Shown: positions 1 through 64,000 of the stretch, piece after piece | How the letters are laid out: the number at the start of each line of letters is the position of its first letter | Position numbering within the stretch: the first letter of the stretch is position 1 | Origin: Escherichia phage vB_Eco_NR1 | Sequence record: LR990704 | Length of the DNA stretch: 64,000 nt | Direction: 5' to 3' (one strand) | Translations under genes and position numbers: made by a program | Notes under the pieces: generated by a model | What the model saw: only the letters and a program-made list of their open reading frames with translations | The model's database searches: none | Told to the model about the DNA's origin: nothing

Positions 1-111
1 ACGAACCGATGTTTCAGGAAATCGTTCAGAAACCTTATTTACCAATTCCTGCGCAAATAGTTTAACTTTTTCTTGGAATTCTTTAACAGTAATTGGTTTT
101 TCACTTAGCAT
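1..111 (-). CDS. hypothetical protein, partial (N-terminal 37 codons; C-terminus lies beyond window start)
   Basis: ATG at 111..109 preceded by GAGGAAA SD; open frame runs to position 1 (MLSEKPITVKEFQEKVKLFAQELVNKVSERFPETSVR); not in ORF track because under 60 aa within window. Confidence 0.4.
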   Translation of the reverse strand, partial: MLSEKPITVKEFQEKVKLFAQELVNKVSERFPETSVR

Positions 112-134
112 TTTGTTTTCCTCATTTGTTTTGG

Positions 135-180
135 TAGAGCTATAATATCACAACTCTACCATAAAGTAAACTGTTAAATT
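135..180 (-). promoter_or_regulatory. early (sigma-70) promoter
   Basis: minus strand GTTTAC, 17 nt, ATATTAT. Confidence 0.45.
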
Positions 181-479
181 GCCTTGAATTCTGATGTCTG
201 TGATTCAAAACGAATATCGCCTTTGATGACTAGCTCAGCATCAAGACCAAATACGACAATGATATGCGCGGAACCTGGATACAACGTAATGGCAATAGAA
301 TCCACCTGGTCTGGAAGCAAAGTGTTCAATACATGAGTCACTTGAGCATGGATTCGAAGCTCGGCTGCGTTATCAAGCTTTTCAAACATATTATTAGCGA
401 TAATTTGACTAAACACTACTTCTACGATTTTAGAATAAGTCGGAAACATATTTACCTCACATAATTTTCTTCGAGCCAA
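174..479 (-). CDS. hypothetical protein (101 aa), T4 cd-pseT region small ORF
   Basis: ORF track; same strand and tight packing with pseT operon. Confidence 0.6.
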   Translation of the reverse strand: MARRKLCEVNMFPTYSKIVEVVFSQIIANNMFEKLDNAAELRIHAQVTHVLNTLLPDQVDSIAITLYPGSAHIIVVFGLDAELVIKGDIRFESQTSEFKAI

Positions 480-513
480 TTAATAATATCCCAAGTTTCA
501 TGATGCCACGCCA

Positions 514-1739
<1,226 letters not shown>

Positions 1740-1973
1740 TTATTTTTTCTCAACTAATGATTGAATATAATCATGTAGGTCTTTAGATGCTTTACCCCAC
1801 TTATTTTGATATTCATTTTTGAGATTAGCACGTGATTGAGCTAATAAAACATCATTAGTTGGAGGTAAAGATTCTAATCGTTGAATCTGACGTCCATAAA
1901 TCATTGCTGCCATCTCGGATTCATAAATCAATCCTTTGAGATGTTCAAATTGATGCCATGAAATCATTTGCAT
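1740..1973 (-). CDS. hypothetical protein (77 aa)
   Basis: ORF track; contiguous with neighbours on minus strand. Confidence 0.6.
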   Translation of the reverse strand: MQMISWHQFEHLKGLIYESEMAAMIYGRQIQRLESLPPTNDVLLAQSRANLKNEYQNKWGKASKDLHDYIQSLVEKK

Positions 1974-2263
1974 TTATCCTCTTTTAACTCTTGACGATAA
2001 TAACATATCATAGTTTTCTGATCATGTACATATCGTTTTACATCATTAAGCCAAATACGAAATTCCTGAGAATCTTCAAATGGCATACCGACCCAAGCTT
2101 TACCATCAATAACTTTAACTTGCCAAGATAGTTTAGCTTCGTCATATGACTTTATTTGCACAGGCCAATTAGGATGAACTGTTTCTTTCTTTACTTCTAG
2201 AGGCTTTGTAGAACAACCAACTAGAAGACCAATAGATAATATTACTGCTGATAGTTTAATCAT
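1964..2263 (-). CDS. putative lipoprotein (99 aa)
   Basis: N-terminal signal peptide with lipobox LLVGC (MIKLSAVILSIGLLVGCSTK). Confidence 0.65.
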   Translation of the reverse strand: MIKLSAVILSIGLLVGCSTKPLEVKKETVHPNWPVQIKSYDEAKLSWQVKVIDGKAWVGMPFEDSQEFRIWLNDVKRYVHDQKTMICYYRQELKEDKCK

Positions 2264-2613
2264 TTAGAAAGGTCCTGGATGTCTTCTGCGAACTTGTTGA
2301 AGGAATTGTTGATTTGTTTTTCAACCAATCCTGGCTTACGAGCCACCACATCCGCCTTCTTTGCGTCTTTGCGCAGCTTTTCATTTTCACGCTCAATAGC
2401 AGCAATTGCCTCACGATTTTTAGTATTCATCGCATCAATATAATTATACTGAATTCGCAAATTATTTAATGCTAAAGCGTTTTCATTGGCTGTTTTTGTA
2501 ATTTCAGTAACTGATGTTTCTAATCTTTCTACCTTATTTTTTAAAATAATAGATGTTCCGCCAAATGCTATTACAAGTAATAGCAATCCAGCTGTTGTAT
2601 TACTTAATTGCAT
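2260..2613 (-). CDS. hypothetical membrane-anchored coiled-coil protein (117 aa)
   Basis: N-terminal hydrophobic helix (AGLLLLVIAFGGTSIIL) followed by charged helical region. Confidence 0.6.
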   Translation of the reverse strand: MQLSNTTAGLLLLVIAFGGTSIILKNKVERLETSVTEITKTANENALALNNLRIQYNYIDAMNTKNREAIAAIERENEKLRKDAKKADVVARKPGLVEKQINNSFNKFAEDIQDLSK

Positions 2614-3110
2614 AAAGTTTTAATAACCTCTATAATATCGTCTTGAGAAAGACCGTTAATTAAAATATGATGTTCAGCCGGAGATTTAGAAATTTTAAAG
2701 CATGCCTCAACATCTTCTGCCATATCCGATGCACTACGATTTGGATTACTAATTCCAAGACGATGCTTTCCAGTCAAAGGATTAACGATGATATAGCATT
2801 TGCAGCTATTGATATGAACATTAGGCTGAGTCTGATTAATGAACACTTCGCAATCATACTTAGCGAGTTGATTTTCTAAAAAGACTTTCATCTCTTCAAC
2901 CGCATCAGGAAGCATATCACGGGCTTGCTCAAGACGACGATTTCGATATTCTTTAATGGTCGTTTTCCGCTTGACTTGCTTAGCTAAATCTTTCTTAAGA
3001 TCGGTGATATATCCAACTCGACGATTTCCTTTGAATACAGAAATCCCATCTGTAGTATCACCGTATGCTTCAACGACCATTTCAGTAGTAATAAGTTGTA
3101 AATCCATCAT
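2604..3110 (-). CDS. alc: Alc, inhibitor of host transcription elongation on cytosine-containing DNA
   Basis: 168-aa ORF (T4 Alc 167 aa); position between pseT cluster and rnlA as in T4; sequence matches recalled T4 Alc. Confidence 0.85.
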   Translation of the reverse strand: MMDLQLITTEMVVEAYGDTTDGISVFKGNRRVGYITDLKKDLAKQVKRKTTIKEYRNRRLEQARDMLPDAVEEMKVFLENQLAKYDCEVFINQTQPNVHINSCKCYIIVNPLTGKHRLGISNPNRSASDMAEDVEACFKISKSPAEHHILINGLSQDDIIEVIKTLCN

Positions 3111-3171
3111 AAAGTCCTCATGTTATGTCAGTAAGACTACTGTAACACAACACGAGGGACTTGTAAACAGC

Positions 3172-4759
<1,588 letters not shown>

Positions 4760-4786
4760 AATAAAATGGGCCTTGCGGCCCACTCC

Positions 4787-5965
4787 TTAAAAGTATTTTT
4801 TAAAACTCATCATAACTTTATCATCAACATCATTATCAATCTGTGCAACAAGGTAAGATGACAGTTCTACTTCTTGTGGCGCGGATTGAACATTATCAGA
4901 ATTAAGATATTCACGAATCCAAGGATATGGATGTTTAACCGGAGCATCGGTAATCGGGCATGGAAGACCACACTGTTTCATACGAGATACAGTTAAGTAA
5001 TCAATAAAGCTCCACATGCTATTTGTATTTAATCCAGGAACATCGCCATCTTTAAATAAATGAACTGCCCAATCTTTTTCTTGGCGGTTAACTTCCATGA
5101 AAATATCAACTGCTTCTTGTTCACACTCTTGAGCAATTTTAACCCATTGATCGCCATCAGTACCAGATTGAAGTTGACGAATAATATATTGGGTGCCTTT
5201 AAGGTGAAGCTGTTCATCGCGTGCAATGAACTTCATAATCTTGGCATTACCTTCCATGATTTCCATGTTCTTATGGAAGTTAAAGGTACATGCGAAAGAT
5301 ACATAAAAACGAATAGCTTCCAATGCGTTAATTACATGCAAACAGAGGTAAAGAGATTTCATTAGCTCACGCTTCCAATATGTCTCATGCTCAATAGCAT
5401 CTTCAATAACGTCTTCGTCTGCATTAATTTCTTTTTGGTATTCGATATCAGCTTTAGCGTTTTCCCAATAACGAGTTTTAATCAGAACATCATCATAATA
5501 ACGTCCAATGGATTCAGCACGTTTCATAATAGCTTCATCTAATACAATTTCATCAAATACCTTCGATGGATCAGTATAAAGATTTCGCATGATATGTGTA
5601 TATGAACGGCTGTGAATAGTTTCACTAAAAGTCCATGTAGCAACCCATGTATCAAGGCTTGGGTCTGAAATTAATGACATAAGTACAGCAGATGGCGCAC
5701 GACCCTGAATGCTATCCAAAAGTGATTGATACTTCAGGTTATTAGTAAAAATATTTTGCTGATACTGAGGAAGCTTGTTAAATTGTGCAGCATCCATCAT
5801 TAAGTTTACTTCTTCAGGACGCCAGAAAAATGACAATTGCTTTTCGGTTAAATCTTCAAAAACTTTATGGCGTTGAATATCATAACGCGCAATACCAAGA
5901 CCTGAACCGAAGAACATAGGTTCTTTTAAAACATCAACTGGATTTGTATTAAAAACTGTAGACAT
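4787..5965 (-). CDS. nrdB: ribonucleotide reductase class Ia small (beta) subunit
   Basis: 392 aa continuous ORF; di-iron R2 fold motifs; no intron or I-TevIII-like ORF interrupts it. Confidence 0.95.
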   Translation of the reverse strand: MSTVFNTNPVDVLKEPMFFGSGLGIARYDIQRHKVFEDLTEKQLSFFWRPEEVNLMMDAAQFNKLPQYQQNIFTNNLKYQSLLDSIQGRAPSAVLMSLISDPSLDTWVATWTFSETIHSRSYTHIMRNLYTDPSKVFDEIVLDEAIMKRAESIGRYYDDVLIKTRYWENAKADIEYQKEINADEDVIEDAIEHETYWKRELMKSLYLCLHVINALEAIRFYVSFACTFNFHKNMEIMEGNAKIMKFIARDEQLHLKGTQYIIRQLQSGTDGDQWVKIAQECEQEAVDIFMEVNRQEKDWAVHLFKDGDVPGLNTNSMWSFIDYLTVSRMKQCGLPCPITDAPVKHPYPWIREYLNSDNVQSAPQEVELSSYLVAQIDNDVDDKVMMSFKKYF

Positions 5966-5999
5966 ATTATTCTCGCTTATTATGGTTTAAATTATTTAA

Positions 6000-6791
6000 T
6001 CACATATTGTGTATAAGCACTTCGGTCTGAAATGATGCACCCTTCTTTTGCTTCCTATACATGGTTTCAAAATATTCAATTTTGAAATTATTAGAAAGGG
6101 CCCAATCTTTTAAAATATAATTATTAATATCGTCTGATAGATTATTAGTGATAATAAATTTAGACTTCGATTGTTTAATTTTGTCTAATAATTCTAATTC
6201 ATCCTTTTCTTCCCAGCCTGAATATTTAAATTTAGTAGAAAGATACGGCGGGTCAATGAATAAATTTTTGTTTTCAAAATCCAAATCTCTGAATGATTTA
6301 TTACTAAATGTAAATCGGTGCTGTCTATTTTTAAATTCAGAAAATTTATCCTGCTGAGACTTATTAAAAGAAGTTCTGGAATACTTGGCTCTATTGGCGA
6401 AAGCCGCGTTATAATTCCCATTACTAGAAAATCGGATTAACGAACTGAATGAAAATAAATGTAGAACATAAAGATATAATCCGTTTTTGGTTTTATCGTA
6501 TTCTTTTGACAGATTATAAAAAGGTGCTGAATCTTTGTCATTCAAATTAAAATCTTCAATAATTTTAACTATATCATTAATTGAAGATGATTTCATCTTT
6601 TTATACATGTCTATAAGAGGAGTATTAATATCATTACATATAACATCTCTCTGACAATTCATAGAAAATCCAAGACCACCACAAAAAGCATCCAAAACAG
6701 GCTTATCGTCAAAGCGGTTTGAAAATTGTCTAATAAATGGCATATACTTATGTTTTGCACCTGGATATGTTATGGCAGGTAGGTCTTTCAT
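6000..6791 (-). CDS. DNA N6-adenine methyltransferase, Dam family (divergent)
   Basis: 263 aa; motif I DAFCGGLGF and catalytic motif IV FIDPPYL in alpha-class order; N-terminal YPGAK and segment YVLHLFSFSSLIRFS resemble T4 Dam; very AT-rich coding sequence. Confidence 0.8.
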   Translation of the reverse strand: MKDLPAITYPGAKHKYMPFIRQFSNRFDDKPVLDAFCGGLGFSMNCQRDVICNDINTPLIDMYKKMKSSSINDIVKIIEDFNLNDKDSAPFYNLSKEYDKTKNGLYLYVLHLFSFSSLIRFSSNGNYNAAFANRAKYSRTSFNKSQQDKFSEFKNRQHRFTFSNKSFRDLDFENKNLFIDPPYLSTKFKYSGWEEKDELELLDKIKQSKSKFIITNNLSDDINNYILKDWALSNNFKIEYFETMYRKQKKGASFQTEVLIHNM

Positions 6792-6834
6792 ATTATTTCT
6801 CGTTGTTGGTGACTCGTCCGTGAGTCAAATTATA

Positions 6835-9099
6835 TCATAATTTACAGGATGAACAATCTTCAGCTTTTGGAGTTTCTATTTCATAATCATCAGTACCAGA
6901 ACCATCACGGGTATTATGATAATAGAAATTTTTTCCGCCAAAATACCAAAAGTACAAAAGGTCATCAATCATTACAGACATTGGAACCTTTCCTTTTGGA
7001 AAAATCTGCGGGTCATAATATGTATTTGCTGAAGCTGATTGACATACCCATTTAAGCATAATAGCTACCTGCGTAAGATAAGGTTTATTACCTTTCTTAG
7101 CTAATTTCCATGTATAATCATAGAGGTCTATGTTATGCTCAATATTGGGCACGACTTGATTAAAGGAGCCCTCTTTTGATTCTTTAACAGAGACTGGTCC
7201 ACGTGGAGGCTCGATACCGTTTGTACTGTTAGAAACTTGGGAAGATGACTCACATGGCATAAGTGCTGATAATGTGCTATTACGGATGCCAAAGAGCTTA
7301 AGGTCTTCCCGCAGCGACGACCAGTCACAAACGTATTTTGGAGCTGCGATTTGGTCAATCTTTTTATTGTACCAGTCGATAGGTAATTCGCCTCGAGACC
7401 AACGAGTGTCTGAATAATATTCGCAAGGTCCTTTTTCTTTGGCGAGCTTAATGGATGCTTTAATGAGTCCATACTGTAATCTCTCAAATAGTTCATGTGT
7501 TAAATCGTTAGCATCTTCATAAGAAGCAAAGTTACTTGCCAGCCAAGCTGCATAGTTAGTAACACCTACACCGAGGTTACGACGCTTTTTAGCTTTTTCT
7601 GCTTCAGGAACTGGATATCCTTGGTAATCCAAAAGATTATCAAGAGCACGAACTTGGACTTCTGCCAATTCATTAATTTTATCTTGGTCTTGCCAGTCAA
7701 AATTATCCAGTACGAATGCAGATAACGTACACAATCCAATTTCAGCATCAGGACTATTCACATCATTTGTTGGAATAGCAATTTCACAACACAAGTTACT
7801 CTGACGAATAGGTGCCTTTTCACGAATAAACGGAGTATAGTTATTCGTATTATCAATGAACTGTACATAAATCCTTGCTGTTCCTGAACGTTCAGTCATG
7901 AGCAATTCAAATAGTTCACGGGCTTTAATACGCTTTTTACGAATATTAGGGTCTTTTTCTGCTGCTTCGTATAATTCACGGAAACGGTCTTGGTCTTTAA
8001 AATAAGAATAATAAAGCTCTCCACCCATTTCATGTGGACTGAACAAAGTAATGTAATCGTTCTTTCCAAATCGTTCCATCATCAAATCATTCAGCTGAAC
8101 GCCATAATCCATATGACGAATGCGGTTTTCTTCTACGCCTTTGTTATTTTTCAAAACGAGAAGATTTTCAACTTCCAAATGCCAAATAGGATAATAAGCA
8201 GTAGCAGCGCCGCCACGAATTCCACCCTGTGAACATGATTTAACTGCAGTCTGAAAATGTTTCCAAAAAGGAATAACACCAGTATGACGTACTTCACCCA
8301 TGCCAATCTTAGAACCTTCAGCACGAATCATACCAACATTAATACCAATTCCAGCGCGTTTAGAGATATATTCAACAATTGAAGCGGAAGCCTTATTGAT
8401 AGACTTCAATGAATCACCTGCCTCAATAACAACACATGAACTAAACTGTCGAGTTGGAGTACGGCAACCAGCCATAATAGGAGTTGGCAATGAAATCTGT
8501 CGAGTAGATACTGCTTCATAAAAACGGATAACATGTTTTAATCTATCAACAGGTTCATCTTGATGCAGTGCCATTCCAATAGTCATAAATGCAAACTGCG
8601 GAGTTTCATAAATTTGACCAGTGGTTTTATCTTTAACTAGATATTTTTCTTTTAATTGCATCGCACCGGAATAAGTAAATTCCATATCCCGCTCGTGCTT
8701 AATTTTTGATTCTAAAAATGTAATTTCTTCTGCTGAATATTTTGACAATAATTCAGGGTCATATTTACCTGCATTTACACAGTAAGAAATATGGTCAATA
8801 AATGAACGCGGTTCATACTGCCCGTAAACATGCTTACGAAGAGCAAACATTAAACAGCGTGCAGCTACATATTGATAATCAGGCTCTTCAACCGAAATAG
8901 AATTCGCAGCAGCCTTAATTACAATAGTTTGAATGTCATCAGTGGTCATTCCATCACGGAGATATGATTTAATATTTTCATATAATTCATAAGGATCTAC
9001 AGATGTTCCTTCAGCTGCCCAAGATAAAACTTTAATAATTTTTTGTGGGTCAAAGCTCTGAGAAACACCACTACTTTTGATAACATTAATTAATTGCAT
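6835..9099 (-). CDS. nrdA: ribonucleotide reductase class Ia large (alpha) subunit
   Basis: 754 aa (T4 NrdA 754 aa); ATP-cone N-terminus, catalytic NxCxE (SNLCCEI) and C-terminal CSSCKL tail. Confidence 0.97.
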   Translation of the reverse strand: MQLINVIKSSGVSQSFDPQKIIKVLSWAAEGTSVDPYELYENIKSYLRDGMTTDDIQTIVIKAAANSISVEEPDYQYVAARCLMFALRKHVYGQYEPRSFIDHISYCVNAGKYDPELLSKYSAEEITFLESKIKHERDMEFTYSGAMQLKEKYLVKDKTTGQIYETPQFAFMTIGMALHQDEPVDRLKHVIRFYEAVSTRQISLPTPIMAGCRTPTRQFSSCVVIEAGDSLKSINKASASIVEYISKRAGIGINVGMIRAEGSKIGMGEVRHTGVIPFWKHFQTAVKSCSQGGIRGGAATAYYPIWHLEVENLLVLKNNKGVEENRIRHMDYGVQLNDLMMERFGKNDYITLFSPHEMGGELYYSYFKDQDRFRELYEAAEKDPNIRKKRIKARELFELLMTERSGTARIYVQFIDNTNNYTPFIREKAPIRQSNLCCEIAIPTNDVNSPDAEIGLCTLSAFVLDNFDWQDQDKINELAEVQVRALDNLLDYQGYPVPEAEKAKKRRNLGVGVTNYAAWLASNFASYEDANDLTHELFERLQYGLIKASIKLAKEKGPCEYYSDTRWSRGELPIDWYNKKIDQIAAPKYVCDWSSLREDLKLFGIRNSTLSALMPCESSSQVSNSTNGIEPPRGPVSVKESKEGSFNQVVPNIEHNIDLYDYTWKLAKKGNKPYLTQVAIMLKWVCQSASANTYYDPQIFPKGKVPMSVMIDDLLYFWYFGGKNFYYHNTRDGSGTDDYEIETPKAEDCSSCKL

Positions 9100-9416
9100 A
9101 AGTCCTCAACTTGAAAATCGTCTTTAAACAATCGGTTAACTATATGAGCTATTATATCACCATGACACGGCTTTGGTTTACATGTGCATCCTAGCCTCAT
9201 TCCACGTAAAGGCTCTAAATGTGCTTTAGTTATTTCTCCGGATTTAATTCGACGTATAAAATCTTTTTTGAATAATTCAATGGCAGCCTCCCGGCTGCCA
9301 GCATCTTTACCGACGTAATTTCCCCAAAATGTACCACGGTGAATATTAACATCAAAGTCGGATTTGTATTTATTCACTACCCGGCATAGACGGCCCACGC
9401 TGGAATAATTCGTCAT
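9090..9416 (-). CDS. DUF4326-like protein (108 aa); start uncertain
   Basis: motifs RVVN..KSDFDV..IHRG, WGN, and [13 protein letters not shown] resemble the DUF4326 family; ATG at 9416 lies 47 nt inside upstream ORF, GTG alternatives exist. Confidence 0.6.
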
Positions 9417-9633
9417 ATTGTTTTTCCGTTAAAACAGTAATATCGTAGTAACAGTCAGAAGAAGTTTTAACTGTGGAAATTTTATTATCAAAATACTCAC
9501 GAGTCATTTTATGAGTATAATATTTTTTACCATAAATGATAATAGGCTGTTCTGGTCCTGGAACTTCTAACTCGCTTGGGTTAGGAAGTGTAAAAAGAAC
9601 AACGCCAGAAGTATCTTTAAATCGTAAAATCAT
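9370..9633 (-). CDS. hypothetical protein (87 aa), translationally coupled to td
   Basis: start ATG overlaps td stop as ATGA (aaa atg gca atATGAttttacg). Confidence 0.6.
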
Positions 9634-10490
9634 ATTGCCATTTTCCCTTTAATTGCTGGATGCGATTCATAATTTTCAAGGATAAAATCTTTCGGTTTCA
9701 TGTATTCAGTTAACCAGTAAAGCTGTGTTTCGGTGTCACAATTTCCAAACTCTATAGGCCAATCAATTTTAAGTTCACATAGTTCTTTAGGCTCACGACG
9801 TAAAATTTCTTTACATTGCTCAGTATGATTCATATAGATGTGAGTATTACCACCAGAAAATATCAAATCTCCTGGGATAAGATTACACATCTTAGCCACA
9901 ATATGCGTCAAGGCAGCGTACGAGGCAATGTTGAATGGCAATCCCAAGAAAACATCTACACTTCTTTGGTACCATTGTAAATCAAGATAACCATTACGCA
10001 CATTAAACTGATAGAACATATGACAGGGCGGTAATGCCATTTGATTGATTTCAGCTGGATTCCATGCTGAAACGATTTGACGTCGATCAGTTGGTAATTT
10101 TTTAATACGATCAATAGTTTCAACTAATTGATCCACACCACCGAAATCACGCCATTGTTTACCGTATATAGGACCAAGTTCACCACTATGATATCCTAGG
10201 TCTTTAGCCTGGTTTTCATAGTTATCGTCCCAAATAGTTTTGCCTTGAATAAGACTACCATGAGTGCGAAGACGTAAATCATTAACATTGGTAGAACCGG
10301 AAATAAACCATAAAAGCTCAGCAATGCATGCATTCCAGGCGAGCTTCTTAGTTGTTACTGCAGGAAAACCTTTACTTAAATCCCAGCGTAATTTAGTACC
10401 GAACAAAGCAATTGTTCCTGTGCCCGTTCGGTCATCGGTTTCATAGCCATTTTCAAAAATGTCTTTAATTAAATCTTGGTATTGTTTCAT
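9630..10490 (-). CDS. td: thymidylate synthase (intron-free)
   Basis: 286 aa continuous ORF; ThyA motifs (catalytic PPCH in [11 protein letters not shown]); matches recalled T4 Td exon-joined length. Confidence 0.97.
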
Positions 10491-10535
10491 TTAGTACCTT
10501 ATATAAATTATAATACATTTTATGAAGCTAAATAA

Positions 10536-10883
10536 TCAATACGGTTTAGCATCAAATTTTCTCTCAATTTCAGGCGTGAAATATAATTCTTTACCGCGTT
10601 TGGAAAAGCGACCAATAATATGATAATTATTCTCATCAAACGTGATATTACCAATATCCATAGCTTTCAACCAAATATCGATATTTCTATCCAACTTTAT
10701 GTCAAAATTCCAATACGGAGAACTATTACCGAAAATACTGCAAGCGGATTCAGTAAAACAACTACTATAAATCTTGTCTTTAGGAACTACTAATTGATAA
10801 ACGCCTTTAATAAACTGAGGACCCTGCCACTTTGGCTGTTTCTCATCTTTTTCTAATAGAATAGGGTAATAATTAAAATTCAT
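10536..10883 (-). CDS. hypothetical protein (115 aa) inserted between frd and td
   Basis: ORF track; fills the 412-bp frd-td interval; weak SD GGCGGAAAT upstream. Confidence 0.6.
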   Translation of the reverse strand: MNFNYYPILLEKDEKQPKWQGPQFIKGVYQLVVPKDKIYSSCFTESACSIFGNSSPYWNFDIKLDRNIDIWLKAMDIGNITFDENNYHIIGRFSKRGKELYFTPEIERKFDAKPY

Positions 10884-10902
10884 ATTTCCGCCACGCGTTA
10901 TT

Positions 10903-11729
<827 letters not shown>

Positions 11730-11739
11730 ATTATTTTCC

Positions 11740-11982
11740 TTAAACAGACTTTTTCACAATTTTCCAATCGGCTTTAAACTGCTCGACGTCAGAATGGTAA
11801 ATCCAAAATCCTGCGCTTTCACCGTCTTCATAAAGCGGACACCCATCACATTCATCTTCCCATCCCATGCCACGTAAAAGGTGTTCAGCTTTTTCAACAA
11901 GTTCAGAATCTTTACCGATGATATTAAAATACCATTTACCTCTAACTTCCGAATCTTTGATGCTCTGACGTTGTAATCTCAT
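11740..11982 (-). CDS. hypothetical protein (about 80 aa)
   Basis: ORF track 11740..12039; start moved to ATG 11982 with AAGGAG SD 7 nt upstream; upstream part overlaps an early promoter. Confidence 0.55.
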   Translation of the reverse strand: MRLQRQSIKDSEVRGKWYFNIIGKDSELVEKAEHLLRGMGWEDECDGCPLYEDGESAGFWIYHSDVEQFKADWKIVKKSV

Positions 11983-11994
11983 TTTATTCTCCTT

Positions 11995-12045
11995 AGTTGA
12001 TAAGGCTATAGTATCATTACCATAGCCCGTTGTAAACAATTATTT
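11995..12045 (-). promoter_or_regulatory. early promoter
   Basis: GTTTAC -35 and TGGTAATGATACTATA -10 region on minus strand. Confidence 0.5.
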
Positions 12046-12300
12046 TTGAATTTTATCGAGCCACTTACCAAGCTTAATCATTTCTTTAGTAGCCTTTTCC
12101 ATACTTCTGAACTTGACCAATAGAGGATAGGTATCGACACCCATAACTAAACTGGTTACAAGACTGTGTTCACCCACAAGCCATAACGAATACGTTTGAA
12201 TATCGAGCCCGTAATTTCTGTCTTTATGGACCCGTACACCCATCACTTCAAATTTCTCACTAGCTTTTTCTACCGCATCCAGGAAATCATCTTTAGTCAT
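12040..12300 (-). CDS. hypothetical protein (about 86 aa)
   Basis: ORF track 12040..12342; internal ATG 12300 (MTKDDF) abuts stop of upstream ORF and has AAGG SD. Confidence 0.55.
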   Translation of the reverse strand: MTKDDFLDAVEKASEKFEVMGVRVHKDRNYGLDIQTYSLWLVGEHSLVTSLVMGVDTYPLLVKFRSMEKATKEMIKLGKWLDKIQK

Positions 12301-12301
12301 A

Positions 12302-12682
12302 TTAGGCCTTAAAAGTTTTTCGCAAAAGTTCAATGATTTCATCTACATTGTTTTCATCTACAATGCAGTGAATTTTTGTTACGCCAGAAACCTTGTCTTT
12401 GACTTCATCTTCTTCAGAAGTCGGTTCTTTATACTCACGAAAACAATGAAATTCATCTTCGCAAATTTCTAAAAGTCTATCTTTGAGGTAAAAATGCTTT
12501 CCATTTGCGCATTCAATGTGTTTTACTGCTTTATATCCATTAGCGACGGAAACTTCTTTAACTTCAAACCATCCGCCATTATCTCGAATAGCTTTAACGA
12601 TTGATGAATTAGAACGTGGGCTATAATTAATAAATGTATCAATAAGTCTTGGAACAAGTTCATACTTTTTACCGGTATACAT
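12302..12682 (-). CDS. hypothetical protein (126 aa)
   Basis: ORF track; Cys/His-containing acidic protein. Confidence 0.6.
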   Translation of the reverse strand: MYTGKKYELVPRLIDTFINYSPRSNSSIVKAIRDNGGWFEVKEVSVANGYKAVKHIECANGKHFYLKDRLLEICEDEFHCFREYKEPTSEEDEVKDKVSGVTKIHCIVDENNVDEIIELLRKTFKA

Positions 12683-12726
12683 TACGGTTTCCTCATTTTA
12701 ATAGGGGCTTGATAGCCCCTTGATAA

Positions 12727-12957
12727 TTATTGTTCAATCAGTCCCATGTAAAATTCTGCGTCTTCAGAATCCATGCCATCACAATATTCATTAGCCATAA
12801 AGCGGGTAAGGTCTTCAAGAGGACCTTCAATGACAATAGAAAAATTGCAATAATTGGGATCATCGTGAATACTTGTGATACTAAGTTCAGGATAACGATT
12901 ACGAATAATTTCTTCGATATATTCAAAATCAACGATGTCAATATCAACTTTAGCCAT
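12727..12957 (-). CDS. hypothetical acidic protein (about 76 aa)
   Basis: ORF track 12727..13083 trimmed: upstream part runs through a terminator and a promoter; ATG 12957 (MAKVDIDIV) has AAAGAGGAAA SD. Confidence 0.6.
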
Positions 12958-12994
12958 ATTATTTTCCTCTTTAATCATCAGCAGTATTGCCGAT

Positions 12995-13050
12995 AGTTGT
13001 ATAGTACCATAGAAGGACAAGGATGTAAACCATTTTGTGAAAAAATTTTT
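12995..13050 (-). promoter_or_regulatory. early promoter downstream of gene 32 terminator
   Basis: minus strand GTTTAC, 18 nt, TACTAT with upstream A-rich UP element. Confidence 0.6.
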
Positions 13051-13053
13051 GAA

Positions 13054-13081
13054 ATAAAAAAAGGGGACCCTAGAGGTCCCC
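13054..13081 (-). terminator. rho-independent terminator downstream of gene 32
   Basis: minus strand GGGGACC-ucuag-GGUCCCC then U7. Confidence 0.75.
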
Positions 13082-13103
13082 AATTAATTAGTAATATAAT
13101 CTA

Positions 13104-14012
13104 TTAAAGGTCATTCAAAAGGTCATCCAGGTCCGTGTCATCAGCACTAGATGAACTGCCAGAGCTTGAGCTCATAAAATCATCTTCAGTTTTTGTATTG
13201 AAGTCATCAACATTGAATGCATCCAAATCATCAGCAACTTTATCAGCTTTCTTAGCGGCAGTTGCAGCGGCACCGCCCATCACAGCAGTTCCCATAACTT
13301 GACCGAATTTAGTGCTCAGTTCTTCAAATGATTTGAATTTATCTTTAGAAGTCATTTCAGAAAGGTCAACCATTTGTTCGAACAGTTCTTTCTGGAAAGA
13401 TTCATCGTCAATGTTTGGAATCGCAGATTGATTCAGGAATTTAGATTCATCGTAGTTACTAAATCCAGAAACCTGTTTAACTTTCAGTACAAAGTTAGCA
13501 CCTTCCCACGGACAAGTTACATCAACCGGAGTTTCACCCATTTCAACATCAACCGCAATCATCGCGTTGATTTTATCCCAGATTTTCTTACCGAAACGAT
13601 ATTTAAATACTTTACCTTCATTTTCTGGAGCAGCTGGGTCTTTTACAACAAGGATATTAGCCCAGTAAGAAGTTTTACGTTTAACAAGACTGTACTCTTT
13701 ATTGTCAGTGTTGTACAGATCATTTTTACTGATGTATTGACATACTGGGCAAGAATCGTAATCACCGTGGGTAGATGAACAATTTTCGATATACCATTTA
13801 CCATTTTTCTTGAAACCGTGATTTACAAGAATTGCGAATGGTGCTTGTTCATCATTTTTAGACGGAAGAAAACGAATTACTGCTTGACCGTTACCCGCAT
13901 TGTCGAGTTTCAGTTTCCACTCGCCTTTATCTTCAGAAGAAAAACCACCTTTATTTCCAGCCAGTTTAGCCATTTGTGCAGCGAGTTCAGCAGTAGATTT
14001 ACGTTTAAACAT
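13104..14012 (-). CDS. 32: single-stranded DNA-binding protein gp32
   Basis: 302 aa; Zn-binding [11 protein letters not shown] motif, acidic Ser/Asp-rich C-terminus; matches recalled T4 gp32. Confidence 0.97.
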
Positions 14013-14090
14013 TTTTATTTCCTTTTTAATTTAATTAACAGTTGGTGCTATGACGATGTATGACCTCATAGCTGGTCAGTGAGATAATTA
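14013..14090 (-). promoter_or_regulatory. gene 32 translational operator (pseudoknot plus AU-rich unstructured region)
   Basis: leader reads ...UGACCAGCUAUGAGGUCAUACAUCGUCAUAGCACCAACUGUUAAUUAAAUUAAAAAGGAAAUAAAAAUG, matching the known T4 gp32 autoregulatory leader. Confidence 0.7.
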
Positions 14091-14095
14091 TAATC

Positions 14096-14103
14096 TATTT
14101 ATA
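14096..14103 (-). promoter_or_regulatory. late promoter TATAAATA upstream of gene 32
   Basis: reverse complement of tatttata is TATAAATA, in gene 32 leader. Confidence 0.6.
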
Positions 14104-14111
14104 ATAAGCAA

Positions 14112-14765
14112 TTAATATTTGCAAGATTTCACAGTTTCAATAAAAACACTTTTAGCTTTCTGTGAATCAATATTTAAAATTTTTCTATAAGCCTTTAACT
14201 TTATAGAATAATTATTCCAGACTAAATTATCAGTCTGTTCATCATGTTTATCAATTATATTTAAAAATGAATCAAGCAAGATAAACGTCTCAAACGAAAT
14301 TATATTCGATTGAAGTAGTTTAAAAATATAACTTGATTGAACTTTTGGATTATACTCAAAGATTTCTTTAAAAGCAGAAACTTCAACTTTTTTACTAAAA
14401 TAATAGATATTCCTAATATCTTCTTCAAATTTAAATTTAACTTGCTTTAAGCGACCGATATATTCACGATAAAACACAAGTGCATCAGCGTCAGAGATAT
14501 CACCAATCCAAGCATCTTGGTTAGCAACCAAATTGCTTATAAAGATTAAAGCAAGTTCCTTTAATTTATATTTTTCTGATAACTTCTGGAAAAAATACTT
14601 ATCCCTTCGCTTTTGATAAGCAGCATCAGACACCCGCATGCACCAATTATACTTAATAACATCATACTTTCCATTCATATGCTGTTTTATCATTAAGTAT
14701 AATTTATAAACTGATTTACCATCAATGTATCTTTCACCACCAGCAGGCATGCGGAGTTTAATCAT
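14112..14765 (-). CDS. 59: helicase loader gp59
   Basis: 217 aa, same length and position as T4 gp59. Confidence 0.9.
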   Translation of the reverse strand: MIKLRMPAGGERYIDGKSVYKLYLMIKQHMNGKYDVIKYNWCMRVSDAAYQKRRDKYFFQKLSEKYKLKELALIFISNLVANQDAWIGDISDADALVFYREYIGRLKQVKFKFEEDIRNIYYFSKKVEVSAFKEIFEYNPKVQSSYIFKLLQSNIISFETFILLDSFLNIIDKHDEQTDNLVWNNYSIKLKAYRKILNIDSQKAKSVFIETVKSCKY

Positions 14766-15100
14766 AGCAGAAAATCTAATGTATTAGTTTTTTCACAACG
14801 AACAACAGAAGGACGTAAAAGATTTTCGTCAATAGCTTCTGACTGAATTTTTTCAATTATACCCGAAGGAATAAATTTAGCAAATTGAGTTTCAGGAATA
14901 GAATTTTCTTCCAAGAATGCTGTTGTAGCTTCAAGATAACTCATTCCAAACTCTTCTACCATTTTTTCAATAATAAATCCGTTTTCTTGACGATCAAGAA
15001 GCTTTGCTATTTCATCCTTTTCTTTCTTGATTGAAAGTTCTTTTTCTGAAAGACCGGTCTCATCGACCGGACGAATATCATTTAGAGAAAACTGTGTCAT
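14762..15100 (-). CDS. 33: late transcription co-activator gp33
   Basis: ORF track 14762..15109; MTQFSLNDIRPV start gives 112 aa as in T4 gp33. Confidence 0.9.
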   Translation of the reverse strand: MTQFSLNDIRPVDETGLSEKELSIKKEKDEIAKLLDRQENGFIIEKMVEEFGMSYLEATTAFLEENSIPETQFAKFIPSGIIEKIQSEAIDENLLRPSVVRCEKTNTLDFLL

Positions 15101-15347
15101 AAAGTTCAACTACCTCTTCAGTTTCAGCTTCAAACACATCACGGTTATCTTTATGATACAAAGCTAATAGACGATTAAACATCTTACCATCAACGCCAAG
15201 TTCATCTTTGGCACGAATTCGAATATCTTTAATCAGTTCATTATAACCGGAAATTTTCAGTTTATGATCAGATGCTTCTTTAATAAATTTAGCCAAGTCT
15301 TCGCCATGGATAGCTTCATCAAATTCAACCATTTCTTTTTTAGCCAT
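15078..15347 (-). CDS. dsbA: double-stranded DNA-binding protein DsbA
   Basis: 89 aa; matches recalled T4 DsbA; position between rnh and 33. Confidence 0.9.
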   Translation of the reverse strand: MAKKEMVEFDEAIHGEDLAKFIKEASDHKLKISGYNELIKDIRIRAKDELGVDGKMFNRLLALYHKDNRDVFEAETEEVVELYDTVFSK

Positions 15348-15355
15348 TATTCACC

Positions 15356-16273
15356 TCAAAATTCATTAATGCTATTAGTTAATTTAGAAAGACCCGCTTT
15401 TACAAAATATGAATAAATTTTGCCACGCGGTGGTAATTTATATGAATTATAGTAATTCACAATGTTTGAAGCAATATTATCAGGAATATAATCAAAATCA
15501 ATTAGAACTAAATTTTCTTTATAACGATTATATTCAGATTCAGTGAGAAGCACTTTAGCTTGCTCACGGTCATTAGCAATAGCTTCAACGATTGAAGTTT
15601 TCATTGAAGGAGTTCGTTCACCTTCAACTCTGGTAAACCAAAAGTCAGATCGTACTTTAACTGAAGCAACGTTGTCCTTTTTGTCGCCTTTAAGGATTTT
15701 AGTCATACAGTCAATTTCAGCAGAACCGCTTTTAATTTTAACCCATTTCTTATGCATCGGTGACCATTGCTTAACATTTGGGTATTTATGAAGCTGTGTA
15801 AAGTCACCATCCGATGAAATGATTAAAATCTTGTGTCCTTCTAAAGAGAACTTTTTAACAAGAACAGCAATGTGGTCATCTGCTTCATACTTATCAATAT
15901 CCATAACAATGTATGGCATATAAGCTTTCAATTCATCTATAACTTTATGACTGGATTCAAAATAACCTTCCCAGTCCCAAGTCGATTCTTCTCGTGCTTT
16001 TCCACGGTTTTTCTTATAATAATAAGCGAAATCACGACGCCAGTATCCAGATTTCGCGTTATCAATACACAGTACAATTTTAGTGTATCCAAGCGTTTTT
16101 GCTTTTTTGACATTAAACTTAATTGAGTTCAATATCAAATGACGAACCATTGATAAATTAATTTTTTCTTTATCTGGGAAGTTTACCAGAGCAGTTGAAA
16201 GCGCAATTTGACTAAAGTCAATAAAGCAAATTCCTTCTTTGTAATCTTCATCCAGCATCATTTCTAAATCCAT
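15356..16273 (-). CDS. rnh: RNase H (5-prime to 3-prime exonuclease, FEN family)
   Basis: ORF track 15356..16288; start trimmed to MDLEMMLDEDYKEG (305 aa) as in T4 RNase H. Confidence 0.93.
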   Translation of the reverse strand: MDLEMMLDEDYKEGICFIDFSQIALSTALVNFPDKEKINLSMVRHLILNSIKFNVKKAKTLGYTKIVLCIDNAKSGYWRRDFAYYYKKNRGKAREESTWDWEGYFESSHKVIDELKAYMPYIVMDIDKYEADDHIAVLVKKFSLEGHKILIISSDGDFTQLHKYPNVKQWSPMHKKWVKIKSGSAEIDCMTKILKGDKKDNVASVKVRSDFWFTRVEGERTPSMKTSIVEAIANDREQAKVLLTESEYNRYKENLVLIDFDYIPDNIASNIVNYYNSYKLPPRGKIYSYFVKAGLSKLTNSINEF

Positions 16274-16335
16274 ATGAACCTCGTTCAATTAGTGAGATTT
16301 CTATTATATACCATCCGAATCTTAAAGTAAACAAG

Positions 16336-16343
16336 TATAAATA
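16336..16343 (+). promoter_or_regulatory. T4-type late promoter TATAAATA for gene 34
   Basis: exact TATAAATA 35 nt upstream of gene 34 ATG. Confidence 0.75.
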
Positions 16344-16377
16344 CTTATTATTGAAAACACAATAGGAGCCCGGGAGA

Positions 16378-19300
16378 ATGGCCGAGATTAAAAGAAAGTT
16401 CAGAGCAGAAGACGGTCTGGACGCAGGTGGCGATAAAATAATCAACGTAGCTTTAGCTGATCGTACCGTAGGAACTGACGGTGTTAACGTTGATTACTTA
16501 ATTCAAGAAAACACAGTTCAACAATACGATCCAACTCGTGGATATTTAAAAGATTTTGTAATCATTTATGATAACCGCTTTTGGGCTGCTATAAATGATA
16601 TTCCAAAACCAGCAGGAGCTTTTAATAGCGGACGCTGGAGAGCATTACGTACCGATGCTAACTGGATTACGGTTTCATCTGGTTCATATCAATTAAAATC
16701 CGGTGAAGCTATTTCGGTTAACACTGCAGCTGGAAATGACATCACGTTTACTTTACCATCTACTCCAATTGATGGTGATACTATCGTTCTCCAAGATATT
16801 GGAGGAAAACCTGGAGTTAACCAAGTTTTAATTGTAGCTCCAGTGCAAAGTATTGTAAACTTCAGAGGTCAACAAGTACGTTCAGTACTAATGACTCATC
16901 CAAAATCGCAGATAGTTTTAATTTTTAGTAATCGTCTGTGGCAAATGTATGTTGCTGATTATAGTAGAGAAGCTGTAGTTGTAACACCAGCAAGTCTCTA
17001 TCAGGCGCAATCTAATGATTTTATCGTACGTAGATTTACTTCTGCTGCACCAATTAATGTTAAACTTCCAAGATTTGCTAATCATGGCGATATTATTAAT
17101 TTCGTTGATTTAGATAAACTGAATCCACTTTATCATACAATTGTTACTACATACGATGAAACGACTTCAGTACAAGAAGTTGGAACTCATTCCATTGAAG
17201 GCCGTACATCAATTGACGGTTTCTTGATGTTTGATGATAATGAGAAATTGTGGAGATTGTTTGACGGGGATAGTAAAGCACGTTTACGCATTATAACGAC
17301 TAATTCTAATATTCGTCCAAACGAAGAAGTCATGGTATTTGGTGCGAATAACGGAACAACTCAAACAATTGAGCTTCAGCTTCCAACTAATATTTCTGTT
17401 GGTGATACTGTTAAAATTTCCATGAATTACATGAGAAAAGGACAAACAGTTAAAATCAAAGCTGCGGGCGAAGATAAAATTGCTTCTTCAGTTCAATTAC
17501 TGCAATTCCCAAAACGCTCAGAATATCCACCTGAAGCTGAATGGGTTACAGTTCAAGAATTAGTTTTTAACGGTGAAACTAATTATGTTCCAGTTTTACA
17601 ACTTGCTTATATAGAAGATTCTGATGGAAAATACTGGGTTGTACAGCAAAACGTTCCAACTGTAGAAAGAGTTGATTCTTTAAATGATTCTACTAGAGCA
17701 AGATTAGGCGTAATTGCTTTAGCTACACAAGCTCAAGCTAATGCCGATTTAGAAAATTCTCCACAAAAAGAATTAGCAATTACTCCAGAAACATTAGCTA
17801 ACCGTACTGCTACTGAAACTCGCAGAGGTATTGCAAGAATAGCAACTACTGCTCAAGTGAATCAGAACACCACATTCTCTTTTGCAGATGACCTTATCAT
17901 TACTCCTAAAAAGCTGAATGAAAGAACTGCTACAGAAACTCGCAGAGGTGTTGCTGAAATTGCTACGCAGCAAGAAACTAATGCAGGAACCGATGATACT
18001 ACAATCATCACTCCTAAAAAGCTTCAAGCTCGCCAAGGTTCTGAATCATTATCTGGTATTGTAACTTTTGTATCTACTGCAGGTGCTACTCCAGCTTCTA
18101 GTCGTGAATTAAATGGTACGAATGTTTATAATAAAAACACTAATAATTTAGTTGTTTCACCTAAAGCTTTGGATCAGTATAAAGCTACTCCAACACAGCA
18201 AGGTGCAGTAATTTTAGCAGTTGAAAGTGAAGTAATTGCTGGACAAAGCCAAGAAGGATGGGCAAATGCGGTTGTAACGCCAGAAACGTTACATAAAAAG
18301 ACATCAACTGATGCAAGAATTGGTTTAATTGAAATTGCTACGCAAAGTGAAGTTAATACAGGAACTGATTATACTCGTGCAGTCACTCCTAAAACTTTAA
18401 ATGACCGTAGAGCAACTGAAAGTTTAAGTGGTATAGCTGAAATTGCTACACAAGTTGAATTCGACGCAGGCGTCGACGATACTCGTATCTCTACACCATT
18501 AAAAATTAAAACCAGATTTAATAGTACTGATCGTACTTCTGTTGTTGCTCTATCTGGATTAGTTGAATCAGGAACTCTCTGGGACCATTATACCCTTAAT
18601 ATTCTTGAAGCAAATGAGACACAGCGTGGTACACTTCGTGTAGCTACACAGGTCGAAGCTGCTGCAGGAACATTAGATAATGTTTTAATAACTCCTAAAA
18701 AGCTTTTAGGTACTAAATCTACCGAATCGCAAGAAGGTGTTATTAAAGTTGCAACTCAGTCTGAAACTGTGGCTGGAACGTCAGCAAATACTGCTGTATC
18801 TCCAAAAAATTTAAAATGGATTGCGCAGAGTGAACCTACCTGGGCAGCTACTACTGCGATAAGAGGTTTTGTTAAAACTTCATCTGGTTCAATTACATTC
18901 GTTGGTAATGATACAGTCGGTTCTACCCAAGATTTAGAACTGTATGAGAAAAATAGCTATGCAGTATCACCATATGAATTAAACCGTGTATTAGCAAATT
19001 ATTTGCCGTTAAAAGCAAAAGCTGCTGATACAAATTTATTGGATGGTCTAGATTCATCTCAGTTCATTCGTAGGGATATTGCACAGACAGTTAATGGTTC
19101 ACTAACCTTAACTCAACAAACGAATCTGAGTGCCCCTCTTGTATCATCTAGTACTGCTACGTTTGGCGGATCAGTTTCGGCAAACAGCACATTAACTATT
19201 TCTAATACTGGAACGGCAACTCGTCTGATTTTTGAGAAAGGACCTCAAACTGGAACTAACCCAGCGCAGACGATGACTATCAGAGTTTGGGGAAATCAGT

Positions 19301-20247
19301 TTGGTGGCGGTTCAGATACAATGCGTTCTACTGTATTTGAAGTTGGTGATGAAACGTCTAATCACTTTTATTCTCAACGCAATAAAGCTGGGAATATAAC
19401 GTTTAGTATCAATGGTACTGTAATGCCAATAAATGTTAATGCTTCGGGTTCTTTGAATGCGAACGGCGTTGCAACATTTGGTAGTTCAGTTACTGCTAAT
19501 GGTGAATTCATCAGCAAGTCTGCAAATGCTTTCAGAGCAATAAATGGCGACTATGGATTCTTTATTCGCAATGATGCTGCTAACACCTATTTTATGCTTA
19601 CTGCATCGGGTGATCAGACTGGCGGATTTAATGGATTACGTCCTTTAGCTATTAATAATGCATCTGGTCAAGTAACGATTGGTGAAAGCTTAATCATTGC
19701 CAAAGGTGCTACTATAAATTCAGGTGGTTTAACTGTTAACTCGAGAATTCGTTCTCAGGGCACTAAAACATCTGACTTATATACCCGTGCGCCAACGTCT
19801 GATACTGTAGGATTCTGGTCAATCGATATTAATGATTCAGCTACTTATAACCAGTTCCCAGGTTATTTTAAAATGGTTGAAAAAACTAATGAAGTGACTG
19901 GGCTTCCATACTTAGAACGTGGCGAAGAAGTTAAATCTCCTGGTACATTGACTCAGTTTGGTAACACACTTGATTCGCTTTACCAAGATTGGATTACTTA
20001 TCCAACGACTCCAGAAGCACGTACCACTCGCTGGACACGTACATGGCAGAAAACCAAAAACTCTTGGTCAAGTTTTGTTCAGGTATTTGACGGAGGTAAC
20101 CCTCCTCAGCCGTCTGATATCGGTGCTTTACCATCTGATAATGCTACAATGGGGAATCTTACTATTCGTGATTTCTTACGAATTGGTAATGTTCGCATTA
20201 TTCCTGACCCAGTGAATAAAACGGTTAAATTTGAATGGGTTGAATAA
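16378..20247 (+). CDS. 34: long tail fibre proximal subunit gp34
   Basis: 1289 aa (T4 gp34 1289 aa); repeated IATQ/ETRRG beta-helix motifs; TATAAATA late promoter 35 nt upstream. Confidence 0.97.
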   Translation: MAEIKRKFRAEDGLDAGGDKIINVALADRTVGTDGVNVDYLIQENTVQQYDPTRGYLKDFVIIYDNRFWAAINDIPKPAGAFNSGRWRALRTDANWITVSSGSYQLKSGEAISVNTAAGNDITFTLPSTPIDGDTIVLQDIGGKPGVNQVLIVAPVQSIVNFRGQQVRSVLMTHPKSQIVLIFSNRLWQMYVADYSREAVVVTPASLYQAQSNDFIVRRFTSAAPINVKLPRFANHGDIINFVDLDKLNPLYHTIVTTYDETTSVQEVGTHSIEGRTSIDGFLMFDDNEKLWRLFDGDSKARLRIITTNSNIRPNEEVMVFGANNGTTQTIELQLPTNISVGDTVKISMNYMRKGQTVKIKAAGEDKIASSVQLLQFPKRSEYPPEAEWVTVQELVFNGETNYVPVLQLAYIEDSDGKYWVVQQNVPTVERVDSLNDSTRARLGVIALATQAQANADLENSPQKELAITPETLANRTATETRRGIARIATTAQVNQNTTFSFADDLIITPKKLNERTATETRRGVAEIATQQETNAGTDDTTIITPKKLQARQGSESLSGIVTFVSTAGATPASSRELNGTNVYNKNTNNLVVSPKALDQYKATPTQQGAVILAVESEVIAGQSQEGWANAVVTPETLHKKTSTDARIGLIEIATQSEVNTGTDYTRAVTPKTLNDRRATESLSGIAEIATQVEFDAGVDDTRISTPLKIKTRFNSTDRTSVVALSGLVESGTLWDHYTLNILEANETQRGTLRVATQVEAAAGTLDNVLITPKKLLGTKSTESQEGVIKVATQSETVAGTSANTAVSPKNLKWIAQSEPTWAATTAIRGFVKTSSGSITFVGNDTVGSTQDLELYEKNSYAVSPYELNRVLANYLPLKAKAADTNLLDGLDSSQFIRRDIAQTVNGSLTLTQQTNLSAPLVSSSTATFGGSVSANSTLTISNTGTATRLIFEKGPQTGTNPAQTMTIRVWGNQFGGGSDTMRSTVFEVGDETSNHFYSQRNKAGNITFSINGTVMPINVNASGSLNANGVATFGSSVTANGEFISKSANAFRAINGDYGFFIRNDAANTYFMLTASGDQTGGFNGLRPLAINNASGQVTIGESLIIAKGATINSGGLTVNSRIRSQGTKTSDLYTRAPTSDTVGFWSIDINDSATYNQFPGYFKMVEKTNEVTGLPYLERGEEVKSPGTLTQFGNTLDSLYQDWITYPTTPEARTTRWTRTWQKTKNSWSSFVQVFDGGNPPQPSDIGALPSDNATMGNLTIRDFLRIGNVRIIPDPVNKTVKFEWVE

Positions 20248-20255
20248 GAGGTATT

Positions 20256-21371
20256 ATGGAAAAATTTATGGCAGAGTTTGGACAAGGATATGTCCAAACG
20301 CCATTTTTATCGGAAAGCAATTCAGTAAGATACAAAATAAGTATAGCGGGTTCTTGCCCGCTTTCTACTGCAGGACCATACGTTAAATTTCAGGATAATC
20401 CTGTAGGAAGTCAAACATTTAGCGCAGGACTTCATTTAAGAGTTTTTGACCCTTCCACCGGAGCATTAGTTGATAGTAAGTCATATGCTTTTTCGACTTC
20501 AAATGATACTACATCAGCTGCTTTTGTTAGCTTCATGAATTCTTTGACAAATAATAGAATTGTTGCTATATTAACTAACGGAAAGGTTAATTTTCCTCCT
20601 GAAGTAGTATCTTGGCTAAGAACTGCAGGAACGTCTGCTTTTCCATCTGATTCTATATTGTCAAGATTCGACGTATCATATGCTGCTTTTTATACTTCTT
20701 CTAAAAGAGCTATCGCATTAGAGCATGTTAAATTAAGTAATAGAAAAAGCACAGATGATTATCAAACTATTTTAGATGTTGTATTTGACAGTTTAGAAGA
20801 CGTTGGAGCTACCGGGTTTCCAAGAAGAACGTATGAAAGCGTTGAGCAATTCATGTCAGCGGTTGGTGGAACTAATAACGAAATTGCGCGATTGCCAACT
20901 TCAGCTGCTATAAGTAAATTATCTGATTATAATTTAATTCCTGGCGATGTTCTTTATCTTAAAGCTCAGTTATATGCTGATGCTGATTTACTTGCGCTTG
21001 GAACTACGAATATATCCATTCGATTTTATAATGCATCAAATGGATATATTTCCTCAACACAGGCTGAATTTACCGGGCAAGCTGGATCTTGGGAATTAAA
21101 GGAAGATTATGTAGTTGTTCCAGAAAACGCTGTAGGATTTACGATATATGCACAAAGAACTGCACAAGCTGGCCAAGGTGGCATGAGAAATTTAAGCTTT
21201 TCTGAAGTATCAAGAAACGGCGGCATTTCAAAACCTGCTGAATTTGGCGTCAATGGTATTCGTGTTAATTATATCTGTGAATCTGCTTCACCTCCGGATA
21301 TAATGGTACTTCCTACACAAGCATCGTCTAAAACTGGTAAAGTGTTTGGGCAAGAATTTAGAGAAGTATAA
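20256..21371 (+). CDS. 35: long tail fibre hinge (knee) protein gp35
   Basis: 371 aa; position and size as T4 gp35; SD AAGAGG. Confidence 0.93.
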   Translation: MEKFMAEFGQGYVQTPFLSESNSVRYKISIAGSCPLSTAGPYVKFQDNPVGSQTFSAGLHLRVFDPSTGALVDSKSYAFSTSNDTTSAAFVSFMNSLTNNRIVAILTNGKVNFPPEVVSWLRTAGTSAFPSDSILSRFDVSYAAFYTSSKRAIALEHVKLSNRKSTDDYQTILDVVFDSLEDVGATGFPRRTYESVEQFMSAVGGTNNEIARLPTSAAISKLSDYNLIPGDVLYLKAQLYADADLLALGTTNISIRFYNASNGYISSTQAEFTGQAGSWELKEDYVVVPENAVGFTIYAQRTAQAGQGGMRNLSFSEVSRNGGISKPAEFGVNGIRVNYICESASPPDIMVLPTQASSKTGKVFGQEFREV

Positions 21372-21377
21372 ATTGAG

Positions 21378-21400
21378 GGAGCCTTCGGGTTCCCTTTTTC
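21378..21400 (+). terminator. rho-independent terminator after gene 35
   Basis: GGGAGCC-TTCG-GGTTCCC followed by TTTTT. Confidence 0.7.
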
Positions 21401-21403
21401 TTT

Positions 21404-21411
21404 ATAAATAC
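21404..21411 (+). promoter_or_regulatory. T4-type late promoter TATAAATA for gene 36
   Basis: exact TATAAATA 23 nt upstream of gene 36 ATG, just after the gene 35 terminator. Confidence 0.75.
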
Positions 21412-21433
21412 TATTAAAATAAAGGGGCATACA

Positions 21434-22096
21434 ATGGCTGATTTAAAAGTAGGTTCAACAACTGGAGGCTCTGTCATTTGGCATCAAGGAAATTTTCCAT
21501 TGAATCCAGCCGGTGACGATGTACTCTATAAATCATTTAAAATATATTCAGAATATAACAAACCACAAGCTGCAGATAACGATTTCGTTTCTAAAGCTAA
21601 TGGTGGTACTTACGCCGCGACTGTTCGATTTAATGGAGGCGTACATGTTCCTACTATAGGTAGTAGTCAACAGTGTGGTGTTTATCCAGGTAACGGTGAT
21701 GCAGCTACTTTTGCTATGGCAAATATTGACATCGTTTCGTGGAATGGTATTGGTTTTAAATCATCACAAGGTTCAGCAGACCGAACTGTTGTAATTAATG
21801 CACGTAATGGTGATATTAGTACAAAAGGCGTTGTGACAGCAGTAGGTCAAATAAGAAGTAATGCAGTTTCTCCTGTATCAGCAAATGACCTTACTAGAAA
21901 GGACTATGTTGATGGAGCAATAAATACTGTTACAGCAAATGCGAACTCTAGAGTGTTGCGTTCTGGCGACACTATGATAGGTAATTTAACCGCGCCAAAC
22001 TTTTTCTCACAGAATCCTGCATCTCAACCTTCACATGTTCCACGATTTGACCAAATCGTAATTAAGGATTCTGTTCAAGATTTCGGCTATTATTAA
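21434..22096 (+). CDS. 36: long tail fibre distal connector gp36
   Basis: 220 aa; own late promoter TATAAATA at 21404..21411; size and position as T4 gp36. Confidence 0.93.
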   Translation: MADLKVGSTTGGSVIWHQGNFPLNPAGDDVLYKSFKIYSEYNKPQAADNDFVSKANGGTYAATVRFNGGVHVPTIGSSQQCGVYPGNGDAATFAMANIDIVSWNGIGFKSSQGSADRTVVINARNGDISTKGVVTAVGQIRSNAVSPVSANDLTRKDYVDGAINTVTANANSRVLRSGDTMIGNLTAPNFFSQNPASQPSHVPRFDQIVIKDSVQDFGYY

Positions 22097-22104
22097 GAGG
22101 ACTT

Positions 22105-25100
22105 ATGGCTACTTTAAAACAAATACAATTTAAAAGAAGCAAAACCGCAGGTGCACGTCCTGCTGCTTCAGTATTAGCCGAAGGTGAATTGGCTATAAAC
22201 TTAAAAGATAGAACACTTTTTACTAAAGATGATTCAGGAAATATCATTGATTTAAGCATTTCCACTGGCGGTAATATCAGTGGAAATATCACTCAAACTG
22301 GAGATTATTTACAGAACGGTACATATAATCTCAATGGAAATCAGTTTGTTTATGCAGGAAAATATATTGAATTTTTACCTAAAACTGCAGGTAATGGCGC
22401 TTGGGCAAATCAACACCTAAATAAAGCCCCTATTTTTACAGATTTAAGTTCAACTACTTCTACTTCAGAATACCATCCGCTAATTAAACAGCGTTATAAA
22501 GATGGGACTTTTTCTGTTGGTACGCTAGTAAACGAAGGAAGTTTTAAAATTCATTATATCAATGAATCGGGAACTTCAAAATACTGGACATTTCGTAGAG
22601 ATGGTGGATTTGTTGTTGATACAGGAAGTTTGACAGTAACAGATGGAAATATTTCTGCTTCTGGTAATATTAATTCGGCTACTGGGGTAGTTTCTGCGCC
22701 ACGTGTCAACACAAAAAATATTAACATAAGCACGAAAACCTTTATCCCGAATAATGACGCGGGTTATGACATTGTTTCTTTACCTACCTGGGTTTATAAC
22801 CCACCGGCCGATGGTTCCGACAATACTACAAATGGATTGAACTATTTGCGTAAATTACGTGCATCAAGCGCATCAAGTATTTTCCATGAAATTGTTGATT
22901 GTCGAAAAGGTAAGCCGCAAGAAATTTCTTGGTGGACTGGTGTAGGACCTTCGTCTTTCCAGTGGGCGTTTGATACCTCTGGACGTATTACTGCAGGTAA
23001 ATCTATTTCTGTAGGTCTTCCTGATAGTGGTACAAATGGTCGTTATCCTTTAGATTCTGCAATTTCTATTGGTATTGCGATTGGCGATAACGATACCGGT
23101 ATTAAATGGGTCCGCGATGGCGTTTATGACCTGATGGCTAACGGTATTTCATCTGCTACCATTTTGAATAATGGTATTAATAGTACTAAAAAATTGATGG
23201 TTGGTTATAGTCGAGATTCCGGTTCTACTTGGGATTTCCCAAATAATAACCAAGCAATGTTTACTGCGCGTACCGATGTTGATGGTAATAATAACGGCGA
23301 TGGACAGACTCATATCGGATATAGCAGCAATGCTAAGATGTATCACTATTTCCGTGGTACAGGTCGTATGTCCGTTAGTATGGGTGATGGGCTTCTTGTT
23401 GAGCCTGGCATTTTAGATATTAAAACCGGTTCTAATAGCGTTGCTATTAGAGCAGACGGAACAATTAACTCCACCCAGCGTATTTCTATGCGTACGGGCT
23501 TGTTTTTAAATGGTGATGATAATACTAATGCTTTATCGTTTAAAGCTCCTTCCGGTGTAGATGGTACCAAAACCATTAACTGGGATGCAGGTACTCGTAA
23601 TGGTCAGAATAAAAATACCGTAACCATTAAAGCATGGGGTAATTCATTTAACGCTGAAAAGGGTAATAGAGAAACTGTATTCGAAGTTTCAGATTCACAA
23701 GGTTATTATTTCTACGCTCAACGTACTAATCCTGCGTCAGGTCAAACAGTAGGTCCGGTTAACTTTAAATTTAACGGAACTGTCGAAACAGGCCATATCA
23801 TAGGCCTTGGTAATATAAGTGCCTCCGGTACAGGTTCTTTTGGTGGCAATGTTACTATGTCTAACGGTTTGTTTGTCCAAGGTGGTTCTTCTATTACAGG
23901 CCAAGTAAAAATTGGTGGAACAGCTGACGCATTAAGAATTTGGAATGCTGAATACGGCGCAATTTTCCGTCGTTCTGAAAGTAACTTTTATATTATTCCA
24001 ACTCTTAAAGATGCTGGAGAATCAGGTGGTATAAGTAATCTTAGACCATTGATAATAGAACTGAACACCGGCACAGTTAAAATGTCGCATGATGTTCATT
24101 TAGGAGATTCTGGATCTGGTACAGGATTATTACAAGTAAGTAATAGTCTTAAAACTATTAAAATGATATGTCCAGTAACTATTAATGAACGTAATGCAGC
24201 GCTTACTCTAGATTCTCCTTCATCTTCTTCTGCTAATTATTTACAAGGTTCTAAAGCTGGAATTAGATCGTGGTATGTTGGTCTTGGTGGCGCTGGAAGT
24301 GATTTATCGCTTTATAGTCAATCATATGGACACGGTCTTGTTATAAGCGATAATTTCGTGTCAATCAGTAAACCTCTTAAAGTCGGAAATGCCCAACTAG
24401 GAACTGACGGTAATATTACCAACGGTTCTGGTAATTTTGCTAACTTAAACACCACGCTAAATCGTAAAGTTAATTCTGGATTTATTACTTATGGAGCAAC
24501 TGCTGGATGGTATAAGTTTGCAACAGTAACAATGCCACAATCCACTTCTACGGTCTTCTTTAAAATAGCCGGTGGTTCTGGATTTAATAGTGGATTATTC
24601 ACACAATGCAATATTGCTGAAATTGTTTTACGTACTAGTAATGAAAGACCTGCTGACTTAAATGCTGTATTATACACAAGAACAATTGCAGCTGCATTTA
24701 AAAATATTGCAGTTAATAACGTCTCTGGAGATACATATGACATTTATGTTTATGCCGGAACATATTGCAATCAATTAACTTGTGAATGGTCATGTACCGA
24801 AAATGCTACTGTTAGCGTTATTGGTATTAACTCATCTACCCAATCACCTGTGGATGCTCTTCCAGATACAGCAGTTGATGGGCAAGTTGCTAATGTTCTT
24901 AATAACTTGGTTGATCGCGGCAAAGTTAAGCGTTATGAAGCCGATTCTGAAATAGCTATTAATAACCAAACTGGTATTCGTATTAGAAGCAACAGCGATA
25001 AAACTGGTTCTGTTGCTACAATGCTACGAAATGATGGCAGTAGTTTTTATATTCTGTTTACAGATAAAAATGCCACCGATGGCGAAGCAACTGTTAACGG

Positions 25101-25905
25101 TGATTGGAATAGTAAGCGTCCTTTCGCAATTAACTTAACAACAGGCGAAGTATTAATGAATAACGGCATAGCTGTTCGCAGTGCTGCTTTATTCTATAAT
25201 AGCATAAATGTCAAAGATAATGGTTCTATTAACTTTGATAAGTCTGGTGCTAACCCAAGAAATATGAGAATATTTCATGCTGGCGATGCTTCTCGTGGTA
25301 ACCGTATTGAAATTGCCGATGAAACTAACTATATTGCTTACTTTGAAAAAGCTCCAGGTGGAGCTAACCGCTTTGTAGTAAATAATGCTACTGTAGCTGG
25401 TGTTAACCAAATGAATTCATTTGGTATTAATATCAATAACGCACTTGGTGGAAATAGTATAGCATTTGGTGATAGCGATACTGGTATTAAGCAAAATGGC
25501 GATGGATTATTAGACATATATGCGAACAGCGTACAAGTATTCCGTTTCCAAAACGGTGATTTGTACTCATATAAAAATATAAATGCTCCAAACGTTTATA
25601 TTCGTTCTGATATTCGCTTAAAATCTAATTTCAAACCTATCGAAAATGCACTTGATAAAGTTGAAAAACTCAATGGTGTCATTTATGATAAAGCTGAATA
25701 CATCGGTGGAGAGGCAATTGAAACTGAAGCGGGTATTGTAGCTCAAACGTTACAAGACGTTTTACCAGAAGCCGTCCGTGAAACAGAAGACAGCAAGGGT
25801 AATAAAATACTCACTGTTTCTTCTCAAGCCCAGATTGCTCTTCTGGTTGAAGCTGTGAAAACGCTTTCTTCTCGTGTAAAAGAACTTGAATCTAAACTTA
25901 TGTAA
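22105..25905 (+). CDS. 37: long tail fibre distal subunit gp37 (T2-type, with C-terminal intramolecular chaperone-like domain)
   Basis: 1266 aa; N-terminus MATLKQIQFKRSKTAGARPA as in T4 gp37; C-terminal about 100 aa carry an S74-like motif SDIRLKSNFKPIENALDKVEKLNGVIYD. Confidence 0.95.
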   Translation: MATLKQIQFKRSKTAGARPAASVLAEGELAINLKDRTLFTKDDSGNIIDLSISTGGNISGNITQTGDYLQNGTYNLNGNQFVYAGKYIEFLPKTAGNGAWANQHLNKAPIFTDLSSTTSTSEYHPLIKQRYKDGTFSVGTLVNEGSFKIHYINESGTSKYWTFRRDGGFVVDTGSLTVTDGNISASGNINSATGVVSAPRVNTKNINISTKTFIPNNDAGYDIVSLPTWVYNPPADGSDNTTNGLNYLRKLRASSASSIFHEIVDCRKGKPQEISWWTGVGPSSFQWAFDTSGRITAGKSISVGLPDSGTNGRYPLDSAISIGIAIGDNDTGIKWVRDGVYDLMANGISSATILNNGINSTKKLMVGYSRDSGSTWDFPNNNQAMFTARTDVDGNNNGDGQTHIGYSSNAKMYHYFRGTGRMSVSMGDGLLVEPGILDIKTGSNSVAIRADGTINSTQRISMRTGLFLNGDDNTNALSFKAPSGVDGTKTINWDAGTRNGQNKNTVTIKAWGNSFNAEKGNRETVFEVSDSQGYYFYAQRTNPASGQTVGPVNFKFNGTVETGHIIGLGNISASGTGSFGGNVTMSNGLFVQGGSSITGQVKIGGTADALRIWNAEYGAIFRRSESNFYIIPTLKDAGESGGISNLRPLIIELNTGTVKMSHDVHLGDSGSGTGLLQVSNSLKTIKMICPVTINERNAALTLDSPSSSSANYLQGSKAGIRSWYVGLGGAGSDLSLYSQSYGHGLVISDNFVSISKPLKVGNAQLGTDGNITNGSGNFANLNTTLNRKVNSGFITYGATAGWYKFATVTMPQSTSTVFFKIAGGSGFNSGLFTQCNIAEIVLRTSNERPADLNAVLYTRTIAAAFKNIAVNNVSGDTYDIYVYAGTYCNQLTCEWSCTENATVSVIGINSSTQSPVDALPDTAVDGQVANVLNNLVDRGKVKRYEADSEIAINNQTGIRIRSNSDKTGSVATMLRNDGSSFYILFTDKNATDGEATVNGDWNSKRPFAINLTTGEVLMNNGIAVRSAALFYNSINVKDNGSINFDKSGANPRNMRIFHAGDASRGNRIEIADETNYIAYFEKAPGGANRFVVNNATVAGVNQMNSFGININNALGGNSIAFGDSDTGIKQNGDGLLDIYANSVQVFRFQNGDLYSYKNINAPNVYIRSDIRLKSNFKPIENALDKVEKLNGVIYDKAEYIGGEAIETEAGIVAQTLQDVLPEAVRETEDSKGNKILTVSSQAQIALLVEAVKTLSSRVKELESKLM

Positions 25906-25908
25906 AAG

Positions 25909-25926
25909 AGGGCTTCGGCCCTCTAA
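25909..25926 (+). other. stable UUCG-tetraloop hairpin between genes 37 and 38
   Basis: AGAGGGC-TTCG-GCCCTCT; no following U-run, so likely RNA structure or stability element rather than strong terminator. Confidence 0.5.
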
Positions 25927-25935
25927 GGATTTTTA

Positions 25936-26721
25936 ATGGCAATTGTAGGTGTTCCTGGCTGGATTGGTGAATCTGCCGTGAATGAAACTGGACAGCGTTG
26001 GATGGATGCTGCGATGAGAGCAGTTCGTGTTTCAGTTCCTGGTTGGATGAGCTCAATGGCTGGGCAATCTAAAGAAGTATATTATAGCATTGGTGCTAGC
26101 AATTCTTACAATAAAGACACACTAATAAATTGGATAAAAGCCCAAGGAAGTACTCCTGTTGTTATTACTATTACAGGAAATATCGTTTCTTCATCGACAG
26201 GTCAACCATGCTTAGATTTTCCTAGCTCATTAACTAATGCATACGTGACACTTAATATCAATTCAGGCGTGCATGTTTGGGGTCGCGGCGGGAATGGTGG
26301 AAATAACTCTGCTGGCGGAGCAGGAGGAACTGCAATAAATAACGGAATTGGAACTAGATTACGTATTAATAACAATGGTGTTATCGCAGGTGGCGGTGGC
26401 GGCGGTGGCGGCGGATACTACTCTCCTTTTTCACAAATGAGATTGACTTTTGGCGGTGGAGGTGGTCGTCCATTTGGTGCTGCTGGTGGGTCTGCTAATA
26501 TGGAACAGGGTGCTACTGCTGGTACTATTTCTGCGCCCGGTAAAGGGTCTGTCAATGGTATCTATAATGGCGGGAATGGTGGTGATGCCGGTGCCGCAGG
26601 AGGTAAATGTAATATTCGCGGTCAAGGATCAGAATATAACGGCGGCGCTGCTGGTAAAGCTGTTACTGGTAATGCTCCAACTTGGACTAAAGTTGGCACA
26701 ATATATGGTTCAAGAGTATAA
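25936..26721 (+). CDS. 38: receptor-recognising adhesin gp38 (T2-type, glycine-rich motifs)
   Basis: 261 aa with multiple poly-Gly motifs (GGGGGGGGGYYSPF, FGGGGGRPFGAAGG, GGNGGDAGAAGG); T2/T6-type rather than T4-type (183 aa). Confidence 0.92.
   Translation: MAIVGVPGWIGESAVNETGQRWMDAAMRAVRVSVPGWMSSMAGQSKEVYYSIGASNSYNKDTLINWIKAQGSTPVVITITGNIVSSSTGQPCLDFPSSLTNAYVTLNINSGVHVWGRGGNGGNNSAGGAGGTAINNGIGTRLRINNNGVIAGGGGGGGGGYYSPFSQMRLTFGGGGGRPFGAAGGSANMEQGATAGTISAPGKGSVNGIYNGGNGGDAGAAGGKCNIRGQGSEYNGGAAGKAVTGNAPTWTKVGTIYGSRV
26389..26415 (+). repeat. GGY codon tract encoding nine consecutive glycines in gp38 (glycine-rich motif)
   Basis: ggtggcggtggcggcggtggcggcgga. Confidence 0.8.
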
Positions 26722-26753
26722 TTTTTGAATAAATATCCTTAAAAGGAGGGTCT

Positions 26754-27410
26754 ATGGCAGCACCTAGAATATCATTTTCGCCCTCTGATATTCTATTTGG
26801 TGTTCTAGATCGCTTGTTCAAAGATAACGCTACCGGGAAAGTTCTTGCTTCCCGGGTAGCTGTCGTAATTCTTTTATTTATGATGGCGATTGTTTGGTAT
26901 AGGGGAGATAGTTTCTTTGAGTACTATAAGCAATCAAAGTATGAAACATACAGTGAAATTATTGAAAAGGAAAGAAATGCACGCTTTGAATCTGTCGCCC
27001 TGGAACAACTCCAGATAGTTCATATATCATCTGAGGCAGACTTTAGTGCGGTGTATTCTTTCCGCCCTAAAAACTTAAACTATTTTGTTGATATTATAGC
27101 ATACGAAGGAAGATTACCTTCAACAATAACTGAAAAATCACTTGGAGGATATCCTGTTGATAAAACTATGGATGAATATATAGTTCATTTAAATGGACGT
27201 CATTATTATTCTGACTCAAAATTTGCTTTTTTACCAACTAAAAAGCCTACTCCCGAAATAAACTACATGTACAGTTGTCCATATTTTAATTTGGATAATA
27301 TCTATGCTGGAACGATAACCATGTACTGGTATAGAAATGATCATATAAGTAATGACCGCCTTGAATCAATATGCGCTCAGGCGGCCAGAATATTAGGAAG
27401 GGCTAAATAA
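26754..27410 (+). CDS. t: holin T
   Basis: 218 aa; single TM segment near N-terminus, large periplasmic domain; matches recalled T4 holin; SD AAGGAGGG. Confidence 0.95.
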   Translation: MAAPRISFSPSDILFGVLDRLFKDNATGKVLASRVAVVILLFMMAIVWYRGDSFFEYYKQSKYETYSEIIEKERNARFESVALEQLQIVHISSEADFSAVYSFRPKNLNYFVDIIAYEGRLPSTITEKSLGGYPVDKTMDEYIVHLNGRHYYSDSKFAFLPTKKPTPEINYMYSCPYFNLDNIYAGTITMYWYRNDHISNDRLESICAQAARILGRAK

Positions 27411-27683
27411 TTATTTGTTCGTATACATCTCTAGATATCGATATACACCCTCAAAACCCTCGTTGAATTCGTCGATGAGGGTTTTCTTATCTTCTTGAGT
27501 TAATTCAGAAACAATTTTACGGAATGAATTCTGATTTAATTTTCTACCTTCATGCGTTACTCCAATCTCATTCAGAAATGCAATAAAATTAGCACGATTC
27601 TCAACAATATCTTCTCTGGAAAATTTAATCAAAATAGACGCAACAGTAATAATTTCACGAACTGTATCAATATTTTTATTCAT
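27411..27683 (-). CDS. asiA: anti-sigma-70 factor AsiA
   Basis: 90 aa; matches recalled T4 AsiA. Confidence 0.97.
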   Translation of the reverse strand: MNKNIDTVREIITVASILIKFSREDIVENRANFIAFLNEIGVTHEGRKLNQNSFRKIVSELTQEDKKTLIDEFNEGFEGVYRYLEMYTNK

Positions 27684-27844
27684 TAACTATACCACTCAAT
27701 TAGTTGACTTTGTTATAATATCATCAGACGCTTGATTTGTAAACTGGTCTGTGTTATTTTCTTCAAAAATTTTTTCTACGAATTCCTTGAACGACTTACG
27801 TTCCTGAGCTACATTATGCTCGATTACCTTTTCAAGATTATGAC

Positions 27845-28123
27845 TCATTCGAAATAATCTTCAATTTCATAATCATGGACATAAATCATTATAGTTTTTA
27901 ATACATCATCGATACTTTTTCCTGGAGCTGGAATTACGTAAAAATATCCTGCTTTTGAGAGGTCTTTATAAGTTCCAATCAAGAAATCATTATTCTCGAG
28001 ATGTAGTTCTTCAACTAATTCATTAACAATTGAGTGGTATAAATTTGGTAGAAACTTATATAGCTTTTCTAGAATATCAATTTTGATTGTGTATTGAACC
28101 ACGGATTGAGAATCAATAATCAT
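27845..28123 (-). CDS. arn: anti-restriction nuclease Arn (McrBC inhibitor)
   Basis: 92 aa, acidic; size and position as T4 Arn. Confidence 0.85.
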   Translation of the reverse strand: MIIDSQSVVQYTIKIDILEKLYKFLPNLYHSIVNELVEELHLENNDFLIGTYKDLSKAGYFYVIPAPGKSIDDVLKTIMIYVHDYEIEDYFE

Positions 28124-28206
28124 AGACCTTCCCCTTATGTTTCTGTTTGCGATTAGATTCTTTAAACGCTTTCTTCTTATCCTTATGGACAGAAGCTTTA
28201 TTAAAA

Positions 28207-28425
28207 TTATGTTTTGCGACTAAATTGTTCATAGTGCTGAATTACCTCTCTTAAACACTTGCATGTGAATGAAAACTTTTTAGCTACACCACATTCAAAT
28301 ATATGTTCTCTTAAATCGCGTGTATCAGTATATCCCATCTCAACAATAAAATGCCGTATTAGATTTTTATCTTTATCATTGAGAGAATTAAAATAATCAG
28401 ATTTTGAATTAATTTCCCTGGCCAA
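28207..28425 (-). CDS. hypothetical protein (72 aa)
   Basis: ORF track; arn-motA interval small ORF. Confidence 0.55.
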   Translation of the reverse strand: MAREINSKSDYFNSLNDKDKNLIRHFIVEMGYTDTRDLREHIFECGVAKKFSFTCKCLREVIQHYEQFSRKT

Positions 28426-28705
28426 ATTGAATCACCTTCAGTTGACGTTTTAACTCTTTTATCATCTCTTCGTTCATCGCAATATAAAGATCGCGTAGAG
28501 CAGGTTTTAGCATTCCATTTACCGGAGAACTAAATGGGCATACATAATCTTTTCCTACAAGCTTTTTGGTGAATTCCATATTACAGAACTTAAATCCCGG
28601 CTCATTGGTATAAATTCCCCAATTAGTTGACATCATTTTATTAGCATATTCCAGCGCCTGGATTTGATTCATAATTCCATCAATTTGAAACTTTTTAATA
28701 TTCAT
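28409..28705 (-). CDS. hypothetical protein (98 aa)
   Basis: ORF track. Confidence 0.6.
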   Translation of the reverse strand: MNIKKFQIDGIMNQIQALEYANKMMSTNWGIYTNEPGFKFCNMEFTKKLVGKDYVCPFSSPVNGMLKPALRDLYIAMNEEMIKELKRQLKVIQFGQGN

Positions 28706-29166
28706 TAGTAAAGGTCCTCAGAGTAAAGCTCTTTTTCATTACCACCACGTTCAATACGTACTTGTCCAGCGTAAGTTGCAATAATCATTGCTTCTTCACG
28801 CGTCCAATAATTACTATATTGATCAATAAACCCTTGGTCATCATCACAAACTTGTTGAGTAACTAATTGAGGTTTAACTACATCTAAAACTTCTGCCATA
28901 TCTTTAGAATAATGACGAGCACCTGGAATAATAAGAGTTCGTCCATCTTTTAATTTAAAACGATTAGCTGCACAGACAATTCGTCGTTGATACTTTTGGT
29001 TTTCATCCCAATACACAGTCTGCCAACAGATTTCAGGAACTTCATCTAAAACATTTTGTTCTGTATATTCACCACCGTAAGAAGCTAATTTAGCAGCCAG
29101 ACTTTCCGGAGTCTCACGAGATAAAGCTTTATCTAACAGAGCTAAACGTTCTTTAAAAGTTTTCAT
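28705..29166 (-). CDS. hypothetical protein (153 aa)
   Basis: ORF track; stop/start overlap with neighbours. Confidence 0.65.
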
Positions 29167-29492
29167 TTAAACCATCCTTTAATACGTTGCCACAAAGTTT
29201 TCTGTTGAGCTTTGTTAACACCAATTGAACGAATAACCGGTTGAGATTCCTGGAATTCTTTATAATCGGCAAGGTAAATTTCGTAAGCTGCATCTGTAAA
29301 GGAACTTATCGCTGCCATGAAATTATTGCGAATACCTACTGGAGCATCTTTACTTTCACGAATAATCATGTATTTACCAGTCTTAATCTTTACGATAGTT
29401 CCAAGATAAGCTCCGTGGTACCAGATGTCCCAACCCTCTTGAGTAGGTTCTGCACAACGACGAAGTTCATTAACAATTTCTAACTTGTTCAT
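29163..29492 (-). CDS. hypothetical protein (109 aa)
   Basis: ORF track; ATGA-type overlap with downstream ORF. Confidence 0.65.
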
Positions 29493-29502
29493 TATTTATT
29501 CC

Positions 29503-30138
29503 TCACAGTTCAGATGCTACAGTGATTACTGCTTCAATGTTTTCTACCGAGCGTTTAATGTCAAGATACACATTACCGTTTTTAGCGATTTTACATGACA
29601 TTCCGATGTCAGTAAATTTCTGAATATGATGTTCCATCATTTTGTATCCAAAAATTCGCATGTTTCCATTGTTGTTAATTTCAAAATTACGAATTCCGTG
29701 AGTGCGTTTTTCTAAAATGGCAAGATAATTACTACGATAAGTTTCAACCTTTTTAAGAACAAATCCATTTTCATCTAAAAGTTTTAACATGAGGTCTTTA
29801 TCTTCTTCCATATCGGAAGTAATCTCGCGAGCTTTACGAGTTGCTCGTTTTTTCAGTAGTTCCGGAGCATTTTCCTGTGCATATAAAGTTGCTGCATTTG
29901 AAATAATATCCTGAGCTTCACCAGTAATGATTAATCCATCACCAGATTTCTCCACCAGGCCTTTTTTAATCAATACCCCAATATTACTATTAACTACTGC
30001 GTTACCTAAATCTGGATGCACCTCACGAACTTCTGCAGCTGTAATGAAATCTTTCTTAGCAATAGTAATTAAAATCGCAGCAGTTTTTTCATTCAGAACA
30101 TCGTTAGAAGCTTTGATGATGTAAGTTACTTTAGACAT
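29503..30138 (-). CDS. motA: middle-transcription activator MotA
   Basis: 211 aa as in T4 MotA; early promoter and terminator immediately upstream. Confidence 0.95.
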   Translation of the reverse strand: MSKVTYIIKASNDVLNEKTAAILITIAKKDFITAAEVREVHPDLGNAVVNSNIGVLIKKGLVEKSGDGLIITGEAQDIISNAATLYAQENAPELLKKRATRKAREITSDMEEDKDLMLKLLDENGFVLKKVETYRSNYLAILEKRTHGIRNFEINNNGNMRIFGYKMMEHHIQKFTDIGMSCKIAKNGNVYLDIKRSVENIEAVITVASEL

Positions 30139-30169
30139 TTTCTAATCTCCGTAATTCTGTATCAGTAGT

Positions 30170-30225
30170 TGATAGTTGTATAGTACCACAGTATGCTTTG
30201 GTTGTAAACCGTTTTGTGAAAAAAA
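30170..30225 (-). promoter_or_regulatory. early promoter for motA
   Basis: minus strand GTTTAC, 18-nt spacer ending in TGG, TACTAT, A-tract UP element; shares the conserved leader CAACTATCAACTACTGATACAG. Confidence 0.6.
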
Positions 30226-30235
30226 AAAAATTTTG

Positions 30236-30265
30236 AAATAAAAAAGGGAGAGCCTCGGCTCTCCC
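30236..30265 (-). terminator. rho-independent terminator downstream of 49-aa ORF/gene 52
   Basis: minus strand GGGAGAGCC-gag-GCUCUCCC then U-run. Confidence 0.75.
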
Positions 30266-30270
30266 TAAAA

Positions 30271-30420
30271 TTACTGCATGACTGTGATAACTGTCATGAT
30301 AACACGTTGAATGCCGAACGCAAGAAGACCTCCTGCTACGGCTGGAACAACACCTACCCCCGCTAGTAAAATGCTACCAGATACTAATGCAGCGCTTGTA
30401 ATACCAATGAATGGACTCAT
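30271..30420 (-). CDS. small hydrophobic protein (49 aa)
   Basis: manual translation MSPFIGITSAALVSGSILLAGVGVVPAVAGGLLAFGIQRVIMTVITVMQ; ATG overlaps gene 52 stop (ATGA); followed by a terminator. Confidence 0.55.
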   Translation of the reverse strand: MSPFIGITSAALVSGSILLAGVGVVPAVAGGLLAFGIQRVIMTVITVMQ

Positions 30421-31745
30421 TTGATTTCCTCTAAATCTTTGGTGTATTCGGTAACTACATCAGTAGTTTTCCAATATTCGTTTTCTTCTTTTTTAGCTTT
30501 AGCTTCTTCATCAAGTTTCTTTGCTTCATCGGAAGTCATATGAAAAATATTCATTCCAACTAGTTTATCAACATAAGAAGAATACATATCGATTTTCGAA
30601 AGTTCTTCGGTCAGTTCTTTACGAGTTTTACCCTGTACAACGATTTCACCTGAAATTACTTTCTTAATGAAATGTGCTTTGGCAAAGGCTAAACGAAAAG
30701 CTGACTCAGTTTCTTTAATTTTGTTATCAATTCGTTTTTGGACATAAGTTTTACGAACTTCAACAAAGTCTTTAATTAAATCAACTACGTTATCGTAAAC
30801 TTGTAGTTTTCCTTTCTCATTAATAACCGTAATATTCTGAGAACGACGCTCAATCAACCCGAAGTCTTTCATAATTTTTGCATGGCGTTCTTCTTCGTTA
30901 TCGCCCAAAGAGTATTCTTTGCGGAATTTAACTTTGAAGCCAAAACCGTGCTCACCGCAAGCATCATCCCATGTAATGAAGCCTTTATCTTCAAGTGGGT
31001 CTAAGATTTTACTCACGTAAGTTTCACGATCATACTTATATGGAATCTCAGTGATATGCATTTGAGTTCGTGAAGTAAACTTATATGTTCCACGAATTTC
31101 ATACTGCCCATCAATTTCAACGACTTCACCACGAAATTCTGGGAATTCTACCTTCGGTTTAGTTACTTTCTTTCCTTGAAGAGCTTGCAGTACAGCTTTC
31201 TTGACAGAAGAAACACTATGAGGAAGAATGTAAGTTGCATAACCAGTTGCAATACCGGAAACACCATTAAGAAGAACAGTAGGAATAATAGGCAAATAGA
31301 AAGCAGGCGGAATGTGTTCTTTATCTTGATGTACCGGAGCATATTCAGTATCTTTATATACGTTATAGAAATTTTTACTTACACGAGCAAAAATATAACG
31401 ACTAGCTGCTGCCTTTTGGACAGTACGAGAACCGAAGTTTCCTTGACCATCTAACAAAGGAAAGTTATTATTCCAAGTATTAGCCATCAAAGCCCCTGCA
31501 TCTTGTGCAGAGTTTTCACCATGGTGATATCCAAGGTCCGCTACACCACCTGCAATAGAAGCAAGTTTGTGAAACTTATCTTTATTTCCTCGTGCCAAAT
31601 CAAGAGCTCGAGCAATAACAAATCGTTGAACTGGCTTAAATCCATCAATCATATTTGGAATAGCACGATTTTCAACCGTGTACATAGCATAAGCCAATGC
31701 TTCATTATCAATGATACTTTTTAAATCGCGATTATTCAGTTGCAT
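30417..31745 (-). CDS. 52: DNA topoisomerase II medium subunit gp52 (GyrA-like)
   Basis: 442 aa as in T4 gp52; breakage-reunion domain with GFKPVQRF-containing N-terminus. Confidence 0.95.
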   Translation of the reverse strand: MQLNNRDLKSIIDNEALAYAMYTVENRAIPNMIDGFKPVQRFVIARALDLARGNKDKFHKLASIAGGVADLGYHHGENSAQDAGALMANTWNNNFPLLDGQGNFGSRTVQKAAASRYIFARVSKNFYNVYKDTEYAPVHQDKEHIPPAFYLPIIPTVLLNGVSGIATGYATYILPHSVSSVKKAVLQALQGKKVTKPKVEFPEFRGEVVEIDGQYEIRGTYKFTSRTQMHITEIPYKYDRETYVSKILDPLEDKGFITWDDACGEHGFGFKVKFRKEYSLGDNEEERHAKIMKDFGLIERRSQNITVINEKGKLQVYDNVVDLIKDFVEVRKTYVQKRIDNKIKETESAFRLAFAKAHFIKKVISGEIVVQGKTRKELTEELSKIDMYSSYVDKLVGMNIFHMTSDEAKKLDEEAKAKKEENEYWKTTDVVTEYTKDLEEIK

Positions 31746-31749
31746 AAAT

Positions 31750-31890
31750 TTACCATACTAGTGAATGTAGTGCCATAATAACATCAGAAATGAAAAGCAC
31801 GACTTGAATCAATCCGAACATTACTCCATAATATAGTGCTACTAATAAAGTAGCAAGGGCTAATGAATAGCCCAAGATTTTCTTAATCAT
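31750..31890 (-). CDS. small hydrophobic protein (46 aa)
   Basis: manual translation MIKKILGYSLALATLLVALYYGVMFGLIQVVLFISDVIMALHSLVW; start embedded in stop of upstream ORF (AATGATTAA). Confidence 0.45.
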   Translation of the reverse strand: MIKKILGYSLALATLLVALYYGVMFGLIQVVLFISDVIMALHSLVW

Positions 31891-32041
31891 TAGTAGATAA
31901 CAACACAAATGTTAAATATGCACACATACCCTGAGCTAAAGCTTGCGAAAACACACTGCTAGCATCGATACAGATAGTTAAAACACATGCTACTATCCAA
32001 CAAATAAATGAAATAACTCCTAATAATTTTGCAATATTCAT
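31883..32041 (-). CDS. small hydrophobic protein (52 aa), position of T4 ac/stp locus
   Basis: manual translation MNIAKLLGVISFICWIVACVLTICIDASSVFSQALAQGMCAYLTFVLLSTND. Confidence 0.45.
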   Translation of the reverse strand: MNIAKLLGVISFICWIVACVLTICIDASSVFSQALAQGMCAYLTFVLLSTND

Positions 32042-32128
32042 ATTTTCCTCACTGGCGTCCGAAGACGCCTTTAGTTTTAAGATTATTACGATAGAACTGC
32101 ATCACGTGTTCGTTGTGGAAATTACTCA

Positions 32129-32587
32129 TTAATATGCCTGCAAAACGAATTTAAAGTTATCAGCCAACATACGGTTCATTTCTTCAAGTGTTTGATACTC
32201 GGAATGATGATTACGGGTAAACGCCAAAGCTAACTGACCTTTACCAAATCCTGTCGTCAGAGGTTTCATCTTAGAAGCAGGCAGATAAAATACTGTGTAT
32301 ACCATATTGTTATTTGCAATAGTACGTGCAAGCTGAGACCGACGTTGACGAATATGACTTAGAACTGCACTGAATCCTTGCTTAGAACGCTGATTACCTA
32401 CATAAAATCGTGCAGACACACATGGATTACTAAATGGACGACCATCTAATTTACTTACTAAAAAGTAAAATCCAGGTTTAGATAAAATATCTTTATGCGG
32501 AGTTCCTAAAAACCATTCACCACCCTTGATTGTACCAATAACAGTAGCGCCTGCATCATTTAGATCAGTAACAGTCATATATTTCAT
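32129..32587 (-). CDS. ndd: nucleoid disruption protein Ndd
   Basis: ORF track 32129..32635; start trimmed to [10 protein letters not shown] (about 151 aa) as in T4 Ndd. Confidence 0.88.
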
Positions 32588-32647
32588 ATTAATTTCCTCT
32601 AAATTATTTTCTACTCCAAGGCCGCATGAATACACGCGGCCATTAAA

Positions 32648-32863
32648 TTAATCGTCGCAGTCGACGCTCAATTCCCAGAATTCTTCTACGGTATAAGTTT
32701 CAGTATCATTTTCAATACAAAAACGTTCATTACTGTTATTTGCTAAAGTAGCATTAACTGTCGGTTTCTCGCTAGTGCTCTTAAGAGGTGAAATGCGAAT
32801 TAACTGATCACCGTTATCTAAACAGAAAATTTCACCAACTTTTACATCTTTAAAACTTTTCAT
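32648..32863 (-). CDS. hypothetical protein (71 aa)
   Basis: ORF track. Confidence 0.55.
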   Translation of the reverse strand: MKSFKDVKVGEIFCLDNGDQLIRISPLKSTSEKPTVNATLANNSNERFCIENDTETYTVEEFWELSVDCDD

Positions 32864-32978
32864 AATTCACCTCAAGGAGTATAAAATCCAAATGCAGTTG
32901 TTGACCATCCCATCCAATATGGAAAATTTGCACCAATGTAAAACATAAGAATATAAAACCAAATGTTTAGTAAATTCA

Positions 32979-33197
32979 TCATTTTACACCATTCCAAATT
33001 GTTTCAACTACGGATTTTAAACCATTTTGATGAATATCCATTCCGACTACCGCCATCAAATAGATTCCAACTACAACTGAACCTAAGGCAAAAATAAGCA
33101 TGAAAATGAATAAAGCCGGAAAAATATTATCGAAAAACCATTCAATAAATGTAAAAGCACTGCGTTTACGCTTCATATTTTCCTCACATAAATCCAA
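32979..33197 (-). CDS. small membrane protein (72 aa)
   Basis: two hydrophobic segments (FPALFIFMLIFALGSVVVGIYLMAVVG). Confidence 0.55.
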   Translation of the reverse strand: MDLCEENMKRKRSAFTFIEWFFDNIFPALFIFMLIFALGSVVVGIYLMAVVGMDIHQNGLKSVVETIWNGVK

Positions 33198-33314
33198 AAT
33201 AAGCGTTTAACATATCAATCATTAAAACGATTGGGAATATACTCAAAACTATTAGTATTATAACTACATTCCATATAGCTTTAACAATCTTTTTCATTTT
33301 CTGTTCCTCCGTAG

Positions 33315-33375
33315 TTGATAGGGTAATAGTACCACGGAAGAACAGTCCTGTAAACAACTTTTTTAAAAATATTCG
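33315..33375 (-). promoter_or_regulatory. early promoter
   Basis: GTTTAC and TGGTACTATTAC on minus strand. Confidence 0.55.
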
Positions 33376-33540
33376 TAATAAATGTGAATACCAACTACTA
33401 CCGCTGAAACCTGTGCAACCCACCACGCACAAGCAATAAGTACAGAATTCAAAATTTTCATAATAACCTCATTACAAAAGTAAATGTTAAACAAATTACT
33501 GGAATACTAATTAACCAAACAAAACACCACCATAGTGAAC

Positions 33541-33816
33541 TCATAGCTCAATCTCAGCGATTTTCATTTCATTACTATTAATAGCTGCTTTAAGACTATC
33601 TGAAAGAATTACATTCCAGTGGTCATTCATATGACCATTAACTAAGCGTGTAATTTCTTCGGGAGTTGAAAAATAAGGCGTATCAGACTCCCAATGCGAT
33701 AGTCCCAAGCGAGTATAAATCATACCTTCATCATCGCTAGAATATTCAACTGACACAAACTCATCAGTTATTTTATGTTTAGCGTAATAAAATTTAAATT
33801 TCATTTTATTCTCCAA
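33541..33816 (-). CDS. hypothetical protein (91 aa)
   Basis: ORF track; early promoter immediately upstream (33830..33890). Confidence 0.6.
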   Translation of the reverse strand: MENKMKFKFYYAKHKITDEFVSVEYSSDDEGMIYTRLGLSHWESDTPYFSTPEEITRLVNGHMNDHWNVILSDSLKAAINSNEMKIAEIEL

Positions 33817-33829
33817 ATCCGTATCAGTA

Positions 33830-33890
33830 GTTGATAGTTGTATAATACCACGGTCCTTGTGGTATGTAAACCGTTTTGTGAAAATTTTTA
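33830..33890 (-). promoter_or_regulatory. early promoter
   Basis: GTTTAC, spacer, TGGTATTATAC plus conserved leader. Confidence 0.6.
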
Positions 33891-34445
33891 AATGGAAAGA
33901 TACCAGCCGTTGTAGTTGCTTTTTCTTACAACCTTACGAAGGTCTTCTCTATCACCAATGAACTTCGGAGTGTACTGGATGACACCTGGATGAATTTCTT
34001 TAGTGTTGAATATAATTATACAGTCCGCGACTTGATGATTTAGAATGGGCCCTAGATTTATTCCAGAACCATATGGATACTCTCCGCTGCATCCCGTTGT
34101 TACCGAAATCCAACGCGAGTCAGTTTGATGTGTCTTAACTTCTACACGGAGCCCACAGTATTTTGGATGTGCCAAAACATCCCATGCATATGTGTACGGA
34201 TCATCGACATCTTCTTGACCTTTGTTAACATATCCACTCAACCAATCTGCTACCACATACTCGGCATACACAGCGATACGGCATCTTTCGATAACTTCTG
34301 CCTTATCCTGATTTGGATTTTGTTTTAAAGAGTATCTTGCTGTATCAGCAATTTTGACCTTCATTTCACTAGTCAAGTCACTGTTCGATAGGGTAAATGT
34401 CGGAATCTGAAATAGTCTCTGTAAACCCGGATTCGTTTTCTGCAT
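33888..34445 (-). CDS. denB: endonuclease IV (DenB)
   Basis: 185 aa as in T4 DenB; position between ndd cluster and rIIB. Confidence 0.88.
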   Translation of the reverse strand: MQKTNPGLQRLFQIPTFTLSNSDLTSEMKVKIADTARYSLKQNPNQDKAEVIERCRIAVYAEYVVADWLSGYVNKGQEDVDDPYTYAWDVLAHPKYCGLRVEVKTHQTDSRWISVTTGCSGEYPYGSGINLGPILNHQVADCIIIFNTKEIHPGVIQYTPKFIGDREDLRKVVRKSNYNGWYLSI

Positions 34446-34501
34446 TAAACTTTCCTTTTACGTCGGAATCACTGATATTCATACAAAATCATAGTTTCCC
34501 T

Positions 34502-34523
34502 TAAAACAAAAGGGCCGAAGCCC
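34502..34523 (-). terminator. hairpin terminator (GGGC-UUCG-GCCC plus U-rich tail)
   Basis: minus strand GGGCUUCGGCCC followed by UUUUGUUUU. Confidence 0.55.
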
Positions 34524-34527
34524 TTAT

Positions 34528-34722
34528 TTATTTGAATTGTGCAATTCTTTTCTCTAAACATTCAGCATAAGATTTCATTGAGATGAACTGTGAAAGTAGC
34601 AGTTCTTGCTCAACTGCACTAACCGTTAGAAACTTTGTGCTTTCTAAAAATTTACTCAGTGCATTAATTTTGAGCATTAATTGATCGTATTCTTCTTTTA
34701 CTCGTGCTTGATAACCTAACAT
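34528..34722 (-). CDS. hypothetical protein (64 aa)
   Basis: ORF track; flanked by GGGCCGAAGCCC hairpins. Confidence 0.55.
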   Translation of the reverse strand: MLGYQARVKEEYDQLMLKINALSKFLESTKFLTVSAVEQELLLSQFISMKSYAECLEKRIAQFK

Positions 34723-34750
34723 AATTTTCCTTAGTTAAGGGCCGAAGCCC

Positions 34751-35689
34751 TTATTTAAATTGTTCAGTAACGTCTTCAACTACTTCGTATTGGCAGGTAC
34801 GCATTTTAGCATCGTTGTAATCAATCGGAATTGATACTACATCGCGTGGATGTACTTTAACTTTTACAACTCGGCTGGTTGAACCACCGAAGTGACGAAT
34901 ATAAGATTTAGAACACACATGCAGACCACGAGAACAAGTTTGTGTATCATCGTCATTCACACGAGTACGCGGCATTTTAACTACTTTACCCGGACTGTTA
35001 TCAAAGGTGTTTGAGTGACAGTCAAAGTAATTGCTGCGAACTACTTTCCAAGCATAGAAGTAACCATCTTCTGTAATTTCAATATCGTTTGCTACCAAGA
35101 AATCAAAGAGTCGAGATACCGCTTTTTGGCTTGGGTTTTCCAGCAGATTTTCCAAGAACGGAAAATAAAATTCAAAGTTTTCGCCTTTTTCCATCGAATC
35201 AAGAATACGATCAACTAAACCAGACCGCAATTCAATATTTTGATAGAACAAGCTTCCACCTTCAATTCGAACATCGCCGGAAATATATTTTTCAACAGCG
35301 CGACGAACATTAATTTTTTGTGCAGCTTCTTCCAGCTTATCTGCTACAAGCAGATTAAGAATTTCTTGGAAGTTTGAATGAGTATTAGGAGTTGCGTTAT
35401 AAGTTACACCGTCAACAGTAATTGAAATGAATTTTTTAGATGCATTCCAAATAATGTCAGATTTAGCAACTGGAGCAATAACTGCATCGTTATTAACTTT
35501 AACTGTAATATCACCACTAATAGTAACTTTAGGGCGTTTAGCTTCTTCAGCATTTTTCAAAACACGACGGATTGTGTCAACCGATACATCCTTCCAATAA
35601 GCTAATTCCTGCTGAGTGTAATTACCACTTGAATACAGTTTAACAATTTCAGCTTGTTCGTTTTTGGTCAGGCATTTAATATTGTACAT
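34751..35689 (-). CDS. rIIB: rIIB protein
   Basis: 312 aa as in T4 rIIB; N-terminus MYNIKCLTKNEQAEIVKLY. Confidence 0.95.
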   Translation of the reverse strand: MYNIKCLTKNEQAEIVKLYSSGNYTQQELAYWKDVSVDTIRRVLKNAEEAKRPKVTISGDITVKVNNDAVIAPVAKSDIIWNASKKFISITVDGVTYNATPNTHSNFQEILNLLVADKLEEAAQKINVRRAVEKYISGDVRIEGGSLFYQNIELRSGLVDRILDSMEKGENFEFYFPFLENLLENPSQKAVSRLFDFLVANDIEITEDGYFYAWKVVRSNYFDCHSNTFDNSPGKVVKMPRTRVNDDDTQTCSRGLHVCSKSYIRHFGGSTSRVVKVKVHPRDVVSIPIDYNDAKMRTCQYEVVEDVTEQFK

Positions 35690-35700
35690 AATTTTCCTTA

Positions 35701-37878
35701 TTAGGCCGCAAGGGCCTTCATAGTTTTAGCGATTTGGGAAACTTCATCATCACTTAAAGAGTTGCGATAACCGATGAAGTCGGAAACAATACGGAATTTC
35801 TTGGTAAACTCAGCAACCATTTTATCACTATTTTTTGAAGCATTACGTGATAATTCATCAAAAAGATTAGTTACCGTCCAGATGTCATGACCGATGGTAT
35901 CTTTTCCACCATTAAAATATACACCGCGCAATGAACTAACTATATTAGCGAGTCGTGTATATTCTTCAGAAACTTCATCTGTACTGAAGTACTTCATCAT
36001 AAAATCTAGTTCAGGATGCTTGATAATTTTATCAATATATCGTTGAGCTGAACTTGAATAACCTACATACTTATCATAATCTACATCATCAAAAGCATCT
36101 ACATATAAATCACGCAAAGCTTCAAAAATACATTGGCACTGACCGAGCTCTTTTACCTTTTTCTGCAAAAGCGGACGAATAACATAAAATTCATTAATGC
36201 CAATAAGATTAGCCATACGAATCAAAATATTCATAGATGGATGACAAAGCGATGTAGTACCATCCATAGAGAAAATATCAGAACGATGCATATACGCTAC
36301 ATAACCAGTAATTTCATCTGCTTCTGACGTAAGTGTAAATAGTTCCTCTTTTTCCCATCGCCCATCTTTAATTTCAAATTTAAATGCTGTAGCAGCTTTA
36401 GGACGAGGAGCTTTACTTTTAACTACCTTTGGAATATAGCTTTTAACTAAAGCTTCAATTTCTGACAAATAATGAATGTTAACTTCATCACTTTCAAACA
36501 TCGCCATAATGTCAGGAAGCAAATCAATCTGTGATTCTACTTCCGGATTAATAAACAGAAGACGCTCATTGTGATGAATATTTAAGGTGTTATTAAATTC
36601 ACTATCATCTAATGCACGTGCTAATCCACGGACAATATTAACACGATTTTTAATATTATCAATAACAATATTAATTTTTGTCGTATTAATACCAAACAGA
36701 CGATAACTTGATGCAACGGCTGAAGTTTCATGACTTTGCTTAATACGCTTCAGTCGAGGGTCAAGATTTACTTCATACACCACGCCTGCATTACATAACT
36801 TACTGTCAGGTTCAAACATGCTCTGCATTTTCTTATATGACAGATTTTTAGTCGTGAATTTGACTGAATTACTAATCATATAATCTCGAGCAGAATACCC
36901 CATCTTCATCAATTCACGATATGTATGACGAGGAGATGTAGATTCTTTAAATCGTTTTACATCTTCATTAAATGCTTTCTCACTGAGTTCTTTAACTCGT
37001 TCAATAATATTTTTACGAGTGCGATCATCCAGTGAAAGAGCCTCGCGAGATGGAGCAATATCAAGTGAACCCATTGGAAACTTAATGTAATTCACTTCAT
37101 TACGAATGCTTAGCCAGTTACGGTCTCTAATAACACCATCGATAGGATAAACAATACCACCATAGATAGCATATAATCCACCACGATCAGGCCAGTATCT
37201 TTCTGGATTTACACCGTAATAGTCATCAAAATCCGGAAAATAATCAATTTCGCGGTCAAGACCATTAATGATAGCCAAATCTTTGAACGGTCGCATGATA
37301 TAAGAAACTTCATAAGCAAAGTTTCTAAAGTCTTTTTCTTCAACTGGAACTACGATTTCAATACCAGTTTTATCATCTGGACCCATTTCTTTTACGAATG
37401 TAGGTTTAATTTGTGGACCATCGCCATCCATGTAAGCTACATAACCACGAATTTCACCTTTATGATAAGAAGTAATACTAAATGTATCAGTATAACTAAA
37501 CGGAGATTTAGAACCTAACCCAAATCCGCCAATGAAATCGTTAGATTCAGCCTTAGATGAACTGAAGTATGAATTATACAAACCAGGAGAATTATCATCA
37601 CCCTGAATATCAAAATCACTCATACCCGGACCAAAATCTCGACAAACAAATCGTGGATCTAATCGTCCTGGAACTTGAATGATAAATTTTTCAGGATTTC
37701 CATTAAGTGCATGAGCATCAATCATGTTAGTAATCAATTCACGGACTACTGCGCGAATCTTGTTTGTATACAAATCAGATGATAGAATTTTAAATACTTT
37801 AGGATTTGCTGCGATGCTAAATGCTTTTGATTTAGAACCATTACCAAGAATTGTTTCTTTTTCAGTGGTGATAATCAT
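35701..37878 (-). CDS. rIIA: rIIA protein
   Basis: 725 aa as in T4 rIIA; HATPase-like N-terminal region ([10 protein letters not shown]). Confidence 0.95.
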
Positions 37879-37888
37879 AATTTCCTCA

Positions 37889-38092
37889 TTAATTCATATT
37901 ACGTTTAATAACTTCAGCAACTTCTAGTAGTTCATCTTTAGTTGCGGTGTCGGATTGAATTTTATCTCTAATATCCTTAAAGCGGTTTTTAAATTCTTCG
38001 GCTTCTCCCATATCGAAAAAGCGTTGAATGATTCTATATTCTCGATGAACTGCTTTATCAAAAAGTTCTAAATTTACTTTATATGATTTCAT
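37889..38092 (-). CDS. hypothetical protein (67 aa), rIIA.1-like
   Basis: ORF track; immediately upstream of rIIA, downstream of an early promoter. Confidence 0.65.
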
Positions 38093-38109
38093 TCCAATAT
38101 CCTCATTTG

Positions 38110-38160
38110 CCCAATTAATTATACCACATCCTTGTGGTAAAGTAAACTACTGGCTCATCC
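38110..38160 (-). promoter_or_regulatory. early promoter for rIIA.1/rIIA (overlaps 3-prime end of gene 39)
   Basis: minus strand GTTTAC, 18 nt, TATAAT. Confidence 0.6.
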
Positions 38161-39967
38161 ATTCTTTACGAAGGTCAGCATTATCTCCCATGAGCATTTC
38201 AAAAAGCTCTTTCCAGTTCTCAGGAAGTTTAACAACATCATATACCGGATTTTGAATCATCTCACGATATTCAGATTTTTCCAAAGAGCCAAGTCCCTTA
38301 ATATAACGGATGCTATGTTTAGGTAGAGCATCTTTAGCACTCTCATATTCAGCGACTGTATAAAACCATTCTTGTTTTTTACCGACCTGAGCGATGATTA
38401 CAGGAGTTTTGACAAAGCGAATTCTTCCTTGCTCAAACAATTCTGGCCAATTACTAAAAAATCCGAGCAGAGAAGGATAAATGCTTCCTAGACCATCATG
38501 GTCAGCATCAGTCATAATAGCAATATTGCGATAATTCAAGTTTTCAGCTTTTTCACCAAGAACTAGACCAGTGATTGCGCAAATATCAAATAGTTCTTTG
38601 TTTTTAAGCATATCGGCATATGACATACCCCAGCTATTAAGAACTTTACCGCGCAATGGATAACCACCATGAAGTTCTTTATCGCGAACATCAATAAGAT
38701 ATCCGATAGCTGAATCACCCTCAGTCAAGAACAATGTAGTGTCAGCATCTTTACCGCAAAGATTCGCTTTAATATGTTTATGAACCTTAGCTTTAGAAGC
38801 CTTTTTAGCTGCTTTAGTTTCTGCTGCTTTTTCTGCCGCCAATTTACGAGCCAAAGCAGCTTCAATAATCGGCATCAGAATTGCTTCATTATTTAGAATA
38901 GCGCGTGAAATCTTTTTAGCGTCAAGTTGAATATGACTACGAATTTCGCCAAATGGAGAAGTCAAACGCTCTTTAGTTTGAGAATCAAATCGCATGTTTT
39001 TCATATCACGGACAAACATAACGATAGTCAAACATTCTTTGACACGTGCTTTAGTTACATCAATTTTGAACTTACGTTTGATTTGTGGAATAAGGTCTTC
39101 ACAAATATCATCCATAACACAGTCAATGTGATGGCCACCATTCTTAGTGTGAATGTTATTCACATAAGTTAATTGGCGAAATCCATCCGGTGAACGACCA
39201 ACAGCAATAGAACAATTTTCTTGTTCTTGAACAATAGCATGTTCATCATACTGTCGTGCATATTTCTTAAAATTGCCCTGAACCTTTTTACCATTAAAGG
39301 TAAATTGAATATCAGGATAAACAACAGCAAGTGTCTGGAGACGATCTAGTGTAATGTCAAGATAAACTTGGGACAGCTCATTAGTTTCAAATGACATAAA
39401 ATCAGGAATGAAAGTAACACGAGTTCCTTTCCATTTTCCTGGAATAGTTTCCCATGATTTATTTTCCATGCCATTTGAACAACGAACTACAATATTATTT
39501 TGACCATCGCCAGTTTCACCGACAAACATCACAGAAAAAATGTTAGTTAAACTAGAACCAACACCATTCATACCACCGGTGACACGTTCTTTATCATCAC
39601 CAAAGTTACCACCCGCTTTTGGAATAGTCCAAGCAGCAACTGGACCAGGAATTTCTTCACCGGTAGGTGTTTTAACCATCGCCTGTGGAATACCACGACC
39701 GTTATCTTCAACTGTTACCTGATTATTTTTAATGGTAACATTAATTTTATTCGCGAATTTAAACTTAGTACGAATACCTTCATCGACTGAGTTATCGATA
39801 ATTTCATCAATAAGCTTAACAAGACCAGGTACATACTGAACACTTTCCCATTTACCAAACAGAAAGCGCTCATGCATTTCATTAGCAGAAGAGCCAATGT
39901 ACATGCCGCTACGCTTTTTGATATGTTCAATATCGCTCAGAATTTTAATTTCATTCTTAATCATCAC
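38147..39967 (-). CDS. 39: DNA topoisomerase II large subunit gp39, unsplit (GyrB-like; includes the part encoded by gene 60 in T4)
   Basis: 606-aa continuous ORF with ATPase N-terminus and Toprim-containing C-terminal part; no bypass element or inserted ORF. Confidence 0.95.
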   Translation of the reverse strand: MMIKNEIKILSDIEHIKKRSGMYIGSSANEMHERFLFGKWESVQYVPGLVKLIDEIIDNSVDEGIRTKFKFANKINVTIKNNQVTVEDNGRGIPQAMVKTPTGEEIPGPVAAWTIPKAGGNFGDDKERVTGGMNGVGSSLTNIFSVMFVGETGDGQNNIVVRCSNGMENKSWETIPGKWKGTRVTFIPDFMSFETNELSQVYLDITLDRLQTLAVVYPDIQFTFNGKKVQGNFKKYARQYDEHAIVQEQENCSIAVGRSPDGFRQLTYVNNIHTKNGGHHIDCVMDDICEDLIPQIKRKFKIDVTKARVKECLTIVMFVRDMKNMRFDSQTKERLTSPFGEIRSHIQLDAKKISRAILNNEAILMPIIEAALARKLAAEKAAETKAAKKASKAKVHKHIKANLCGKDADTTLFLTEGDSAIGYLIDVRDKELHGGYPLRGKVLNSWGMSYADMLKNKELFDICAITGLVLGEKAENLNYRNIAIMTDADHDGLGSIYPSLLGFFSNWPELFEQGRIRFVKTPVIIAQVGKKQEWFYTVAEYESAKDALPKHSIRYIKGLGSLEKSEYREMIQNPVYDVVKLPENWKELFEMLMGDNADLRKEWMSQ

Positions 39968-40013
39968 TTATCCTCGTTTGGTTTCGGGAATATTATACTC
40001 CGGTAATCATAAA

Positions 40014-40037
40014 GCTAAAGGCCCGAAGGCCTTTTAT
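40014..40037. terminator. bidirectional-type hairpin AAAGGCC-CGAA-GGCCTTTTATTT upstream of gene 39
   Basis: symmetric A-run / stem-loop / T-run; strand assignment ambiguous. Confidence 0.45.
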
Positions 40038-40303
40038 TTAAAACGAATAGTTGAATCCTTAAAGAACAGCCCAGAACACACGGTTCCTTCTACTTTCTGC
40101 CCAGTAGGTCCAATAGCACGAAATCCAGTATGTTGGAAATCATTTTCAGAACAACCGAACCAATTATATCCAGTGATTTCAATATTAGTAAAACCACTTG
40201 AAGACAAAACTTTGGTTGCATTATCAGCATCAGTACATCCTACTAAAGACACTGCTAATACTAATGCTGCAATAGAACGATTAATATATTTCATAATTTT
40301 CAC
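40034..40303 (-). CDS. putative lipoprotein (89 aa)
   Basis: signal peptide plus lipobox (AALVLAVSLVGCTD). Confidence 0.65.
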   Translation of the reverse strand: MKIMKYINRSIAALVLAVSLVGCTDADNATKVLSSSGFTNIEITGYNWFGCSENDFQHTGFRAIGPTGQKVEGTVCSGLFFKDSTIRFK

Positions 40304-40671
40304 TTAAATTTAATGGCTTGAAGAAGACTAATAATTCTCAAGCGACTTCTTTCATCTTTAACTGTAAAAGAAAGAGGGTCACCAGATTTCATAGTAATAG
40401 TACATTCAAAATCAAAATCTTCGGAAACTTCTTTGAAGAAGTCAAATTCTTCATCATAAATTAGAACATTACTCTGACAACTATGAAGAATTTTTCCATC
40501 ATTTCCAGATGCTGTACTAATCATTGTAACATTATGACCTTTCATATCTTCAACGATAAATTCACTAGTCAATATTACAGCATTAATAGAACTATTCCTA
40601 TTACTAGCAGAAAGTAGATATTTCTGTTCTTCACCTTCACGAATGCAATATTTCTTACCGATTTTAAACAT
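40300..40671 (-). CDS. hypothetical protein (123 aa)
   Basis: ORF track. Confidence 0.6.
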   Translation of the reverse strand: MFKIGKKYCIREGEEQKYLLSASNRNSSINAVILTSEFIVEDMKGHNVTMISTASGNDGKILHSCQSNVLIYDEEFDFFKEVSEDFDFECTITMKSGDPLSFTVKDERSRLRIISLLQAIKFK

Positions 40672-40673
40672 AA

Positions 40674-40850
40674 TTACCCTTTAAGTAAGTCGTAAAAACC
40701 ACCATTCACATGCTTAGGAGCAGAAGGCCGACGAGTAGACAAACGATGACATTTAGGGCAAACATCATTTTCTCGTTCAGAAATCTTTTTAATTTTTTCA
40801 TATTCATGCCCGCAATCTTCGGATTGGCATTTATAATCATACATTGGCAT
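40674..40850 (-). CDS. zinc-ribbon micro-protein (58 aa, FmdB-like CxxC...CxxC)
   Basis: manual translation MPMYDYKCQSEDCGHEYEKIKKISERENDVCPKCHRLSTRRPSAPKHVNGGFYDLLKG; fills gap exactly between flanking ORFs. Confidence 0.55.
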   Translation of the reverse strand: MPMYDYKCQSEDCGHEYEKIKKISERENDVCPKCHRLSTRRPSAPKHVNGGFYDLLKG

Positions 40851-40852
40851 AA

Positions 40853-41278
40853 TTATTCCTTAAAGTGTGCTTTCAGCATTTGATACAAGGACCATGCCTG
40901 TTCATTATTTTTAATAGTAACTTTCATGACAGGAAATTCTGTGAAATCTTCTATTTGTTCTTGCTCTTTCTCTTCCTGCTCTTGCTCTTCAGCTGCCTGG
41001 TATGGATTTTCAACTTCATCAAAGAATTCAGCTTCGCTAGTAGAAAGCCAAATAAAATCTTCATCCAAAATATCTTTACCGGAGGATAATGCCAATCTTC
41101 CAGTAGATGACATAATTTTAGTTGGACGACCAAGATAGTCAATATCTATAACTTTAAAAGGTTCCATACCTAAACGTCGTGCATAAATTCCGTTTTCAGT
41201 ATGGTCTTTAATAAAAGCTTCTTGAGCTTGTTTATTTTTAAATTGATACCATTTATTAACTTCAAATCTAATAGCCAT
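40853..41278 (-). CDS. hypothetical protein (141 aa); position and size of T4 goF (comC-alpha)
   Basis: ORF track; acidic [12 protein letters not shown] tract; identity to goF from position and size only. Confidence 0.6.
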
Positions 41279-41493
41279 TAATAAATTTCCTTCCAGTAAG
41301 TTGTACCGTCTTCAGTGATTTCACGGAATACACCATAAATCGGTTGTTTATCACCAACCTTTTCATACACATAAACCGAAGTCAAGTGAGTAAACTTGAT
41401 GGTGTGTTCCTTTTGAACTACTACCAAATCTGGATCGAATAATACATCTTCAAATTCGTCATTAGTGCAATTCTGAACAATTTTACGTTTCAT
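41278..41493 (-). CDS. hypothetical protein (71 aa); position and size of T4 cef
   Basis: ORF track; identity by position and size only. Confidence 0.5.
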
Positions 41494-41506
41494 TACAATT
41501 TCCTCA

Positions 41507-41788
41507 TTAATTGAACATTGGAGCGATGCGTTTCAGAAGAGTAGCAGCACCTTTGGCAAATTTTACATCATGAAAAACAGTTTCTTCTTCCGTTACAACA
41601 CGAGCTTTAATGTTTTCACAATCCCAATTTTTGCGAACAATCTTCAAAAGCTGCAGTAAATCTTTACATTCAGCAATATCGATAACACATCCACGAGAAT
41701 CTTCCATTATCGCACGATAACCGTAAGCCATACCATAATCATTAAAAGATTGCTCGATGATAATTAAGTTTTCCATTTTATTCTCCAA
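41507..41788 (-). CDS. hypothetical protein (93 aa)
   Basis: ORF track. Confidence 0.6.
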   Translation of the reverse strand: MENKMENLIIIEQSFNDYGMAYGYRAIMEDSRGCVIDIAECKDLLQLLKIVRKNWDCENIKARVVTEEETVFHDVKFAKGAATLLKRIAPMFN

Positions 41789-41799
41789 GTTGTTTTCTG

Positions 41800-41870
41800 T
41801 ATCAGTAGTTGATATTGATATAGTACCATAATCAACTACTGATGTATATAGTTTTATGAAAAAAATTTTA
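41800..41870 (-). promoter_or_regulatory. probable early promoter (degenerate -35)
   Basis: conserved TGGTACTATAT -10 and leader CAATATCAACTACTGATACAG but no clear GTTTAC. Confidence 0.4.
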
Positions 41871-41874
41871 AACT

Positions 41875-42366
41875 TTATGCATAGCGAGCTTTGCTGTAGT
41901 GTTTAATCCAACTTTCAGGAATGACTTTGTATGTTCCTAAAAATACCGCGTTGTATAACTTAACGCCATCTTCTACCCATTGATCAGTAATGTATGCACA
42001 CATAGCGCGAGTACGGTTAACAACACCTTCCTCACCTTCAGTAAATTCAAACTCATAAGGAGCAACGAACTTGATAGCTTGACCGAGTTTCCACTTAAAG
42101 TCTACACCTACATGCGAAGTATCAATCGTTTCAATTCCTTTAGCGGGAACAGCTTTCAAAAACGCAGGCTCAAGAAATTTCCATCGAACATAACCAAACT
42201 GAGGTTTAGACATTCCATCTTTAGGAATGATACGCACTTTTACTTCAGAATCTTCATCTTTAACACCATGTTTAAGCTGAATGCTTACGACTTCAACCAA
42301 TTTTCCTGCTGCCTTAGAACGGGATTTATCAGATACACGAGCAATTTCACCGATATTAATATTCAT
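41875..42366 (-). CDS. motB: MotB-like protein (163 aa)
   Basis: size (T4 MotB 162 aa) and position between cef region and dexA; assignment among three candidate ORFs is by size. Confidence 0.6.
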   Translation of the reverse strand: MNINIGEIARVSDKSRSKAAGKLVEVVSIQLKHGVKDEDSEVKVRIIPKDGMSKPQFGYVRWKFLEPAFLKAVPAKGIETIDTSHVGVDFKWKLGQAIKFVAPYEFEFTEGEEGVVNRTRAMCAYITDQWVEDGVKLYNAVFLGTYKVIPESWIKHYSKARYA

Positions 42367-42439
42367 AATTATCTCTCACTTGTTAAAAAGATTTTATACT
42401 CTGCAGGACCATTATACTCTGGTCCCAAGAGTTTGTAAA

Positions 42440-42946
42440 CTAGCTTACACGAACATTAATCACTGCGCTGCGAGGAACTACGGAGTACTCTCCAGCATGA
42501 ACTACATTAAGAAGTTCAACGCCATCTTCAATCCACTGGTCAGTTACCCAACCGCCGACCGGATTCGCGAATGGACGACGAATGTAAACTGCCTTACACA
42601 ACAAATCAGTCGGGTCTTCAATTTTTTCAACTGGTGCCACATACATAGAAACTAAATCCATATCAATATGGGATTTTTCCTCTTCTTCTTCTTTTTCAAT
42701 TTCTGTCAATAGACTAAAATCTTTTTCATAAATAATAAGCGATGACACCATTCCATAATAGTTTCTAATTTCAATATACATCATGCCGATAAGAATTCCG
42801 CTATTAACACTAATAACAGTAAAAGGATATCCGCCAGTTAAAGCAAGAAGTTCACAAAACTTATTATGAGCTGTATTAGACAGTACCGGAAAATTCTTAA
42901 TTTCATCAAATTTTTTCAATTGATAAACAGCATTATTTTTAATCAT
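42440..42946 (-). CDS. hypothetical protein (168 aa) sharing a C-terminal module with the MotB-like ORF
   Basis: C-terminus RPFANPVGGWVTDQWIEDGVELLNVVHAGEYSVVPRS parallels RAMCAYITDQWVEDGVKLYNAVFLGTYKVIPES of 41875..42366. Confidence 0.6.
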   Translation of the reverse strand: MIKNNAVYQLKKFDEIKNFPVLSNTAHNKFCELLALTGGYPFTVISVNSGILIGMMYIEIRNYYGMVSSLIIYEKDFSLLTEIEKEEEEEKSHIDMDLVSMYVAPVEKIEDPTDLLCKAVYIRRPFANPVGGWVTDQWIEDGVELLNVVHAGEYSVVPRSAVINVRVS

Positions 42947-42956
42947 AATTTTCTCT

Positions 42957-43508
42957 TTAATCTAAGGTAATAAAGCCTTTTAATTCGGCATGCGATTTGC
43001 GGAACATTACTTGATGTCCGCCAATGATAACTTGGTCATCTGGCACTTCATAAATCGCAATGTACATTCCACGTTCTTTTAAGTCTTCACGCTCTTCTCG
43101 AGTGAACCATCTCATCATATCATATTCACTAGCGAAAGCAAAATGATATAATGCAATAAACCATAATGGAATATAATTTTCAATTCGTGAATAATCTTTA
43201 TTCCATTTAGTTTTAATAACATCATTAGCATTTTCAACTAATAACTTATCATCGTGTGGAATAGGAATACTTTCATGGCTTTCATAATTATCGCTATGAT
43301 GATGAAATGATGATGAATTAATACCACAAAATTTTAACCAAGTTCGAGTTTTCATAGAATCAAATCCACGATAAGGAGTTGATTGAACGCATAACTCTTG
43401 CCTAATTTTCATTATACCACTATCATCATTTAATGCACTAAACGATGATTCAACACGATAAATTTTCATTTTATTATCCTCAGTAGCTATGGTGTTATAG
43501 TACCACAA
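42957..43508 (-). CDS. hypothetical protein (183 aa)
   Basis: ORF track; early promoter just upstream. Confidence 0.6.
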   Translation of the reverse strand: MWYYNTIATEDNKMKIYRVESSFSALNDDSGIMKIRQELCVQSTPYRGFDSMKTRTWLKFCGINSSSFHHHSDNYESHESIPIPHDDKLLVENANDVIKTKWNKDYSRIENYIPLWFIALYHFAFASEYDMMRWFTREEREDLKERGMYIAIYEVPDDQVIIGGHQVMFRKSHAELKGFITLD

Positions 43509-43545
43509 CCAACCGAGGAAGTAAACAACTTTTTATCGTTTTGTT
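43485..43545 (-). promoter_or_regulatory. early promoter
   Basis: GTTTAC, 18 nt, TACTAT. Confidence 0.55.
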
Positions 43546-44216
43546 GGAAGAGACAGAGGATCGCAATCTTCCTCTGATGGAGCATCTTCAAGACCCATAG
43601 CATATCGCAAAGCGTACTTCATCATCAGGATGTCTTTCGCACAGTCATGAATAGAATCATGTGCAACGAATCCATCTAAAGTTCCCTTTGGAAGAGGACA
43701 TGTGGTCATATCACGAACAAGCAAAAGTGCTTCAATTCTGGTACGAATATCACGCTGATTCCAGAATTTACACGGTTCTAACTTAAATGTGTCAAGCTCA
43801 TTCTCAGAAACACCATTAAGGCGTTGAATATCACGAATGAGATCGACTAAAATTGGAAAATCAAACGACATTCCACGGCACCAGCCTTGAGATTTCCAAG
43901 GATCGATATTATGTGCATTGATGTAATCATTAAATTTTGCAATACCATCGATAGTGCTTACATCTTCATCGGATGGTGCAATATTTTTTCGAGCTTCAGG
44001 AGATTGATTCTTCCACCATTCGATAGTGCTTTTAGTAAAAAGACGATGTCCTTTTTGGCTTTTTAAATCAAATTTGATTTTAATGCCACGTGAAACTAAT
44101 TCATCAAATGTTTCAACTACTTCTGGATTAGGGTCAAAGGCAATAACAGCCAAATCAATAACAGCTGCTTTTTCACCGCTTCCCATTGTTTCAAAATCTA
44201 TAATAAAATCAAACAT
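43533..44216 (-). CDS. dexA: exonuclease A (DexA, DEDDh 3-prime to 5-prime exonuclease)
   Basis: 227 aa as in T4 DexA; N-terminal FDFIIDFETMG acidic exonuclease motif. Confidence 0.9.
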   Translation of the reverse strand: MFDFIIDFETMGSGEKAAVIDLAVIAFDPNPEVVETFDELVSRGIKIKFDLKSQKGHRLFTKSTIEWWKNQSPEARKNIAPSDEDVSTIDGIAKFNDYINAHNIDPWKSQGWCRGMSFDFPILVDLIRDIQRLNGVSENELDTFKLEPCKFWNQRDIRTRIEALLLVRDMTTCPLPKGTLDGFVAHDSIHDCAKDILMMKYALRYAMGLEDAPSEEDCDPLSLPTKR

Positions 44217-44473
44217 TAAATTTTCCTCGCTAAATCACGAATTTGACCTACAGTATAGTCTTGAATATAAACTTTATTGATAGGCTCATCAATAAATTTT
44301 GCCATAGATTCAATGTCTTTTTGTATTTCTTCAAGACTGTATACTATCTTTAAAGCTTTTTCGCGAATAGTAACATTATCAGGTCCTGGATTTTCTTCAA
44401 TGACAGCTTTAACATTTGTCATAAGAGATTTAAACTGGTACCAACTCAACTCAATCATTAATAATCGCCTCAT
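44216..44473 (-). CDS. hypothetical protein (85 aa)
   Basis: ORF track. Confidence 0.55.
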   Translation of the reverse strand: MRRLLMIELSWYQFKSLMTNVKAVIEENPGPDNVTIREKALKIVYSLEEIQKDIESMAKFIDEPINKVYIQDYTVGQIRDLARKI

Positions 44474-44711
44474 AAAGATAGCTAATTTCGCCTAAAACGT
44501 AATCATTGATTGTAACAGTTTTCACTTCACCGCAAAAGAATTCTAACGCAATTAAATCTCGTTCAATTTCTTCTAATTGAAGCATCAACTTATTAGATTC
44601 AATTTTTACAGTTTCACGATTTTTACCATGAGCAATTTCATAAATTTCGCTCACTTTATCTTGAAGCAGATAAAACTGATCTTTAGTTATTTCCACGAAT
44701 AGCTTCCTCAA
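44451..44711 (-). CDS. hypothetical protein (86 aa)
   Basis: ORF track; start may be downstream of listed one. Confidence 0.55.
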   Translation of the reverse strand: MRKLFVEITKDQFYLLQDKVSEIYEIAHGKNRETVKIESNKLMLQLEEIERDLIALEFFCGEVKTVTINDYVLGEISYLYEAIIND

Positions 44712-44943
44712 ATTTAATTAGTAATTTACAGACACTTTCATCTAGTGTAATTACCGTATCTGTATTACTGTGATATGATTGTTTTTCAATTCGTTTAATT
44801 GCTAATATAGTATCACTTATAAGATAAAGCTTATGAAGGAGCTCAGCTCCTGTTACCATAACATCGAGATTATCTTGCTTATTAGTATGCTTCCTTATAC
44901 CATCTATTAGACGATTTAAATATTTTGAATTGATGTTAATCAT
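44683..44943 (-). CDS. hypothetical protein (86 aa)
   Basis: ORF track. Confidence 0.55.
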   Translation of the reverse strand: MININSKYLNRLIDGIRKHTNKQDNLDVMVTGAELLHKLYLISDTILAIKRIEKQSYHSNTDTVITLDESVCKLLIKFEEAIRGNN

Positions 44944-44949
44944 ATAGCC

Positions 44950-46269
44950 TCACACATAAAATACATCATAACGACCACGAGTTACACCAACATAAAGAAG
45001 TTGTTGGGCCAATTCAGCATCTGCATAATGAATACAAGGCGTATAAATGAAAGCACGGTCTACAGACATGCCCTGCGCTTTATGGAATGTTGATGCAGGA
45101 AGTGCTTTCACTTTACTAAACTGTGATTTAGCATCCCAAAAATCACTCCACGGAGCTTTTCCGCCTTTATTCCAATTTTTATAAGTTTCTGCAGTTTTAC
45201 CTAAAAATAGGTTAAACTTATACAATTCTTCATCAGATGAAATTATTTTAATCTTTTCACGATAATATTCATCATCGCCGTAAGTTTCTACTGTTAAATC
45301 CCAATGACGAATTAGATATTCCCCAGGAACACCACGAGCTTTAACAAACGTTGATGTATACTCTGCTTCTATAATACGAACTAATTGTCCGTTATTAAAA
45401 ATAATTTCTGATACAGGCTTTCCATCAATTTTATATGTTTTAATTAATGGTTCCTGCATTACAATAATTTCACCGACAATAAAATCTTTATCAGTTTCAA
45501 AAATCTTTTTACGAATAATGCTATTTAACTTGTCAACAGATTTATTCGTAAATGCCATTACACGATTTTCAAACAAATCATCTAGTGATTTGACGATTGA
45601 AAAATAATTTACCATAAAATCGCGTAAAGCGGTATCACCAGTAAATCCACGTACTCCATGCCCGTCAACAACTTTATCATAAATCCACTTACCGTTACGA
45701 ACGTCAGTAGCTACATCAATAATAGGAGCATTACTGCGTTTAACTTCAGTAAGTTCACACTGATAAAAATCTTTGTGTGTAAAAAATGGACTGATATAAG
45801 CAGTATTTTCTCCTGGATCAACAGGTCTAATTTGCTTATTATCACCTATTCCAATTATAGTACACCAAGGTGGAATAGTTGAAAGCAGAATTTTAAATAG
45901 CTTTCTATCATACATTGACACTTCGTCGCAGATTAATACCCTGCATTTAGCTAAATCTGGTACTTCCTTCTGCTCAAAAAGAACATTTTCTTCATATGTT
46001 ACTGGGTTAATTTTAAGAATACTATGAATAGTACTTGCTTCTTTCCCTGATAGTTTTGAAAGAATCTTTTTAGCTGCATGAGTAGGAGCTGCTAAAATAA
46101 TACCAGTTTCGCCTGTTGATATTAAAGCTTCAATGATGAACTTAGTAAGAGTAGTCTTACCGGTACCGGCAGGTCCATTAATAGTTACATGGTGTTTCTT
46201 TTCTTTAATAGCCTTCATAACAGTGTTAAAGGCATTTTTCTGGCCTTCTGTCAAATCATCAAATGTCAT
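44950..46269 (-). CDS. dda: Dda DNA helicase (SF1B)
   Basis: 439 aa as in T4 Dda; Walker A GPAGTGKTT, Walker B LICDEVSM. Confidence 0.95.
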   Translation of the reverse strand: MTFDDLTEGQKNAFNTVMKAIKEKKHHVTINGPAGTGKTTLTKFIIEALISTGETGIILAAPTHAAKKILSKLSGKEASTIHSILKINPVTYEENVLFEQKEVPDLAKCRVLICDEVSMYDRKLFKILLSTIPPWCTIIGIGDNKQIRPVDPGENTAYISPFFTHKDFYQCELTEVKRSNAPIIDVATDVRNGKWIYDKVVDGHGVRGFTGDTALRDFMVNYFSIVKSLDDLFENRVMAFTNKSVDKLNSIIRKKIFETDKDFIVGEIIVMQEPLIKTYKIDGKPVSEIIFNNGQLVRIIEAEYTSTFVKARGVPGEYLIRHWDLTVETYGDDEYYREKIKIISSDEELYKFNLFLGKTAETYKNWNKGGKAPWSDFWDAKSQFSKVKALPASTFHKAQGMSVDRAFIYTPCIHYADAELAQQLLYVGVTRGRYDVFYV

Positions 46270-46577
46270 CGGAAAGTCCCTGCAATTGGAATACTAACAA
46301 TACGCCCAGTATCTAAAATTCGTTGATATAATCTTCGTGTATCTACGTCAGGCTTAACATGTTTAACTTCTATTTTATTAAACCAAAACTTGCGTGGAGT
46401 CTCAACTAGTCTTGGAATTCCCATACCTAAAGCTAGTTTATATTGGTCTTTGAGAGTAGTAAAAACTCTATCAGCAATCTCTCTTTCAAAAAACACAGCA
46501 GGACGATGTTCATCAAGTGGAACTGGCGCCGTAAATCCGTCTTTGTCTCGGTAAACTATCGCATATACATAAACCAT
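46266..46577 (-). CDS. hypothetical protein (103 aa)
   Basis: ORF track; ATGA-type overlap with dda. Confidence 0.6.
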   Translation of the reverse strand: MVYVYAIVYRDKDGFTAPVPLDEHRPAVFFEREIADRVFTTLKDQYKLALGMGIPRLVETPRKFWFNKIEVKHVKPDVDTRRLYQRILDTGRIVSIPIAGTFR

Positions 46578-46578
46578 A

Positions 46579-47325
46579 TTATCCTCGGATAAGTTTAAAA
46601 ATTGAACAATTTAGCGGGTATCCTCTTTTCAGTTTAAGTTTATCAATAAAAGACAAGTTTTGATACCGCTCTACACCTTGAATAATTTTATCACACATAT
46701 CATATTGCATTTCTGCTTCTGACAACTTTTTCACAATTTTCCAATCCGAGCCTTTAAGAAGAACGTTCAGTTTAACAACTTCAGCGCCTTCTGCTATGCG
46801 AGAACCATCAATACGAGCTTTAAGTGCTATAATCCTTAGCTTAATGTCAGAGGTCTGTTTTGATTTAGAAAGCTTAGAAATGTGTTCAATTCGATTTTCA
46901 CGTTTTTTCTGTATAGCTTTAATTTGATTATAAGTCTTTTTGATTTTAGCCCATTTCTTTTCATCTAAATTTAGTTTATGAACTTTTTTCGCAGATGAAC
47001 GACCAATTCGCAAAGCAAACAAATCACGTTTTTCAATTAACTCCTCTAAAGTATAATCAGAACGAAATGTATTATACTTTTTCTTTACTGCAATAACATT
47101 CCCTTTAATGTATCCAACGTTATTATCAAAACGTTCTAATGATAATTTCTCTCCTTCAATACGATTATCAAAAGGTTCTCCTGAATAGGCACAAACTTTT
47201 TGATCTAAAATATTCTTAATGTAATTGAAGTCTAAGTTAAAATCTTTAGAACGTCTTTTTGCAGATGCCTGAGTGTGCTCTAAACGACGTTTAATTTTAC
47301 GAATTTGATTATTAGACAGCTTCAT
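46579..47325 (-). CDS. basic protein (248 aa) at the position of T4 srd; contains an HNH_3-like motif
   Basis: position between dda.1-like ORF and modA; segment KVCAYSGEPFDNRIEGEKLSLERFDNNVGYIKGNV resembles HNH_3/AP2-type endonuclease signature; Lys/Arg-rich. Confidence 0.5.
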   Translation of the reverse strand: MKLSNNQIRKIKRRLEHTQASAKRRSKDFNLDFNYIKNILDQKVCAYSGEPFDNRIEGEKLSLERFDNNVGYIKGNVIAVKKKYNTFRSDYTLEELIEKRDLFALRIGRSSAKKVHKLNLDEKKWAKIKKTYNQIKAIQKKRENRIEHISKLSKSKQTSDIKLRIIALKARIDGSRIAEGAEVVKLNVLLKGSDWKIVKKLSEAEMQYDMCDKIIQGVERYQNLSFIDKLKLKRGYPLNCSIFKLIRG

Positions 47326-47349
47326 ATTTTTCTCACATCTTACGGACGG

Positions 47350-47410
47350 TTAACTACTTATACTATAACATTTTTACTTTAACTTGTAAACAACTTTATG
47401 AAAAATGCTT
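47350..47410 (-). promoter_or_regulatory. early promoter upstream of srd-position ORF
   Basis: GTTTAC and TATAGTATAAG on minus strand. Confidence 0.5.
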
Positions 47411-47447
47411 TAAAACTTTCATGGTATAATGAATCTAAGTCCTTCCA

Positions 47448-48050
47448 TTATAGATTAAATCCTTCAAAATCAAGAGTATAGATAGTGTATGTTGAATACT
47501 TTTTGTATTCATATCTATCTGCAATTCTAAATACACTTCCAGCTGGTATCATTACTTCTTGTTCATCTGAAACTAATTCCATATTACGATAACGATGGCT
47601 ATCCGGAAACTTAAAGTTTGGATTGTATTCTTTACAGCGTAGAGCTTTTATAGCATACTCCTGGAAATTGAATACCATAGGAGCTTTGAATTCAAAAATA
47701 ACCTGTGTGTTATACTCTAAACCGGAAGCAAAATGTAGAGCTATATTTTTATCATATGAAGCTGATACGACTTTATCAAATGTAATAATATCAATTCCTT
47801 GATTTAACACCTGCTTAGTCTCGACTGGAACACCTCTCCAAAGAGGTTTATCGTTTGGAACCAAACGAGATTTGATTATTTCATTTAACCAAGTATGGTC
47901 ATCTGGCTTATTAGTAATACAATGAATTAAAAGTTCAATTTCAGATAAATTAAACCCTTCAGAAAGTAATTCTTCACGAATAGAAGCACGCACCGATGCA
48001 TCCATTGATTTTATTTTAAAATCTTTTAGTTGCATTACTGAGTATTTCAT
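47448..48050 (-). CDS. modA: ADP-ribosyltransferase ModA
   Basis: 200 aa as in T4 ModA; R-S-EXE type signature (WRGVP, SAS, EQEVMIP). Confidence 0.85.
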   Translation of the reverse strand: MKYSVMQLKDFKIKSMDASVRASIREELLSEGFNLSEIELLIHCITNKPDDHTWLNEIIKSRLVPNDKPLWRGVPVETKQVLNQGIDIITFDKVVSASYDKNIALHFASGLEYNTQVIFEFKAPMVFNFQEYAIKALRCKEYNPNFKFPDSHRYRNMELVSDEQEVMIPAGSVFRIADRYEYKKYSTYTIYTLDFEGFNL

Positions 48051-48670
48051 TTAACTACCTCAATATCATAAACTTTAAATGTTCCAAATGAATCGTGTAA
48101 TTTTTCTTTTGAAATAGAAGTTATTTTATACTTTCCAATTGGAATCATCCATTCTTGTTCATGCACAATCATCATTAAGTTATCAGTACGCTCTGAATCT
48201 AACCCATCAGTATCTTCATATGTATACTTAAACTCAGTATTAGGAGAAGAAAGTATAATATCGCTGATATGGTCAGAGTAATTAAAAGCTTTATCAGTTT
48301 TTAAACGAAGTATTGTTTCAGTGAAATATTCAGCATAAGAAAAAGAACACGCTGTATGCAAACTAGTAGTAAATGAATCTACCCTGTTCGTTGAAAACAC
48401 TTCTCCAACCTGTAAATCTTTAATAAGTTCTTTTGTCGATTTTGATATACCACGATATAATTGATAAGGTGATTTAGTTAAATGCTTTTTAACGATTTTA
48501 TTCAACTGCCGATGAAGAGCTTCATTCTTTTTAGCTTCCATACATTGCCAAAGAACAGACTGCTCGAAGTCAGTAAATTTTTCACAGACTTTTTTATACA
48601 TATCATATTGAAAATCAACGCTTTCAGCTTTTATAGATAACTGTTCAACATCTGCAGGATTAATAATCAT
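48047..48670 (-). CDS. modB: ADP-ribosyltransferase ModB
   Basis: 207 aa as in T4 ModB; YRGIS, STN, EQEWMIP motifs; ATGA-type overlap with modA. Confidence 0.85.
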   Translation of the reverse strand: MIINPADVEQLSIKAESVDFQYDMYKKVCEKFTDFEQSVLWQCMEAKKNEALHRQLNKIVKKHLTKSPYQLYRGISKSTKELIKDLQVGEVFSTNRVDSFTTSLHTACSFSYAEYFTETILRLKTDKAFNYSDHISDIILSSPNTEFKYTYEDTDGLDSERTDNLMMIVHEQEWMIPIGKYKITSISKEKLHDSFGTFKVYDIEVVK

Positions 48671-48689
48671 GATAGCCTCCGTATACTTC

Positions 48690-48745
48690 AGAAGCTATCA
48701 TATCATCGTTAGAAAGGAAAGTAAACAACTTTTTGAATTATTTTG
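48690..48745 (-). promoter_or_regulatory. early promoter for modB-modA
   Basis: GTTTAC, 18 nt, TATGAT. Confidence 0.5.
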
Positions 48746-48920
48746 CCCAGGGAGCCCAAGGCGGAGGGTCAAGATGGTATGAAGCTAGTTCTTCTAGAAG
48801 AGCATCTGGGGCTTCAATTCCATAATTCTGTAATACTATACGGTACTCTTTCTTATAATCACTAGAATCATTCTGGATATTCGTAGAATGATTATCTTCT
48901 AACATCTCAAATAAATCCAT
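48738..48920 (-). CDS. hypothetical protein (60 aa)
   Basis: ORF track. Confidence 0.5.
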   Translation of the reverse strand: MDLFEMLEDNHSTNIQNDSSDYKKEYRIVLQNYGIEAPDALLEELASYHLDPPPWAPWAK

Positions 48921-48928
48921 ACTAATTC

Positions 48929-49399
48929 CTAGCGATAAAAACCAAATTTACGATTAGTTTCAATGATCTTTCTTTCTTCTTCGGACATTCTCCAGCGTAG
49001 TCCAACATCAAAATGAGCCCAGACCATCCTAACAAATGCATTTATATCTTTAATATCTTCAATAATGAATGTTTTACTTTTAGAAGGTTGACTCGCTAAT
49101 TTAACTTTATCGTCTTCAAACATGTCAAAAAGACCATATTCATGAGCTCTTTTATAGCCTTTAATAGTTAAAGCTTCAGAAGAAGAAAATGGTGAATCTG
49201 TATTCTGCAAAATATCTTCAGTATGCTTTATAATTAGAATAACATTTTCTGGATATTTTCTTTCTTTTATATCTTTAATTAAAATATCCGGATTTTCTGC
49301 TAAAGGAATAATTAACGAGCATTTTTTATCAAGTGTATTTACTGATTTACCTTCTTTAGACATAAATTCTATTGAATAATGTTTTGCTACTTCAATCAT
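48929..49399 (-). CDS. hypothetical protein (156 aa)
   Basis: ORF track. Confidence 0.6.
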
Positions 49400-49552
49400 G
49401 TGATTTCCTTTTGCCTACTAATGGACCATCAGGAATTTTGTTTTCCTGGATATATTTCTCATTTTCTTCCATCATTTTACTGCCAATTTTAAGAAGCAAA
49501 TCCAAGGCTTCATTTGCTTTAGCCTTTGCCTCTTCTAACGTCATATCTTTGG

Positions 49553-49756
49553 TCATGATTTATCACCATAGATGTCTCTCATCAATTTAAGCGCTGAGCG
49601 TTCTAATTTCTTTTCTTTCTCAGCACTAATCATTGATTTCATCCATTCTTCTGACTCGTTCTGTATTTCTTTATTTGCCTGTTCAACCCAACCATCATCA
49701 ATATACATTGAGTTTGGTCTATTGAACCATTCAAGAATCTTCTTGAGAGCTTTCAT
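49553..49756 (-). CDS. hypothetical protein (67 aa)
   Basis: ORF track. Confidence 0.5.
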
Positions 49757-50228
49757 TTATTTTACCTAAAACAATAGTAGGAGCATCGTCAAATTTATGA
49801 ATTTTTAGTAAATTTGGATTTAAATTATTCCATAAAGAGGTAATAAAATATGATAGCGCACTTTCGTCCGTAATTATAAATTTATTTCCTTTATCTATTT
49901 TCCAATCATATATTGAATCATATGAATAGAAGGATAACGGTTTATTATTATAATATGCTTCACTAACATCAATATAGTTAGATTTAGTAAATGCTTGAAT
50001 TGCCATAAATGGAGAATTTTGTACAGTTTCAATAATTCCGATCTTTTTAAGTTTTATTTCAACATCTTCTGGAATTGGCATTGAAATAAAATCTTCTACT
50101 AGATACATATTATTGTCATATCTTTTATCAATCATTACTGCTACGGTAATTGGAACATCCTTAACAAACGCCATACTAATACTATTGATAGACATTTCAA
50201 ATAAAATTGCTTCCATAATTTTCCTCAA
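49731..50228 (-). CDS. hypothetical protein (165 aa); position of T4 mrh
   Basis: ORF track; identity by position only. Confidence 0.55.
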
Positions 50229-50566
50229 TCACAAGATGTAGATGAACAACTAGAATCACAAGAACTTCCACATGAATCGCCCGTCCATACATGAACAGGA
50301 ACATTAGTATCATATGAATCAGAACTAGACTGTGTTTTCTGTGTGTTAGATGATGTAGTAGGTACTGACCAGCGCCAAGGATTTTTATAATATTCTTGGG
50401 CTTCTTCATAAGTCATAGTAACTGCTTCTACTGTTCCATCTCCCATATAAACATACTCAACTACAGTTAAAGGAAGGTAGTCATTTGAAATAGGAACTAC
50501 ACCTTCTCCGGGAGTTGTAGAGAAAAAATCTGTAAAGAAACTTTTAAACCAATTAAAGATAAACAT
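50225..50566 (-). CDS. hypothetical protein (113 aa) with Cys/Ser-rich C-terminal tail
   Basis: C-terminus [18 protein letters not shown]; N-terminal hydrophobic segment. Confidence 0.55.
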
Positions 50567-50772
50567 TACAAAAAGCCTCTCTTGAATTCGACTTGCTTTT
50601 CGCCATAATCATATCGAATCTCTGCATTAAATTCGACAGAACCATCTGCGTACATCATAAATGAATGAACAACAACTTCTGTAGACCATGGTTGCAGTTC
50701 ATATTTCTTCATTACATGCCGTGAAATGATAATATCTAAATCTTCATTTGGTTTAATCCAACGATTTAACAT
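50566..50772 (-). CDS. hypothetical protein (68 aa)
   Basis: ORF track; early promoter immediately upstream. Confidence 0.55.
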   Translation of the reverse strand: MLNRWIKPNEDLDIIISRHVMKKYELQPWSTEVVVHSFMMYADGSVEFNAEIRYDYGEKQVEFKRGFL

Positions 50773-50789
50773 AGTGCTCTCCTCTATAA

Positions 50790-50837
50790 GATAATTCTAT
50801 TATACCATACTCATTTTGGAAAGTAAACCATTTAAAT
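50790..50837 (-). promoter_or_regulatory. early promoter downstream of soc terminator
   Basis: GTTTAC, spacer, TGGTATAAT. Confidence 0.55.
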
Positions 50838-50862
50838 GAAAAAAGGACTCCCGAAGGAGTCC
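50838..50862 (-). terminator. rho-independent terminator downstream of soc
   Basis: minus strand GGACUCC-uucg-GGAGUCC then U6. Confidence 0.75.
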
Positions 50863-50868
50863 TTGAAT

Positions 50869-51114
50869 TTATTCACCAGTTACTTTCCACAAATCTTCAT
50901 TTGCAGCAATCCATTCAGTACGTTGATTTTCTTCATATACTGTAGAATATGCTGCTTTTTCTGAAGGGAATGTCTGGTAATGTGCACCAGAAATTTTGTG
51001 AACGTCAGAATAAAGAGGGAAAGCTACGGAAATTTCCTTTCCTTCAATTTTCTTATTTCCATCTAATTTCTGCTCAAATGTTTTGATATTAACATAACCG
51101 CGAGTACTAGCCAT
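50869..51114 (-). CDS. soc: small outer capsid protein Soc
   Basis: 81 aa matching recalled T4 Soc; late promoter TATAAATA upstream and terminator downstream. Confidence 0.95.
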   Translation of the reverse strand: MASTRGYVNIKTFEQKLDGNKKIEGKEISVAFPLYSDVHKISGAHYQTFPSEKAAYSTVYEENQRTEWIAANEDLWKVTGE

Positions 51115-51144
51115 GTAATTCTCCTTTTATTTAAATTACATGAT

Positions 51145-51152
51145 TATTTATA
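51145..51152 (-). promoter_or_regulatory. late promoter TATAAATA for soc
   Basis: TATAAATA on minus strand about 30 nt upstream of soc ATG. Confidence 0.65.
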
Positions 51153-51197
51153 ATAAATTCTCGCGGCTTTTAAGTCGTCGTTTATTTAAACGAGCTA

Positions 51198-51716
51198 TTA
51201 ATAGCCTCGGTCTTGACGAGCGAAATTTTCAGCATTTTTCAGATAATAAAGTTTAAATATTTCTTCAGCTGACATTCCAAGAGCAATAAATTTATTCATG
51301 AAAAAGTGAAATTGGTCAATCAGTTCAAATTTAATTTCAAGCTGATCTTCAGGAGATAAGTCTTGAATTTTCTTGGATTGCATTTCAGAATAACGTTTCT
51401 TCCAAGGTTTCCATACGGCAGAAGCTTCTTTTTCACCATTACTCATACCACCAAGAGAAGTATATAGTTCGCGAGTTTCATCTGCGATATAATCGTCTTG
51501 GTTTCGCAACCAAGCAAGAACTTCTCCTGCAGTTTCAAGTGAATCAGGATGACGATTTGTTTCTGGTTTATCATTAGCCAAACGAATCTGTAAATGCCGC
51601 TGCATATCAAGCATAACCTGCAGTGGGTCAATATTGTGCATAATATTCTCAGCATATGCACGATTTGCTTTATCAACACCTTCGATCAAATGAGCACATT
51701 CATTAAAGTAAGCCAT
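51198..51716 (-). CDS. 56: dCTP/dCDP pyrophosphatase gp56 (MazG-like)
   Basis: ORF track 51198..51809 trimmed to MAYFNECAHLIEG (172 aa; T4 gp56 171 aa); upstream part overlaps a MotA-box promoter. Confidence 0.85.
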   Translation of the reverse strand: MAYFNECAHLIEGVDKANRAYAENIMHNIDPLQVMLDMQRHLQIRLANDKPETNRHPDSLETAGEVLAWLRNQDDYIADETRELYTSLGGMSNGEKEASAVWKPWKKRYSEMQSKKIQDLSPEDQLEIKFELIDQFHFFMNKFIALGMSAEEIFKLYYLKNAENFARQDRGY

Positions 51717-51775
51717 TATTTTTCCTTTCAATTCATGGGTTAGTAGATTAATTATACAATAAATATATAAAGCAA
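51717..51775 (-). promoter_or_regulatory. MotA-dependent middle promoter upstream of gene 56
   Basis: minus strand tTGCTTtA, 11 nt, TATAAT. Confidence 0.5.
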
Positions 51776-51787
51776 TAAGGAGGACAT

Positions 51788-51988
51788 ATGGTACAAAAAT
51801 TAATGGCACTTGTTAATGCCATAAAAGGTAATAAAAAACGTATAGCTTTTACTATTTCTGCTATGGTAGGAATTTTACTCTGGAACTTTATTCTATCACC
51901 TGTTGCAATTGCGCATGGTATTAATATTCCAGTAGTTACTCTTGATACATTTGTAGATTTAGCATTTGCTTTAGTTGGGTTGATTTAA
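51788..51988 (+). CDS. putative small membrane protein (66 aa) on opposite strand between 56 and 61
   Basis: AAGGAGG SD 4 nt before ATG; two predicted TM segments; ORF fits the 56-61 intergenic gap exactly (4-nt overlap with gene 61 end). Confidence 0.4.
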   Translation: MVQKLMALVNAIKGNKKRIAFTISAMVGILLWNFILSPVAIAHGINIPVVTLDTFVDLAFALVGLI

Positions 51989-53013
51989 ATCTTAGCATAT
52001 TTAGATAGCCGCATTTTAGCCATCAACCCCTGGGCAATATTATTTTTCATATATTCCATAATTTGTTCAGGGGTTGCACCTTCCTTTCTAATCATATCAT
52101 TGACATCTTTTGATTTCCAGGGAGATTTATCCCAAAACATAACCCTTTCTCCTGCATCAACTAATTTAGTCATTCGTTTGATAGTGTCAGGGTGACGAGG
52201 TTCATTATCTAAAACCCACACTCGTCTATCTTTAAATGGAACAACTTCTAGGTCTAATTGACCACCTGTAATAGCTATACCATTTTCAATAAAAAGTGAA
52301 TCTATAGGTCCTTCTAGAACATATACATCACCATCTTTAACTCGTTCAACACCGTAAATTTTTGTTGCCTCAGGATAAGCTTTAATGGTGATATATTTTT
52401 GAGGAGCATCTTTCTTTAATGCACGTCCTTGAAAAGACTCAGCTTTTCCATTAGCATTATAAATTGGAATAACAAGACGAGGCTCAGAAATTTCCTTTTT
52501 GTATGTTCCCGGTGCTATGCTATTAACTAATTTAGGCCATTCGGTTGTAAACCAAAGATATTTCCATTTATCCTTTGGAATACAACGAGCTTTTACATAT
52601 TTTATAATTGGATGGTCTTCCGCCAGTTTATCTAATCTAACACATGACGGAAGAGATTTAATTATTTTCTTCTCAGGTTGCTTAGGAAGTTCTTTAGGTT
52701 TTTCTACTGGACGACTTTTACCTTTTTCTTTTCTTATTTCAAAGATATACTCACGATATAAATCGGGTTCAAACTCCTTTAAATATATTCCGATTGGTGC
52801 ATGATAGTTACAGTTATAACAATGAATATTTCCTTCATTATTATCACCATAATACCATCCACGAGCTTTATTCTGGTCGGTTTTTGAATCTCCACAAACA
52901 GGACATCTAAACCGCAATTTAAAAGTTGAACTATTATTTACTTGTGTGAATTTAGGTAAATGAGCCAATGCACGGTATGCAAACTCATTATCAATCCAAG
53001 GTATTGATGACAT
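51985..53013 (-). CDS. 61: DNA primase gp61
   Basis: 342 aa as in T4 gp61; N-terminal zinc ribbon CPVCGD...CYNCNYH and Toprim region. Confidence 0.95.
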   Translation of the reverse strand: MSSIPWIDNEFAYRALAHLPKFTQVNNSSTFKLRFRCPVCGDSKTDQNKARGWYYGDNNEGNIHCYNCNYHAPIGIYLKEFEPDLYREYIFEIRKEKGKSRPVEKPKELPKQPEKKIIKSLPSCVRLDKLAEDHPIIKYVKARCIPKDKWKYLWFTTEWPKLVNSIAPGTYKKEISEPRLVIPIYNANGKAESFQGRALKKDAPQKYITIKAYPEATKIYGVERVKDGDVYVLEGPIDSLFIENGIAITGGQLDLEVVPFKDRRVWVLDNEPRHPDTIKRMTKLVDAGERVMFWDKSPWKSKDVNDMIRKEGATPEQIMEYMKNNIAQGLMAKMRLSKYAKI

Positions 53014-53180
53014 TTTTACTCTTCTTTTTCTTTAGATTCCTCTTTCTTCTTTTTAGGAATCTGTTCAGGACCTTTATTTACTACAGCACCTGACGTTGTT
53101 CCAGTAGAGATATTTTCAGGATTACCACCTGAATCTCCAGCGACCATATCTTCTTTAATAAATTCTTTATATGTTTTCAT

Positions 53181-53229
53181 ATTAACCTCTATTCATAAAA
53201 GCATTAAAAATTTGGTCATCAATAGATGG
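53181..53229. repeat. 44-48 bp direct repeat, copy 1 (3-prime end of 118-aa ORF)
   Basis: attaacctctattcataaaagcattaaaaatttggtcatcaataga nearly identical to copy at 53539..53587. Confidence 0.8.
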
Positions 53230-53538
53230 CGCAGTAATATTTTCTGCATCATTTAGCAAATCATTAATTTCATCAGATAGCATAACACATGTACCTTTAT
53301 TTCCTGTAATTGTTACTGCACAATTACGAACGTTTTCTTTATCAAATTTTAGGTTAATATTTTCGTAGTGAAAATCCTTTAATGCCGAATATATCTTTAA
53401 AATGAAATTGTCTTTTACTACAATAAACCCAACCTCACTATTAAAACGCGGTTCATGGAAACTGTAATAAACCTTTTCATCTATAAAATCGTATGAAATT
53501 TTTTCCATTTTTAAATATGAAAATTCAGAACTATACAT
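53182..53538 (-). CDS. hypothetical protein (118 aa), paralog of adjacent 210-aa ORF
   Basis: shares VKDN-containing repeat and C-terminal SIDDQIFNAFMN(R/K)G with 53540..54172. Confidence 0.6.
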   Translation of the reverse strand: MYSSEFSYLKMEKISYDFIDEKVYYSFHEPRFNSEVGFIVVKDNFILKIYSALKDFHYENINLKFDKENVRNCAVTITGNKGTCVMLSDEINDLLNDAENITAPSIDDQIFNAFMNRG

Positions 53539-53587
53539 ATTAACCTTTATTCATAAAAGCATTAAAAATTTGATCGTCAATAGAAAC
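53539..53587. repeat. 44-48 bp direct repeat, copy 2 (3-prime end of 210-aa ORF)
   Basis: attaacctttattcataaaagcattaaaaatttgatcgtcaataga. Confidence 0.8.
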
Positions 53588-54172
53588 TTTTACTTTAGGC
53601 TGTTCTTCAAACAGTAATTCATATCCACATATTACAATTTTGTGATCGATACCAAAATACACAGAAGCAATATTATTAATATTATTTTCAGTGAAATCTA
53701 AATCAACATCAATATCTTTTTGACTAACGCTCAAAGGATAATTAATACGAATAATTCGATTATCTTTAACAAAGATTCCACCGACATACTCTGTGCTGCG
53801 TTTAAAGTTTACACGTTTCCTAAATGAAAAATATTCAGGTTCTTTATGGGCTCGACTCATAGGGCTTAAAGTGTATTCCGAATATGAAATATCAAATCCT
53901 ACACCTTCAATATGAGCCAAAGTATCATGATTAAACCAATTATAATCGTATGCCAAATCCATTAAATTGTAATATGTGAAAGGCACCGGATTAACATCAT
54001 ATGTTGTACCTTTAAAATCTGCCCAGGCAACGATTTCGTTATCTTTAACAATTACAAAAATTGTGCCAATAAGATATCCACGGTTATTTTCATCAGGTGT
54101 TATATTATAACATTGTGCATCAGGAAATTTACCGTATTTAAACGGTGGATTTTTGTGCATATAATAAATCAT
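53540..54172 (-). CDS. hypothetical protein (210 aa) with internal VKDN repeats
   Basis: ORF track; repeated motif (GTIFVIVKDNEIV, GGIFVKDNRIIRI). Confidence 0.6.
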   Translation of the reverse strand: MIYYMHKNPPFKYGKFPDAQCYNITPDENNRGYLIGTIFVIVKDNEIVAWADFKGTTYDVNPVPFTYYNLMDLAYDYNWFNHDTLAHIEGVGFDISYSEYTLSPMSRAHKEPEYFSFRKRVNFKRSTEYVGGIFVKDNRIIRINYPLSVSQKDIDVDLDFTENNINNIASVYFGIDHKIVICGYELLFEEQPKVKVSIDDQIFNAFMNKG

Positions 54173-54173
54173 A

Positions 54174-54467
54174 TTATTCGCCTGTGATTTCGGTTACGAT
54201 ATTTTTGTTATTAAAGTTTTTATCGCAATACAGAACATAATTATACTGCATTACACCACCAGACTTAAGTTGTTTTTGCACTTCAGCTTTCATTTCAGGA
54301 CGATCGCGCTCAACGATATTCATAATATCCGCTTCAATTTGAGTTTCAACTTCAGTCTGATCTGCAGTCATAGACCATTCACACAAATCTTTATCATAAC
54401 CTGCCATAGCAGGCTGAGCAGCACAAGAAGCCAAAGTAAAAATTGTAGCAAAAATAAATTTTTTCAT
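54174..54467 (-). CDS. sp: spackle periplasmic protein Sp (lysozyme inhibitor / superinfection exclusion)
   Basis: 97 aa with signal peptide (MKKFIFATIFTLASCAAQPAMA) as in T4 Sp. Confidence 0.88.
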   Translation of the reverse strand: MKKFIFATIFTLASCAAQPAMAGYDKDLCEWSMTADQTEVETQIEADIMNIVERDRPEMKAEVQKQLKSGGVMQYNYVLYCDKNFNNKNIVTEITGE

Positions 54468-54527
54468 GATAATCTCCTCAGTAGTTTATGTTTATATAGT
54501 ATCTCAATTTCCAACAAAAGTAAACAG

Positions 54528-54785
54528 CTATTTTAAAACTTCTGCGTAATCACATGTTACAAACTGTTTCTCTAGCTTAACGATTTTACGAAAATACCTT
54601 TTATACTGACGAATCTGCCTCTTCGTAGGACGTACAGCAAACTTAATAAATTCCACTCGACCAAATGGAGGACTTTCTTCTGCTGGAATATCTAACACCA
54701 ATTCCCACGTATCTACAATAAGTGCTTTGAATTGAGTATTTTTCCTGACGTTATACGGAGTAGGTTTAAATAAAACAATATGCAT
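54528..54785 (-). CDS. hypothetical protein (about 85 aa)
   Basis: ORF track 54528..54827; ATG 54785 with GAGGA SD directly after dmd stop is more plausible than the listed start inside dmd. Confidence 0.55.
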   Translation of the reverse strand: MHIVLFKPTPYNVRKNTQFKALIVDTWELVLDIPAEESPPFGRVEFIKFAVRPTKRQIRQYKRYFRKIVKLEKQFVTCDYAEVLK

Positions 54786-54786
54786 A

Positions 54787-54969
54787 TTATCCTCGGCAAT
54801 CCACTTCGCACACTTTCTTGTCATCAATGAAAGCTTTAACTAATGCTTTATTAACTTCAGCATATTGAGTAGTAGCCCATTGAACGTCATCTTTCATCAT
54901 TGTGATTTCTTTAGTAAACATGCTTTCATTCTTAAACCACCCCATAAAAACTACCTTTACCAATTCCAT
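54787..54969 (-). CDS. dmd: Dmd, antitoxin against host RnlA/LsoA RNases
   Basis: 60 aa matching recalled T4 Dmd (MELVKVVFMGWFKNE...). Confidence 0.9.
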   Translation of the reverse strand: MELVKVVFMGWFKNESMFTKEITMMKDDVQWATTQYAEVNKALVKAFIDDKKVCEVDCRG

Positions 54970-54989
54970 AACAATCTCCTCATTTAACC

Positions 54990-55040
54990 AACAAGACTAC
55001 TATACCATAGTCTTGTCAGTTTGTAAACTAAAATTTTAAT
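54990..55040 (-). promoter_or_regulatory. early promoter for dmd (overlaps 3-prime end of gene 41)
   Basis: GTTTAC, 18 nt, TATAGT. Confidence 0.55.
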
Positions 55041-56455
55041 TCATTTGCCAAAGCATCTAACTGAGCTCGAGTGGATTCATTTCTTTGATAGCGATTCTGT
55101 TCAGCCTGAATCTGTTGTGAACCTGCTACTTCACTCACTTCGGTTGGAGTAGAATCTTGTTCAATTTCTACCCATTTTTGATTTCCTTTTTGAACACCCA
55201 TCAAAAACTTATTCCACTTATTCTTATCACCATATCGTGATTTGATTTGCTTAATAAGTTGTTGTTCAGCAGCTGCCAACTCCTCGGTTTCAATGACCGC
55301 AAGCATAAAATCAGCTGTTGCTGGAAGACCAGCAGATTCTGCGATATCACTCATGTTAACATCGGAAGAGTCCCAAGCTTGTTTACCGACCTGTGCTGCA
55401 GTCCAAAGAACAGTTTCGGTTTCAACAGCCAGAGCACGCAATTCCTCTGCAATAGCTTTAACAGTTGTGTAACTATTTTCTGAATAAACTCTGATGCGGC
55501 AAGATTTACAAATACCTAGATAGTCGACAATAATGATTGTTGGAACAAAATTCTTCTTGAGCTTCAATTCATTCAAGAGAGACCTGAATGTGTTAGCGTC
55601 TGCTCCACCAGTAGGATACTGTTTAACGATTAAACGACCAAGGGTAGATTTCTCACGCCATTTTTCCATTTTTCCTTTATATTCAGCGTAAGAAATATGC
55701 CCATCATCAATGTCATCAAGAGAAACATCAAGCATGTTAGCGTCAATACGCTTAGCACAGACTTCTTCTGCCATTTCCATGGAAATGTAAAGAACATTAT
55801 GTCCGAGCTGCAAATAATCTGCTGCCAATGAACACAATCCTAATGACTTACCAACGTTAACGCCAGCCATTAAAACGTTCAGTGTTCCAGTCTCAGCTCC
55901 GCCTTTAGTAATTTTGTTCAGAATTCTGAGTTTAAATGGAACCTTACGAGCTTTATTCATATAAGATAGCCAACGTGCTTCGTAGTCATCCATCCAATCA
56001 TGACCAACGTAACTATCAAATGAAATTGATAATGCTTGGCGCATGATGTCAGGAATAGCACCAACATCCGGCATTTTCTTATTTCGTTTTTCCGGAGGAA
56101 GTTCAGCATTAGTTTGAATTTCGATTATTTTAGACGTAGCATTAAACATCGCCCTTTGCTGAACATATTTTTCTGTTTCTTTTATTAACCAACTGTGGTC
56201 TTCCGGAGAATCAGCCAGTTTTGAAATAAGTGTTTTTACACCAGAATATTCTGTTTCAGTAAATGAACTATTTTCTAATGCAACATTTAACGCATTAATA
56301 GATGGAACGCTATGATACTCATTGACATGGGATTTAATTAATTTGAATGTATTTTTAGCTGGACCACTTTCAAAATATTCTGAATCCATATATGGCCAAA
56401 CTTTTGAAAAATAAGCTTGATCAAATATGAGATGAGAAAGAATAATTTCTACCAC
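55028..56455 (-). CDS. 41: replicative DNA helicase gp41 (DnaB-like)
   Basis: 475 aa as in T4 gp41; Walker A GVNVGKS. Confidence 0.95.
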   Translation of the reverse strand: MVEIILSHLIFDQAYFSKVWPYMDSEYFESGPAKNTFKLIKSHVNEYHSVPSINALNVALENSSFTETEYSGVKTLISKLADSPEDHSWLIKETEKYVQQRAMFNATSKIIEIQTNAELPPEKRNKKMPDVGAIPDIMRQALSISFDSYVGHDWMDDYEARWLSYMNKARKVPFKLRILNKITKGGAETGTLNVLMAGVNVGKSLGLCSLAADYLQLGHNVLYISMEMAEEVCAKRIDANMLDVSLDDIDDGHISYAEYKGKMEKWREKSTLGRLIVKQYPTGGADANTFRSLLNELKLKKNFVPTIIIVDYLGICKSCRIRVYSENSYTTVKAIAEELRALAVETETVLWTAAQVGKQAWDSSDVNMSDIAESAGLPATADFMLAVIETEELAAAEQQLIKQIKSRYGDKNKWNKFLMGVQKGNQKWVEIEQDSTPTEVSEVAGSQQIQAEQNRYQRNESTRAQLDALANELKF

Positions 56456-56464
56456 ACTTACTCC

Positions 56465-56827
56465 TTAAAAGAATTTAAATTTTTTCTTTGACCTTTTATT
56501 AAATGCATCTTGCAGTTGCATTGTAATACATTTTTCTACATGAGGAGCTAACTCAGCTTTTCTTTCTTGGTCAAGAACAGCAAAGTCCATTACGACTTTT
56601 CCATCAACCCAATCTAATTTTGTCACATACACAATGTGTGTAGAACCATCTTCTAGTTTAATGACAATCTCCTGGATAACATTTTCCATAGCGGATTTAA
56701 TTATCTTAAGAGACTCATTAAAAAGACGTTCTTTTCTTTCTTCTTCCCCCTCCGAAGAGGGGGATTCATCGATAATTTCTAGATCTAAGTCTAAATCATC
56801 TTTATTCATTAAATTCTTCCATATCAC
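56465..56827 (-). CDS. hypothetical acidic protein (120 aa) at the position of T4 gene 40
   Basis: ORF track; lies between 41 and uvsX; identity by position only. Confidence 0.55.
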   Translation of the reverse strand: MIWKNLMNKDDLDLDLEIIDESPSSEGEEERKERLFNESLKIIKSAMENVIQEIVIKLEDGSTHIVYVTKLDWVDGKVVMDFAVLDQERKAELAPHVEKCITMQLQDAFNKRSKKKFKFF

Positions 56828-57983
56828 TTAACTGTTCGAGGTCAGTTTCTAAATCAGCAGCTGATTTACTTTTACTTTCTGGAGATTTAAATTTTTCAAC
56901 CTTTGAGTTAATCAATTCATCAACTTCAGCTTCAACAATTTCATTACTATCAATAGCACCTAATTGATAAGCACGTTTAATAGCATCTCGGAATGGTTGA
57001 TGCTTAAATAAAGGACCCCAGAATGTAGTGCAGTTAGTATCTTTTGCACGCCAAGATTTTTCTTCGCGAATCATCTCGCCGGTTTCTTCGTCAAGAAATT
57101 CACGAGCATACCAACCATTCTTAGGTTTTACTACAAATCCTAATTCTAGAGCCATATCTAACAATCCAGAATAAGGATCGATACCACCGTCAAATTTAAC
57201 ATCAATAAAGAATTTACTTTTTTCTTTAACGGTACGAGATTTTTCTACATTTAGAACAAATTGATACCCCTGAAGATCAGAACCATCTTTAATCTGACGC
57301 TTACCGATAATGAATACAGTATCAGCCGAATACATTACGCCTGTACCACCTGTCATCACGGTTTTACTAAACATTTCAATTGTTTCAATTGTATGGTTAA
57401 CCGCAACACATGGAATATTTTTAATGCTAAAATAAGGAGTAACAATACGGAATAATGACTTCAGTGATTTAGCACGAGTCATATCTGCCACAGATTTTTC
57501 ATTCAAGGCATCTTCCGTTTCTTTCTTAGAAGCCATATTACCGATTGAGTCGATGAATACAATAACCTTTTCACCACGCTCAATAGCTTCAAGCTGGTTC
57601 ACCATATCAATTTTCAGTTGTTCAACTGACTGAATCGGCGTATGAATTACTCGTTCCGGGTCAACTCCCATGGATCGCAAATAAGCTGGAGTAATACCAA
57701 ATTCGCTATCATAGAATAGACAAACCGCGTCAGGATATTTGTTCAAATATGCCGCAACCATAGTCAAAGACATATTTGATTTAAAGTGTTTAGAAGGCCC
57801 TGCGAAAATAGTTAAACCAGACTGCATACCGCCATCAATCGCACCAGAAATAGCAATATTAAGCATTGGAATTTTTGTACGAATTACATCCTTTTCATTA
57901 AAGAATTTAGATGTAGTCAGTTCAGCAGTCATTTTAGAAGTGGAAGCTTTAATCAAACGGGATTTTAAATCTGCAATAGACAT
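56802..57983 (-). CDS. uvsX: UvsX recombinase (RecA-like)
   Basis: 393 aa; RecA fold Walker A GPSKHFKS; matches recalled T4 UvsX. Confidence 0.95.
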   Translation of the reverse strand: MSIADLKSRLIKASTSKMTAELTTSKFFNEKDVIRTKIPMLNIAISGAIDGGMQSGLTIFAGPSKHFKSNMSLTMVAAYLNKYPDAVCLFYDSEFGITPAYLRSMGVDPERVIHTPIQSVEQLKIDMVNQLEAIERGEKVIVFIDSIGNMASKKETEDALNEKSVADMTRAKSLKSLFRIVTPYFSIKNIPCVAVNHTIETIEMFSKTVMTGGTGVMYSADTVFIIGKRQIKDGSDLQGYQFVLNVEKSRTVKEKSKFFIDVKFDGGIDPYSGLLDMALELGFVVKPKNGWYAREFLDEETGEMIREEKSWRAKDTNCTTFWGPLFKHQPFRDAIKRAYQLGAIDSNEIVEAEVDELINSKVEKFKSPESKSKSAADLETDLEQLSDMEEFNE

Positions 57984-58060
57984 TCATTTTTTCCATAGGC
58001 ATCATTATATTTTCCTCACTGGTTAAAGATAGAGTAATTATAACACAATAAATTTAGGCA

Positions 58061-58909
58061 TTAATCAACTGCTATTGGATGAATAGCATTAAACTTATGA
58101 AATGCTTCTGATTTTTCTTTGCGCGAAACACACATGCGAAGAACCTTTAATGGCTCGTCTTCTTCACCCAACGATTTTCGTTTTTCAATATTAGAAGTTT
58201 TCCAACGAGCTTGCTCTGGAAACTCTCTATTGATTTGCTCAAGCGCTCTATTATGTTTAGAATTACTGCGAATTGAACTACACCCACCAGGAGCTTGTGC
58301 TTTTCCAGATACAACCAGATATTTGAACAAGGCCAAATGCGGATAACCTTGATTAATTAAATTGAGAAATGCATACATATCTTCGCACAAATCAATTTTT
58401 CCATACCCAATTTGTTCTGTTGTAAGTTTTCCAAGGTCATACCATGTATTCGTGAATCCATATGAATTTTCACGATAATTACCCCAAGATGAAGTAATTT
58501 TAAAAATTGGTAGACGAGCATGGCCATGATAATACCCGCAATCCATGGCATCTTCGACGTATTGAATCAATTCATAGAACTGTTCACGGGTTAATTGATT
58601 GACTTTATCTACACAACGACGGTCATCTCTTTTTCGCATTGAACTCATACGAATAGTAGTATCATCGTCAATCATCCAGATTCGTTGACCTGCATACATA
58701 TCAGTAATTGCTTTACGAGTACCAGCAATTCCATTTACATCGTCAGGAATAGTTATAATTTTAGCTCTAGACCCATAGGCATCATAATAAGCTTTTTCTT
58801 CATGTTCACGCACTACAATATGGGGTTCATAATTAGTCGGAAACATATCAAGGGCAGAAACTGCCCCGACACGCTGATAACTTGGAATTACGAATTGAAT
58901 CATTTCCAC
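58061..58909 (-). CDS. putative HMC-DNA glucosyltransferase, GT-A fold (T2/T6 beta-alpha-gt-like)
   Basis: 282 aa; N-terminal VIPSYQR and DDD (DxD) motif typical of GT-A glycosyltransferases; sits where T4 encodes GT-B beta-gt. Confidence 0.6.
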   Translation of the reverse strand: MEMIQFVIPSYQRVGAVSALDMFPTNYEPHIVVREHEEKAYYDAYGSRAKIITIPDDVNGIAGTRKAITDMYAGQRIWMIDDDTTIRMSSMRKRDDRRCVDKVNQLTREQFYELIQYVEDAMDCGYYHGHARLPIFKITSSWGNYRENSYGFTNTWYDLGKLTTEQIGYGKIDLCEDMYAFLNLINQGYPHLALFKYLVVSGKAQAPGGCSSIRSNSKHNRALEQINREFPEQARWKTSNIEKRKSLGEEDEPLKVLRMCVSRKEKSEAFHKFNAIHPIAVD

Positions 58910-59640
58910 TCACCTTTATAGTCTTTTTTCACAATATGAGTTTCGCCAGTATTCCACCAATGATCAACCAAGTAAAAATGACGAGAATATACATGAAGAC
59001 TTCCAACATTCCATATAATAGAACCTGCTTTATACTGACGAGTTGAATCGCCTGCATTCAAATCAGATACTAATTTATCTAATACGTATTTTTGCCATGC
59101 ATAATCATTACGGAATCCGAAGACCACGTCATTTGAGCGCATGCTTACTACTGCATTGACTTTCTTATCACGAATCAGGTACTGTACTGTATTAGTACAC
59201 ATGAAATCTGACATACCATCTTTATTGTAGTCAAATTGCATGGATGGACGAGTATAAATCATGATACCACGCCGAGAATCAGGATTTTGACCAAGTTCAG
59301 CTAAACACATATCATACTGGGCATAGTTATCTTCTGACCAAATAGCCCAACCATAATTCGAGTTAATTTCGCCTTTAGAAGATGCTACCTGCTGCCAAAT
59401 CTTTGGTGTTTCACCTGGAATATCTTTAACAAACAAGCTCTTAGATTTATACCATTCAAGTTCGCGCTGAATGTATTCATCATTAAGAGCACCAAAAATA
59501 AACGGTTCATCTGCTACAAATGATGCGCCAATAATTTCAATAGTTTTAACACCAGTTTTATCAACTACGAAATCTTTTTCTTTTAATGCAAGCCCCAAAT
59601 GAAGACGGATTTCTTCAACTGTCATAGAGTCACTAATCAT
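58900..59640 (-). CDS. 42: dCMP hydroxymethylase gp42
   Basis: 246 aa as in T4 gp42; thymidylate-synthase-like fold. Confidence 0.95.
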   Translation of the reverse strand: MISDSMTVEEIRLHLGLALKEKDFVVDKTGVKTIEIIGASFVADEPFIFGALNDEYIQRELEWYKSKSLFVKDIPGETPKIWQQVASSKGEINSNYGWAIWSEDNYAQYDMCLAELGQNPDSRRGIMIYTRPSMQFDYNKDGMSDFMCTNTVQYLIRDKKVNAVVSMRSNDVVFGFRNDYAWQKYVLDKLVSDLNAGDSTRQYKAGSIIWNVGSLHVYSRHFYLVDHWWNTGETHIVKKDYKGEWK

Positions 59641-59647
59641 TTAAACC

Positions 59648-59797
59648 TCAATTGATACATTCATATTTAACTTGTAACAGTAATAAACTCCAACCTAAAA
59701 TAATAGTTGGAATCATAAGAGGAACCGTTACACTATAGTATATACTTATTATAATCATCAAGATTAAAAGCAACACTGCTATAATTTTGCTTTTCAT
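59648..59797 (-). CDS. small hydrophobic protein (49 aa), imm.1-like
   Basis: manual translation MKSKIIAVLLLILMIIISIYYSVTVPLMIPTIILGWSLLLLQVKYECIN; ATG overlaps imm stop (ATGA). Confidence 0.5.
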   Translation of the reverse strand: MKSKIIAVLLLILMIIISIYYSVTVPLMIPTIILGWSLLLLQVKYECIN

Positions 59798-60045
59798 TCC
59801 TTCTCTCTGATGATAATTACCTGATTTGGTTGTGCAGACTTTTTAGTTTCACCCGCAATTGACCAAATAAATGTAATAAACCAACCAATAATTGACCAGT
59901 TAAACAGTAAAGATGTGAAAAAGATTCCTACTGTCGATTTTGACCCACGCATCAAAGCAATAAACCATGGAAGCATGTATATAATAATAGCCAACACACC
60001 TGAAACTAAAACCATAAAAATTGAACCTGCTACTAAAGTTTCCAT
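59794..60045 (-). CDS. imm: immunity protein Imm (superinfection exclusion, membrane)
   Basis: 83 aa, two TM segments; matches recalled T4 Imm. Confidence 0.88.
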   Translation of the reverse strand: METLVAGSIFMVLVSGVLAIIIYMLPWFIALMRGSKSTVGIFFTSLLFNWSIIGWFITFIWSIAGETKKSAQPNQVIIIREKE

Positions 60046-60052
60046 GTTTTCC

Positions 60053-60433
60053 TCACTTAGTCAAATTTTTTACACATGAATTATAAGAATTCACTACATA
60101 CTCCATCGGAGCATTTTTACCAGTACGCCATTGGTAATTATTAGCCCAATTAGCCCAAAGCTCGGCGCAGTAGTTTTCAATTTTTTCTTCGCGTGTAATT
60201 ACATCCGAATTACGATATGCTTGAGCAGATTCATCTGGACGAATAGCTTCGTCAAAATTCGCCTGCATTTGTTCGACTGTTTGCTTTGGAGCTTCTTTAT
60301 AACACTTGACATTAGGATTATAAAATTTGCTTGAACAGTTTACAATTTTTCCTACATCAGACTGATTTACTACCGGTCCTTGAGCTACACAACCAGTAAG
60401 ACCTAATGCAATAACCAAAATAGCGATTTTCAT
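60053..60433 (-). CDS. putative lipoprotein (126 aa)
   Basis: signal peptide and lipobox LTGC (MKIAILVIALGLTGCVAQ); several Cys in mature part. Confidence 0.6.
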   Translation of the reverse strand: MKIAILVIALGLTGCVAQGPVVNQSDVGKIVNCSSKFYNPNVKCYKEAPKQTVEQMQANFDEAIRPDESAQAYRNSDVITREEKIENYCAELWANWANNYQWRTGKNAPMEYVVNSYNSCVKNLTK

Positions 60434-60443
60434 AATAATTTCC

Positions 60444-60692
60444 TCAAATGCAAGTAGTAATTACTCCAGTAGTGCTTATGCAGGTATTACCCATTTGCAC
60501 ACCTAAAGATCCATTTGTATTCACATGAAGATTATCATCAATTTTAACTGATATTTTACCATTAGTGTGAATAACGGTGCTAGATTCAATCACAGGTTGA
60601 GTATCATTTTCAACACTAACAAATGGAACTGCTGCTAATGCAACTAAACAAACTGCTAAGCATCCCATAACAATTTTCATTTTATTCTCCAA
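60444..60692 (-). CDS. putative secreted protein (82 aa)
   Basis: N-terminal signal peptide (MKIVMGCLAVCLVALAAVPFVSVEN); early promoter upstream. Confidence 0.6.
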   Translation of the reverse strand: MENKMKIVMGCLAVCLVALAAVPFVSVENDTQPVIESSTVIHTNGKISVKIDDNLHVNTNGSLGVQMGNTCISTTGVITTCI

Positions 60693-60704
60693 ATCTGTAT
60701 CAGT

Positions 60705-60770
60705 AGTTGATAGTTGTATAGTACCATGGAAGAACAGTCTTGTAAACAGTTTTGTGAAAATTTTTTAGGG
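60705..60770 (-). promoter_or_regulatory. early promoter downstream of gene 43 terminator
   Basis: GTTTAC, 18 nt, TACTAT, A/T-rich UP element, conserved leader. Confidence 0.6.
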
Positions 60771-60827
60771 AATTCTAAATGTCCAGAATCATCTGTTTTT
60801 CATAAGTATAGATTTATATTACTTGTA

Positions 60828-60850
60828 TGAAAAAGGGACCCGGAGGTCCC
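60828..60850 (-). terminator. rho-independent terminator downstream of gene 43
   Basis: minus strand GGGACC-uccg-GGUCCC then U5. Confidence 0.75.
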
Positions 60851-60863
60851 TAGATTTATTCTA

Positions 60864-63560
60864 TCAGCCAAACAGGAAGTCTAACGAAGCTTTTTCTTCA
60901 TAGTCCATACCAGCCGATTCACACATGCCTGCAAGCGGTTTAACAAACGATTTTTGGAACAAAGTTGAGTAGTCAATCCAAGACAGTACGTCAGAACGAA
61001 TTTCTTTTGGAAGTTCTGTACCCGACGGCCAAGCAATGCATTTGTCACCAAATGGATTTCCTTCACGCAATGGAAGAACCATTACTTTATTTCCATCCAA
61101 AATTGGAGCTACACCTAAACCGCTAACAGCTCGACGATAAGTTAGCACACCACGAATATGGAACGGACATTTAAATCCTGGCCAACCTTTATCATCATAT
61201 TTCGCTATATCGTTCGCAGTTTTTACTTCAGCAATAACTTTATAGTCAAGTTGACGATATTCTTTCTCGAAGTTCTTGTAATATTCTTGGACAGACTCTT
61301 CACCTTCCTGAAGAATACGACGAATACTTTCTTCGAGAGCTTCTTGCACTGCCTTTGGTGTTGAACTCTGCTGAGTTTCCATACCCATGATTTTTAGATG
61401 CGGTTCAGCAAATCGCTTATCTTCCATATCATAAACGTTCAGAGCATAACGCTTTTTCGCTTTCCAAAATCCACCAACGCCCTTTGAACCAAGCGGAGGG
61501 CAAGAAATAGCTTCACGGTCCATATGCATCAGATGCTCGCGGTTATTCATATAATCACATAACTCACGATATGCAACATCAATCATAGGTTCCATCTTTT
61601 TCTTACCGAACTGATTCATGAATTCAACTAAATCGTTCTGCTCTTTGAATCGGTCAAGACCAACTTTTTCAATAACTTTATCTACACAAACATATACCGA
61701 ATCAGTATCACCTGCTGCAATGAAATCTTCACCATTAGTTCCGCATACTTTATTCAGATATTCATTAATTTTACGAGCAATCCACTGAATACCAACTTGG
61801 CCGAAAATTGTGATAGCAGTAGCATTTCGCAAATCATAGTAACGGAAATGAATATTACCAAGAGCACCATAAAGACTGTTAATAAGAATTTTACGGTTCA
61901 GCTGATTTGTGTTAGCAAGTGTAGCCGCTTTTTCGCATTCCTCAATCAGACTATTGAGAACAGATTCAGTATAATTCGATAGTTCATTTAAGAAATCATC
62001 ACTGAACTTAACATATCGTTCAACTTCTGGTTTAGTTGAACAGGACCCTGCGCCTTTCATAATAATCTTTTTAATAGCTTCGGCATTCATTTCTTCAGCG
62101 AACATTTTCTTTTTCCAATCTTTACGCTGGAAAAATACTTTAGCGATTTCCTTTGGAATGATACCTTCTTGATGCTTATCATACATCCATCCATTCGGAG
62201 AACAAGAATATTCATCACTCGGTTTAGGAGCTGTTCCTGCGATATATTCATGAATTGGATGAACTTTAAACTGCCCACGAATAGTCTCAGGACTAATGTT
62301 AACCTGACGAATAATGCTCGGATACAGAGACGTCAAGTCAAAACTCATAATATATCGACGAGCAATTGGTTTAGGTTCAAATACAAATGCACCCGGAAAA
62401 CTTTGTTTAACGTGCGAACCTTGTTGAGGAATAACCCTGTGTTCACCTTTCAATGAGTTAAAAATAATAGCATCCCAAGTTTTAATAGGACTCATTACAC
62501 CAGAAAAAGGCATTTTAGCGTAATAAGACATACTTAAAACTAGATCGATAAACCCGCGAATTTTATCAATTGCTTGAACTGATTCTACGTCAATGATGTT
62601 ATAACTAATGTATCGTTGATGATTAGTCTCACGAAGTTTATTAATAGGACCGTCGTATGGTAATTTACCTTTTTTGGTTTCATGTTGAGCAACTGATTCC
62701 AAAGAGAATGACGGCAAATTAGTAAAAGCGAATTTCTTGTACAAATCTAAATAATCAAGAATAGATACGCCATCAATAGAATAAATTTCTTTGCTACCGT
62801 ACATATTTTGAATTAGTTTAGATTTTACTCGACCGATTGGAGAGAAGCGTTTCATACTGCGTTCACCTAGAATCATTTTAACACGATTCATGATATACGG
62901 AACGTCAAACCCCTCAATATTCCAACCAGTAAAAATAGCAGGTCGTTTCTGTTCCCAGAGATTAATATATTCCATGAGCATATCACGCTCATTATCGAAT
63001 GGCATATAAATTACTCGGTCAAGAATTTCTTGAGGAACTTCATCACCACCTTCACAGTCAAGCTTAGCAGCTAACTTTGCATCCCATTTTGATACTGAAC
63101 CGTACATTGAATTCAAAAGGTCGAAAACATAAAAACGGTCATCAATTGAATCGTAATGAGTGATAGCATCAATTTCATATTCAGCTTTCATTGGGTCAGG
63201 AAATTTATCACCAGTAACCTCAATGTCACAGTTAGCTACACGAACAAATTTTCGGTCATAAACAATTTCTGAACCATACGTATCACTGATATAAGCGAGT
63301 TTAAAATCGTTCATACCGAGAGCTTCGAGACCGATGTCTTCCATTCGCTTCATCCAATCTCGAGCATCTTTCATTGATGGAAATTTTTGAGGAGCGCAAT
63401 TTTTACCATAAATGTCTTTGTATTTTGACTCTTCCTTACAATGCCTAAACATAGTCGGAAGATATTCTACTTCACGAGTACGTTCCTTTCCGTTTTCATC
63501 AATATAACGTTCAACAATGTTATTTCCGACTGTTTCAATAGAGATATAAAATTCTTTCAT
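60864..63560 (-). CDS. 43: DNA polymerase gp43 (family B)
   Basis: 898 aa as in T4 gp43; exo and pol motifs (ITGWNIEGFDVPY, YGDTDS). Confidence 0.97.
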   Translation of the reverse strand: MKEFYISIETVGNNIVERYIDENGKERTREVEYLPTMFRHCKEESKYKDIYGKNCAPQKFPSMKDARDWMKRMEDIGLEALGMNDFKLAYISDTYGSEIVYDRKFVRVANCDIEVTGDKFPDPMKAEYEIDAITHYDSIDDRFYVFDLLNSMYGSVSKWDAKLAAKLDCEGGDEVPQEILDRVIYMPFDNERDMLMEYINLWEQKRPAIFTGWNIEGFDVPYIMNRVKMILGERSMKRFSPIGRVKSKLIQNMYGSKEIYSIDGVSILDYLDLYKKFAFTNLPSFSLESVAQHETKKGKLPYDGPINKLRETNHQRYISYNIIDVESVQAIDKIRGFIDLVLSMSYYAKMPFSGVMSPIKTWDAIIFNSLKGEHRVIPQQGSHVKQSFPGAFVFEPKPIARRYIMSFDLTSLYPSIIRQVNISPETIRGQFKVHPIHEYIAGTAPKPSDEYSCSPNGWMYDKHQEGIIPKEIAKVFFQRKDWKKKMFAEEMNAEAIKKIIMKGAGSCSTKPEVERYVKFSDDFLNELSNYTESVLNSLIEECEKAATLANTNQLNRKILINSLYGALGNIHFRYYDLRNATAITIFGQVGIQWIARKINEYLNKVCGTNGEDFIAAGDTDSVYVCVDKVIEKVGLDRFKEQNDLVEFMNQFGKKKMEPMIDVAYRELCDYMNNREHLMHMDREAISCPPLGSKGVGGFWKAKKRYALNVYDMEDKRFAEPHLKIMGMETQQSSTPKAVQEALEESIRRILQEGEESVQEYYKNFEKEYRQLDYKVIAEVKTANDIAKYDDKGWPGFKCPFHIRGVLTYRRAVSGLGVAPILDGNKVMVLPLREGNPFGDKCIAWPSGTELPKEIRSDVLSWIDYSTLFQKSFVKPLAGMCESAGMDYEEKASLDFLFG

Positions 63561-63596
63561 AGATATTCCTTAGTTTATAGCCCGAGTTATTAGGCT
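63561..63596 (-). promoter_or_regulatory. gene 43 translational operator hairpin (gp43 autoregulation)
   Basis: minus strand AGCCU-AAUAACUC-GGGCU (5-bp stem, 8-nt loop) immediately 5-prime of SD AAGGA and ATG, as in T4. Confidence 0.7.
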
Positions 63597-63638
63597 CTTG
63601 ATATATTATACTCCAATTAAGGGGCCGAAGCCCCTTGC

Positions 63639-64000
63639 TTAATTACCAATCGTATATTTAGGAACGAGTTTCCATTCATGTTTTTGTTTAAAAGAAATAA
63701 CTCGGAAGTTATTAGTTAAATCTTTCATAAAAGTTCTTTGACCAGGAACGATTTCAATCAGTCCCCAATCTTCTAATAGCCATGCAATCGAATCACGACG
63801 AACTTCATCTTCTTCTGTCATTTCAACTTGGCGACCATCCATACGAAGCATTTCTTTAAAATGAACGATATAGTATAGTCCTTTTTTCTGAAGAATATGA
63901 CAGGACTGATACAGAACTTTATCTTTATTATTAGCAATTCCCATACGAGTCAAAGTTTCTTTTACTTTCAGAAAATCTTCAGGTTTTTTAAGAGTAATTT
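63639..64000 (-). CDS. regA: translational repressor RegA, partial (N-terminal about 2 codons lie beyond window end)
   Basis: frame stays open to window end and translates to ...ITLKKPEDFLKVKETLTRMGIANNK... matching recalled T4 RegA (122 aa). Confidence 0.85.
   Translation of the reverse strand, partial: ITLKKPEDFLKVKETLTRMGIANNKDKVLYQSCHILQKKGLYYIVHFKEMLRMDGRQVEMTEEDEVRRDSIAWLLEDWGLIEIVPGQRTFMKDLTNNFRVISFKQKHEWKLVPKYTIGN

Follow-up and report, generated by a model that had tools for sequence, protein, structure and literature searches.

Srd, the phage activator of host RNase E, probably joins a PacI-like HNH-superfamily domain to a helical module specific to Straboviridae

The early phage gene srd and its function, activation of host RNase E, are already known. 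In the accounts of Qi et al. 2015 given by later papers (PMC7430671, PMC4980113, PMC13232886), Srd is described as a protein that binds RNase E at its catalytic N-terminal half and speeds the RNase E-dependent decay of host mRNAs. Very few other proteins are known that activate RNase E via this catalytic half. The effect is reportedly lost in RNase E-defective cells, from which it follows that any activity of Srd's own would be insufficient for mRNA decay, and Srd is said to stimulate 5'-end-dependent as well as direct-entry cleavage. Among nucleases, the closest described system is PacI, which has no catalytic His; a loop Tyr acts in its stead, and an Asp together with an Asn binds the single metal (PMC5714182, PMC4081073). 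The PacI group, group 20 of the His-Me fingers, is small, with 78 viral, 4 bacterial and 6 eukaryotic sequences; it is listed without a Pfam family, and Srd is unmentioned in that classification (PMC5714182). Recruitment of a His-Me finger for a non-nucleolytic role has a precedent in Smad MH1, which serves in DNA binding (PMC5714182), and HNH endonuclease genes have been reported in the DNA polymerase introns of the T7-like phages PhiI and W31 (PMC3428280).

The window examined here is a stretch of 64,000 nucleotides of Escherichia phage vB_Eco_NR1 (record LR990704). It contains the srd gene and, upstream of it, a promoter-like site:

46579..47325, minus strand: srd coding sequence, 248 codons, ATG start, TAA stop at 46581-46579 (open reading frame listing)
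47362..47390, minus strand: sigma-70-type promoter-like site, candidate T4 early promoter for srd (consensus scan, 10/12)

The open reading frame at 46579-47325 is the T4 early gene srd. Its product is 99.6% identical to T4 Srd (AAD42557) over 248/248 amino acids and 100% identical to Srd of phage slur03 (tblastn), and it matches the profile phrog_1400, "Srd anti-sigma factor", over residues 4-248 with an E-value of 9e-108. The T4 protein (PHROG 1400) has the same length, neighbors and strand and differs in a single amino acid, Q151 where the protein of the window has K151; at the nucleotide level 17 of 747 positions differ. The preliminary description of this DNA had noted a basic protein of 248 amino acids in the position of T4 srd and had offered Srd itself as one of the options for its identity, and all of this is borne out: the protein encoded on the minus strand is basic (pI 10.0, 58 K+R against 30 D+E, 29.0 kDa, computed from the translation), and the genes for ModB, ModA, Dda.1 and Dda flank it. 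The order modB-modA-srd-dda.1-dda is the one found in T4 (AF158101), with srd on the same strand. In the distant Krischvirus RB49 the place of srd is kept (modB-srd-ORF-dda), and in Acinetobacter phage AM101 srd has the gene of a Dda-like helicase a few genes away. A tblastn search of 50,697 phage records gave matches to Srd in 1180, which cover at least 80% of its length in 1084 of them. We conclude that srd keeps its synteny throughout Straboviridae and that nearly all T4-like phages carry it. Within the window the family profile matches srd alone among 547 open reading frames, that is, Srd-domain paralogues were not found there, and an Rfam scan of positions 44000-50000 returned no match.

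The promoter-like site (47390-47362, TTTACA-17-TATAGT with the TG of an extended -10) is placed in the 122-nt spacer between modA and srd and would fit an early gene; such sites are as frequent in the region as in shuffled sequence, which makes this one weak evidence for an srd promoter. On the other side of the gene a single base separates the srd stop (46581-46579) from the dda.1 start (46577-46575), and dda.1 and the start of dda overlap by 4 bases (46266-46269). The tight packing of 46266-46581 suggests that srd, dda.1 and dda may be translationally coupled.

Inside the protein the following parts were distinguished:

46990..47325, minus strand: N-terminal domain, residues 1-112, predicted PacI-type His-Me finger (AlphaFold2 model, Foldseek, profiles)
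47095..47199, minus strand: segment quoted in the preliminary description, residues 43-77, KVCAYSGEPFDNRIEGEKLSLERFDNNVGYIKGNV (KVCAYSG...GYIKGNV; located in the translation)
47062..47145, minus strand: predicted beta-beta-alpha core, residues 61-88 (predicted secondary structure, alignments to PacI)
46972-47061: RpoD-like stretch, residues 89-118, the sole likeness to sigma-70, 30 residues
46582..46989, minus strand: C-terminal part, residues 113-248, Srd-specific (AlphaFold2 full-length model)

The segment at residues 43-77 is the core of a conserved domain of about 100 amino acids. Residues ~10-98 of Srd match phrog_3322 "endonuclease" (E 1e-18), phrog_3118 "HNH endonuclease" (E 2e-16) and phrog_1035 "endonuclease VII" (E 2e-7), and all of 37 diverse family members match the same five PHROG families. 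When 16 Srd orthologues, down to 31% identity, were aligned, 29 positions of the N-terminal block were invariant, including C45, E64, R65, N68, G71, Y72, G75, N76, N85 and R88; of the family-invariant residues the segment itself contains C45, E64, R65, G71, Y72 and N76. An exhaustive HMMER search with this block against 1.84 billion cluster representatives (clusters at 50% identity) found 12,353 proteins at E<=1e-3, 850 of them at E<=1e-10. The likeness of the motif is far beyond chance, with endonuclease matches at 1e-18 and 2e-16 and these 12,353 clusters. A family of more than 12,000 clusters is nevertheless without a Pfam or NCBIfam model: the Pfam scan of Srd gave no HNH_3, AP2, NUMOD, other HNH, Endonuclease_7 or sigma-70 model at E<=10, no HNH family was matched at E<=10 by about 37 diverse family members, and the NCBIfam scan yielded nothing for Srd and no relevant model for the 37 diverse members. 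A word-indexed protein search with the N-terminal domain alone returned 4 matches only. Endonuclease VII was considered and rejected. The Q...CAYSG and GY..GN motifs seemed to mirror Endonuclease_7, but comparison of the family profile with T4 gp49 ruled the likeness out (hhalign probability 0.5%, no match to Pfam Endonuclease_7, PF02945), and the label of phrog_1035 is not backed by the gp49 comparison.

Members of the family have diverse architectures and names. Many carry two to four tandem copies of the domain, as seen in the HMMER matches. Among them are the long proteins P0046 (852 aa), P0100 (427 aa) and P0107 (458 aa), which have a Cys-rich CxxC...CxxC segment before each of their two to four copies and a W.MSLER motif in each; one of the three has a weak match to the Stc1 domain, and in appearance they are closer to proteins of eukaryotes or giant viruses than to those of phages. 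Two other members of ~200 amino acids, at 6001-6612 of LR756503 (a 735,411-bp uncultured phage) and at 6001-6591 of L007, have the domain in their C-terminal half and belong to very large phage genomes, with neighboring genes that match nothing in Pfam. Some members adjoin terminase or helicase genes. In Salmonella phage Vi06 (FR667955) a family ORF at 2378-2854 (flanks 2344-2886), with the motif AHLDRFDPKKGYIKGNVTWVSGRANRIK, is located inside DNA polymerase gene 5, whose annotation joins two pieces, and the stretch gives sub-threshold Rfam matches to group I introns (RF00028, 32 bits, E 3e-6). The ORF thus has the look of a homing endonuclease of the Arg/Tyr type encoded in an intron. GenBank labels of the relatives are mixed, and some Srd orthologues of Acinetobacter phages are already called "putative HNH endonuclease", that is, the HNH relationship of Srd is already visible in automated annotation; no paper discussing it came up in literature searches that combined Srd with HNH or PacI.

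Structure prediction points in the same direction as the profiles. AlphaFold2 modeled full-length Srd on the orthologue alignment with a pLDDT of 87, and residues 1-110 on the 37-sequence domain alignment with a pLDDT of 95.7. In the domain model helices 5-24 and 33-40 lead, strands 61-65 and 77-81 with helix 82-88 form the beta-beta-alpha core, predicted at pLDDT >90, and one helix, 93-109, trails it. Foldseek comparison of the domain model with the PDB placed the Gme HNH protein 4h9d (probability 0.97) and PacI 3ldy (probability 0.97, TM 0.59) at the top, followed by NmeCas9 HNH domains, all with weak E-values of 0.03-0.07; with the full-length model PacI reached a probability of 0.99 among otherwise generic coiled-coil matches. 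The 88 fold matches in BFVD (E<=1e-3) are phage proteins labeled "anti-sigma factor", "HNH endonuclease" or uncharacterized, and include a giant-virus "Restriction endonuclease HNH". A search of the PDB sequences with Srd as a single sequence returned nothing, and PacI was reached by the family profile only: the HMM of the 37-sequence alignment placed PacI first among all PDB sequences (E 0.0079) and 4h9d second (E 0.15). The E-value for PacI was 2.5e-4 with 206 domain copies and 2.4e-5 with the 156 copies that are less than 40% identical to Srd (both with a PDB-size Z), and hhalign aligned the family with PacI over 77 columns (probability 90.3%, E 1.5e-6), a link resting on one solved structure. 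The HMMER and hhalign alignments pair the residues as follows; conservation, where given, is that among 206 aligned domain copies:

Srd C45, PacI C63; conserved 100%
Srd S48, PacI C66
Srd E64, PacI D92, at the end of strand 1; D/E conserved 99.5%
Srd R65, PacI R93, at the end of strand 1; conserved 99.5% (205/206)
Srd G71-Y72, PacI G99-Y100, in the loop, Y100 being the catalytic Tyr of PacI; G71 conserved 98%, Y72 99.5% (205/206)
Srd N76, PacI N104, before strand 2; conserved 100%
Srd K81, PacI C109
Srd Y84, PacI C112
Srd N85, PacI N113, in the helix; conserved 99%
Srd R88, PacI K116

From these alignments Srd appears to retain the complete PacI-type active-site set (E64, R65, Y72, N76 and N85), in which E64 and N85 align with the acidic residue and the helix Asn, D92 and N113, that form the metal-ligand pair of PacI. 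The catalytic His expected at the end of strand 1 is absent in Srd, where the position is taken by R65, and Arg is found there in 199/199 motif instances from the Srd homologues and the 150 matches listed. The missing His is a family trait and not a sign of decay, as it is absent throughout the family and also in PacI, an active enzyme. The zinc knuckle CxxC...CxxC is a different matter: it has been lost in Srd and in its close relatives, with C45 alone remaining and three of the four Cys of Srd replaced by S48, K81 and Y84. We consider it probable, at the level of confidence that we give to the reading as a whole, that residues ~1-112 of Srd adopt an HNH-superfamily (His-Me finger) fold which is closest to that of PacI.

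These comparisons also sort out what had been proposed for the segment before. The preliminary description had likened it to the HNH_3/AP2-type motif of phage homing endonucleases; PHROG, PDB-profile and fold comparisons all give a genuine HNH-superfamily signature, while the assignment to HNH_3/AP2 found no Pfam match and has to be given up. Clear full-length identity with T4 Srd is accompanied by silence of the HNH models in Pfam, but not in the PHROG, PDB-profile and fold comparisons. Of the catalytic His and Asn residues that were to be looked for, the Asn are kept as N76 and N85, and the His is R65, as Arg throughout the family. A degenerate or domesticated HNH endonuclease had been suggested as well; "domesticated" describes the protein best, and "degenerate" does not suit it, with the PacI active-site residues kept and invariant. 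The option that suits the results best is that the protein is both Srd and a carrier of a domesticated HNH domain.

Beyond this domain, residues ~113-248 make up a basic module, predicted to be helical, which no proteins other than the Srd orthologues of Straboviridae were found to have; these residues match phrog_1400 alone in the PHROG comparison, and the fold search with the full-length model gave no specific analogue for them, only generic coiled-coil matches at E>0.1. The full-length model has long helices at 122-153, 159-191 and 203-222, a conserved tail KLKRG.P, and a linker of low confidence at 111-117. Across orthologues, identity to the protein of the window is 16-65% in the C-terminal part and 52-98% in the N-terminal domain, so that the C-terminal part diverges much faster. 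In one orthologue, P0006, identity to the protein of the window stands at 98% over residues 10-100 and at only 59% over 113-248, which suggests that srd alleles may be mosaic, with recombination near the domain boundary.

Taken together, we propose, with a probability of about 75%, that Srd is a captured nuclease domain fused to an RNase E adaptor. An endonuclease domain which is widespread in phages, and in places resembles a homing endonuclease, would have been captured and joined to a helical adaptor peculiar to this lineage, and the fused gene would have become fixed between modA and dda as an early gene of host takeover. The conserved nuclease-like domain would most likely supply binding of nucleic acid, presumably RNA, and possibly phosphodiester chemistry, and the divergent, fast-evolving helical part may tune the contact with RNase E in adaptation to the host enzyme. 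This split of roles between the two domains is wholly inferred.

How far the domain still works as an enzyme is the point on which two of the alternatives differ. In the first of them Srd itself is a catalytically active, Tyr-dependent nuclease of the PacI type which contributes to host shut-off, for example by nicking RNA to leave 5'-monophosphate ends or by nicking host DNA. RNase E prefers 5'-monophosphate ends, and if Srd were a nuclease, its 5'-phosphate nicks could feed the 5'-end sensor of RNase E; alternatively, it could hold the RNA backbone in the catalytic half. The residues that correspond to the PacI site, E64 (PacI D92), R65, Y72, N76 and N85, are invariant in the orthologues and 99-100% conserved in the 206 copies, residues of a kind that is gone from inactive His-Me fingers, Smad MH1 and Enpp among them (PMC5714182). 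The N-terminal domain is also under much stronger constraint than the C-terminal part, and the relative inside a split DNA polymerase gene, in what is probably a group I intron, implies that there are active endonucleases in the family of the Srd domain. Against this, the N-terminal domain has 29 invariant positions, so the five catalytic ones are not decisive, the zinc knuckle is lost in Srd, the destabilization of mRNA reportedly needs RNase E, and the literature searched holds no report of nuclease activity of Srd. Within the overall reading we regard a chemically competent active site as about as likely as not, and a contribution of such an activity to host shut-off as possible but rather doubtful. 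The stronger forms of the proposal are somewhat less likely still: it seems unlikely that nuclease activity of Srd would be required for the decay of host mRNA, and equally so that Srd would be a working Tyr-dependent PacI-type nuclease whose active site is needed in host shut-off. If true, this would be the first RNA-directed use of a PacI-type active site and a relay from nuclease to nuclease in phage takeover.

The opposite alternative takes the HNH-like domain for a catalytically dead relic which serves only as a protein scaffold or as a surface for RNase E binding. It has in its favor that the canonical His is absent (R65), that 3/4 zinc ligands are lost and that the known function of Srd is activation of RNase E by protein-protein contact. 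However, a His which is absent across the family, active PacI included, is uninformative about decay in Srd, and the PacI-type catalytic set has been fully kept over deep divergence. We consider a dead relic improbable.

Most database records call Srd an anti-sigma factor, and in this interpretation it would act as such or as a decoy of sigma-70/sigma-S. Beside the historical name and annotation, the likeness behind it is that of Srd residues 89-118 to RpoD residues 569-598 in region 4.2, with 13/30 identical (BLASTP against E. coli RpoD, pairwise E 0.008), and the name "similarity with rpoD" probably goes back to this stretch. The likeness does not hold at the level of profiles or folds: no sigma-70 region was matched in Pfam at E<=10, profile comparison with RpoD by hhalign gave a probability of 0.3%, sigma factors are absent from the fold matches, and the stretch is the helix which follows the beta-beta-alpha core in a domain common to thousands of unrelated phage proteins. 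The label is without profile support, and we consider an anti-sigma role very improbable. In unrelated phages (Pseudomonas, Synechococcus, Alteromonas) the label has been copied onto short proteins which have only the nuclease-like domain and no C-terminal module, for example at 2444-2815 of Pseudomonas phage UAVern. So widely spread a label misleads, as it marks phage proteins that share the nuclease domain alone.

Finally, the idea that the gene encodes a mobile, free-standing homing endonuclease of the HNH_3/AP2 (I-HmuI-like) type which occupies the srd position by chance, to which the resemblance of the motif to phage endonucleases, the annotation of relatives as HNH endonucleases in GenBank and the one relative that interrupts a DNA polymerase gene lend some appeal, is largely refuted and scarcely credible, since the synteny of srd extends from T4 to RB49 and the gene is full-length in 1084/1180 records rather than sporadic, carries the Srd-specific C-terminal module, gives no HNH_3, AP2 or NUMOD match in Pfam at E<=10, and does not have I-HmuI among its PDB profile or fold matches.

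The proposal that Srd is a captured nuclease domain joined to an RNase E adaptor has practical value, as it gives a concrete, testable handle on RNase E activation together with a correction of misleading annotation. A PacI-type fold with an apparently intact site points to E64, R65, Y72 and N85 as residues for mutation, and the domain boundary at about residue 112 offers a clean split for binding work.

Compared with known systems, the N-terminal domain of Srd is most like PacI (3LDY/3M7K; group 20 of Jablonska et al. 2017). In both, leading helices precede a beta-beta-alpha core in which Asp/Glu-Arg ends strand 1, an invariant Gly-Tyr lies in the loop, an Asn stands before strand 2 and the helix holds an Asn followed by Lys/Arg. 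PacI is a homodimeric DNA restriction enzyme of 142 amino acids, whereas Srd has an additional helical module of 135 amino acids and its role with RNase E; PacI has two stabilizing Cys4 zinc sites, of which Srd keeps C45 only, and sequence identity between the two is about 13-17%. The Gme HNH nicking endonuclease (4H9D) and the HNH domains of Cas9 share the beta-beta-alpha-metal fold predicted for Srd, but their catalysis relies on the canonical His, a residue missing from Srd and from its entire family. Endonucleases of the Pfam HNH_3 (PF13392)/I-HmuI type are also phage-borne and broadly of the same superfamily fold; they differ from Srd in the absence of a profile match, in the motif, which is His-Asn-Asn in them and Arg...Tyr...Asn...Asn in Srd, and in the AP2-like three-stranded DNA-binding domain, which the Srd model does not have. 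In function Srd is comparable to RapZ, an adaptor which activates RNase E through its N-terminal domain (PMC7430671), by analogy only: the two showed no relationship in sequence or fold, and RapZ is cellular and sRNA-specific. As a His-Me finger in a role other than that of a plain nuclease Srd would stand beside Smad MH1, with the difference that Smad MH1 has lost its catalytic residues and Srd has kept them.

Follow-up and report, generated by a model that had tools for sequence, protein, structure and literature searches.

A conserved Cys-Asp tail at the C-terminus of the T4-like phage early protein Mrh.1

The mrh.1 locus

The DNA analyzed is a 64,000-nucleotide stretch of Escherichia phage vB_Eco_NR1 (LR990704), hereafter the window; the features considered are listed in Table 1. 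The ORF under study is almost certainly an ortholog of T4 mrh.1 and a member of the DUF7206 family, the gene being already catalogued. Its product is identical to T4 Mrh.1 (NP_049642, UniProt P20706, ‘Mrh.1 hypothetical protein’) at 110 of 113 residues. The two proteins have the same length, and their genes share the direction of transcription and the position between mrh.2 and mrh. The substitutions are, with the T4 residue first, T68V, N77K, and A95T, and the tail is the same in both proteins except for the last of these. The window protein matches Pfam PF23836 (DUF7206) with 102.7 bits at a gathering cutoff of 25.6, residues 3–113 aligning to profile positions 1–107 of 107, and also matches phrog_2031 (5.6e-33). 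It contains all motifs of the family, that is, the W/F-x-K helix at the N-terminus, the EYVYMGDG hairpin, and the S-C-D...S-C-D pattern at the C-terminus. At the DNA level, the locus is 97.5% identical to Tequatrovirus genomes.

Table 1. Coordinates of the mrh.1 gene, its flanking elements, and the segments of its product in the window
Feature	Position	Strand	Comment
mrh gene start	50214..50226	-	Shine-Dalgarno (GAGGA) and ATG of downstream gene; start as annotated in relatives
mrh.1 CDS	50225..50566	-	ATG start, TGA stop, 113 aa; ortholog (almost certain) of T4 mrh.1, DUF7206
Terminal Ser-Cys-Asp-COOH, S111-C112-D113	50228..50236	-	C112 invariant
Cys/Ser tail, residues 96–113	50228..50281	-	AlphaFold2 confidence low, read as disordered
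C107 codon	50246..50248	-	Tequatrovirus-specific extra Cys in Ser spacer (alignments A2, A5)
Internal Ser-Cys-Asp, S102-C103-D104	50255..50263	-	Family-conserved penultimate Cys motif
C99 codon	50270..50272	-	Tequatrovirus-specific extra Cys; Gly/Ser column of other genera in tail alignment A5, Ser or gap in A2
Ser/Thr-rich variable linker, residues 67–95	50282..50368	-	pLDDT <50 for 70–86; length and sequence vary; unalignable between genera
Beta-hairpin core, residues 34–52, EYVYMGDG turn	50411..50467	-	AlphaFold2 strands 34–40 and 46–52
N-terminal amphipathic helix, residues 2–16	50519..50563	-	AlphaFold2 helix 3–15; hydrophobic moment 0.45
mrh.2	50566..50772	-	Upstream gene, 68 aa; TAA stop overlaps mrh.1 ATG (TAATG); phrog_1873
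Sigma-70-type promoter-like site heading mrh.2-mrh.1	50799..50827	-	TTTACT-17-TATAAT, 10/12 matches, extended -10 TG; consensus match only
Intrinsic terminator-like hairpin after soc	50843..50864	-	Same site annotated as terminator in phage OE5505

The gene lies in a conserved early cluster of the order 61-56-soc-mrh.2-mrh.1-mrh-srh-modA.x-modB-modA. The block soc-mrh.2-mrh.1-mrh-srh is common to the window, T4, and 20 IMG/VR loci, and the synteny of mrh.1 is also kept in one Logan contig. Beside gene 56, T4 has segF and dam, whereas the window phage lacks both there. We considered whether Mrh.1 could be a tandem duplicate of Mrh.2, as both have a WxK N-terminus and an ‘MxxDGxxE’ hairpin. This was rejected, since hhalign of family alignment A2 against A3 yielded a probability of 0.8% (E = 0.07) over 13 columns.

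The initial annotation had called the protein early, and the label agrees with two observations. The promoter-like site, read from 50827 to 50799, comes after the soc terminator, and the T4 mrh.1 RNA has been classed as ‘early’ (Wolfram-Schauerte 2022, PMC9697503, supplementary file 4). Mrh.1 is not among the proteins quantified in T4 proteomics; its tryptic peptides, of 8, 53, 4, 12, and 36 aa, are ill suited to detection. In a genome-wide CRISPRi-ART knock-down screen of T4, mrh.1 was one of five genes of unknown function scored as ‘Semi-fit’ and the sole such gene of its cluster, with a fitness of 0.79 (P = 0.069), an effect that is statistically non-significant and could be polar (PMC11879866 and its supplement). 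Transposon data of the HIDEN-SEQ preprint class mrh.1 as non-essential and show it unchanged in the conditional comparison (log2FC -0.16, q = 1). We found no discussion of mrh.1 function in the text of publications and nothing for ‘DUF7206’ or ‘P20706’, dotted gene names being poorly searchable, so that mentions may be missed. The gene is among the many T4 early genes that have no assigned function 35 years after sequencing.

The family is restricted to T4-like phages of Enterobacterales, and at least 775 of those sequenced retain Mrh.1. A single-sequence HMMER search of 1.84 billion representatives retrieved T4-like phage proteins only, plus one spurious repeat protein, and 185,579 bacterial species genomes contained no homolog at pattern-level sensitivity. 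Similarly, the PADLOC HMMs of defence and candidate-defence systems had no match (E ≤ 1) to Mrh.1 or to two distant homologs.

Protein architecture and conservation of the tail

The AlphaFold2 models, two of them built from a 59-sequence alignment, have a mean pLDDT of 59.6. The beta-hairpin core is both the best conserved and the best predicted element (block-mean pLDDT of 80–88 over residues 31–60); its residues Y40, G42, G44, and E47 are invariant in alignment A2, and a helix is placed after it. The N-terminal helix has a hydrophobic moment of 0.5–0.7 in other genera, with K8 and F11 at least 90% conserved. The linker preceding the tail carries a 50-aa insertion in one homolog (P0003). In the tail itself, pLDDT falls below 50 at residues 90–102, 107–109, and 111–113, and the tail is probably flexible or disordered, low pLDDT being no proof of disorder. 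Foldseek comparison of the models with PDB gave no match with E < 1, and the best hit of a family-profile sequence search of PDB (E = 0.18) was noise. On inspection, Mrh.1 has no typical signal peptide or transmembrane segment, and the protein is therefore presumed to be cytoplasmic.

The Cys/Ser-rich C-terminal tail that the initial annotation had pointed out on this 113-aa protein is present exactly as described. All cysteines of the window protein are located there, at C99, C103, C107, and C112 (C-x3-C-x3-C-x4-C). In a set of 97 ORFs taken from the window without overlaps (19,993 aa, 1.17% Cys), the tail is the sole stretch of 14 or 18 residues with at least four cysteines, the chance expectation for such 14-mers being 0.34, and mrh.1 is the only ORF whose product ends with Cys-Asp. 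An 18-mer comprised of C, S, D, G, and T alone is expected by chance 5e-7 times.

Conservation of the tail concerns its end and two of its cysteines rather than the complete four-Cys pattern. The C-terminus is Cys-Asp or Cys-Asn in 114 of 116 family proteins, which range from 85 to 209 aa (CD in 112 and CN in two; SCD in 106); of the remaining two, one is a frameshift and the other a chimera. A second Ser-Cys-Asp, mostly with one or two Tyr-Asp dyads ahead of it, is found 4–12 residues upstream of the terminal one in nearly all members, Asp directly following the penultimate Cys in 103 of 114 sequences. In alignment A2, that is, the 59-sequence one, 17 columns are at least 90% conserved (K8, F11, P19, E37, Y40, G42, D43, G44, E47, V49, S102, C103, D104, S105, S111, C112, and D113), and seven of them fall within the last 12 residues; the same level of conservation for S102-C103-D104 is seen in the tail alignment A5. 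By contrast, of the four cysteines of the T4 type, C103 and C112 alone occur throughout the family. At the positions of C99 and C107, most other relatives show Ser, Gly, or a gap, and the serine-rich stretch around them contains Tyr-Asp dyads; where other genera have these dyads, the T4 lineage carries two Cys instead, without Tyr-Asp. Between the two conserved cysteines lie Ser/Gly spacers of variable length (4–12 residues), and in one variant (L035) the penultimate Cys is shifted about 13 residues further upstream.

As for composition, cysteine constitutes 8.3% of the tail vs. 0.1% of the remaining sequence in family proteins, and 109 of 114 tails have two cysteines. The family tails are acidic and contain 43% Ser, 14% Asp, 13% Gly, 8% Cys, and 8% Tyr. 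Lys and Arg are absent, and the majority of tails include three [Y/C]-[D/N] dyads. The spacing of cysteines, which the initial annotation proposed to check in orthologs, thus did not prove to be conserved as a four-Cys pattern. The tail does not amount to a fixed site of four cysteines, because only two Cys are family-wide, their spacing is variable, and CxxC is absent.

The initial annotation had also anticipated that a tail absent or not conserved in homologs would indicate chance low complexity. Slippage can indeed create serine-rich stretches, and an alternative-frame ORF of 70 aa (50197–50409) is open across the region in Tequatrovirus genomes, so that the tail could in principle be a by-product of this ORF or of a nucleic-acid element and lack a function of its own. 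Such an origin is extremely improbable. The terminal Cys-Asp and the internal Ser-Cys-Asp are kept in members that, in the family alignment, are only 32–64% identical to the window protein, with many synonymous changes: the codons vary between TCN and AGY for Ser, TGT and TGC for Cys, GAT and GAC for Asp, and TAA and TGA for the stop. The pN/pS ratio over the last ten codons is 0.18, compared to 0.11 in the hairpin core. The Shine-Dalgarno sequence of mrh overlaps a part of the mrh.1 stop codon and spares the Cys-Asp codons, and in other genera mrh.1 has a TAA stop and is followed by a different gene. There is no DNA tandem repeat at the tail, and the tail RNA folds no better than shuffled sequences (z = 0.06). 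The 70-aa ORF is absent outside Tequatrovirus and was judged to be a shadow ORF. Hence conservation and codon data refute the chance and by-product readings: purifying selection acts on the protein sequence of the tail, synonymous change being free, and the tail is a selected element, because the Cys-Asp end is kept across relatives.

Possible roles of the tail

Metal binding, one of the options offered by the initial annotation, is a plausible candidate property. The ligand-like features are the richness in Ser, Asp, Gly, Cys, and Tyr, the lack of Lys and Arg, and the dyads; the variable Cys-Cys spacing and the Ser/Gly spacers speak for flexibility. The tail could be a flexible arm bearing a set of thiolate and carboxylate ligands. 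Every Cys/Tyr-Asp dyad would then offer two donors, one soft or phenolate and one hard, with a free alpha-carboxylate contributed by the last residue. The arm might chelate a metal ion, most likely Zn or Fe, possibly between chains; alternatively, it might be inserted into a host protein, at a metal or cysteine site, and the helix and the hairpin would serve for localization or oligomerization. We tentatively put forward this preferred reading, a thiolate/carboxylate arm directed to a metal or to a host metal/cysteine site, as possible but short of probable. The tail fits no known metal-site signature. It is not a zinc ribbon or knuckle of the Cys4 type, as the window tail contains no CxxC or CxC and only one of 114 family tails has one; His occurs in two of 114. 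A Cys4 site within one chain is unlikely in most members, because two cysteines are too few. Searches with the tail alone gave zero matches in PDB and, in Pfam, its own family and a non-significant, noise-level match to PF12669, the FeoB-associated Cys-rich protein (E = 1.8; 9.4 bits, with the cutoff at 27).

The same features could be explained without a metal. Short conserved elements within a region of low model confidence, fixed at the exact C-terminus, would suit a short linear motif: a host protein might read the free S-C-D-COOH and the upstream Y-D-S-G/S-C-D as a docking peptide, a pseudosubstrate, or a degron, the cysteines being kept for shape or hydrogen bonding and not for chemistry. 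The rest of Mrh.1 likewise consists of isolated short motifs, the helix and the hairpin, which is typical of small phage host-takeover proteins, and the confinement of the family to phages of Enterobacterales suggests a host-specific target. However, docking motifs usually have hydrophobic anchors, and the tail has essentially none. Moreover, the variable spacing of 4–12 between the two SCD units is unusual for a single binding groove, and the invariant residue is a Cys in an otherwise Cys-avoiding protein, which points to thiol chemistry. On balance, recognition as a linear motif seems rather doubtful.

Thiol chemistry need not involve a metal either. Two invariant cysteines on a flexible tail, one of them always adjoining the C-terminus, could form a redox-active dithiol arm that, in the manner of the mobile C-terminal Cys pairs of certain redox enzymes, cycles between dithiol and disulfide or carries a persulfide or thioester, and the Ser/Gly loop of 4–12 residues could close a disulfide. 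Its targets might be host thioredoxin/glutaredoxin or sulfur-relay proteins, for which such an arm would be a substrate, a competitor, or a trap. This reading leaves the Asp after each Cys and the Tyr-Asp dyads unexplained, the penultimate Cys of the L035 variant is displaced, and the conserved neighborhood contains no redox-partner gene; we regard it as unlikely. As for the ‘disulfide-rich’ tail suggested by the initial annotation, this too is unlikely in an early protein in which inspection shows neither a typical signal peptide nor a transmembrane segment and which is presumed to be cytoplasmic.

The tail might also be a substrate of post-translational modification, either as a RiPP-like core with lanthionine or azoline formed on Ser/Cys, or by receiving phosphate, ADP-ribose, or sugar at a Ser, Tyr, Asp, or Cys residue. 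Its composition resembles that of RiPP core peptides, and residues 95–109 have a sub-threshold match to the FxLD lanthipeptide precursors (TIGR04363, E = 0.034). However, the score of 14.1 bits falls well short of the 30 bits set as the curated cutoff, and the ‘leader’ would be unusually long, with a folded hairpin inside. The neighbors in all loci are soc, mrh.2, mrh/modA.3, srh, modA.x, and genes for Mod ADP-ribosyltransferases; these conserved neighbors, small T4 early proteins, include no maturase-like gene, and in the flanks there was no maturase-type Pfam match and no LanB/C/M, YcaO, or radical SAM protein among the called genes. Therefore, membership among RiPP precursors was rejected. 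The presence of mrh.1 in the same early cluster as the genes for the ADP-ribosyltransferases ModA and ModB could speak for ADP-ribosylation, but T4 ModA, ModB, and Alt act specifically on Arg, a residue missing from the tail. Overall, a role as a modification substrate appears very unlikely.

More speculatively, the tail could act as a thiol-plus-carboxylate ‘warhead’ on a disordered pseudosubstrate arm that blocks the center of a host metalloenzyme, or else as a phytochelatin-like buffer of Zn or Fe early in infection. A candidate target would be FtsH, a membrane AAA+ zinc protease that controls sigma-32, and sigma-32 is a theme of the neighboring genes mrh and srh. We consider this a long shot; if true, such a ‘warhead’ or metal-buffer tail would represent a host-takeover device of a type new for phages.

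The tail, probably flexible and bearing two invariant Cys-Asp units, is the most chemically distinctive part of Mrh.1 and among its most conserved. A precise experimental handle is provided by C103, C112, and the Asp at the end, the chemistries to consider being metal ligation, redox activity, and modification. Should the tail turn out to act as a metal- or thiol-directed effector, this would constitute a new mechanism of phage host takeover; if it is not an effector, mrh.1 stays an ordinary catalogued accessory gene.

Comparison with related and known systems

Within the family, the homologs of the RB69/JS98/Karamvirus type (P0020, P0031, P0076) share with the window protein the WxK helix, the EYVYMGDG hairpin, the serine-rich tail with S-C-D ... 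S-C-D-COOH, and the synteny. They have two cysteines, compared to four in the T4 type, Tyr-Asp dyads replacing the extra ones. Two further segments set them apart from the T4 type, which lacks both: one in the middle that is helical and basic, and the hydrophobic IVVTAAAV.

Outside the family, a likeness to the C-terminus of CysE (EYGDGI) and to the eukaryotic DSGxxS degron was dismissed as coincidental, the position or the kingdom being wrong. RiPP cores, such as those of FxLD lanthipeptides and microcin B17-like peptides, are similar to the Mrh.1 tail in being Ser/Cys/Gly-rich C-terminal segments of small proteins. However, RiPP cores vary, while the Mrh.1 tail ends in a conserved Cys-Asp.

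The alpha subunit of class Ia ribonucleotide reductase carries a similar C-terminal shuttle pair of cysteines. As in Mrh.1, the two are separated by a few residues at the very end of the chain, which is disordered in the reductase and probably so in Mrh.1, although in the reductase they belong to a large enzyme, have a fixed spacing, and lack the Ser/Asp/Tyr-rich context, while Mrh.1 has no catalytic domain.

Finally, small proteins and tails that are Cys-rich and bind metals (PF12669, the SlyD/HypB type, and metallothionein or phytochelatin) resemble Mrh.1 in combining a short hydrophobic or amphipathic N-terminal helix with a Gly/Ser/Cys-rich C-terminal tail. Unlike the proteins of the metallothionein type and PF12669, Mrh.1 has no CxC, CxxC, or CC, almost no His, a Cys density that is much lower in most members, with two cysteines in the tail, and an N-terminus that is not transmembrane. 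Phytochelatins are built of (gamma-Glu-Cys)n units, and the thiol-plus-carboxylate units of Mrh.1 resemble them.

Identity and genomic context of mrh.1

The window is a genome segment of a Tequatrovirus (T4-like); over 49500-51200 it shares 97.5% identity with, e.g., phages vB_Eco_CP and JK38 (533 phage records matched). By sequence comparison, the 113-aa ORF is the ortholog of T4 mrh.1, whose product (NP_049642, "Mrh.1 hypothetical protein") differs at 3 of 113 residues. The protein firmly belongs to T4 Mrh.1/DUF7206, with matches to Pfam DUF7206 (102.7 bits, cutoff 25.6) and phrog_2031, both families of unknown function. Both have been catalogued before, the gene as well as the family. Paralogy with Mrh.2 and membership in a PADLOC family were tested for and not found.

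The minus strand carries, in this order, 61, 56, soc, mrh.2, mrh.1, mrh, srh, modA.4, modA.3, modA.2, modB, and modA (Table). The stop codon of mrh.2 overlaps the start of mrh.1 as TAATG (50564-50568), which suggests translational coupling. The order 61-56-soc-(mrh.2)-mrh.1-(mrh)-srh-modA.x-modB-modA is kept in 20 IMG/VR loci and a distant Logan contig, and mrh.1 is retained in loci without mrh.2 and mrh. In several genera (loci L024, L032, L033, L035, and L036) mrh.2 is missing, yet mrh.1 is kept. The Tequatrovirus loci are the only ones with mrh itself; most other genera (loci L023-L036) retain its paralog modA.3, which matches the same Mrh PHROG annotation, and L035 has a 181-aa ORF matching both. 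Two T4 genes are missing from the window phage, namely dam, which in T4 lies between 61 and 56, and segF, a homing endonuclease gene between 56 and soc; 61 and 56 are separated by ~270 nt, and are also adjacent in three IMG/VR relatives (L017, L020, and L021). The mechanically called ORF of gene 56 has a hydrophobic N-terminal extension; homologs indicate that the true start is probably the ATG at 51716. In many deposited T4-like genomes, one of the small modA.x ORFs is labelled [quoted passage not shown], apparently a misannotation that arose because two genes go by the name modA.

Features of the mrh.1 region
Feature	Position	Strand	Remarks
gene 61	51985-53013	-	
gene 56, mechanical ORF	51198-51809	-	GTG start, 203 aa
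gene 56, from probable start	51198-51716	-	ATG start, 172 aa
terminator-like hairpin	50864→50843	-	after soc
strong sigma-70-type promoter-like site	50827→50799	-	3' of soc hairpin; heads mrh.2-mrh.1
mrh.2	50566-50772	-	TAA stop
mrh.1	50225-50566	-	113 aa, ATG start, TGA stop
70-aa ORF	50197-50409	-	other frame, overlaps 3' half of mrh.1
mrh	49731-50216	-	
modA.x small ORF	49392-49556 (region)		
modA.3	48929-49399	-	

In T4, mrh.1 RNA is classed as early, and LC-MS gave no quantification of the protein (PMC9697503 supplement), which is unsurprising, as the tryptic peptides of Mrh.1 have 8, 53, 4, 12, and 36 residues. CRISPRi-ART screening of T4 placed mrh.1 among five "Semi-fit" genes of unknown function (fitness 0.79 vs. 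threshold 0.7, P = 0.069), and mrh.2, mrh, srh, and soc were "Not fit" (PMC11879866). The HIDEN-SEQ transposon screen found insertions tolerated at 31 of 31 mrh.1 sites, hence "Non-essential", and the gene was unchanged in the conditional comparison table (log2FC -0.16, q = 1; preprint 10.1101/2025.11.20.689424). Our literature search for mrh.1 function yielded no paper discussing it.

Conservation of the C-terminal tail

The low-complexity Cys-Ser tail (residues 96-113) reads in translation exactly as the initial annotation had reported. In 97 non-overlapping window ORFs (19,993 residues, 1.17% Cys), the tail holds the only 14-mer in which Cys occurs four times or more (expected number, 0.34), and the expectation for an 18-mer composed solely of C, S, D, G, and T is 5e-7; mrh.1 alone ends in Cys-Asp. 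We found no DNA tandem repeat in the tail region, and its mRNA folding is no better than that of shuffled sequence (z = 0.06).

In tblastn, whose low-complexity filter masks the tail, the N-terminal 94 residues matched 501 phage records, all with at least 80% identity. A single-sequence HMMER search against 1.84 billion representatives matched T4-like phage proteins only, and a profile search of a 5.8-billion-protein collection retrieved 120 proteins, nearly all with PF23836. At least 775 phage records in GenBank contain a homolog; almost all of these phages are assigned to Enterobacterales hosts, and the records listed are ~160-177 kb long. A pattern scan of 185,579 bacterial and archaeal species, one genome per species, found no homolog.

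Among 116 family proteins of 85-209 aa, 112 end in Cys-Asp and two in Cys-Asn, with Ser-Cys-Asp in 106; the remaining two proteins are P0006, a frameshifted fusion, and P0007, a chimeric fragment. Chance low complexity, to be expected according to the initial annotation if homologs did not conserve the tail, is thus effectively refuted. Moreover, in a 59-sequence alignment, 7 of the 17 columns with at least 90% conservation (K8, F11, P19, E37, Y40, G42, D43, G44, E47, V49, S102, C103, D104, S105, S111, C112, and D113) fall within the last 12 residues. Together, these data make the tail a hallmark of the Mrh.1/DUF7206 family. The Cys-Asp terminus appears undescribed so far.

The suggested conservation of Cys spacing held in part: two Cys-Asp units are invariant, but the spacing varies and the other two cysteines are lineage-specific. 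Exactly two Cys occur in the last 32 residues of 109 of the 114 tails, separated by 4-12, mostly 6-8, Ser/Gly residues; Asp directly follows the penultimate Cys in 103. Most members have one or two Tyr-Asp dyads on the N-terminal side of the pair, the consensus being ...S-Y-D-S-G-S-(S)-C-D-S-[S/G]-x(n)-S-C-D. The last 25 residues comprise 43% Ser, 14% Asp, 13% Gly, 8% Cys, and 8% Tyr; Lys/Arg occur in none of the 114 tails, His in two, and CxC/CxxC in one. Of the four cysteines, C103 and C112 alone are shared by the whole family, and C99 and C107 were added in Tequatrovirus; other genera have Ser, Gly or gaps in these columns and Tyr-Asp dyads in the adjoining serine-rich stretch. As TGT and TAT are one base apart, one substitution suffices to exchange Cys and Tyr. 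Three Cys are found in a few other lineages (P0054, P0113), and in L035 the penultimate Cys lies further upstream.

Several relatives have unusual architectures. P0003 (Escherichia phage 235Ecol030PP, 164 aa) is a mosaic with a T4-type N-terminus and four-Cys tail and, ahead of the tail, an inserted RB69-type middle segment of ~50 aa (…MEEIIRQPEKAGNVGAGALPLNSKKLKEHL…IDTAPIITATAVSSW), which indicates recombination between sub-families with the tail preserved. Of all DUF7206 members, P0118 and P0122 (194-201 aa) diverge the most; they have a ~70-aa N-terminal insertion after the first helix and still end in ...SSCDSSSSYSSCD; they lie on a 60-kb contig (L037, Logan SRR28523263) amid small ORFs for which Pfam gave no hit, and the local gene order of this phage is not recognisably T4-like.

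Selection and predicted structure

In ten non-Tequatrovirus loci of equal tail length, the last ten codons have pS 0.53 and pN 0.097 (ratio 0.18); pN/pS of the EYVYMGDG core is 0.11. In the tail columns, Ser mixes TCN and AGY, Cys TGT and TGC, and Asp GAT and GAC. Either TAA or TGA serves as the stop codon, to which the overlap with the Shine-Dalgarno sequence of the following gene is confined, and in other genera the gene 3' of mrh.1 is srh, not mrh. Hence, nucleic-acid constraint does not explain the terminal Cys-Asp. These sequence comparisons show purifying selection on the protein sequence of the tail, which is a genuine feature under selection. The overlapping 70-aa ORF stays open in every Tequatrovirus relative examined and is missing in other genera; P0006 fuses the Mrh.1 N-terminus into its frame. 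We judge it a shadow ORF of Ser/Cys-codon-rich sequence.

AlphaFold2, run on the 59-sequence alignment, gave modest overall confidence (mean pLDDT 59.6). The model has helix 3-15, a beta-hairpin (34-40 and 46-52) around a GDG turn, and helix 53-61; block-mean pLDDT is 80-88 for residues 31-60 and pLDDT is below 50 for most of 67-113, including most of the tail. The RB69-type homolog P0020 has the same predicted hairpin and a low-confidence tail, but its longer middle segment contains two extra predicted helices. The N-terminal helix is amphipathic (hydrophobic moment 0.45-0.70); it has neither the length nor the hydrophobicity of a transmembrane segment. No match was obtained with Foldseek or by searching PDB sequences.

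Possible roles of the tail

Since Cys is otherwise avoided in Mrh.1 (0.1% of residues outside the tail across the family) and Mrh.1 presumably resides in the cytoplasm, a chemical role is most likely for the conserved thiols. Asp partners each conserved Cys and each upstream Tyr, and the last residue contributes a free alpha-carboxylate, so that the tail looks like a string of thiolate/phenolate-plus-carboxylate donors, which would be carried on flexible Ser/Gly spacers. Tentatively, we consider it a flexible ligand arm for a metal or for a host metal or cysteine site. In this role it could hold a metal ion by chelation, perhaps bridging two chains, as most members have just two Cys, or it could extend into a host protein's metal or cysteine site; localisation or oligomerisation would fall to the helix and hairpin. 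Somewhat improbably, the conserved terminus may instead be a metal-independent docking motif or degron, and it is rather unlikely that the two cysteines form a redox-active dithiol arm. That the tail is a modification substrate seems quite improbable: the sole hint is a sub-threshold match to an FxLD lanthipeptide precursor (14 bits vs. cutoff 30), and no maturase was found near mrh.1.

Membership was also tested for, and not found, in zinc ribbons, metallothionein-like and FeoB-associated Cys-rich families, and RiPP precursors. The Cys-Asp terminus of the Mrh.1 family provides a concrete handle for experiments. Its likeness to flexible metal-binding tails and to C-terminal redox Cys pairs is a functional analogy only.

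Follow-up and report, generated by a model that had tools for sequence, protein, structure and literature searches.

The gene 56–gene 61 interval of Escherichia phage vB_Eco_NR1: a cargo slot without dam and the conserved small gene dam.1

Introduction

The interval between gene 56 and gene 61 is the place at which phage T4 carries its dam gene, and the corresponding interval in the window, i.e. the whole stretch of 64,000 nucleotides from Escherichia phage vB_Eco_NR1 (sequence record LR990704) analysed here, raises the question of what has become of this gene and what stands in its place. An earlier note, made from the sequence of the window, had regarded the interval as a canonical dam locus that is empty and in which a single membrane micro-ORF on the opposite strand has replaced the methyltransferase gene, and it had taken a Dam-like gene between nrdB and nrdA as a sign that the phage methyltransferase was relocated or replaced. 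We describe the locus, its counterparts in other T4-like phages, the small gene dam.1 that it contains, and the Dam-like gene located elsewhere in the window.

Organization of the interval in the window

The window is a segment of a Tequatrovirus (T4-like) genome, and the 1.2 kb around the interval share 99.4% identity with Shigella phage ESh18 and about 98% with RB3, RB5, and many other phages. The following elements were located:

51198..51716, minus strand: gene 56 (dCTPase/dUTPase), phrog_173, E 2.4e-44
51717..51787, both strands: divergent control region of 71 bp, with a predicted middle promoter on the minus strand and a late-promoter-like motif on the plus strand
51751..51777, minus strand: predicted MotA-dependent middle promoter of gene 56, by consensus match
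51758..51765, plus strand: AATAAATA, a motif resembling a late promoter (TATAAATA with A at -13) and located 22 nt before the dam.1 ATG
51776..51777: junction at which extra T4/T2 DNA is absent, from blastn breakpoints and alignments
51777..51783, plus strand: AAGGAGG Shine-Dalgarno sequence of dam.1, 4 nt before the ATG, kept in all homologous loci
51788..51988, plus strand: dam.1 homologue encoding a 66-aa small membrane protein, phrog_2024, whose stop overlaps the gene 61 stop
51803..51822, minus strand: terminator-like hairpin with an 8-bp stem and a loop of 4, then TAATTTTTGT, inside dam.1 codons 6-12
51985..53013, minus strand: gene 61 (DNA primase), convergent with dam.1, phrog_47, E 1e-106

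The interval measures 268 bp (51717..51984), close to the 270 bp given in the earlier note, and it is indeed without dam: a tblastn search of the window with T4 Dam gave no match at 51-52 kb, and no D12-class Dam is encoded in the 268 bp. Equally correct was the description of a lone plus-strand ORF of 66 aa behind AAGGAGG, since the ORF at 51788..51988, which starts with ATG, is the sole one of at least 25 aa lying inside the interval, and its coordinates and sequence agree. An Rfam search of 51500-52200 returned nothing beyond a chance miRNA match (E 0.18). On the plus strand, a sequence similar to a MotA box, ATTTGCTTTA, is found twice, at 51964..51973 in the 3' end of dam.1 and at 51663..51672 inside gene 56; this pair is probably due to chance.

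MotA-dependent middle promoters have the consensus (a/t)3TGCTTtA located 12+/-1 bp from TAtaaT (PMC2988021). Upstream of gene 56, a MotA box (tatTGCTTTA, 51777->51768) is followed by an 11-nt spacer and a -10 element (TATAAT, 51756->51751), and this sequence match identifies a candidate promoter of the MotA-dependent type. In the alignments, T4 and T2 have the same elements in front of gene 56; the T4 record describes the transcript of this upstream promoter as the oriA primer. On account of the homology to the T4 primer promoter, the oriA-associated promoter appears to be retained in the window, and the idea that oriA-associated sequence is gone from the interval was not borne out. We infer that the promoter, which would be MotA/AsiA-dependent, drives gene 56 and is the counterpart of the T4 promoter, which also primes oriA.

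Some 165 nt downstream of gene 61, the early strand holds the terminator-like hairpin, which has a U-tract and may, as a speculation, end or stabilise the gene 61 transcript. It is conserved in Tequatrovirus only; a dual-use terminator conserved across the family was considered and rejected, as the hairpin is absent in Mosigvirus and Gaprivervirus.

Comparison with phages T4 and T2

In T4 (NC_000866), gene 56 (16270-16785), oriA (16763), dam (16846-17625), and gene 61 (17935-18963) follow one another, which agrees with the statement in the earlier note that the interval holds oriA-associated sequence and dam in this phage. The gap of 309 bp between dam and gene 61 in the RefSeq record encodes the same plus-strand 66-aa ORF with 2 aa differences, and T2 also carries the dam.1 ORF beside dam. 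Since dam.1 and dam coexist in T4 and T2, the micro-ORF did not replace dam, and this part of the earlier reading has to be given up. In RefSeq T4 and in MT984581, dam.1 is unannotated, but it is annotated under the name dam.1 in the independently sequenced T4T (HM137666), whose gene product (T4Tp032, ADJ39749.1) shares with that of the window the length of 66 aa and 97% identity, and whose gene shares the plus strand, the overlap with the gene 61 stop, and the Shine-Dalgarno sequence.

Compared with T4, about 900 bp comprising dam are absent from the window, and compared with T2 1417 bp comprising dam and an ORF of 181 aa (T2_032), in both cases with the breakpoint at 51776|51777. Past this breakpoint, homology restarts at the dam.1 Shine-Dalgarno sequence with 97% identity. 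On the other side, the gene 56 allele is T2-like, its DNA identity being 94.6% to T2 versus 73.7% to T4. In T4 and T2, dam.1 is separated from gene 56 by dam (in T2 by dam plus one ORF), whereas in the window its promoter stands back-to-back with that of gene 56. The T4 dam cassette, which encodes a GATC N6-adenine methyltransferase, fills the slot that is empty in the window, and the two elements flanking it, the gene 56 promoter and dam.1, are common to both phages.

Several observations concern the surroundings of the locus. T2_032, located immediately upstream of dam (2314..2859 on the minus strand of the T2 LC348380 locus extract), shows weak sub-threshold matches to the DpnII, BanI, and HSDR_N nuclease families (E ~0.01) and is a possible PD-(D/E)XK nuclease beside a GATC methylase. 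The segF gene, which lies between soc and gene 56 in T4, is absent from the window (50869..51716), and gene 56 is of the T2 type between flanks that both share about 97.5% identity with T4; a mosaic pattern of this kind is expected around a SegF homing site (SegF marker exclusion). Phage 236Ecol005PP combines segF and a T4-type gene 56 with the dam-less junction. In another variable patch, downstream of 61.1 (53182..54172, minus strand), the place of the single T4 gene 61.2 is taken in the window by two ORFs (118 aa and 210 aa); they share the C-terminal motif SIDDQIFNAFMN[RK]G and have the look of paralogues or of a local duplication.

dam.1 as a conserved protein-coding gene

The dam.1 product matches phrog_2024 with an E value of 1.4e-31, residues 2-66 being aligned to positions 1-65 of the 65-position profile, and membership in this family is further indicated by synteny, i.e. 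a plus-strand ORF downstream of gene 56 that is convergent with and abuts the 3' end of gene 61, and by a conserved motif. This motif consists of a basic N-terminus, a transmembrane segment with W-N-[FYL], then P, [HQ]-G, and P, and it is kept at 25-30% identity; in the dam.1 alignment, W32, N33, F34, P38, H43, G44, and P48 are invariant. Remote homologues in other genera retain a length of 65-69 aa and a start with a strong Shine-Dalgarno sequence. The variable alignment columns fall on the three codon positions in the numbers 45/21/56, and dN/dS (Nei-Gojobori; synonymous sites are saturated between genera) amounts to 0.05-0.12 in Tequatrovirus, 0.07 in Mosigvirus, and 0.3-0.4 in Gaprivervirus. 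By these sequence measures, dam.1 is a real gene under purifying selection.

The conservation in related phages that the earlier note had proposed as a check was found: dam.1 was detected by tblastn in 692 phage records, namely 502 with >=90% amino acid identity (Tequatrovirus) and 190 with 44-57%, and the gene is conserved at the same position in at least five groups of Tevenvirinae. Outside its own family, the searches gave no relatives. No matches at E<=1 were obtained with Pfam and NCBIfam and nothing in a PDB sequence search, a word-indexed protein search returned near-identical relatives only, and Foldseek against viral models yielded only members of the dam.1 family and insignificant helical matches. 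A single-sequence search of 1.84 billion representative proteins found no credible relatives beyond the family; the long repetitive proteins that it matched were regarded as hydrophobic low-complexity noise. A search of the literature for dam.1, its peptide string, T4 Ribo-seq, and unannotated small ORFs brought up nothing relevant.

Predicted expression of dam.1

The earlier note had been struck by a plus-strand ORF embedded in an early region that is otherwise transcribed from the minus strand. Of 50 listed T4 late promoters, 32 have a perfect TATAAATA and nine carry A at -13; A(-13) is the commonest variant, most of the others deviate once, and late transcripts run in either polarity (Geiduschek and Kassavetis, PMC2988020). 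The plus-strand motif AATAAATA, which sits in the spacer of the minus-strand gene 56 middle promoter, is a candidate element of the gp55 type, i.e. a TATAAATA-type sequence about one helical turn upstream of the predicted start, with no -35 requirement. An xATAAATA sequence located 16-22 nt upstream of the dam.1 ATG and followed by a strong Shine-Dalgarno sequence is present in all 18 loci compared, which represent five unrelated contexts (next to gene 56, next to dam, next to T2_032, Mosigvirus, and Gaprivervirus). It takes the form AATAAATA in the window and in Mosigvirus, GATAAATA in T4 and T2, and CATAAATA in Gaprivervirus; in T4 and T2 the spacer of the gene 56 promoter differs in sequence because their late-promoter motif lies beyond the dam cassette. 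The first promoter base is never the consensus T in the Tequatro-, Mosig-, and Gaprivervirus loci, where A, G, or C is found instead, and variants of this kind may be weak. The homologue of Klebsiella phage kv_tblp5 has a perfect TATAAATA 20 nt upstream, that of a Karamvirus only ATTAAATA.

In the 64-kb window, ATAAATA occurs at 15 sites as compared with 39.5+/-6 in dinucleotide shuffles, a 2.6-fold depletion of the kind that selection against stray late promoters would produce. At five of the 15, an ORF led by a Shine-Dalgarno sequence follows 18-34 nt downstream, and these ORFs are 34, 36, t, soc, and dam.1. The layout at the holin gene t (26728 in the window), with AATAAATA 18 nt upstream of the ATG and AAGGAGG, is like that of dam.1, whereas the T protein has no sequence similarity to the dam.1 product.

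To judge from these motifs, dam.1 is most probably a late gene, and a scan for sigma70 promoters found no convincing early promoter for it on the plus strand. If dam.1 is late, an antisense ORF in the early region is no longer anomalous, since late transcripts are of either polarity. RNA polymerase with gp55 would initiate transcription about 15 nt before the dam.1 ATG late in infection, and the strong Shine-Dalgarno sequence would then drive translation of the 66-aa protein. No plus-strand terminator was detected after dam.1, so that the late RNA would probably continue antisense into gene 61.

Predicted properties of the dam.1 protein

Five K/R residues are found among residues 1-18 of the dam.1 protein, and residues 19-42 form a clear transmembrane segment (Kyte-Doolittle ~2.0 and Wimley-White ~+10 kcal/mol favourable in 19-residue windows). 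After this segment, an HG..P turn leads into a short acidic amphipathic C-terminal helix; residues 47-66 are marginally hydrophobic and include two Asp at conserved acidic positions. An AlphaFold model of medium confidence (16-sequence alignment, pLDDT 77.5, pTM 0.47) has helices at 2-12, 16-42, and 52-63. Of the two transmembrane helices predicted in the earlier note, the one at 19-42 is clear, whereas the C-terminal segment is marginal and appears in the model as a 12-residue helix (52-63). By the positive-inside rule, the hydropathy profile and the model point to a single-pass protein with its N-terminus inside as the most likely topology. The protein would insert in the inner membrane with the basic N-terminus in the cytoplasm and one transmembrane helix at about residues 19-42, and the short C-terminal tail of about 24 residues would lie at or beyond the periplasmic face.

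As for its role, the guess that we favour is an accessory factor that is expressed late and acts in the envelope or in lysis timing, and our confidence in any specific role is low. The broader proposition that dam.1 is an overlooked T-even late gene with a role in the late envelope programme, whose transcript could also silence gene 61, is a tentative one to which we give limited credence; were it true, envelope roles such as lysis timing, lysis inhibition, superinfection exclusion, or membrane-associated assembly would come into question.

The 56–61 interval as a cargo slot

The frequency of the different arrangements was determined in phage database records, which include some GenBank/RefSeq duplicates. 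With a probe of 181 nt spanning the gene 56 start, the junction, and the dam.1 start, the compact dam-free junction was recognized by contiguous probe cover in 293 records, the T4-type dam cassette is found in 184, and the T2-type extra ORF T2_032 in 156, with about 150 of the dam-positive Tequatroviruses carrying the latter (T2 does, T4 does not). The dam-less 56–61 locus is the commonest state and the majority genotype of sequenced Tequatroviruses. The description of 56–61 as the canonical dam locus is therefore apt for phages of the T4/T2 type and does not hold in general, given 293 dam-free versus 184 dam records. The arrangement is ordinary and has been sequenced before, and dam.1 is already deposited as a hypothetical gene; dozens of deposited phage genomes encode a protein that is 100% identical to that of the window. 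A locus search of IMG/VR added just 10 further loci.

In other genera, the interval is similarly variable. Between genes 56 and 61, Mosigvirus (G2469) and Gaprivervirus (DK-13, TH40) lack dam and possess dam.1. In Karamvirus CkP1 and Klebsiella phage kv_tblp5, the slot is taken up by other cargo on the minus strand, each phage also having a plus-strand ORF of 66-69 aa abutting the primase stop, and these ORFs are homologous to dam.1 according to hhalign (probability 97.5%, E 5e-12, and 95%, E 4e-8, respectively). In RB49 (Krischvirus) and KP15 (Slopekvirus), dam lies elsewhere and adjoins nrdC and gene 49. Serratia phage X20 has no annotated dam.1 homologue, so that dam.1 is not universal. In the DK-13 locus extract, a homing endonuclease gene (2872..3621) is located between dam.1 and the primase gene, and the overlap of the dam.1 and gene 61 stops is thus not obligatory.

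Taken together, the record counts, the layouts in the outgroups, and the presence of dam at other loci lead us to regard the 56–61 interval as a cargo slot of which dam is one accessory occupant. As dam occurs at three or more loci in T4-like phages, reasoning about a canonical locus from T4 is unsafe. The slot would be a variable one of the T-even phages in general, with the empty and most common allele in the window, where two fixed items would be left, the 71-bp divergent control region and dam.1; T4 and T2 would differ from the window only by the extra cargo on the minus strand that separates the gene 56 promoter from dam.1.

The Dam-like methyltransferase between nrdA and nrdB

A second locus concerns the fate of the methyltransferase:

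6000..6791, minus strand: D12-class Dam-like methyltransferase of 263 aa, between nrdA (6835..9099) and nrdB (4787..5965)

The Dam-like gene that the earlier note had placed at nrdB-nrdA proved to be of the D12 class. Its product matches PF02086 with 85.7 bits (cutoff 22, E 5e-24) and contains the motifs FIDPPY (catalytic DPPY) and FCGGLG (FxGxG, AdoMet), as expected for a D12-class N6-adenine DNA methyltransferase. With TIGR00571 ('dam') it scores 94.1 bits, below the cutoff of 114.85, and GATC specificity is consequently not established. In T4, the nrdA-nrdB slot holds the homing endonuclease gene mobE and nrdB.1.

The nrdA-nrdB gene is rare, being present in 8 of 50,697 phage records, four of them at >=98% identity (T4_ev240, 236Ecol005PP, ECO07P2, EP02SG) and four at about 76-80%; its nearest relative outside the T4-like phages, at 41%, is in Alcaligenes phage Afa-NA1. 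According to the record counts, most Tequatroviruses without dam encode no Dam homologue whatsoever, and about 290 dam-less records stand against 8 carriers of the nrdA-nrdB gene. We found no sign that loss of dam needs compensating; T4 dam mutants are viable.

Alternative explanations

Four other readings of the data have to be weighed, two of which concern the nature of dam.1. That 51788..51988 is merely regulatory DNA, containing a terminator for the gene 61 transcript, promoters, or the start of an antisense RNA, with the reading frame being incidental, might be suggested by the hairpin inside the ORF, by the missing annotation in RefSeq T4 and the lack of Pfam/NCBIfam matches, and by the course of the late transcript, which would be antisense to gene 61 with no plus-strand terminator. 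It is very improbable in view of the low dN/dS (0.05-0.12), the excess of third-position substitutions, and the length, Shine-Dalgarno start, and W-N-[FYL]..P..[HQ]G..P motif that persist in other genera down to 25-30% identity, while it is the hairpin that is not conserved outside Tequatrovirus. More room is left for dam.1 as a lysis protein, that is, a holin, antiholin, or pinholin-like factor by which the T holin or lysis inhibition would be modulated, but this too we consider doubtful. The protein is small and hydrophobic, the late-promoter/Shine-Dalgarno layout of its gene recalls that of t in the same window, and one UniProt/BFVD member of the family is labelled 'Holin', a label that appears automatic. 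Class II or pinholin-type proteins are of like size (60-70 aa), hydrophobicity, and probably late expression; they differ from dam.1 in having two transmembrane segments instead of a single robust one and C-terminal instead of N-terminal charges. The dam.1 C-terminus lacks a charged hydrophilic tail and ends with the hydrophobic ALVGLI, there is no match to a holin family in Pfam/NCBIfam or among solved structures, and the gene, whose neighbours are 56 and 61, lies outside the lysis cassette and away from e, t, rI, rIII, and the spanin genes. Despite intensive study of T4 lysis genetics, no lysis locus is known to map at 56–61.

The two remaining readings concern the history of dam, and the evidence on them overlaps. 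A recent deletion from a T2-like ancestor, as opposed to an ancestral empty slot, would agree with flanks that are T2-like (94.6% and 97% identity) and with homology that extends as far as the dam stop codon at one end and the dam.1 Shine-Dalgarno sequence at the other. No direct repeats of a kind that could explain a deletion were detected on the two sides of the junction in a repeat search. The compact order of gene 56, late promoter, and dam.1 is common to Mosigvirus and Gaprivervirus, more distant T4-like phages have dam at other loci, and a simple deletion does not explain a late-promoter motif inside the gene 56 promoter spacer where the sequence of T2 and T4 differs; we therefore think deletion unlikely, with the direction of change (insertion in T2/T4 or loss here) read by parsimony from few outgroups. 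Hardly any credence is due to the original idea that the methyltransferase was relocated or functionally replaced at nrdA-nrdB and that a new opposite-strand micro-ORF filled the vacated 56–61 locus. It has in its favour that the window lacks dam at 56–61 and has the D12-class gene at 6000..6791, and that two other carriers of this gene, T4_ev240 and 236Ecol005PP, are also dam-less at 56–61. The micro-ORF, however, coexists with dam in T4 and T2, and the product of the nrdA-nrdB gene is only 34% identical to T4 Dam (residues 2-182, tblastn). The gene occurs in 8 records as against 293 with the dam-less junction, phage vB_Eco_BGP has both the T4-type and the nrdA-nrdB-type Dam, and two Dam loci are found in at most 2 of 452 Dam-positive records; on a background that is about 58% dam-less, the association with the nrdA-nrdB gene is not significant. 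The nrdA-nrdB methyltransferase is an independent acquisition and not a relocation, and it would represent cargo in another variable slot, unrelated to the dam of 56–61. The explanation that we prefer as a whole, i.e. an empty cargo slot with two promoters, dam.1 as a late membrane-protein gene, and an independent methyltransferase at nrdA-nrdB, is in our judgement quite probable.

Implications for T4-like phages

As it was first framed, the absence of dam at 56–61 carries little weight, the genotype being that of the majority. What the locus does illustrate is how T-even phages accommodate a predicted middle promoter and a predicted late promoter back-to-back in 71 bp and insert cargo between the two. 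Dam in T4-like phages is an accessory gene whose position varies among at least three loci. RefSeq T4 is without dam.1, a small gene that is under clear purifying selection and has the hallmarks of a late membrane-protein gene, and dam.1 would be a cheap knockout target in the best-studied phage. The interest that remains is modest and lies in a conserved, probably late membrane micro-protein that is missing from the reference annotation of T4.

Follow-up and report, generated by a model that had tools for sequence, protein, structure and literature searches.

The two tandem open reading frames (ORFs) that lie beside the spackle gene of a T4-like phage are adfA, which encodes a counter-defence factor already known, and an old paralog of it with a single module; the explanation that we regard as likely is that both proteins end in a tail held constant by selection, and that the repeat which this shared tail imposes on the coding DNA would drive gene loss and gain within an anti-toxin island. 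The source of the window, by which is meant the whole 64-kb stretch of DNA that was analysed, is a T4-like (Tequatrovirus) phage, and the 1.6 kb around the two genes is at least 99% identical to many Tequatrovirus genomes. Read along the minus strand, the order of genes is 41, dmd, 61.4 (tifA), sp, the 210-aa ORF, the 118-aa ORF, 61.1 and 61. The dmd homologue (54787..54969, minus strand; 60 aa), an anti-RnlA antitoxin, is annotated as 'antitoxin Dmd' at the syntenic position in PV857777 and T4; it is followed by the homologue of gene 61.4 or tifA (54528..54785, minus strand), anti-ToxN in T4 and recognised here by Pfam DUF7279 (E 2.1e-20) and synteny (PMC9391042), and by sp (54174..54467, minus strand; 97 aa; Pfam PF25676, E 5.8e-45), which stands immediately upstream of adfA. 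Together, dmd, tifA and adfA have been called an anti-toxin(-antitoxin) island, to which the tifA homologue (61.4) belongs (PMC9391042). On the far side of the pair lies the 54-aa homologue of gene 61.1 (53016..53180, minus strand; phrog_1823, E 7e-34, with T4 synteny), whose start is coupled to the stop of the shorter ORF. The original prediction had set the pair between gene 61 and sp, which is right on the sp side; the other immediate neighbour is 61.1, not 61.

In several GenBank records, 'major capsid domain-containing protein' or 'putative major capsid protein' is the name given to the 61.1 homologue (53016-53180) or to adfA, and these labels look like annotation-transfer errors. On the opposite (plus) strand, between genes 56 and 61, a hydrophobic ORF of 66 aa (51788-51988) resembles RB69ORF029w in its position, and is called a 'holin family protein' in one record and a 'predicted membrane protein' in another.

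The 210-aa ORF (53540..54172, minus strand) is AdfA, or gp61.2, the product of an already known gene and the homologue of T4 gene 61.2 (anti-DarT factor A), an identity which had gone unrecognised in the original prediction. Its match to the Pfam AdfA family (PF23813) reaches E 8.6e-138 and 457 bits, where the curated cut-off is 27, with residues 1-210 placed on profile positions 1-211; it lies between sp and 61.1 as gene 61.2 does in T4, in synteny with T4, RB32 and PV857777, and its counterpart in PV857777 is annotated as 'anti-DarT factor A'. The AF2 model of AdfA (pLDDT 68) consists of two beta5-alpha modules, each strand-rich with a helix, together with a poorly defined linker and a tail helix. 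A VKDN motif had been noted as common to both ORFs, and it is indeed present in each, once in the shorter (aa 41-44) and twice in the longer (aa 42-45 and 135-138), where the two sites are encoded by an exact 13-nt direct repeat (53760-53772 and 54039-54051). When the N-terminal half of AdfA was compared by hhalign with its C-terminal half and with the short protein, the E-values were 1.2e-3 and 1.7e-3, at 15-19% probability, over approximately 40 columns around the VKDN hairpin, and the aligned elements are ordered as in the predicted secondary structure; the sequence evidence for a putative internal tandem duplication inside AdfA is weak.

AdfA was found through escape mutants of RB69, and its reported action is to bind the DNA ADP-ribosyltransferase toxin DarT1 and so neutralise it; RB69 AdfA is reported to neutralise DarT1 with His at position 164 and not with Arg, and in two-hybrid assays AdfA(R164H) associates with DarT1 and wild-type AdfA does not (PMC11257639). 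The equivalent codon in the window, identified by alignment (53672..53674, minus strand; PMC11257639), encodes Asn167, neither Arg nor His, and the residue of the short paralog that aligns with it is likewise Asn. Among 14 aligned cluster representatives, this position is His in 13 and Arg, the RB69 type, in one. The AdfA of the window therefore differs from the R164H allele characterised in the literature, in a way that concerns the activity of the allele and not membership of the family. Its N-terminal half (53843-54172) is approximately 90% identical to Mosigvirus (RB69-like) alleles and 61-64% identical to the T4/T6-type alleles of its own genus, from which it is suggested that AdfA allele classes have been exchanged between genera; both classes of N-terminal half are found with and without the short gene. 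In Escherichia phage Elenatom (L014:1368-1990), adfA is split into ORFs of 98 and 64 aa and may be a pseudogene, and the adjoining short paralog (119 aa) is intact.

The 118-aa ORF (53182..53538, minus strand) is a one-module paralog of AdfA (phrog_4122; the RB32ORF033c family), and the two ORFs, at the positions given here, are paralogous as had been claimed: residues 21-118 of the short protein align with residues 111-210 of AdfA at 38% identity (E 9e-12, BLASTP of the pair). Against the Pfam AdfA profile it scores 31.9 bits, above the cut-off of 27, over profile positions 113-211 only; against phrog_4122 it reaches E 2.1e-72, and the PHROG cross-hits with AdfA are reciprocal. The RefSeq record of RB32 describes the orthologue RB32ORF033c as 'similar to gp61.2'. 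Judged by these alignments, the 118-aa ORF represents a half-length subfamily of the known AdfA family, whose membership annotation and Pfam already flag. The two-module architecture of AdfA (approximately 206-212 aa) is absent from it: a single beta5-alpha module is followed by one further helix and the tail, and the AF2 model (pLDDT 83, pTM 0.73) shows five strands followed by a helix, then a short strand and another helix ahead of the tail helix. In T2, the short gene (L003:2501-2857) lies directly after sp and is 97.5% identical to that of the window.

One might take such a half-length ORF for a degenerating relic that no longer serves any function itself, as no phenotype is known for it, T4 manages without it, and T2 stripped of adfN is sensitive to DarTG1 despite carrying it. 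We consider this quite improbable, however, as the short gene is intact in about 298 GenBank phage records, most of them with an identity of at least 95%, and its dN/dS against orthologues is 0.09-0.33, values which indicate that it is under purifying selection. Its AF2 fold is confident, it is the only member of the AdfA family at the locus in several lineages, and the gene found broken in Elenatom is adfA and not its short neighbour.

How similarity is distributed along the two genes bears on when they were duplicated. The original prediction had seen in the pair the mark of a recent duplication, and such a reading, in which the short ORF would be a young partial copy of adfA and the repeat a remnant from before divergence, draws on the adjacency of the two genes, their common strand and their near-identical 3' ends. 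A recent segmental duplication should nonetheless leave uniformly high nucleotide identity along the whole length, and not similarity confined to the last 49 nt; in the aligned codons outside the 14-codon tail, identity is 31% for residues, 44% for nucleotides and 32% for third positions, compared to 93% for nucleotides within the tail. Third-position identity as low as this implies that synonymous sites outside the tail are saturated. In other lineages, moreover, separate orthologues exist for each of the paralogs: in Gaprivervirus, a short-form orthologue (117-122 aa) adjoins a 145-aa gene that also has the tail, and in two uncultured T4-like lineages the short form (120 and 125 aa) stands alone directly after sp, in each case without a full-length adfA. 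A recent origin can accordingly be given hardly any probability, and by sequence comparison the short gene is an old single-module paralog of the C-terminal half of AdfA.

What the two genes do share closely is their end. Both ORFs terminate in SIDDQIFNAFMN(K/R)G, as was originally observed, and the DNA that encodes this peptide is part of a near-identical direct repeat. The repeat itself was correctly recognised, although its length is 49 nt and not the 44 first reported, and it lies 3 nt to the left of the positions first given: a repeat search places the copies at 53178-53226 and 53536-53584, identical at 46 of 49 positions and with a spacing of 358 nt. Its 27-nt core occurs at just these two sites in the 64-kb window, where none is expected (100 shuffles). 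Each copy extends beyond the 3' end of its ORF to take in the stop codon and the TAATATG of the next gene. Copy 2 (53536..53584, no strand assigned) thus consists of the 14 codons at the end of adfA (SIDDQIFNAFMNKG), its stop and the TAATATG that starts the short gene; in copy 1 (53178..53226, no strand assigned), the corresponding parts are the 14 codons at the end of the short gene (SIDDQIFNAFMNRG), its stop and the TAATATG that starts 61.1. On the coding strand, the repeat reads TCT ATT GAy GAy CAA ATT TTT AAT GCT TTT ATG AAT ArA GGT TAA T ATG, and in copy 1 the GAGG Shine-Dalgarno sequence of the next gene falls within the AGA GGT codons of the tail.

At the protein level, every family member seen has DDQIFNAFM unchanged. 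The peptide occurs on at least three body types, with the consensus DDQIFNAFM(N/K)(R/K)(G/D) common to them, and it stays constant while body identity falls to 27% and the length of the spacer or linker varies. The differences between genera within the tail are synonymous (GAC/GAT, CAA/CAG, GCT/GCC/GCA, TTT/TTC), which argues that selection acts on the peptide. The third body type is found in Gaprivervirus, where a 145-aa protein (phrog_8539; L011:2062-2499 and L012:2017-2454) lies directly after sp and carries the tail SVDDQIFNAFMKRD; by hhalign, the tail alone aligns (E 3.5e-7 with AdfA, E 2e-8 with the profile of the short protein), and the body of this protein has no similarity to the AdfA sequence. 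A 'split AdfA' in Gaprivervirus, with the 145-aa protein as its N-terminal half, was considered and found no support from hhalign. Foldseek searches of BFVD returned family members only, one of them a protein of the 145-aa Gaprivervirus type with a weak whole-length match (E 8.2e-4, TM 0.47-0.56), which hints at a fold shared with the AdfA family that hhalign does not confirm. One record annotates the 145-aa protein as a serine/threonine protein kinase, which is doubtful.

Could the repeat instead be conserved as a nucleic-acid element, be it an RNA structure, a signal for translational coupling or another cis site, and not for its peptide? Its last 12 nt do hold GAGG and TAATATG, the start and ribosome-binding site that the next gene uses, and this piece is kept in T2 despite the loss of adfA. 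Yet the ribosome-binding site explains just these last 12 or so of 49 nt, the changes between genera are synonymous and leave the peptide as it is, and RNA folds of the two repeat junctions are no better than those of shuffled sequence (z -0.85 and +1.70); a scan for promoters and terminators found no enrichment. Conservation for the nucleic acid in place of the peptide is consequently unlikely. More plausibly, the tail would be held constant by selection on the protein in AdfA, in the short form and in at least one further body type; the gene that follows has its Shine-Dalgarno sequence within the last codons of the tail, and its start abuts the stop codon. As adjacent genes encode the same tail, the result in DNA is a 49-bp direct repeat whose copies lie 358 bp apart.

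The repeat copies would then be subject to recombination with one another. In the window, identical residues are encoded by identical codons at 10 of 12 sites in the tail compared to 7 of 25 in the body (Fisher p 0.004), and the tails of DK-13 match each other at every one of 36 nt; by these codon comparisons, tail copies within a genome are more alike than constraint on the peptide alone predicts. Tail codon identity between genera is also fairly high, however (5-8 of 10-11 codons), such that part of the DNA similarity could be due to codon bias or to horizontal spread of the tail. Gene conversion probably accounts for the likeness of the copies beyond that imposed by protein constraint alone. 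Further evidence comes from UKE3-1 and R5505, Tequatroviruses that share a 212-aa adfA allele; their loci are 96.5% identical and set apart by a single indel of 358 bp, exactly the spacing of the repeat, with both endpoints within it. The surviving tail in UKE3-1 is chimeric, with the 5' sites GAC GAT of the adfA copy and the 3' site AGA of the short copy. The chimera suggests in which direction the 358-bp event went, deletion or insertion, and it marks the repeat as a recombination site. In every locus read, the tail adjoining 61.1 ends AGA GGT TAA T ATG AAA and that adjoining the short gene ends AAA GGT TAA T ATG (T/C)AT; adfA-only phages all have the 61.1-type ending (AGA GGT).

In T2, 609 bp covering adfA are missing and TAGAGGTTAGTATG is retained ahead of the short gene. 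The sequence TGAATAA stands at both ends of the deleted segment, as seen in RB32, and the junction is not a clean product of microhomology. T4 is known to amplify and delete genes in this island readily by way of short homologies (PMC9391042). Homologous recombination between repeat copies would delete, or re-insert, exactly the short gene, and a separate 609-bp deletion would take out adfA; the two events would between them give rise to the three haplotypes observed, namely both genes (RB32, RB27 and the window), adfA only (T4, T6) and the short gene only (T2).

The frequency of these haplotypes was assessed in GenBank phage records. The N-terminal half of AdfA was found by tblastn in 486 records and the short gene (tblastn, at least 60% identity) in about 298, either gene was found by a two-piece query in 627, and both genes are present in 157, a figure obtained from two independent queries. 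From these counts, approximately 141 records carry the short gene only and approximately 329 adfA only, the latter group taking in the RB69-like Mosigviruses; the four counts are mutually consistent (157 + 329 = 486). They derive from the synthetic two-piece query and from single-gene tblastn, as queries for T4- or T2-type junctions over-count by joining separate BLAST pieces. A pattern scan of IMG/VR for tail DNA returned 5 contigs, too few for a census. Copy number in related phages, which the original prediction had proposed to compare, does therefore vary, and of its suggestion that the module is recombination-prone and could expand or contract, the contraction is borne out by the 358-bp indel, the chimeric tail and the division into 157, ~141 and ~329 records; expansion beyond two copies, or more than two tail-bearing genes, was seen in no locus read.

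A simpler account would ascribe the whole similarity of the tails to purifying selection on the peptide, leave the repeat without a role in recombination and derive the haplotypes from unrelated indels, and the invariance of the peptide across genera alongside differing synonymous sites fits it. It does not accommodate an indel that equals the repeat spacing, with endpoints within the repeat and a chimeric surviving tail, nor a K/R codon that always tracks its downstream neighbour, nor a codon identity within the genome that is higher in the tail than in the body (p 0.004). Selection alone is an improbable explanation on this evidence, and selection on the tail combined with recombination at the repeat is preferred.

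As to function, position 164 of AdfA lies in the AF2 model in a helix of the C-terminal module, the part that AdfA has in common with the short protein. Since AdfA(R164H) binds DarT1, since position 164 is in the shared module and since the locus is an anti-toxin island, the short protein is most likely a direct inhibitor of a host toxin; by this analogy it would probably bind its toxin with a specificity unlike that of AdfA. T2 is described as naturally lacking an adfA homologue, and with adfN deleted it becomes sensitive to the DarTG1 tested (PMC11257639). T2 has the short gene without adfA and is sensitive once adfN is lost, so the short protein at native expression appears to give no protection against that DarT1. 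T4 AdfA gave no phenotype in the same DarTG1 assay (PMC11257639).

The tail may have a role of its own. In both AF2 models, the tail helix is placed with a pLDDT of 48-60, compared to more than 90 for the body of the short protein, and this low model confidence, taken with the pattern of conservation, suggests that a helix on a linker serves as a tethered functional peptide, most likely a docking peptide. A clamp-binding motif was considered (PIP box, QL[SD]LF) and set aside, as the hydrophobic positions do not fit. More specifically, and as a tentative proposal that we would put well short of even odds, DDQIFNAFM(N/K)RG could be a portable docking motif that tethers different, rapidly evolving bodies, those of AdfA, the short form and the 145-aa protein, to one conserved partner. 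If so, the partner could be a conserved surface of DarT-family toxins or a component of the host or phage replication fork, a proposal that places DarT action on single-stranded DNA at the fork. The tail-coding DNA, being shared, would then double as a recombination joint by which inhibitor bodies are swapped or stacked, and the overlooked short gene of T2 would be an inhibitor of a further toxin variant.

Few phage inhibitors of toxins that ADP-ribosylate DNA have been characterised, AdfA among them, and its family is very small: an exhaustive profile search found 10 clusters among 1.84 billion representatives, and word-indexed protein searches found 16 and 5 clusters. Neither kind of search found a distant homologue with a known function, and structure searches found no informative structural relative of the family. 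That approximately 300 T-even genomes, T2 included, carry a half-length relative of AdfA adds a candidate for counter-defences that are as yet unexplained, such as DarTG2 resistance. The invariant tail offers a specific and testable functional element common to several body types, and the 49-bp coding repeat illustrates, with a concrete case from nature, how the T4 anti-toxin island gains and loses counter-defence genes; the classification of the AdfA family is unchanged by these findings. In the literature searched, the short form in T2-type phages, one tail on several body types, and a coding repeat as the cause of a presence/absence polymorphism were not found stated. Overall, the observation is sound, its evolutionary explanation is an ordinary one, and the tail is the one lead that can be tested.

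Change in copy number by recombination has a counterpart in the 'gene accordion' of poxvirus K3L. In T4-type genomes, Arbiol, Comeau and Krisch reportedly proposed in 2010 that promoter-early stem-loop repeats act as mobile regulatory cassettes for modular shuffling. Such cassettes are similar to the repeat in the window in that short repeats flank small accessory ORFs and provide homology for gene gain and loss; they are, however, intergenic promoter and stem-loop units, whereas the repeat described here encodes a conserved peptide and includes a ribosome-binding site, with no enrichment of promoters or terminators and no signal of RNA structure. The closest relative of the 118-aa ORF is AdfA itself (PF23813), which it resembles in locus, in the C-terminal tail and in the C-terminal half with the residue that controls DarT1 binding (RB69 R164). 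It differs in having one module where AdfA has two, and the data from T2 argue that the short protein does not stop the DarT1 studied. The nearest precedent for the recombination is the amplification of dmd-tifA in T4 (Srikant et al. 2022, PMC9391042), in which the copies are fresh and identical and form arrays; here, the 49-bp repeat lies inside coding sequence, the units are old and diverged paralogs, and each gene is simply present or absent. Both cases nevertheless involve the same neighbourhood, recombination between direct repeats that changes copy content, and a cargo of counter-defence genes (PMC9391042).

Follow-up and report, generated by a model that had tools for sequence, protein, structure and literature searches.

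Which DNA glycosyltransferase does Escherichia phage vB_Eco_NR1 (sequence record LR990704) encode between gene 42 and uvsX, the interval that carries beta-gt in phage T4, and what would it mean for the sugars on the phage DNA? We addressed this question in a window of 64,000 nucleotides, which is the whole stretch of DNA analysed. A preliminary description of the same DNA had proposed that a protein with GT-A hallmarks stands here in place of the T4 beta-glucosyltransferase, and that it is of the T2/T6 type. [quoted passage not shown] We take this enzyme to be EC 2.4.1.28. The present analysis shows what the gene is, where it lies, which class of fold it encodes and how its motifs are conserved; the chemistry and the defence phenotypes are taken from published work on proteins that are identical to it or nearly so. 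The catalytic residues, the sugar ratio in exact terms and the occurrence of alpha-gt in this genome are inferred.

The gene, its start and its neighbours

The window as a whole is Tequatrovirus DNA, approximately 97% identical to phages KMB22 and JK38 (an identical record was absent from the collection searched), and the 2.2 kb around ba-gt are 98-99% identical to many Tequatrovirus genomes. The gene had been described as lying between uvsX and gene 42, and both flanks are readily recognized by their identity to T4 (Table 1). The order gene 42, ba-gt, uvsX is common to JK38, T2, T6 and QOTSP, and the window also contains the hmC-synthesis gene. In a tblastn search, T4 beta-gt, alpha-gt and segA had no match anywhere in the 64-kb window, so a T4-type beta-gt is found neither at this locus nor elsewhere in it. 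Annotated Tequatrovirus records usually name the ba-gt product beta-glucosyl-HMC-alpha-glucosyltransferase or glucosyl transferase. The former, historical name is misleading, as the enzyme places a beta-1,6 glucose onto alpha-glucosyl-hmC.

Table 1. Positions in the window of ba-gt, its motifs and the adjoining features
Feature	Position	Strand	Basis
uvsX, downstream flank of the ba-gt locus	56802..57983	-	393-aa ORF; 90.5% identical to T4 UvsX over 391 aa
Last 25-nt region of ba-gt including the stop codon, relic in T4	58059..58083	-	24/25 identical to T4 NC_000866 24262-24238, E 3.8e-7
ba-gt (g-gt, TAGT), predicted 280-aa glucosyl-DNA beta-glucosyltransferase	58061..58903	-	ORF, ATGA overlap with gene 42, PHROG 842, PF20691, identity to JK38/QOTSP
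E174-D175, candidate catalytic base of an inverting GT2-like enzyme	58379..58384	-	Conservation and model (putative role)
D79-D80-D81, DXD-type motif right after strand 74-77	58661..58669	-	Family alignment, model, 9jma alignment
VIPSYQR, residues 5-11, first beta-strand and loop of the nucleotide-sugar-binding domain	58871..58891	-	Family alignment, model, 9jma alignment
gene 42, dCMP hydroxymethylase, makes the hmC to which sugars attach	58900..59640	-	246-aa ORF; 97% identical to T4 gp42 over 245 aa
GTG GAA, two extra codons of the mechanical ORF call	58904..58909	-	Start annotation in relatives

The mechanical ORF list gives an intact, GTG-initiated minus-strand ORF of 282 aa (58061..58909), the stop codon of which occupies 58061-58063. 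Translation almost certainly begins at the ATG at 58903, giving a protein of 280 aa with the N-terminus MIQFVIPSYQR. In the raw sequence of the start region (GGTGAGTGGAAATGATT), this ATG shares the tetranucleotide ATGA with the TGA stop codon of gene 42, and a GGTGAG motif lies a few bases upstream at a suitable distance. The equivalent ATG is the annotated start in all fetched relatives except T6 record MH550421: JK38, QOTSP and both T2 records carry a CDS of 843 nt, and T6 record AP018814 carries one of 840 nt (279 aa). The CDS of MH550421 (786 nt) starts later because of an amber codon. The overlap, the spacing of the GGTGAG motif and the start annotated in most relatives all favour the ATG, and the GTG at 58909 was consequently dropped as a start codon; the codons GTG GAA are probably not translated within the ba-gt protein. 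The 282-aa ORF of the preliminary description thus exists, with 280 aa as the likelier length of its product.

The ATGA overlap makes co-transcription and translational coupling of ba-gt with gene 42 probable. A sigma-70 promoter scan of positions 57900-59900 returned 12 candidates against 10 expected, which is chance level, and the single terminator-like hairpin inside the ba-gt ORF (58867-58851) is also within chance (1 found against 0.7 expected). Directly 3' of the ba-gt stop codon, on the minus strand at 58037-58060, the sequence reads TGCCTA, 12 nt, TATAAT. This is presumably a counterpart of the T4 middle (MotA-dependent) promoters and would then drive uvsX; it was missed by the sigma-70 scan because it has no -35 element.

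Several other features of the window were recorded (all on the minus strand). A strongly hydrophobic ORF of 49 aa without a Pfam match lies between gene 42 and imm (59648-59797); it is also intact in T4, with one residue changed, and this gap is unannotated in the T4 and T6 reference records. The gp56 dCTPase (51201-51716) is 69% identical to that of T4, compared with 99.4% for its neighbour gp61 and 99.7% for gp43, both almost unchanged; the region is a local mosaic patch, in which segF is absent. The slot between genes 56 and 61 that would hold a T4-position dam is empty in the window (51809-51985). A D12-class N6-adenine DNA methyltransferase of 263 aa (6000-6791; PF02086, 5.5e-24), about 34% identical to T4 Dam, is encoded between nrdA (6835-9099) and nrdB (4787-5965). 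Just downstream of nrdB, an ORF of 144 aa containing a GIY-YIG nuclease domain (4349-4783; Pfam 5.4e-6) is probably a Seg-type homing endonuclease.

Family membership, motifs and fold

The ba-gt protein matches phrog_842, 'beta-glucosyl-HMC-alpha-glucosyltransferase', over its full length (2.4e-89) and the Pfam family PF20691 (TAGT, TET-associated glycosyltransferase) with 38.4 bits against a gathering cutoff of 27.5, the match spanning protein residues 6-209 and profile positions 3-205 of 205. JK38 and QOTSP encode exactly the same protein (100% identity). The T2 enzyme, represented by two independent records, departs from it at three residues (R11H, N24D, P251S), and the two T6 records do so at 4-5 positions; residue 24 is Asn here and Asp in both T2 and T6. 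The assignment to the T2/T6 type made in the preliminary description is borne out by these matches; the closest homologues are T2/T6 enzymes that act on DNA, not non-DNA glycosyltransferases. Homologues occur in 688 phage records (tblastn), and gene 42 (thymidylate synthase / dCMP hydroxymethylase) adjoins the homologue in nearly all annotated records among the matches listed. None of the eight nucleotide differences from JK38 and QOTSP changes an amino acid, and third codon positions account for 27 of the 30 that separate ba-gt from its T2 counterpart, which indicates at the sequence level that ba-gt is a real gene under purifying selection.

Both public T6 records carry apparent lesions in this gene. 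In MH550421, CAG is changed to TAG at codon 10 (extract 2951-2953; VIPSY-stop-R), and the CDS is annotated from Met20; in AP018814, one GAT is lost from a (GAT)3 run (extract ~2735-2743), which shortens DDD to DD. Both affect GT-A hallmark motifs and could be either stock mutations or sequencing errors. They are odd in that T6 is the textbook phage with 72% gentiobiosyl-hmC.

Fold assignment required a structure model, since sequence searches of the PDB returned chance or weak matches only. With the single protein as query, all matches were at chance level (E above 1). The family profile gave one weak match, to the GT2 beta-1,3-glucosyltransferase 9jma (E 0.22), in which IPSYQR pairs with IPTYNR and DDD with DDD. 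The word-indexed homologue search returned 11 clusters, and the family alignment, a shallow one of 10 sequences in which T2 is absent, was the input for an AlphaFold2 model with a mean pLDDT of 70.5 and a pTM of 0.73. The N-terminal half of the model is confident, and residues 125-151 and 194-211 fall below a pLDDT of 50, leaving the acceptor-binding half poorly defined.

The model contains a single Rossmann-like alpha/beta/alpha nucleotide-sugar-binding domain, as in GT-A enzymes. One strand (residues 3-7) overlaps the start of VIPSYQR (residues 5-11), the fourth strand (74-77) ends just ahead of D79-D80-D81, where a GT-A enzyme has its DXD motif, and a helix (174-184) opens with E174-D175. 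Both of the GT-A hallmarks named in the preliminary description, VIPSYQR and DDD, are present, and the model supports a GT-A fold for the protein. The family alignment shows no variation at I6, P7, S8, Y9, R11, D79-81 or D175 and almost none at E174, and all 40 invariant family residues are present in the protein of this phage. E174 or D175 may serve as the catalytic base. DXD-type motifs such as DDD take part in metal and UDP binding in GT-A enzymes generally, a role that would extend to this protein by analogy. An AlphaFold3 model of the T6 TAGT has also been placed in the GT-A superfamily, where it groups beside GT2 (PMC13216743).

Predicted sugar pattern and its bearing on host defence

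The pathway that we propose begins with gp42, which would make the hm-dCMP that is polymerised into phage DNA. A phage alpha-glucosyltransferase, encoded outside the window, would then put alpha-glucose on 5-hmC. This step is assumed from relatives because alpha-gt has no match in the 64-kb window: JK38, which has the identical ba-gt protein, carries alpha-gt between genes 47 and 55, as does T6, and synteny would place the gene of the present phage roughly 10 kb beyond the right end of the window. The single-domain GT-A enzyme would bind UDP-glucose through its N-terminal Rossmann-like half, with the IPSYQR strand and loop and the DDD motif probably working together with a divalent cation. It would transfer the second glucose with inversion, beta-1,6 onto the alpha-glucose, to form alpha-gentiobiosyl-5-hmC.

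This chemistry has been described in related phages. Neither T2 nor T6 has beta-gt; in both, alpha-glucosyl-hmC receives a beta-1,6 glucose from a second transferase, and the resulting gentiobiosyl-hmC accounts for 5% in T2 and 72% in T6 (PMC6024577; bioRxiv 10.64898/2026.02.25.707755). Durham Tequatroviruses encode an alpha-GT together with a TAGT that is syntenic with T4 beta-GT, and measurements on QOTSP DNA gave about two thirds alpha-gentiobiosyl forms and about one third 5-hm-dC, with alpha-glucosyl forms present in trace amounts (PMC13390438).

Three other readings would give the gene a different role or none. That it is a highly diverged T4-type (GT-B) beta-glucosyltransferase is suggested by the shared chromosomal position only and can be rejected, as there is no detectable similarity (BLASTP E 2.2) and the fold is unrelated; we found no grounds in either sequence or fold for membership of the T4 beta-gt family (PF09198). 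A primary DNA glycosyltransferase, acting directly on 5-hmC or using another sugar, is conceivable since many phages have distantly related TAGTs without alpha- or beta-GT, to whose solitary enzymes this may apply, and the range of acceptors that TAGTs use has been defined only in part (PMC13216743). We nevertheless consider it very improbable here: when the near-identical gene of T6 is deleted, alpha-glucosyl-hmC stays and only the second glucose is lost, as was presumed in one study (PMC11078745) and is supported by a BapA glucose-release assay (bioRxiv 10.64898/2026.02.25.707755); phages with the identical protein have glucose-only modifications that are all alpha-linked to the base (PMC13390438); and JK38 carries alpha-gt as well. 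The T6 records, with their amber at codon 10 and one-codon DDD deletion, suggest that laboratory stocks can do without the gene, provided that the lesions are not sequencing errors, but it is scarcely credible that ba-gt is a similarly inactive remnant in the present phage, where the ORF is intact, the 40 invariant residues are all retained and no difference from JK38 or QOTSP alters the protein.

For a functional enzyme of the T2/T6 type, the remaining question is how much of the DNA it converts. The extent of gentiobiosylation cannot be read from ba-gt alone, as near-identical enzymes give anything from 5% to 72%. An enzyme with T2-like output, converting a few percent of alpha-glucosyl-hmC and leaving DNA that is mostly mono-alpha-glucosylated and fully sensitive to Brig1-type enzymes, would be compatible with the approximately 98% identity between the T2 and T6 proteins, with the intermediate ratios of some Durham Tequatroviruses (EL/BGP/Geo; PMC13390438), and with a ratio set outside ba-gt by expression level, timing or alpha-gt. 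We regard this outcome as rather unlikely. QOTSP has the identical protein, and its DNA proved on measurement to be about two thirds gentiobiosyl; the family-invariant Arg11 is kept; and a T4-position dam, which marks the Durham group with intermediate ratios (PMC13390438), is missing from its slot. These three observations lead us to predict a T6-like pattern, by analogy and on the strength of the QOTSP identity rather than of understood determinants: the virion DNA would carry approximately two thirds gentiobiosyl-hmC and one third bare 5-hmC, with little mono-alpha-glucosyl-hmC and no beta-glucosyl-hmC.

Arg11 is replaced by His in both T2 records (extract positions 1507-2349 and 3295-4137) and is kept here, in T6 and in QOTSP. 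As a tentative and somewhat doubtful proposal, this residue could be the switch between T6-like (~70%) and T2-like (~5%) gentiobiosylation. In that case the sequence would reveal the sugar pattern and, with it, the sensitivity to alpha-glucosyl-hmC-specific defences.

By deciding the sugar decoration of the DNA, ba-gt decides which modification-dependent defences act on it, among them Brig1, BapA/Brig3, GmrSD/BrxU and McrBC. Deleting ba-gt from T6 raises the sensitivity of the phage to Brig1 and turns its DNA into a substrate of the deglucosylase BapA, while gentiobiosyl DNA resists Brig1 in vitro and also resists BapA (PMC11078745; bioRxiv 10.64898/2026.02.25.707755). GmrSD/BrxU-type enzymes cut all of these modified forms (PMC13390438; PMC13216743). 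The mature DNA of the present phage would thus be shielded from the alpha-glucosyl-hmC glycosylase Brig1 (as seen in vitro) and from BapA, whereas GmrSD/BrxU-type enzymes, like glycosylases specific for bare 5-hmC, would still be able to act on it. By analogy, the gentiobiosyl pattern and its defence relevance, both anticipated in the preliminary description, are supported by their documentation in phages whose protein is identical or almost identical (PMC13390438; PMC11078745; bioRxiv 10.64898/2026.02.25.707755).

The T2/T6-type ba-gt, its fold, position, product and relevance to defence have all been published already, and the present case adds nothing new to biology, as a phage with a 100% identical protein (QOTSP) has already been chemically analysed. 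For annotation and phage-therapy profiling, it would be useful to record this phage as alpha-gt plus ba-gt and T6-like, with gentiobiosyl-hmC and roughly one third bare 5-hmC.

Origin of the T4 arrangement and comparison with known systems

The preliminary description had ba-gt standing in place of T4 beta-gt. The two genes do share a slot, but the direction of replacement was stated backwards, as ba-gt is common and T4 beta-gt is the exception. T4's pair of alpha-GT and beta-GT is rare, being found in 6 of 753 phage genomes, and alpha-GT with TAGT is common (PMC13216743); at the uvsX-42 locus, T4 is the unusual phage. Its interval holds segA besides beta-gt. Homology between the window and T4 ends at 57971 on the uvsX side and restarts at 58918 on the gene 42 side, and between these points the end of ba-gt has left a 25-nt relic in T4 (Table 1), immediately upstream of the segA start. 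This relic is the only significant match between the ba-gt locus and the T4 beta-gt/segA interval, the other short matches (9-12 nt) being at chance level. In several Tequatroviruses, including ESh36, LH2, PD112, CE1 and Manna, segA lies directly beside ba-gt, and in these phages the homology with T4 stops exactly at the relic. Judging by the relic and these endpoints, T4 beta-gt most likely took the place of an ancestral ba-gt in a forebear that already carried segA. The arrangement in the window, with ba-gt and without segA, is probably the ordinary, ancestral one.

Among known systems, T4 beta-gt (GT-B, PF09198) shares the chromosomal slot and is likewise an inverting UDP-glucose-dependent DNA glucosyltransferase, but it acts on bare 5-hmC to give mono-beta-glucosyl-hmC and is unrelated to ba-gt in sequence and fold. 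GT2-family GT-A enzymes, such as the AvpGT beta-1,3-glucosyltransferase (9jma), TarP, SpsA and the catalytic domain of cellulose synthase, are only about 10-15% identical to the ba-gt protein and use lipid-linked or polysaccharide acceptors, whereas ba-gt would use glucosylated DNA; the poorly modelled C-terminal acceptor half is not comparable. With the Pfam TAGT family (PF20691), of which it is a distant member (38 bits), the ba-gt protein has the GT-A fold in common. It differs in that hmC is supplied here by the thymidylate-synthase-like hydroxymethylase gp42 and not by a TET/JBP dioxygenase, and in that, by analogy with T2 and T6, its acceptor would be a sugar already on the base. The closest counterpart is the ba-gt of T2 and T6, which is the same gene in the same slot between gene 42 and uvsX, equal in length in T2 (280 aa) and different in nothing of substance, the present protein having N24 for the D24 of T2 and T6 and R11 for the His of T2.
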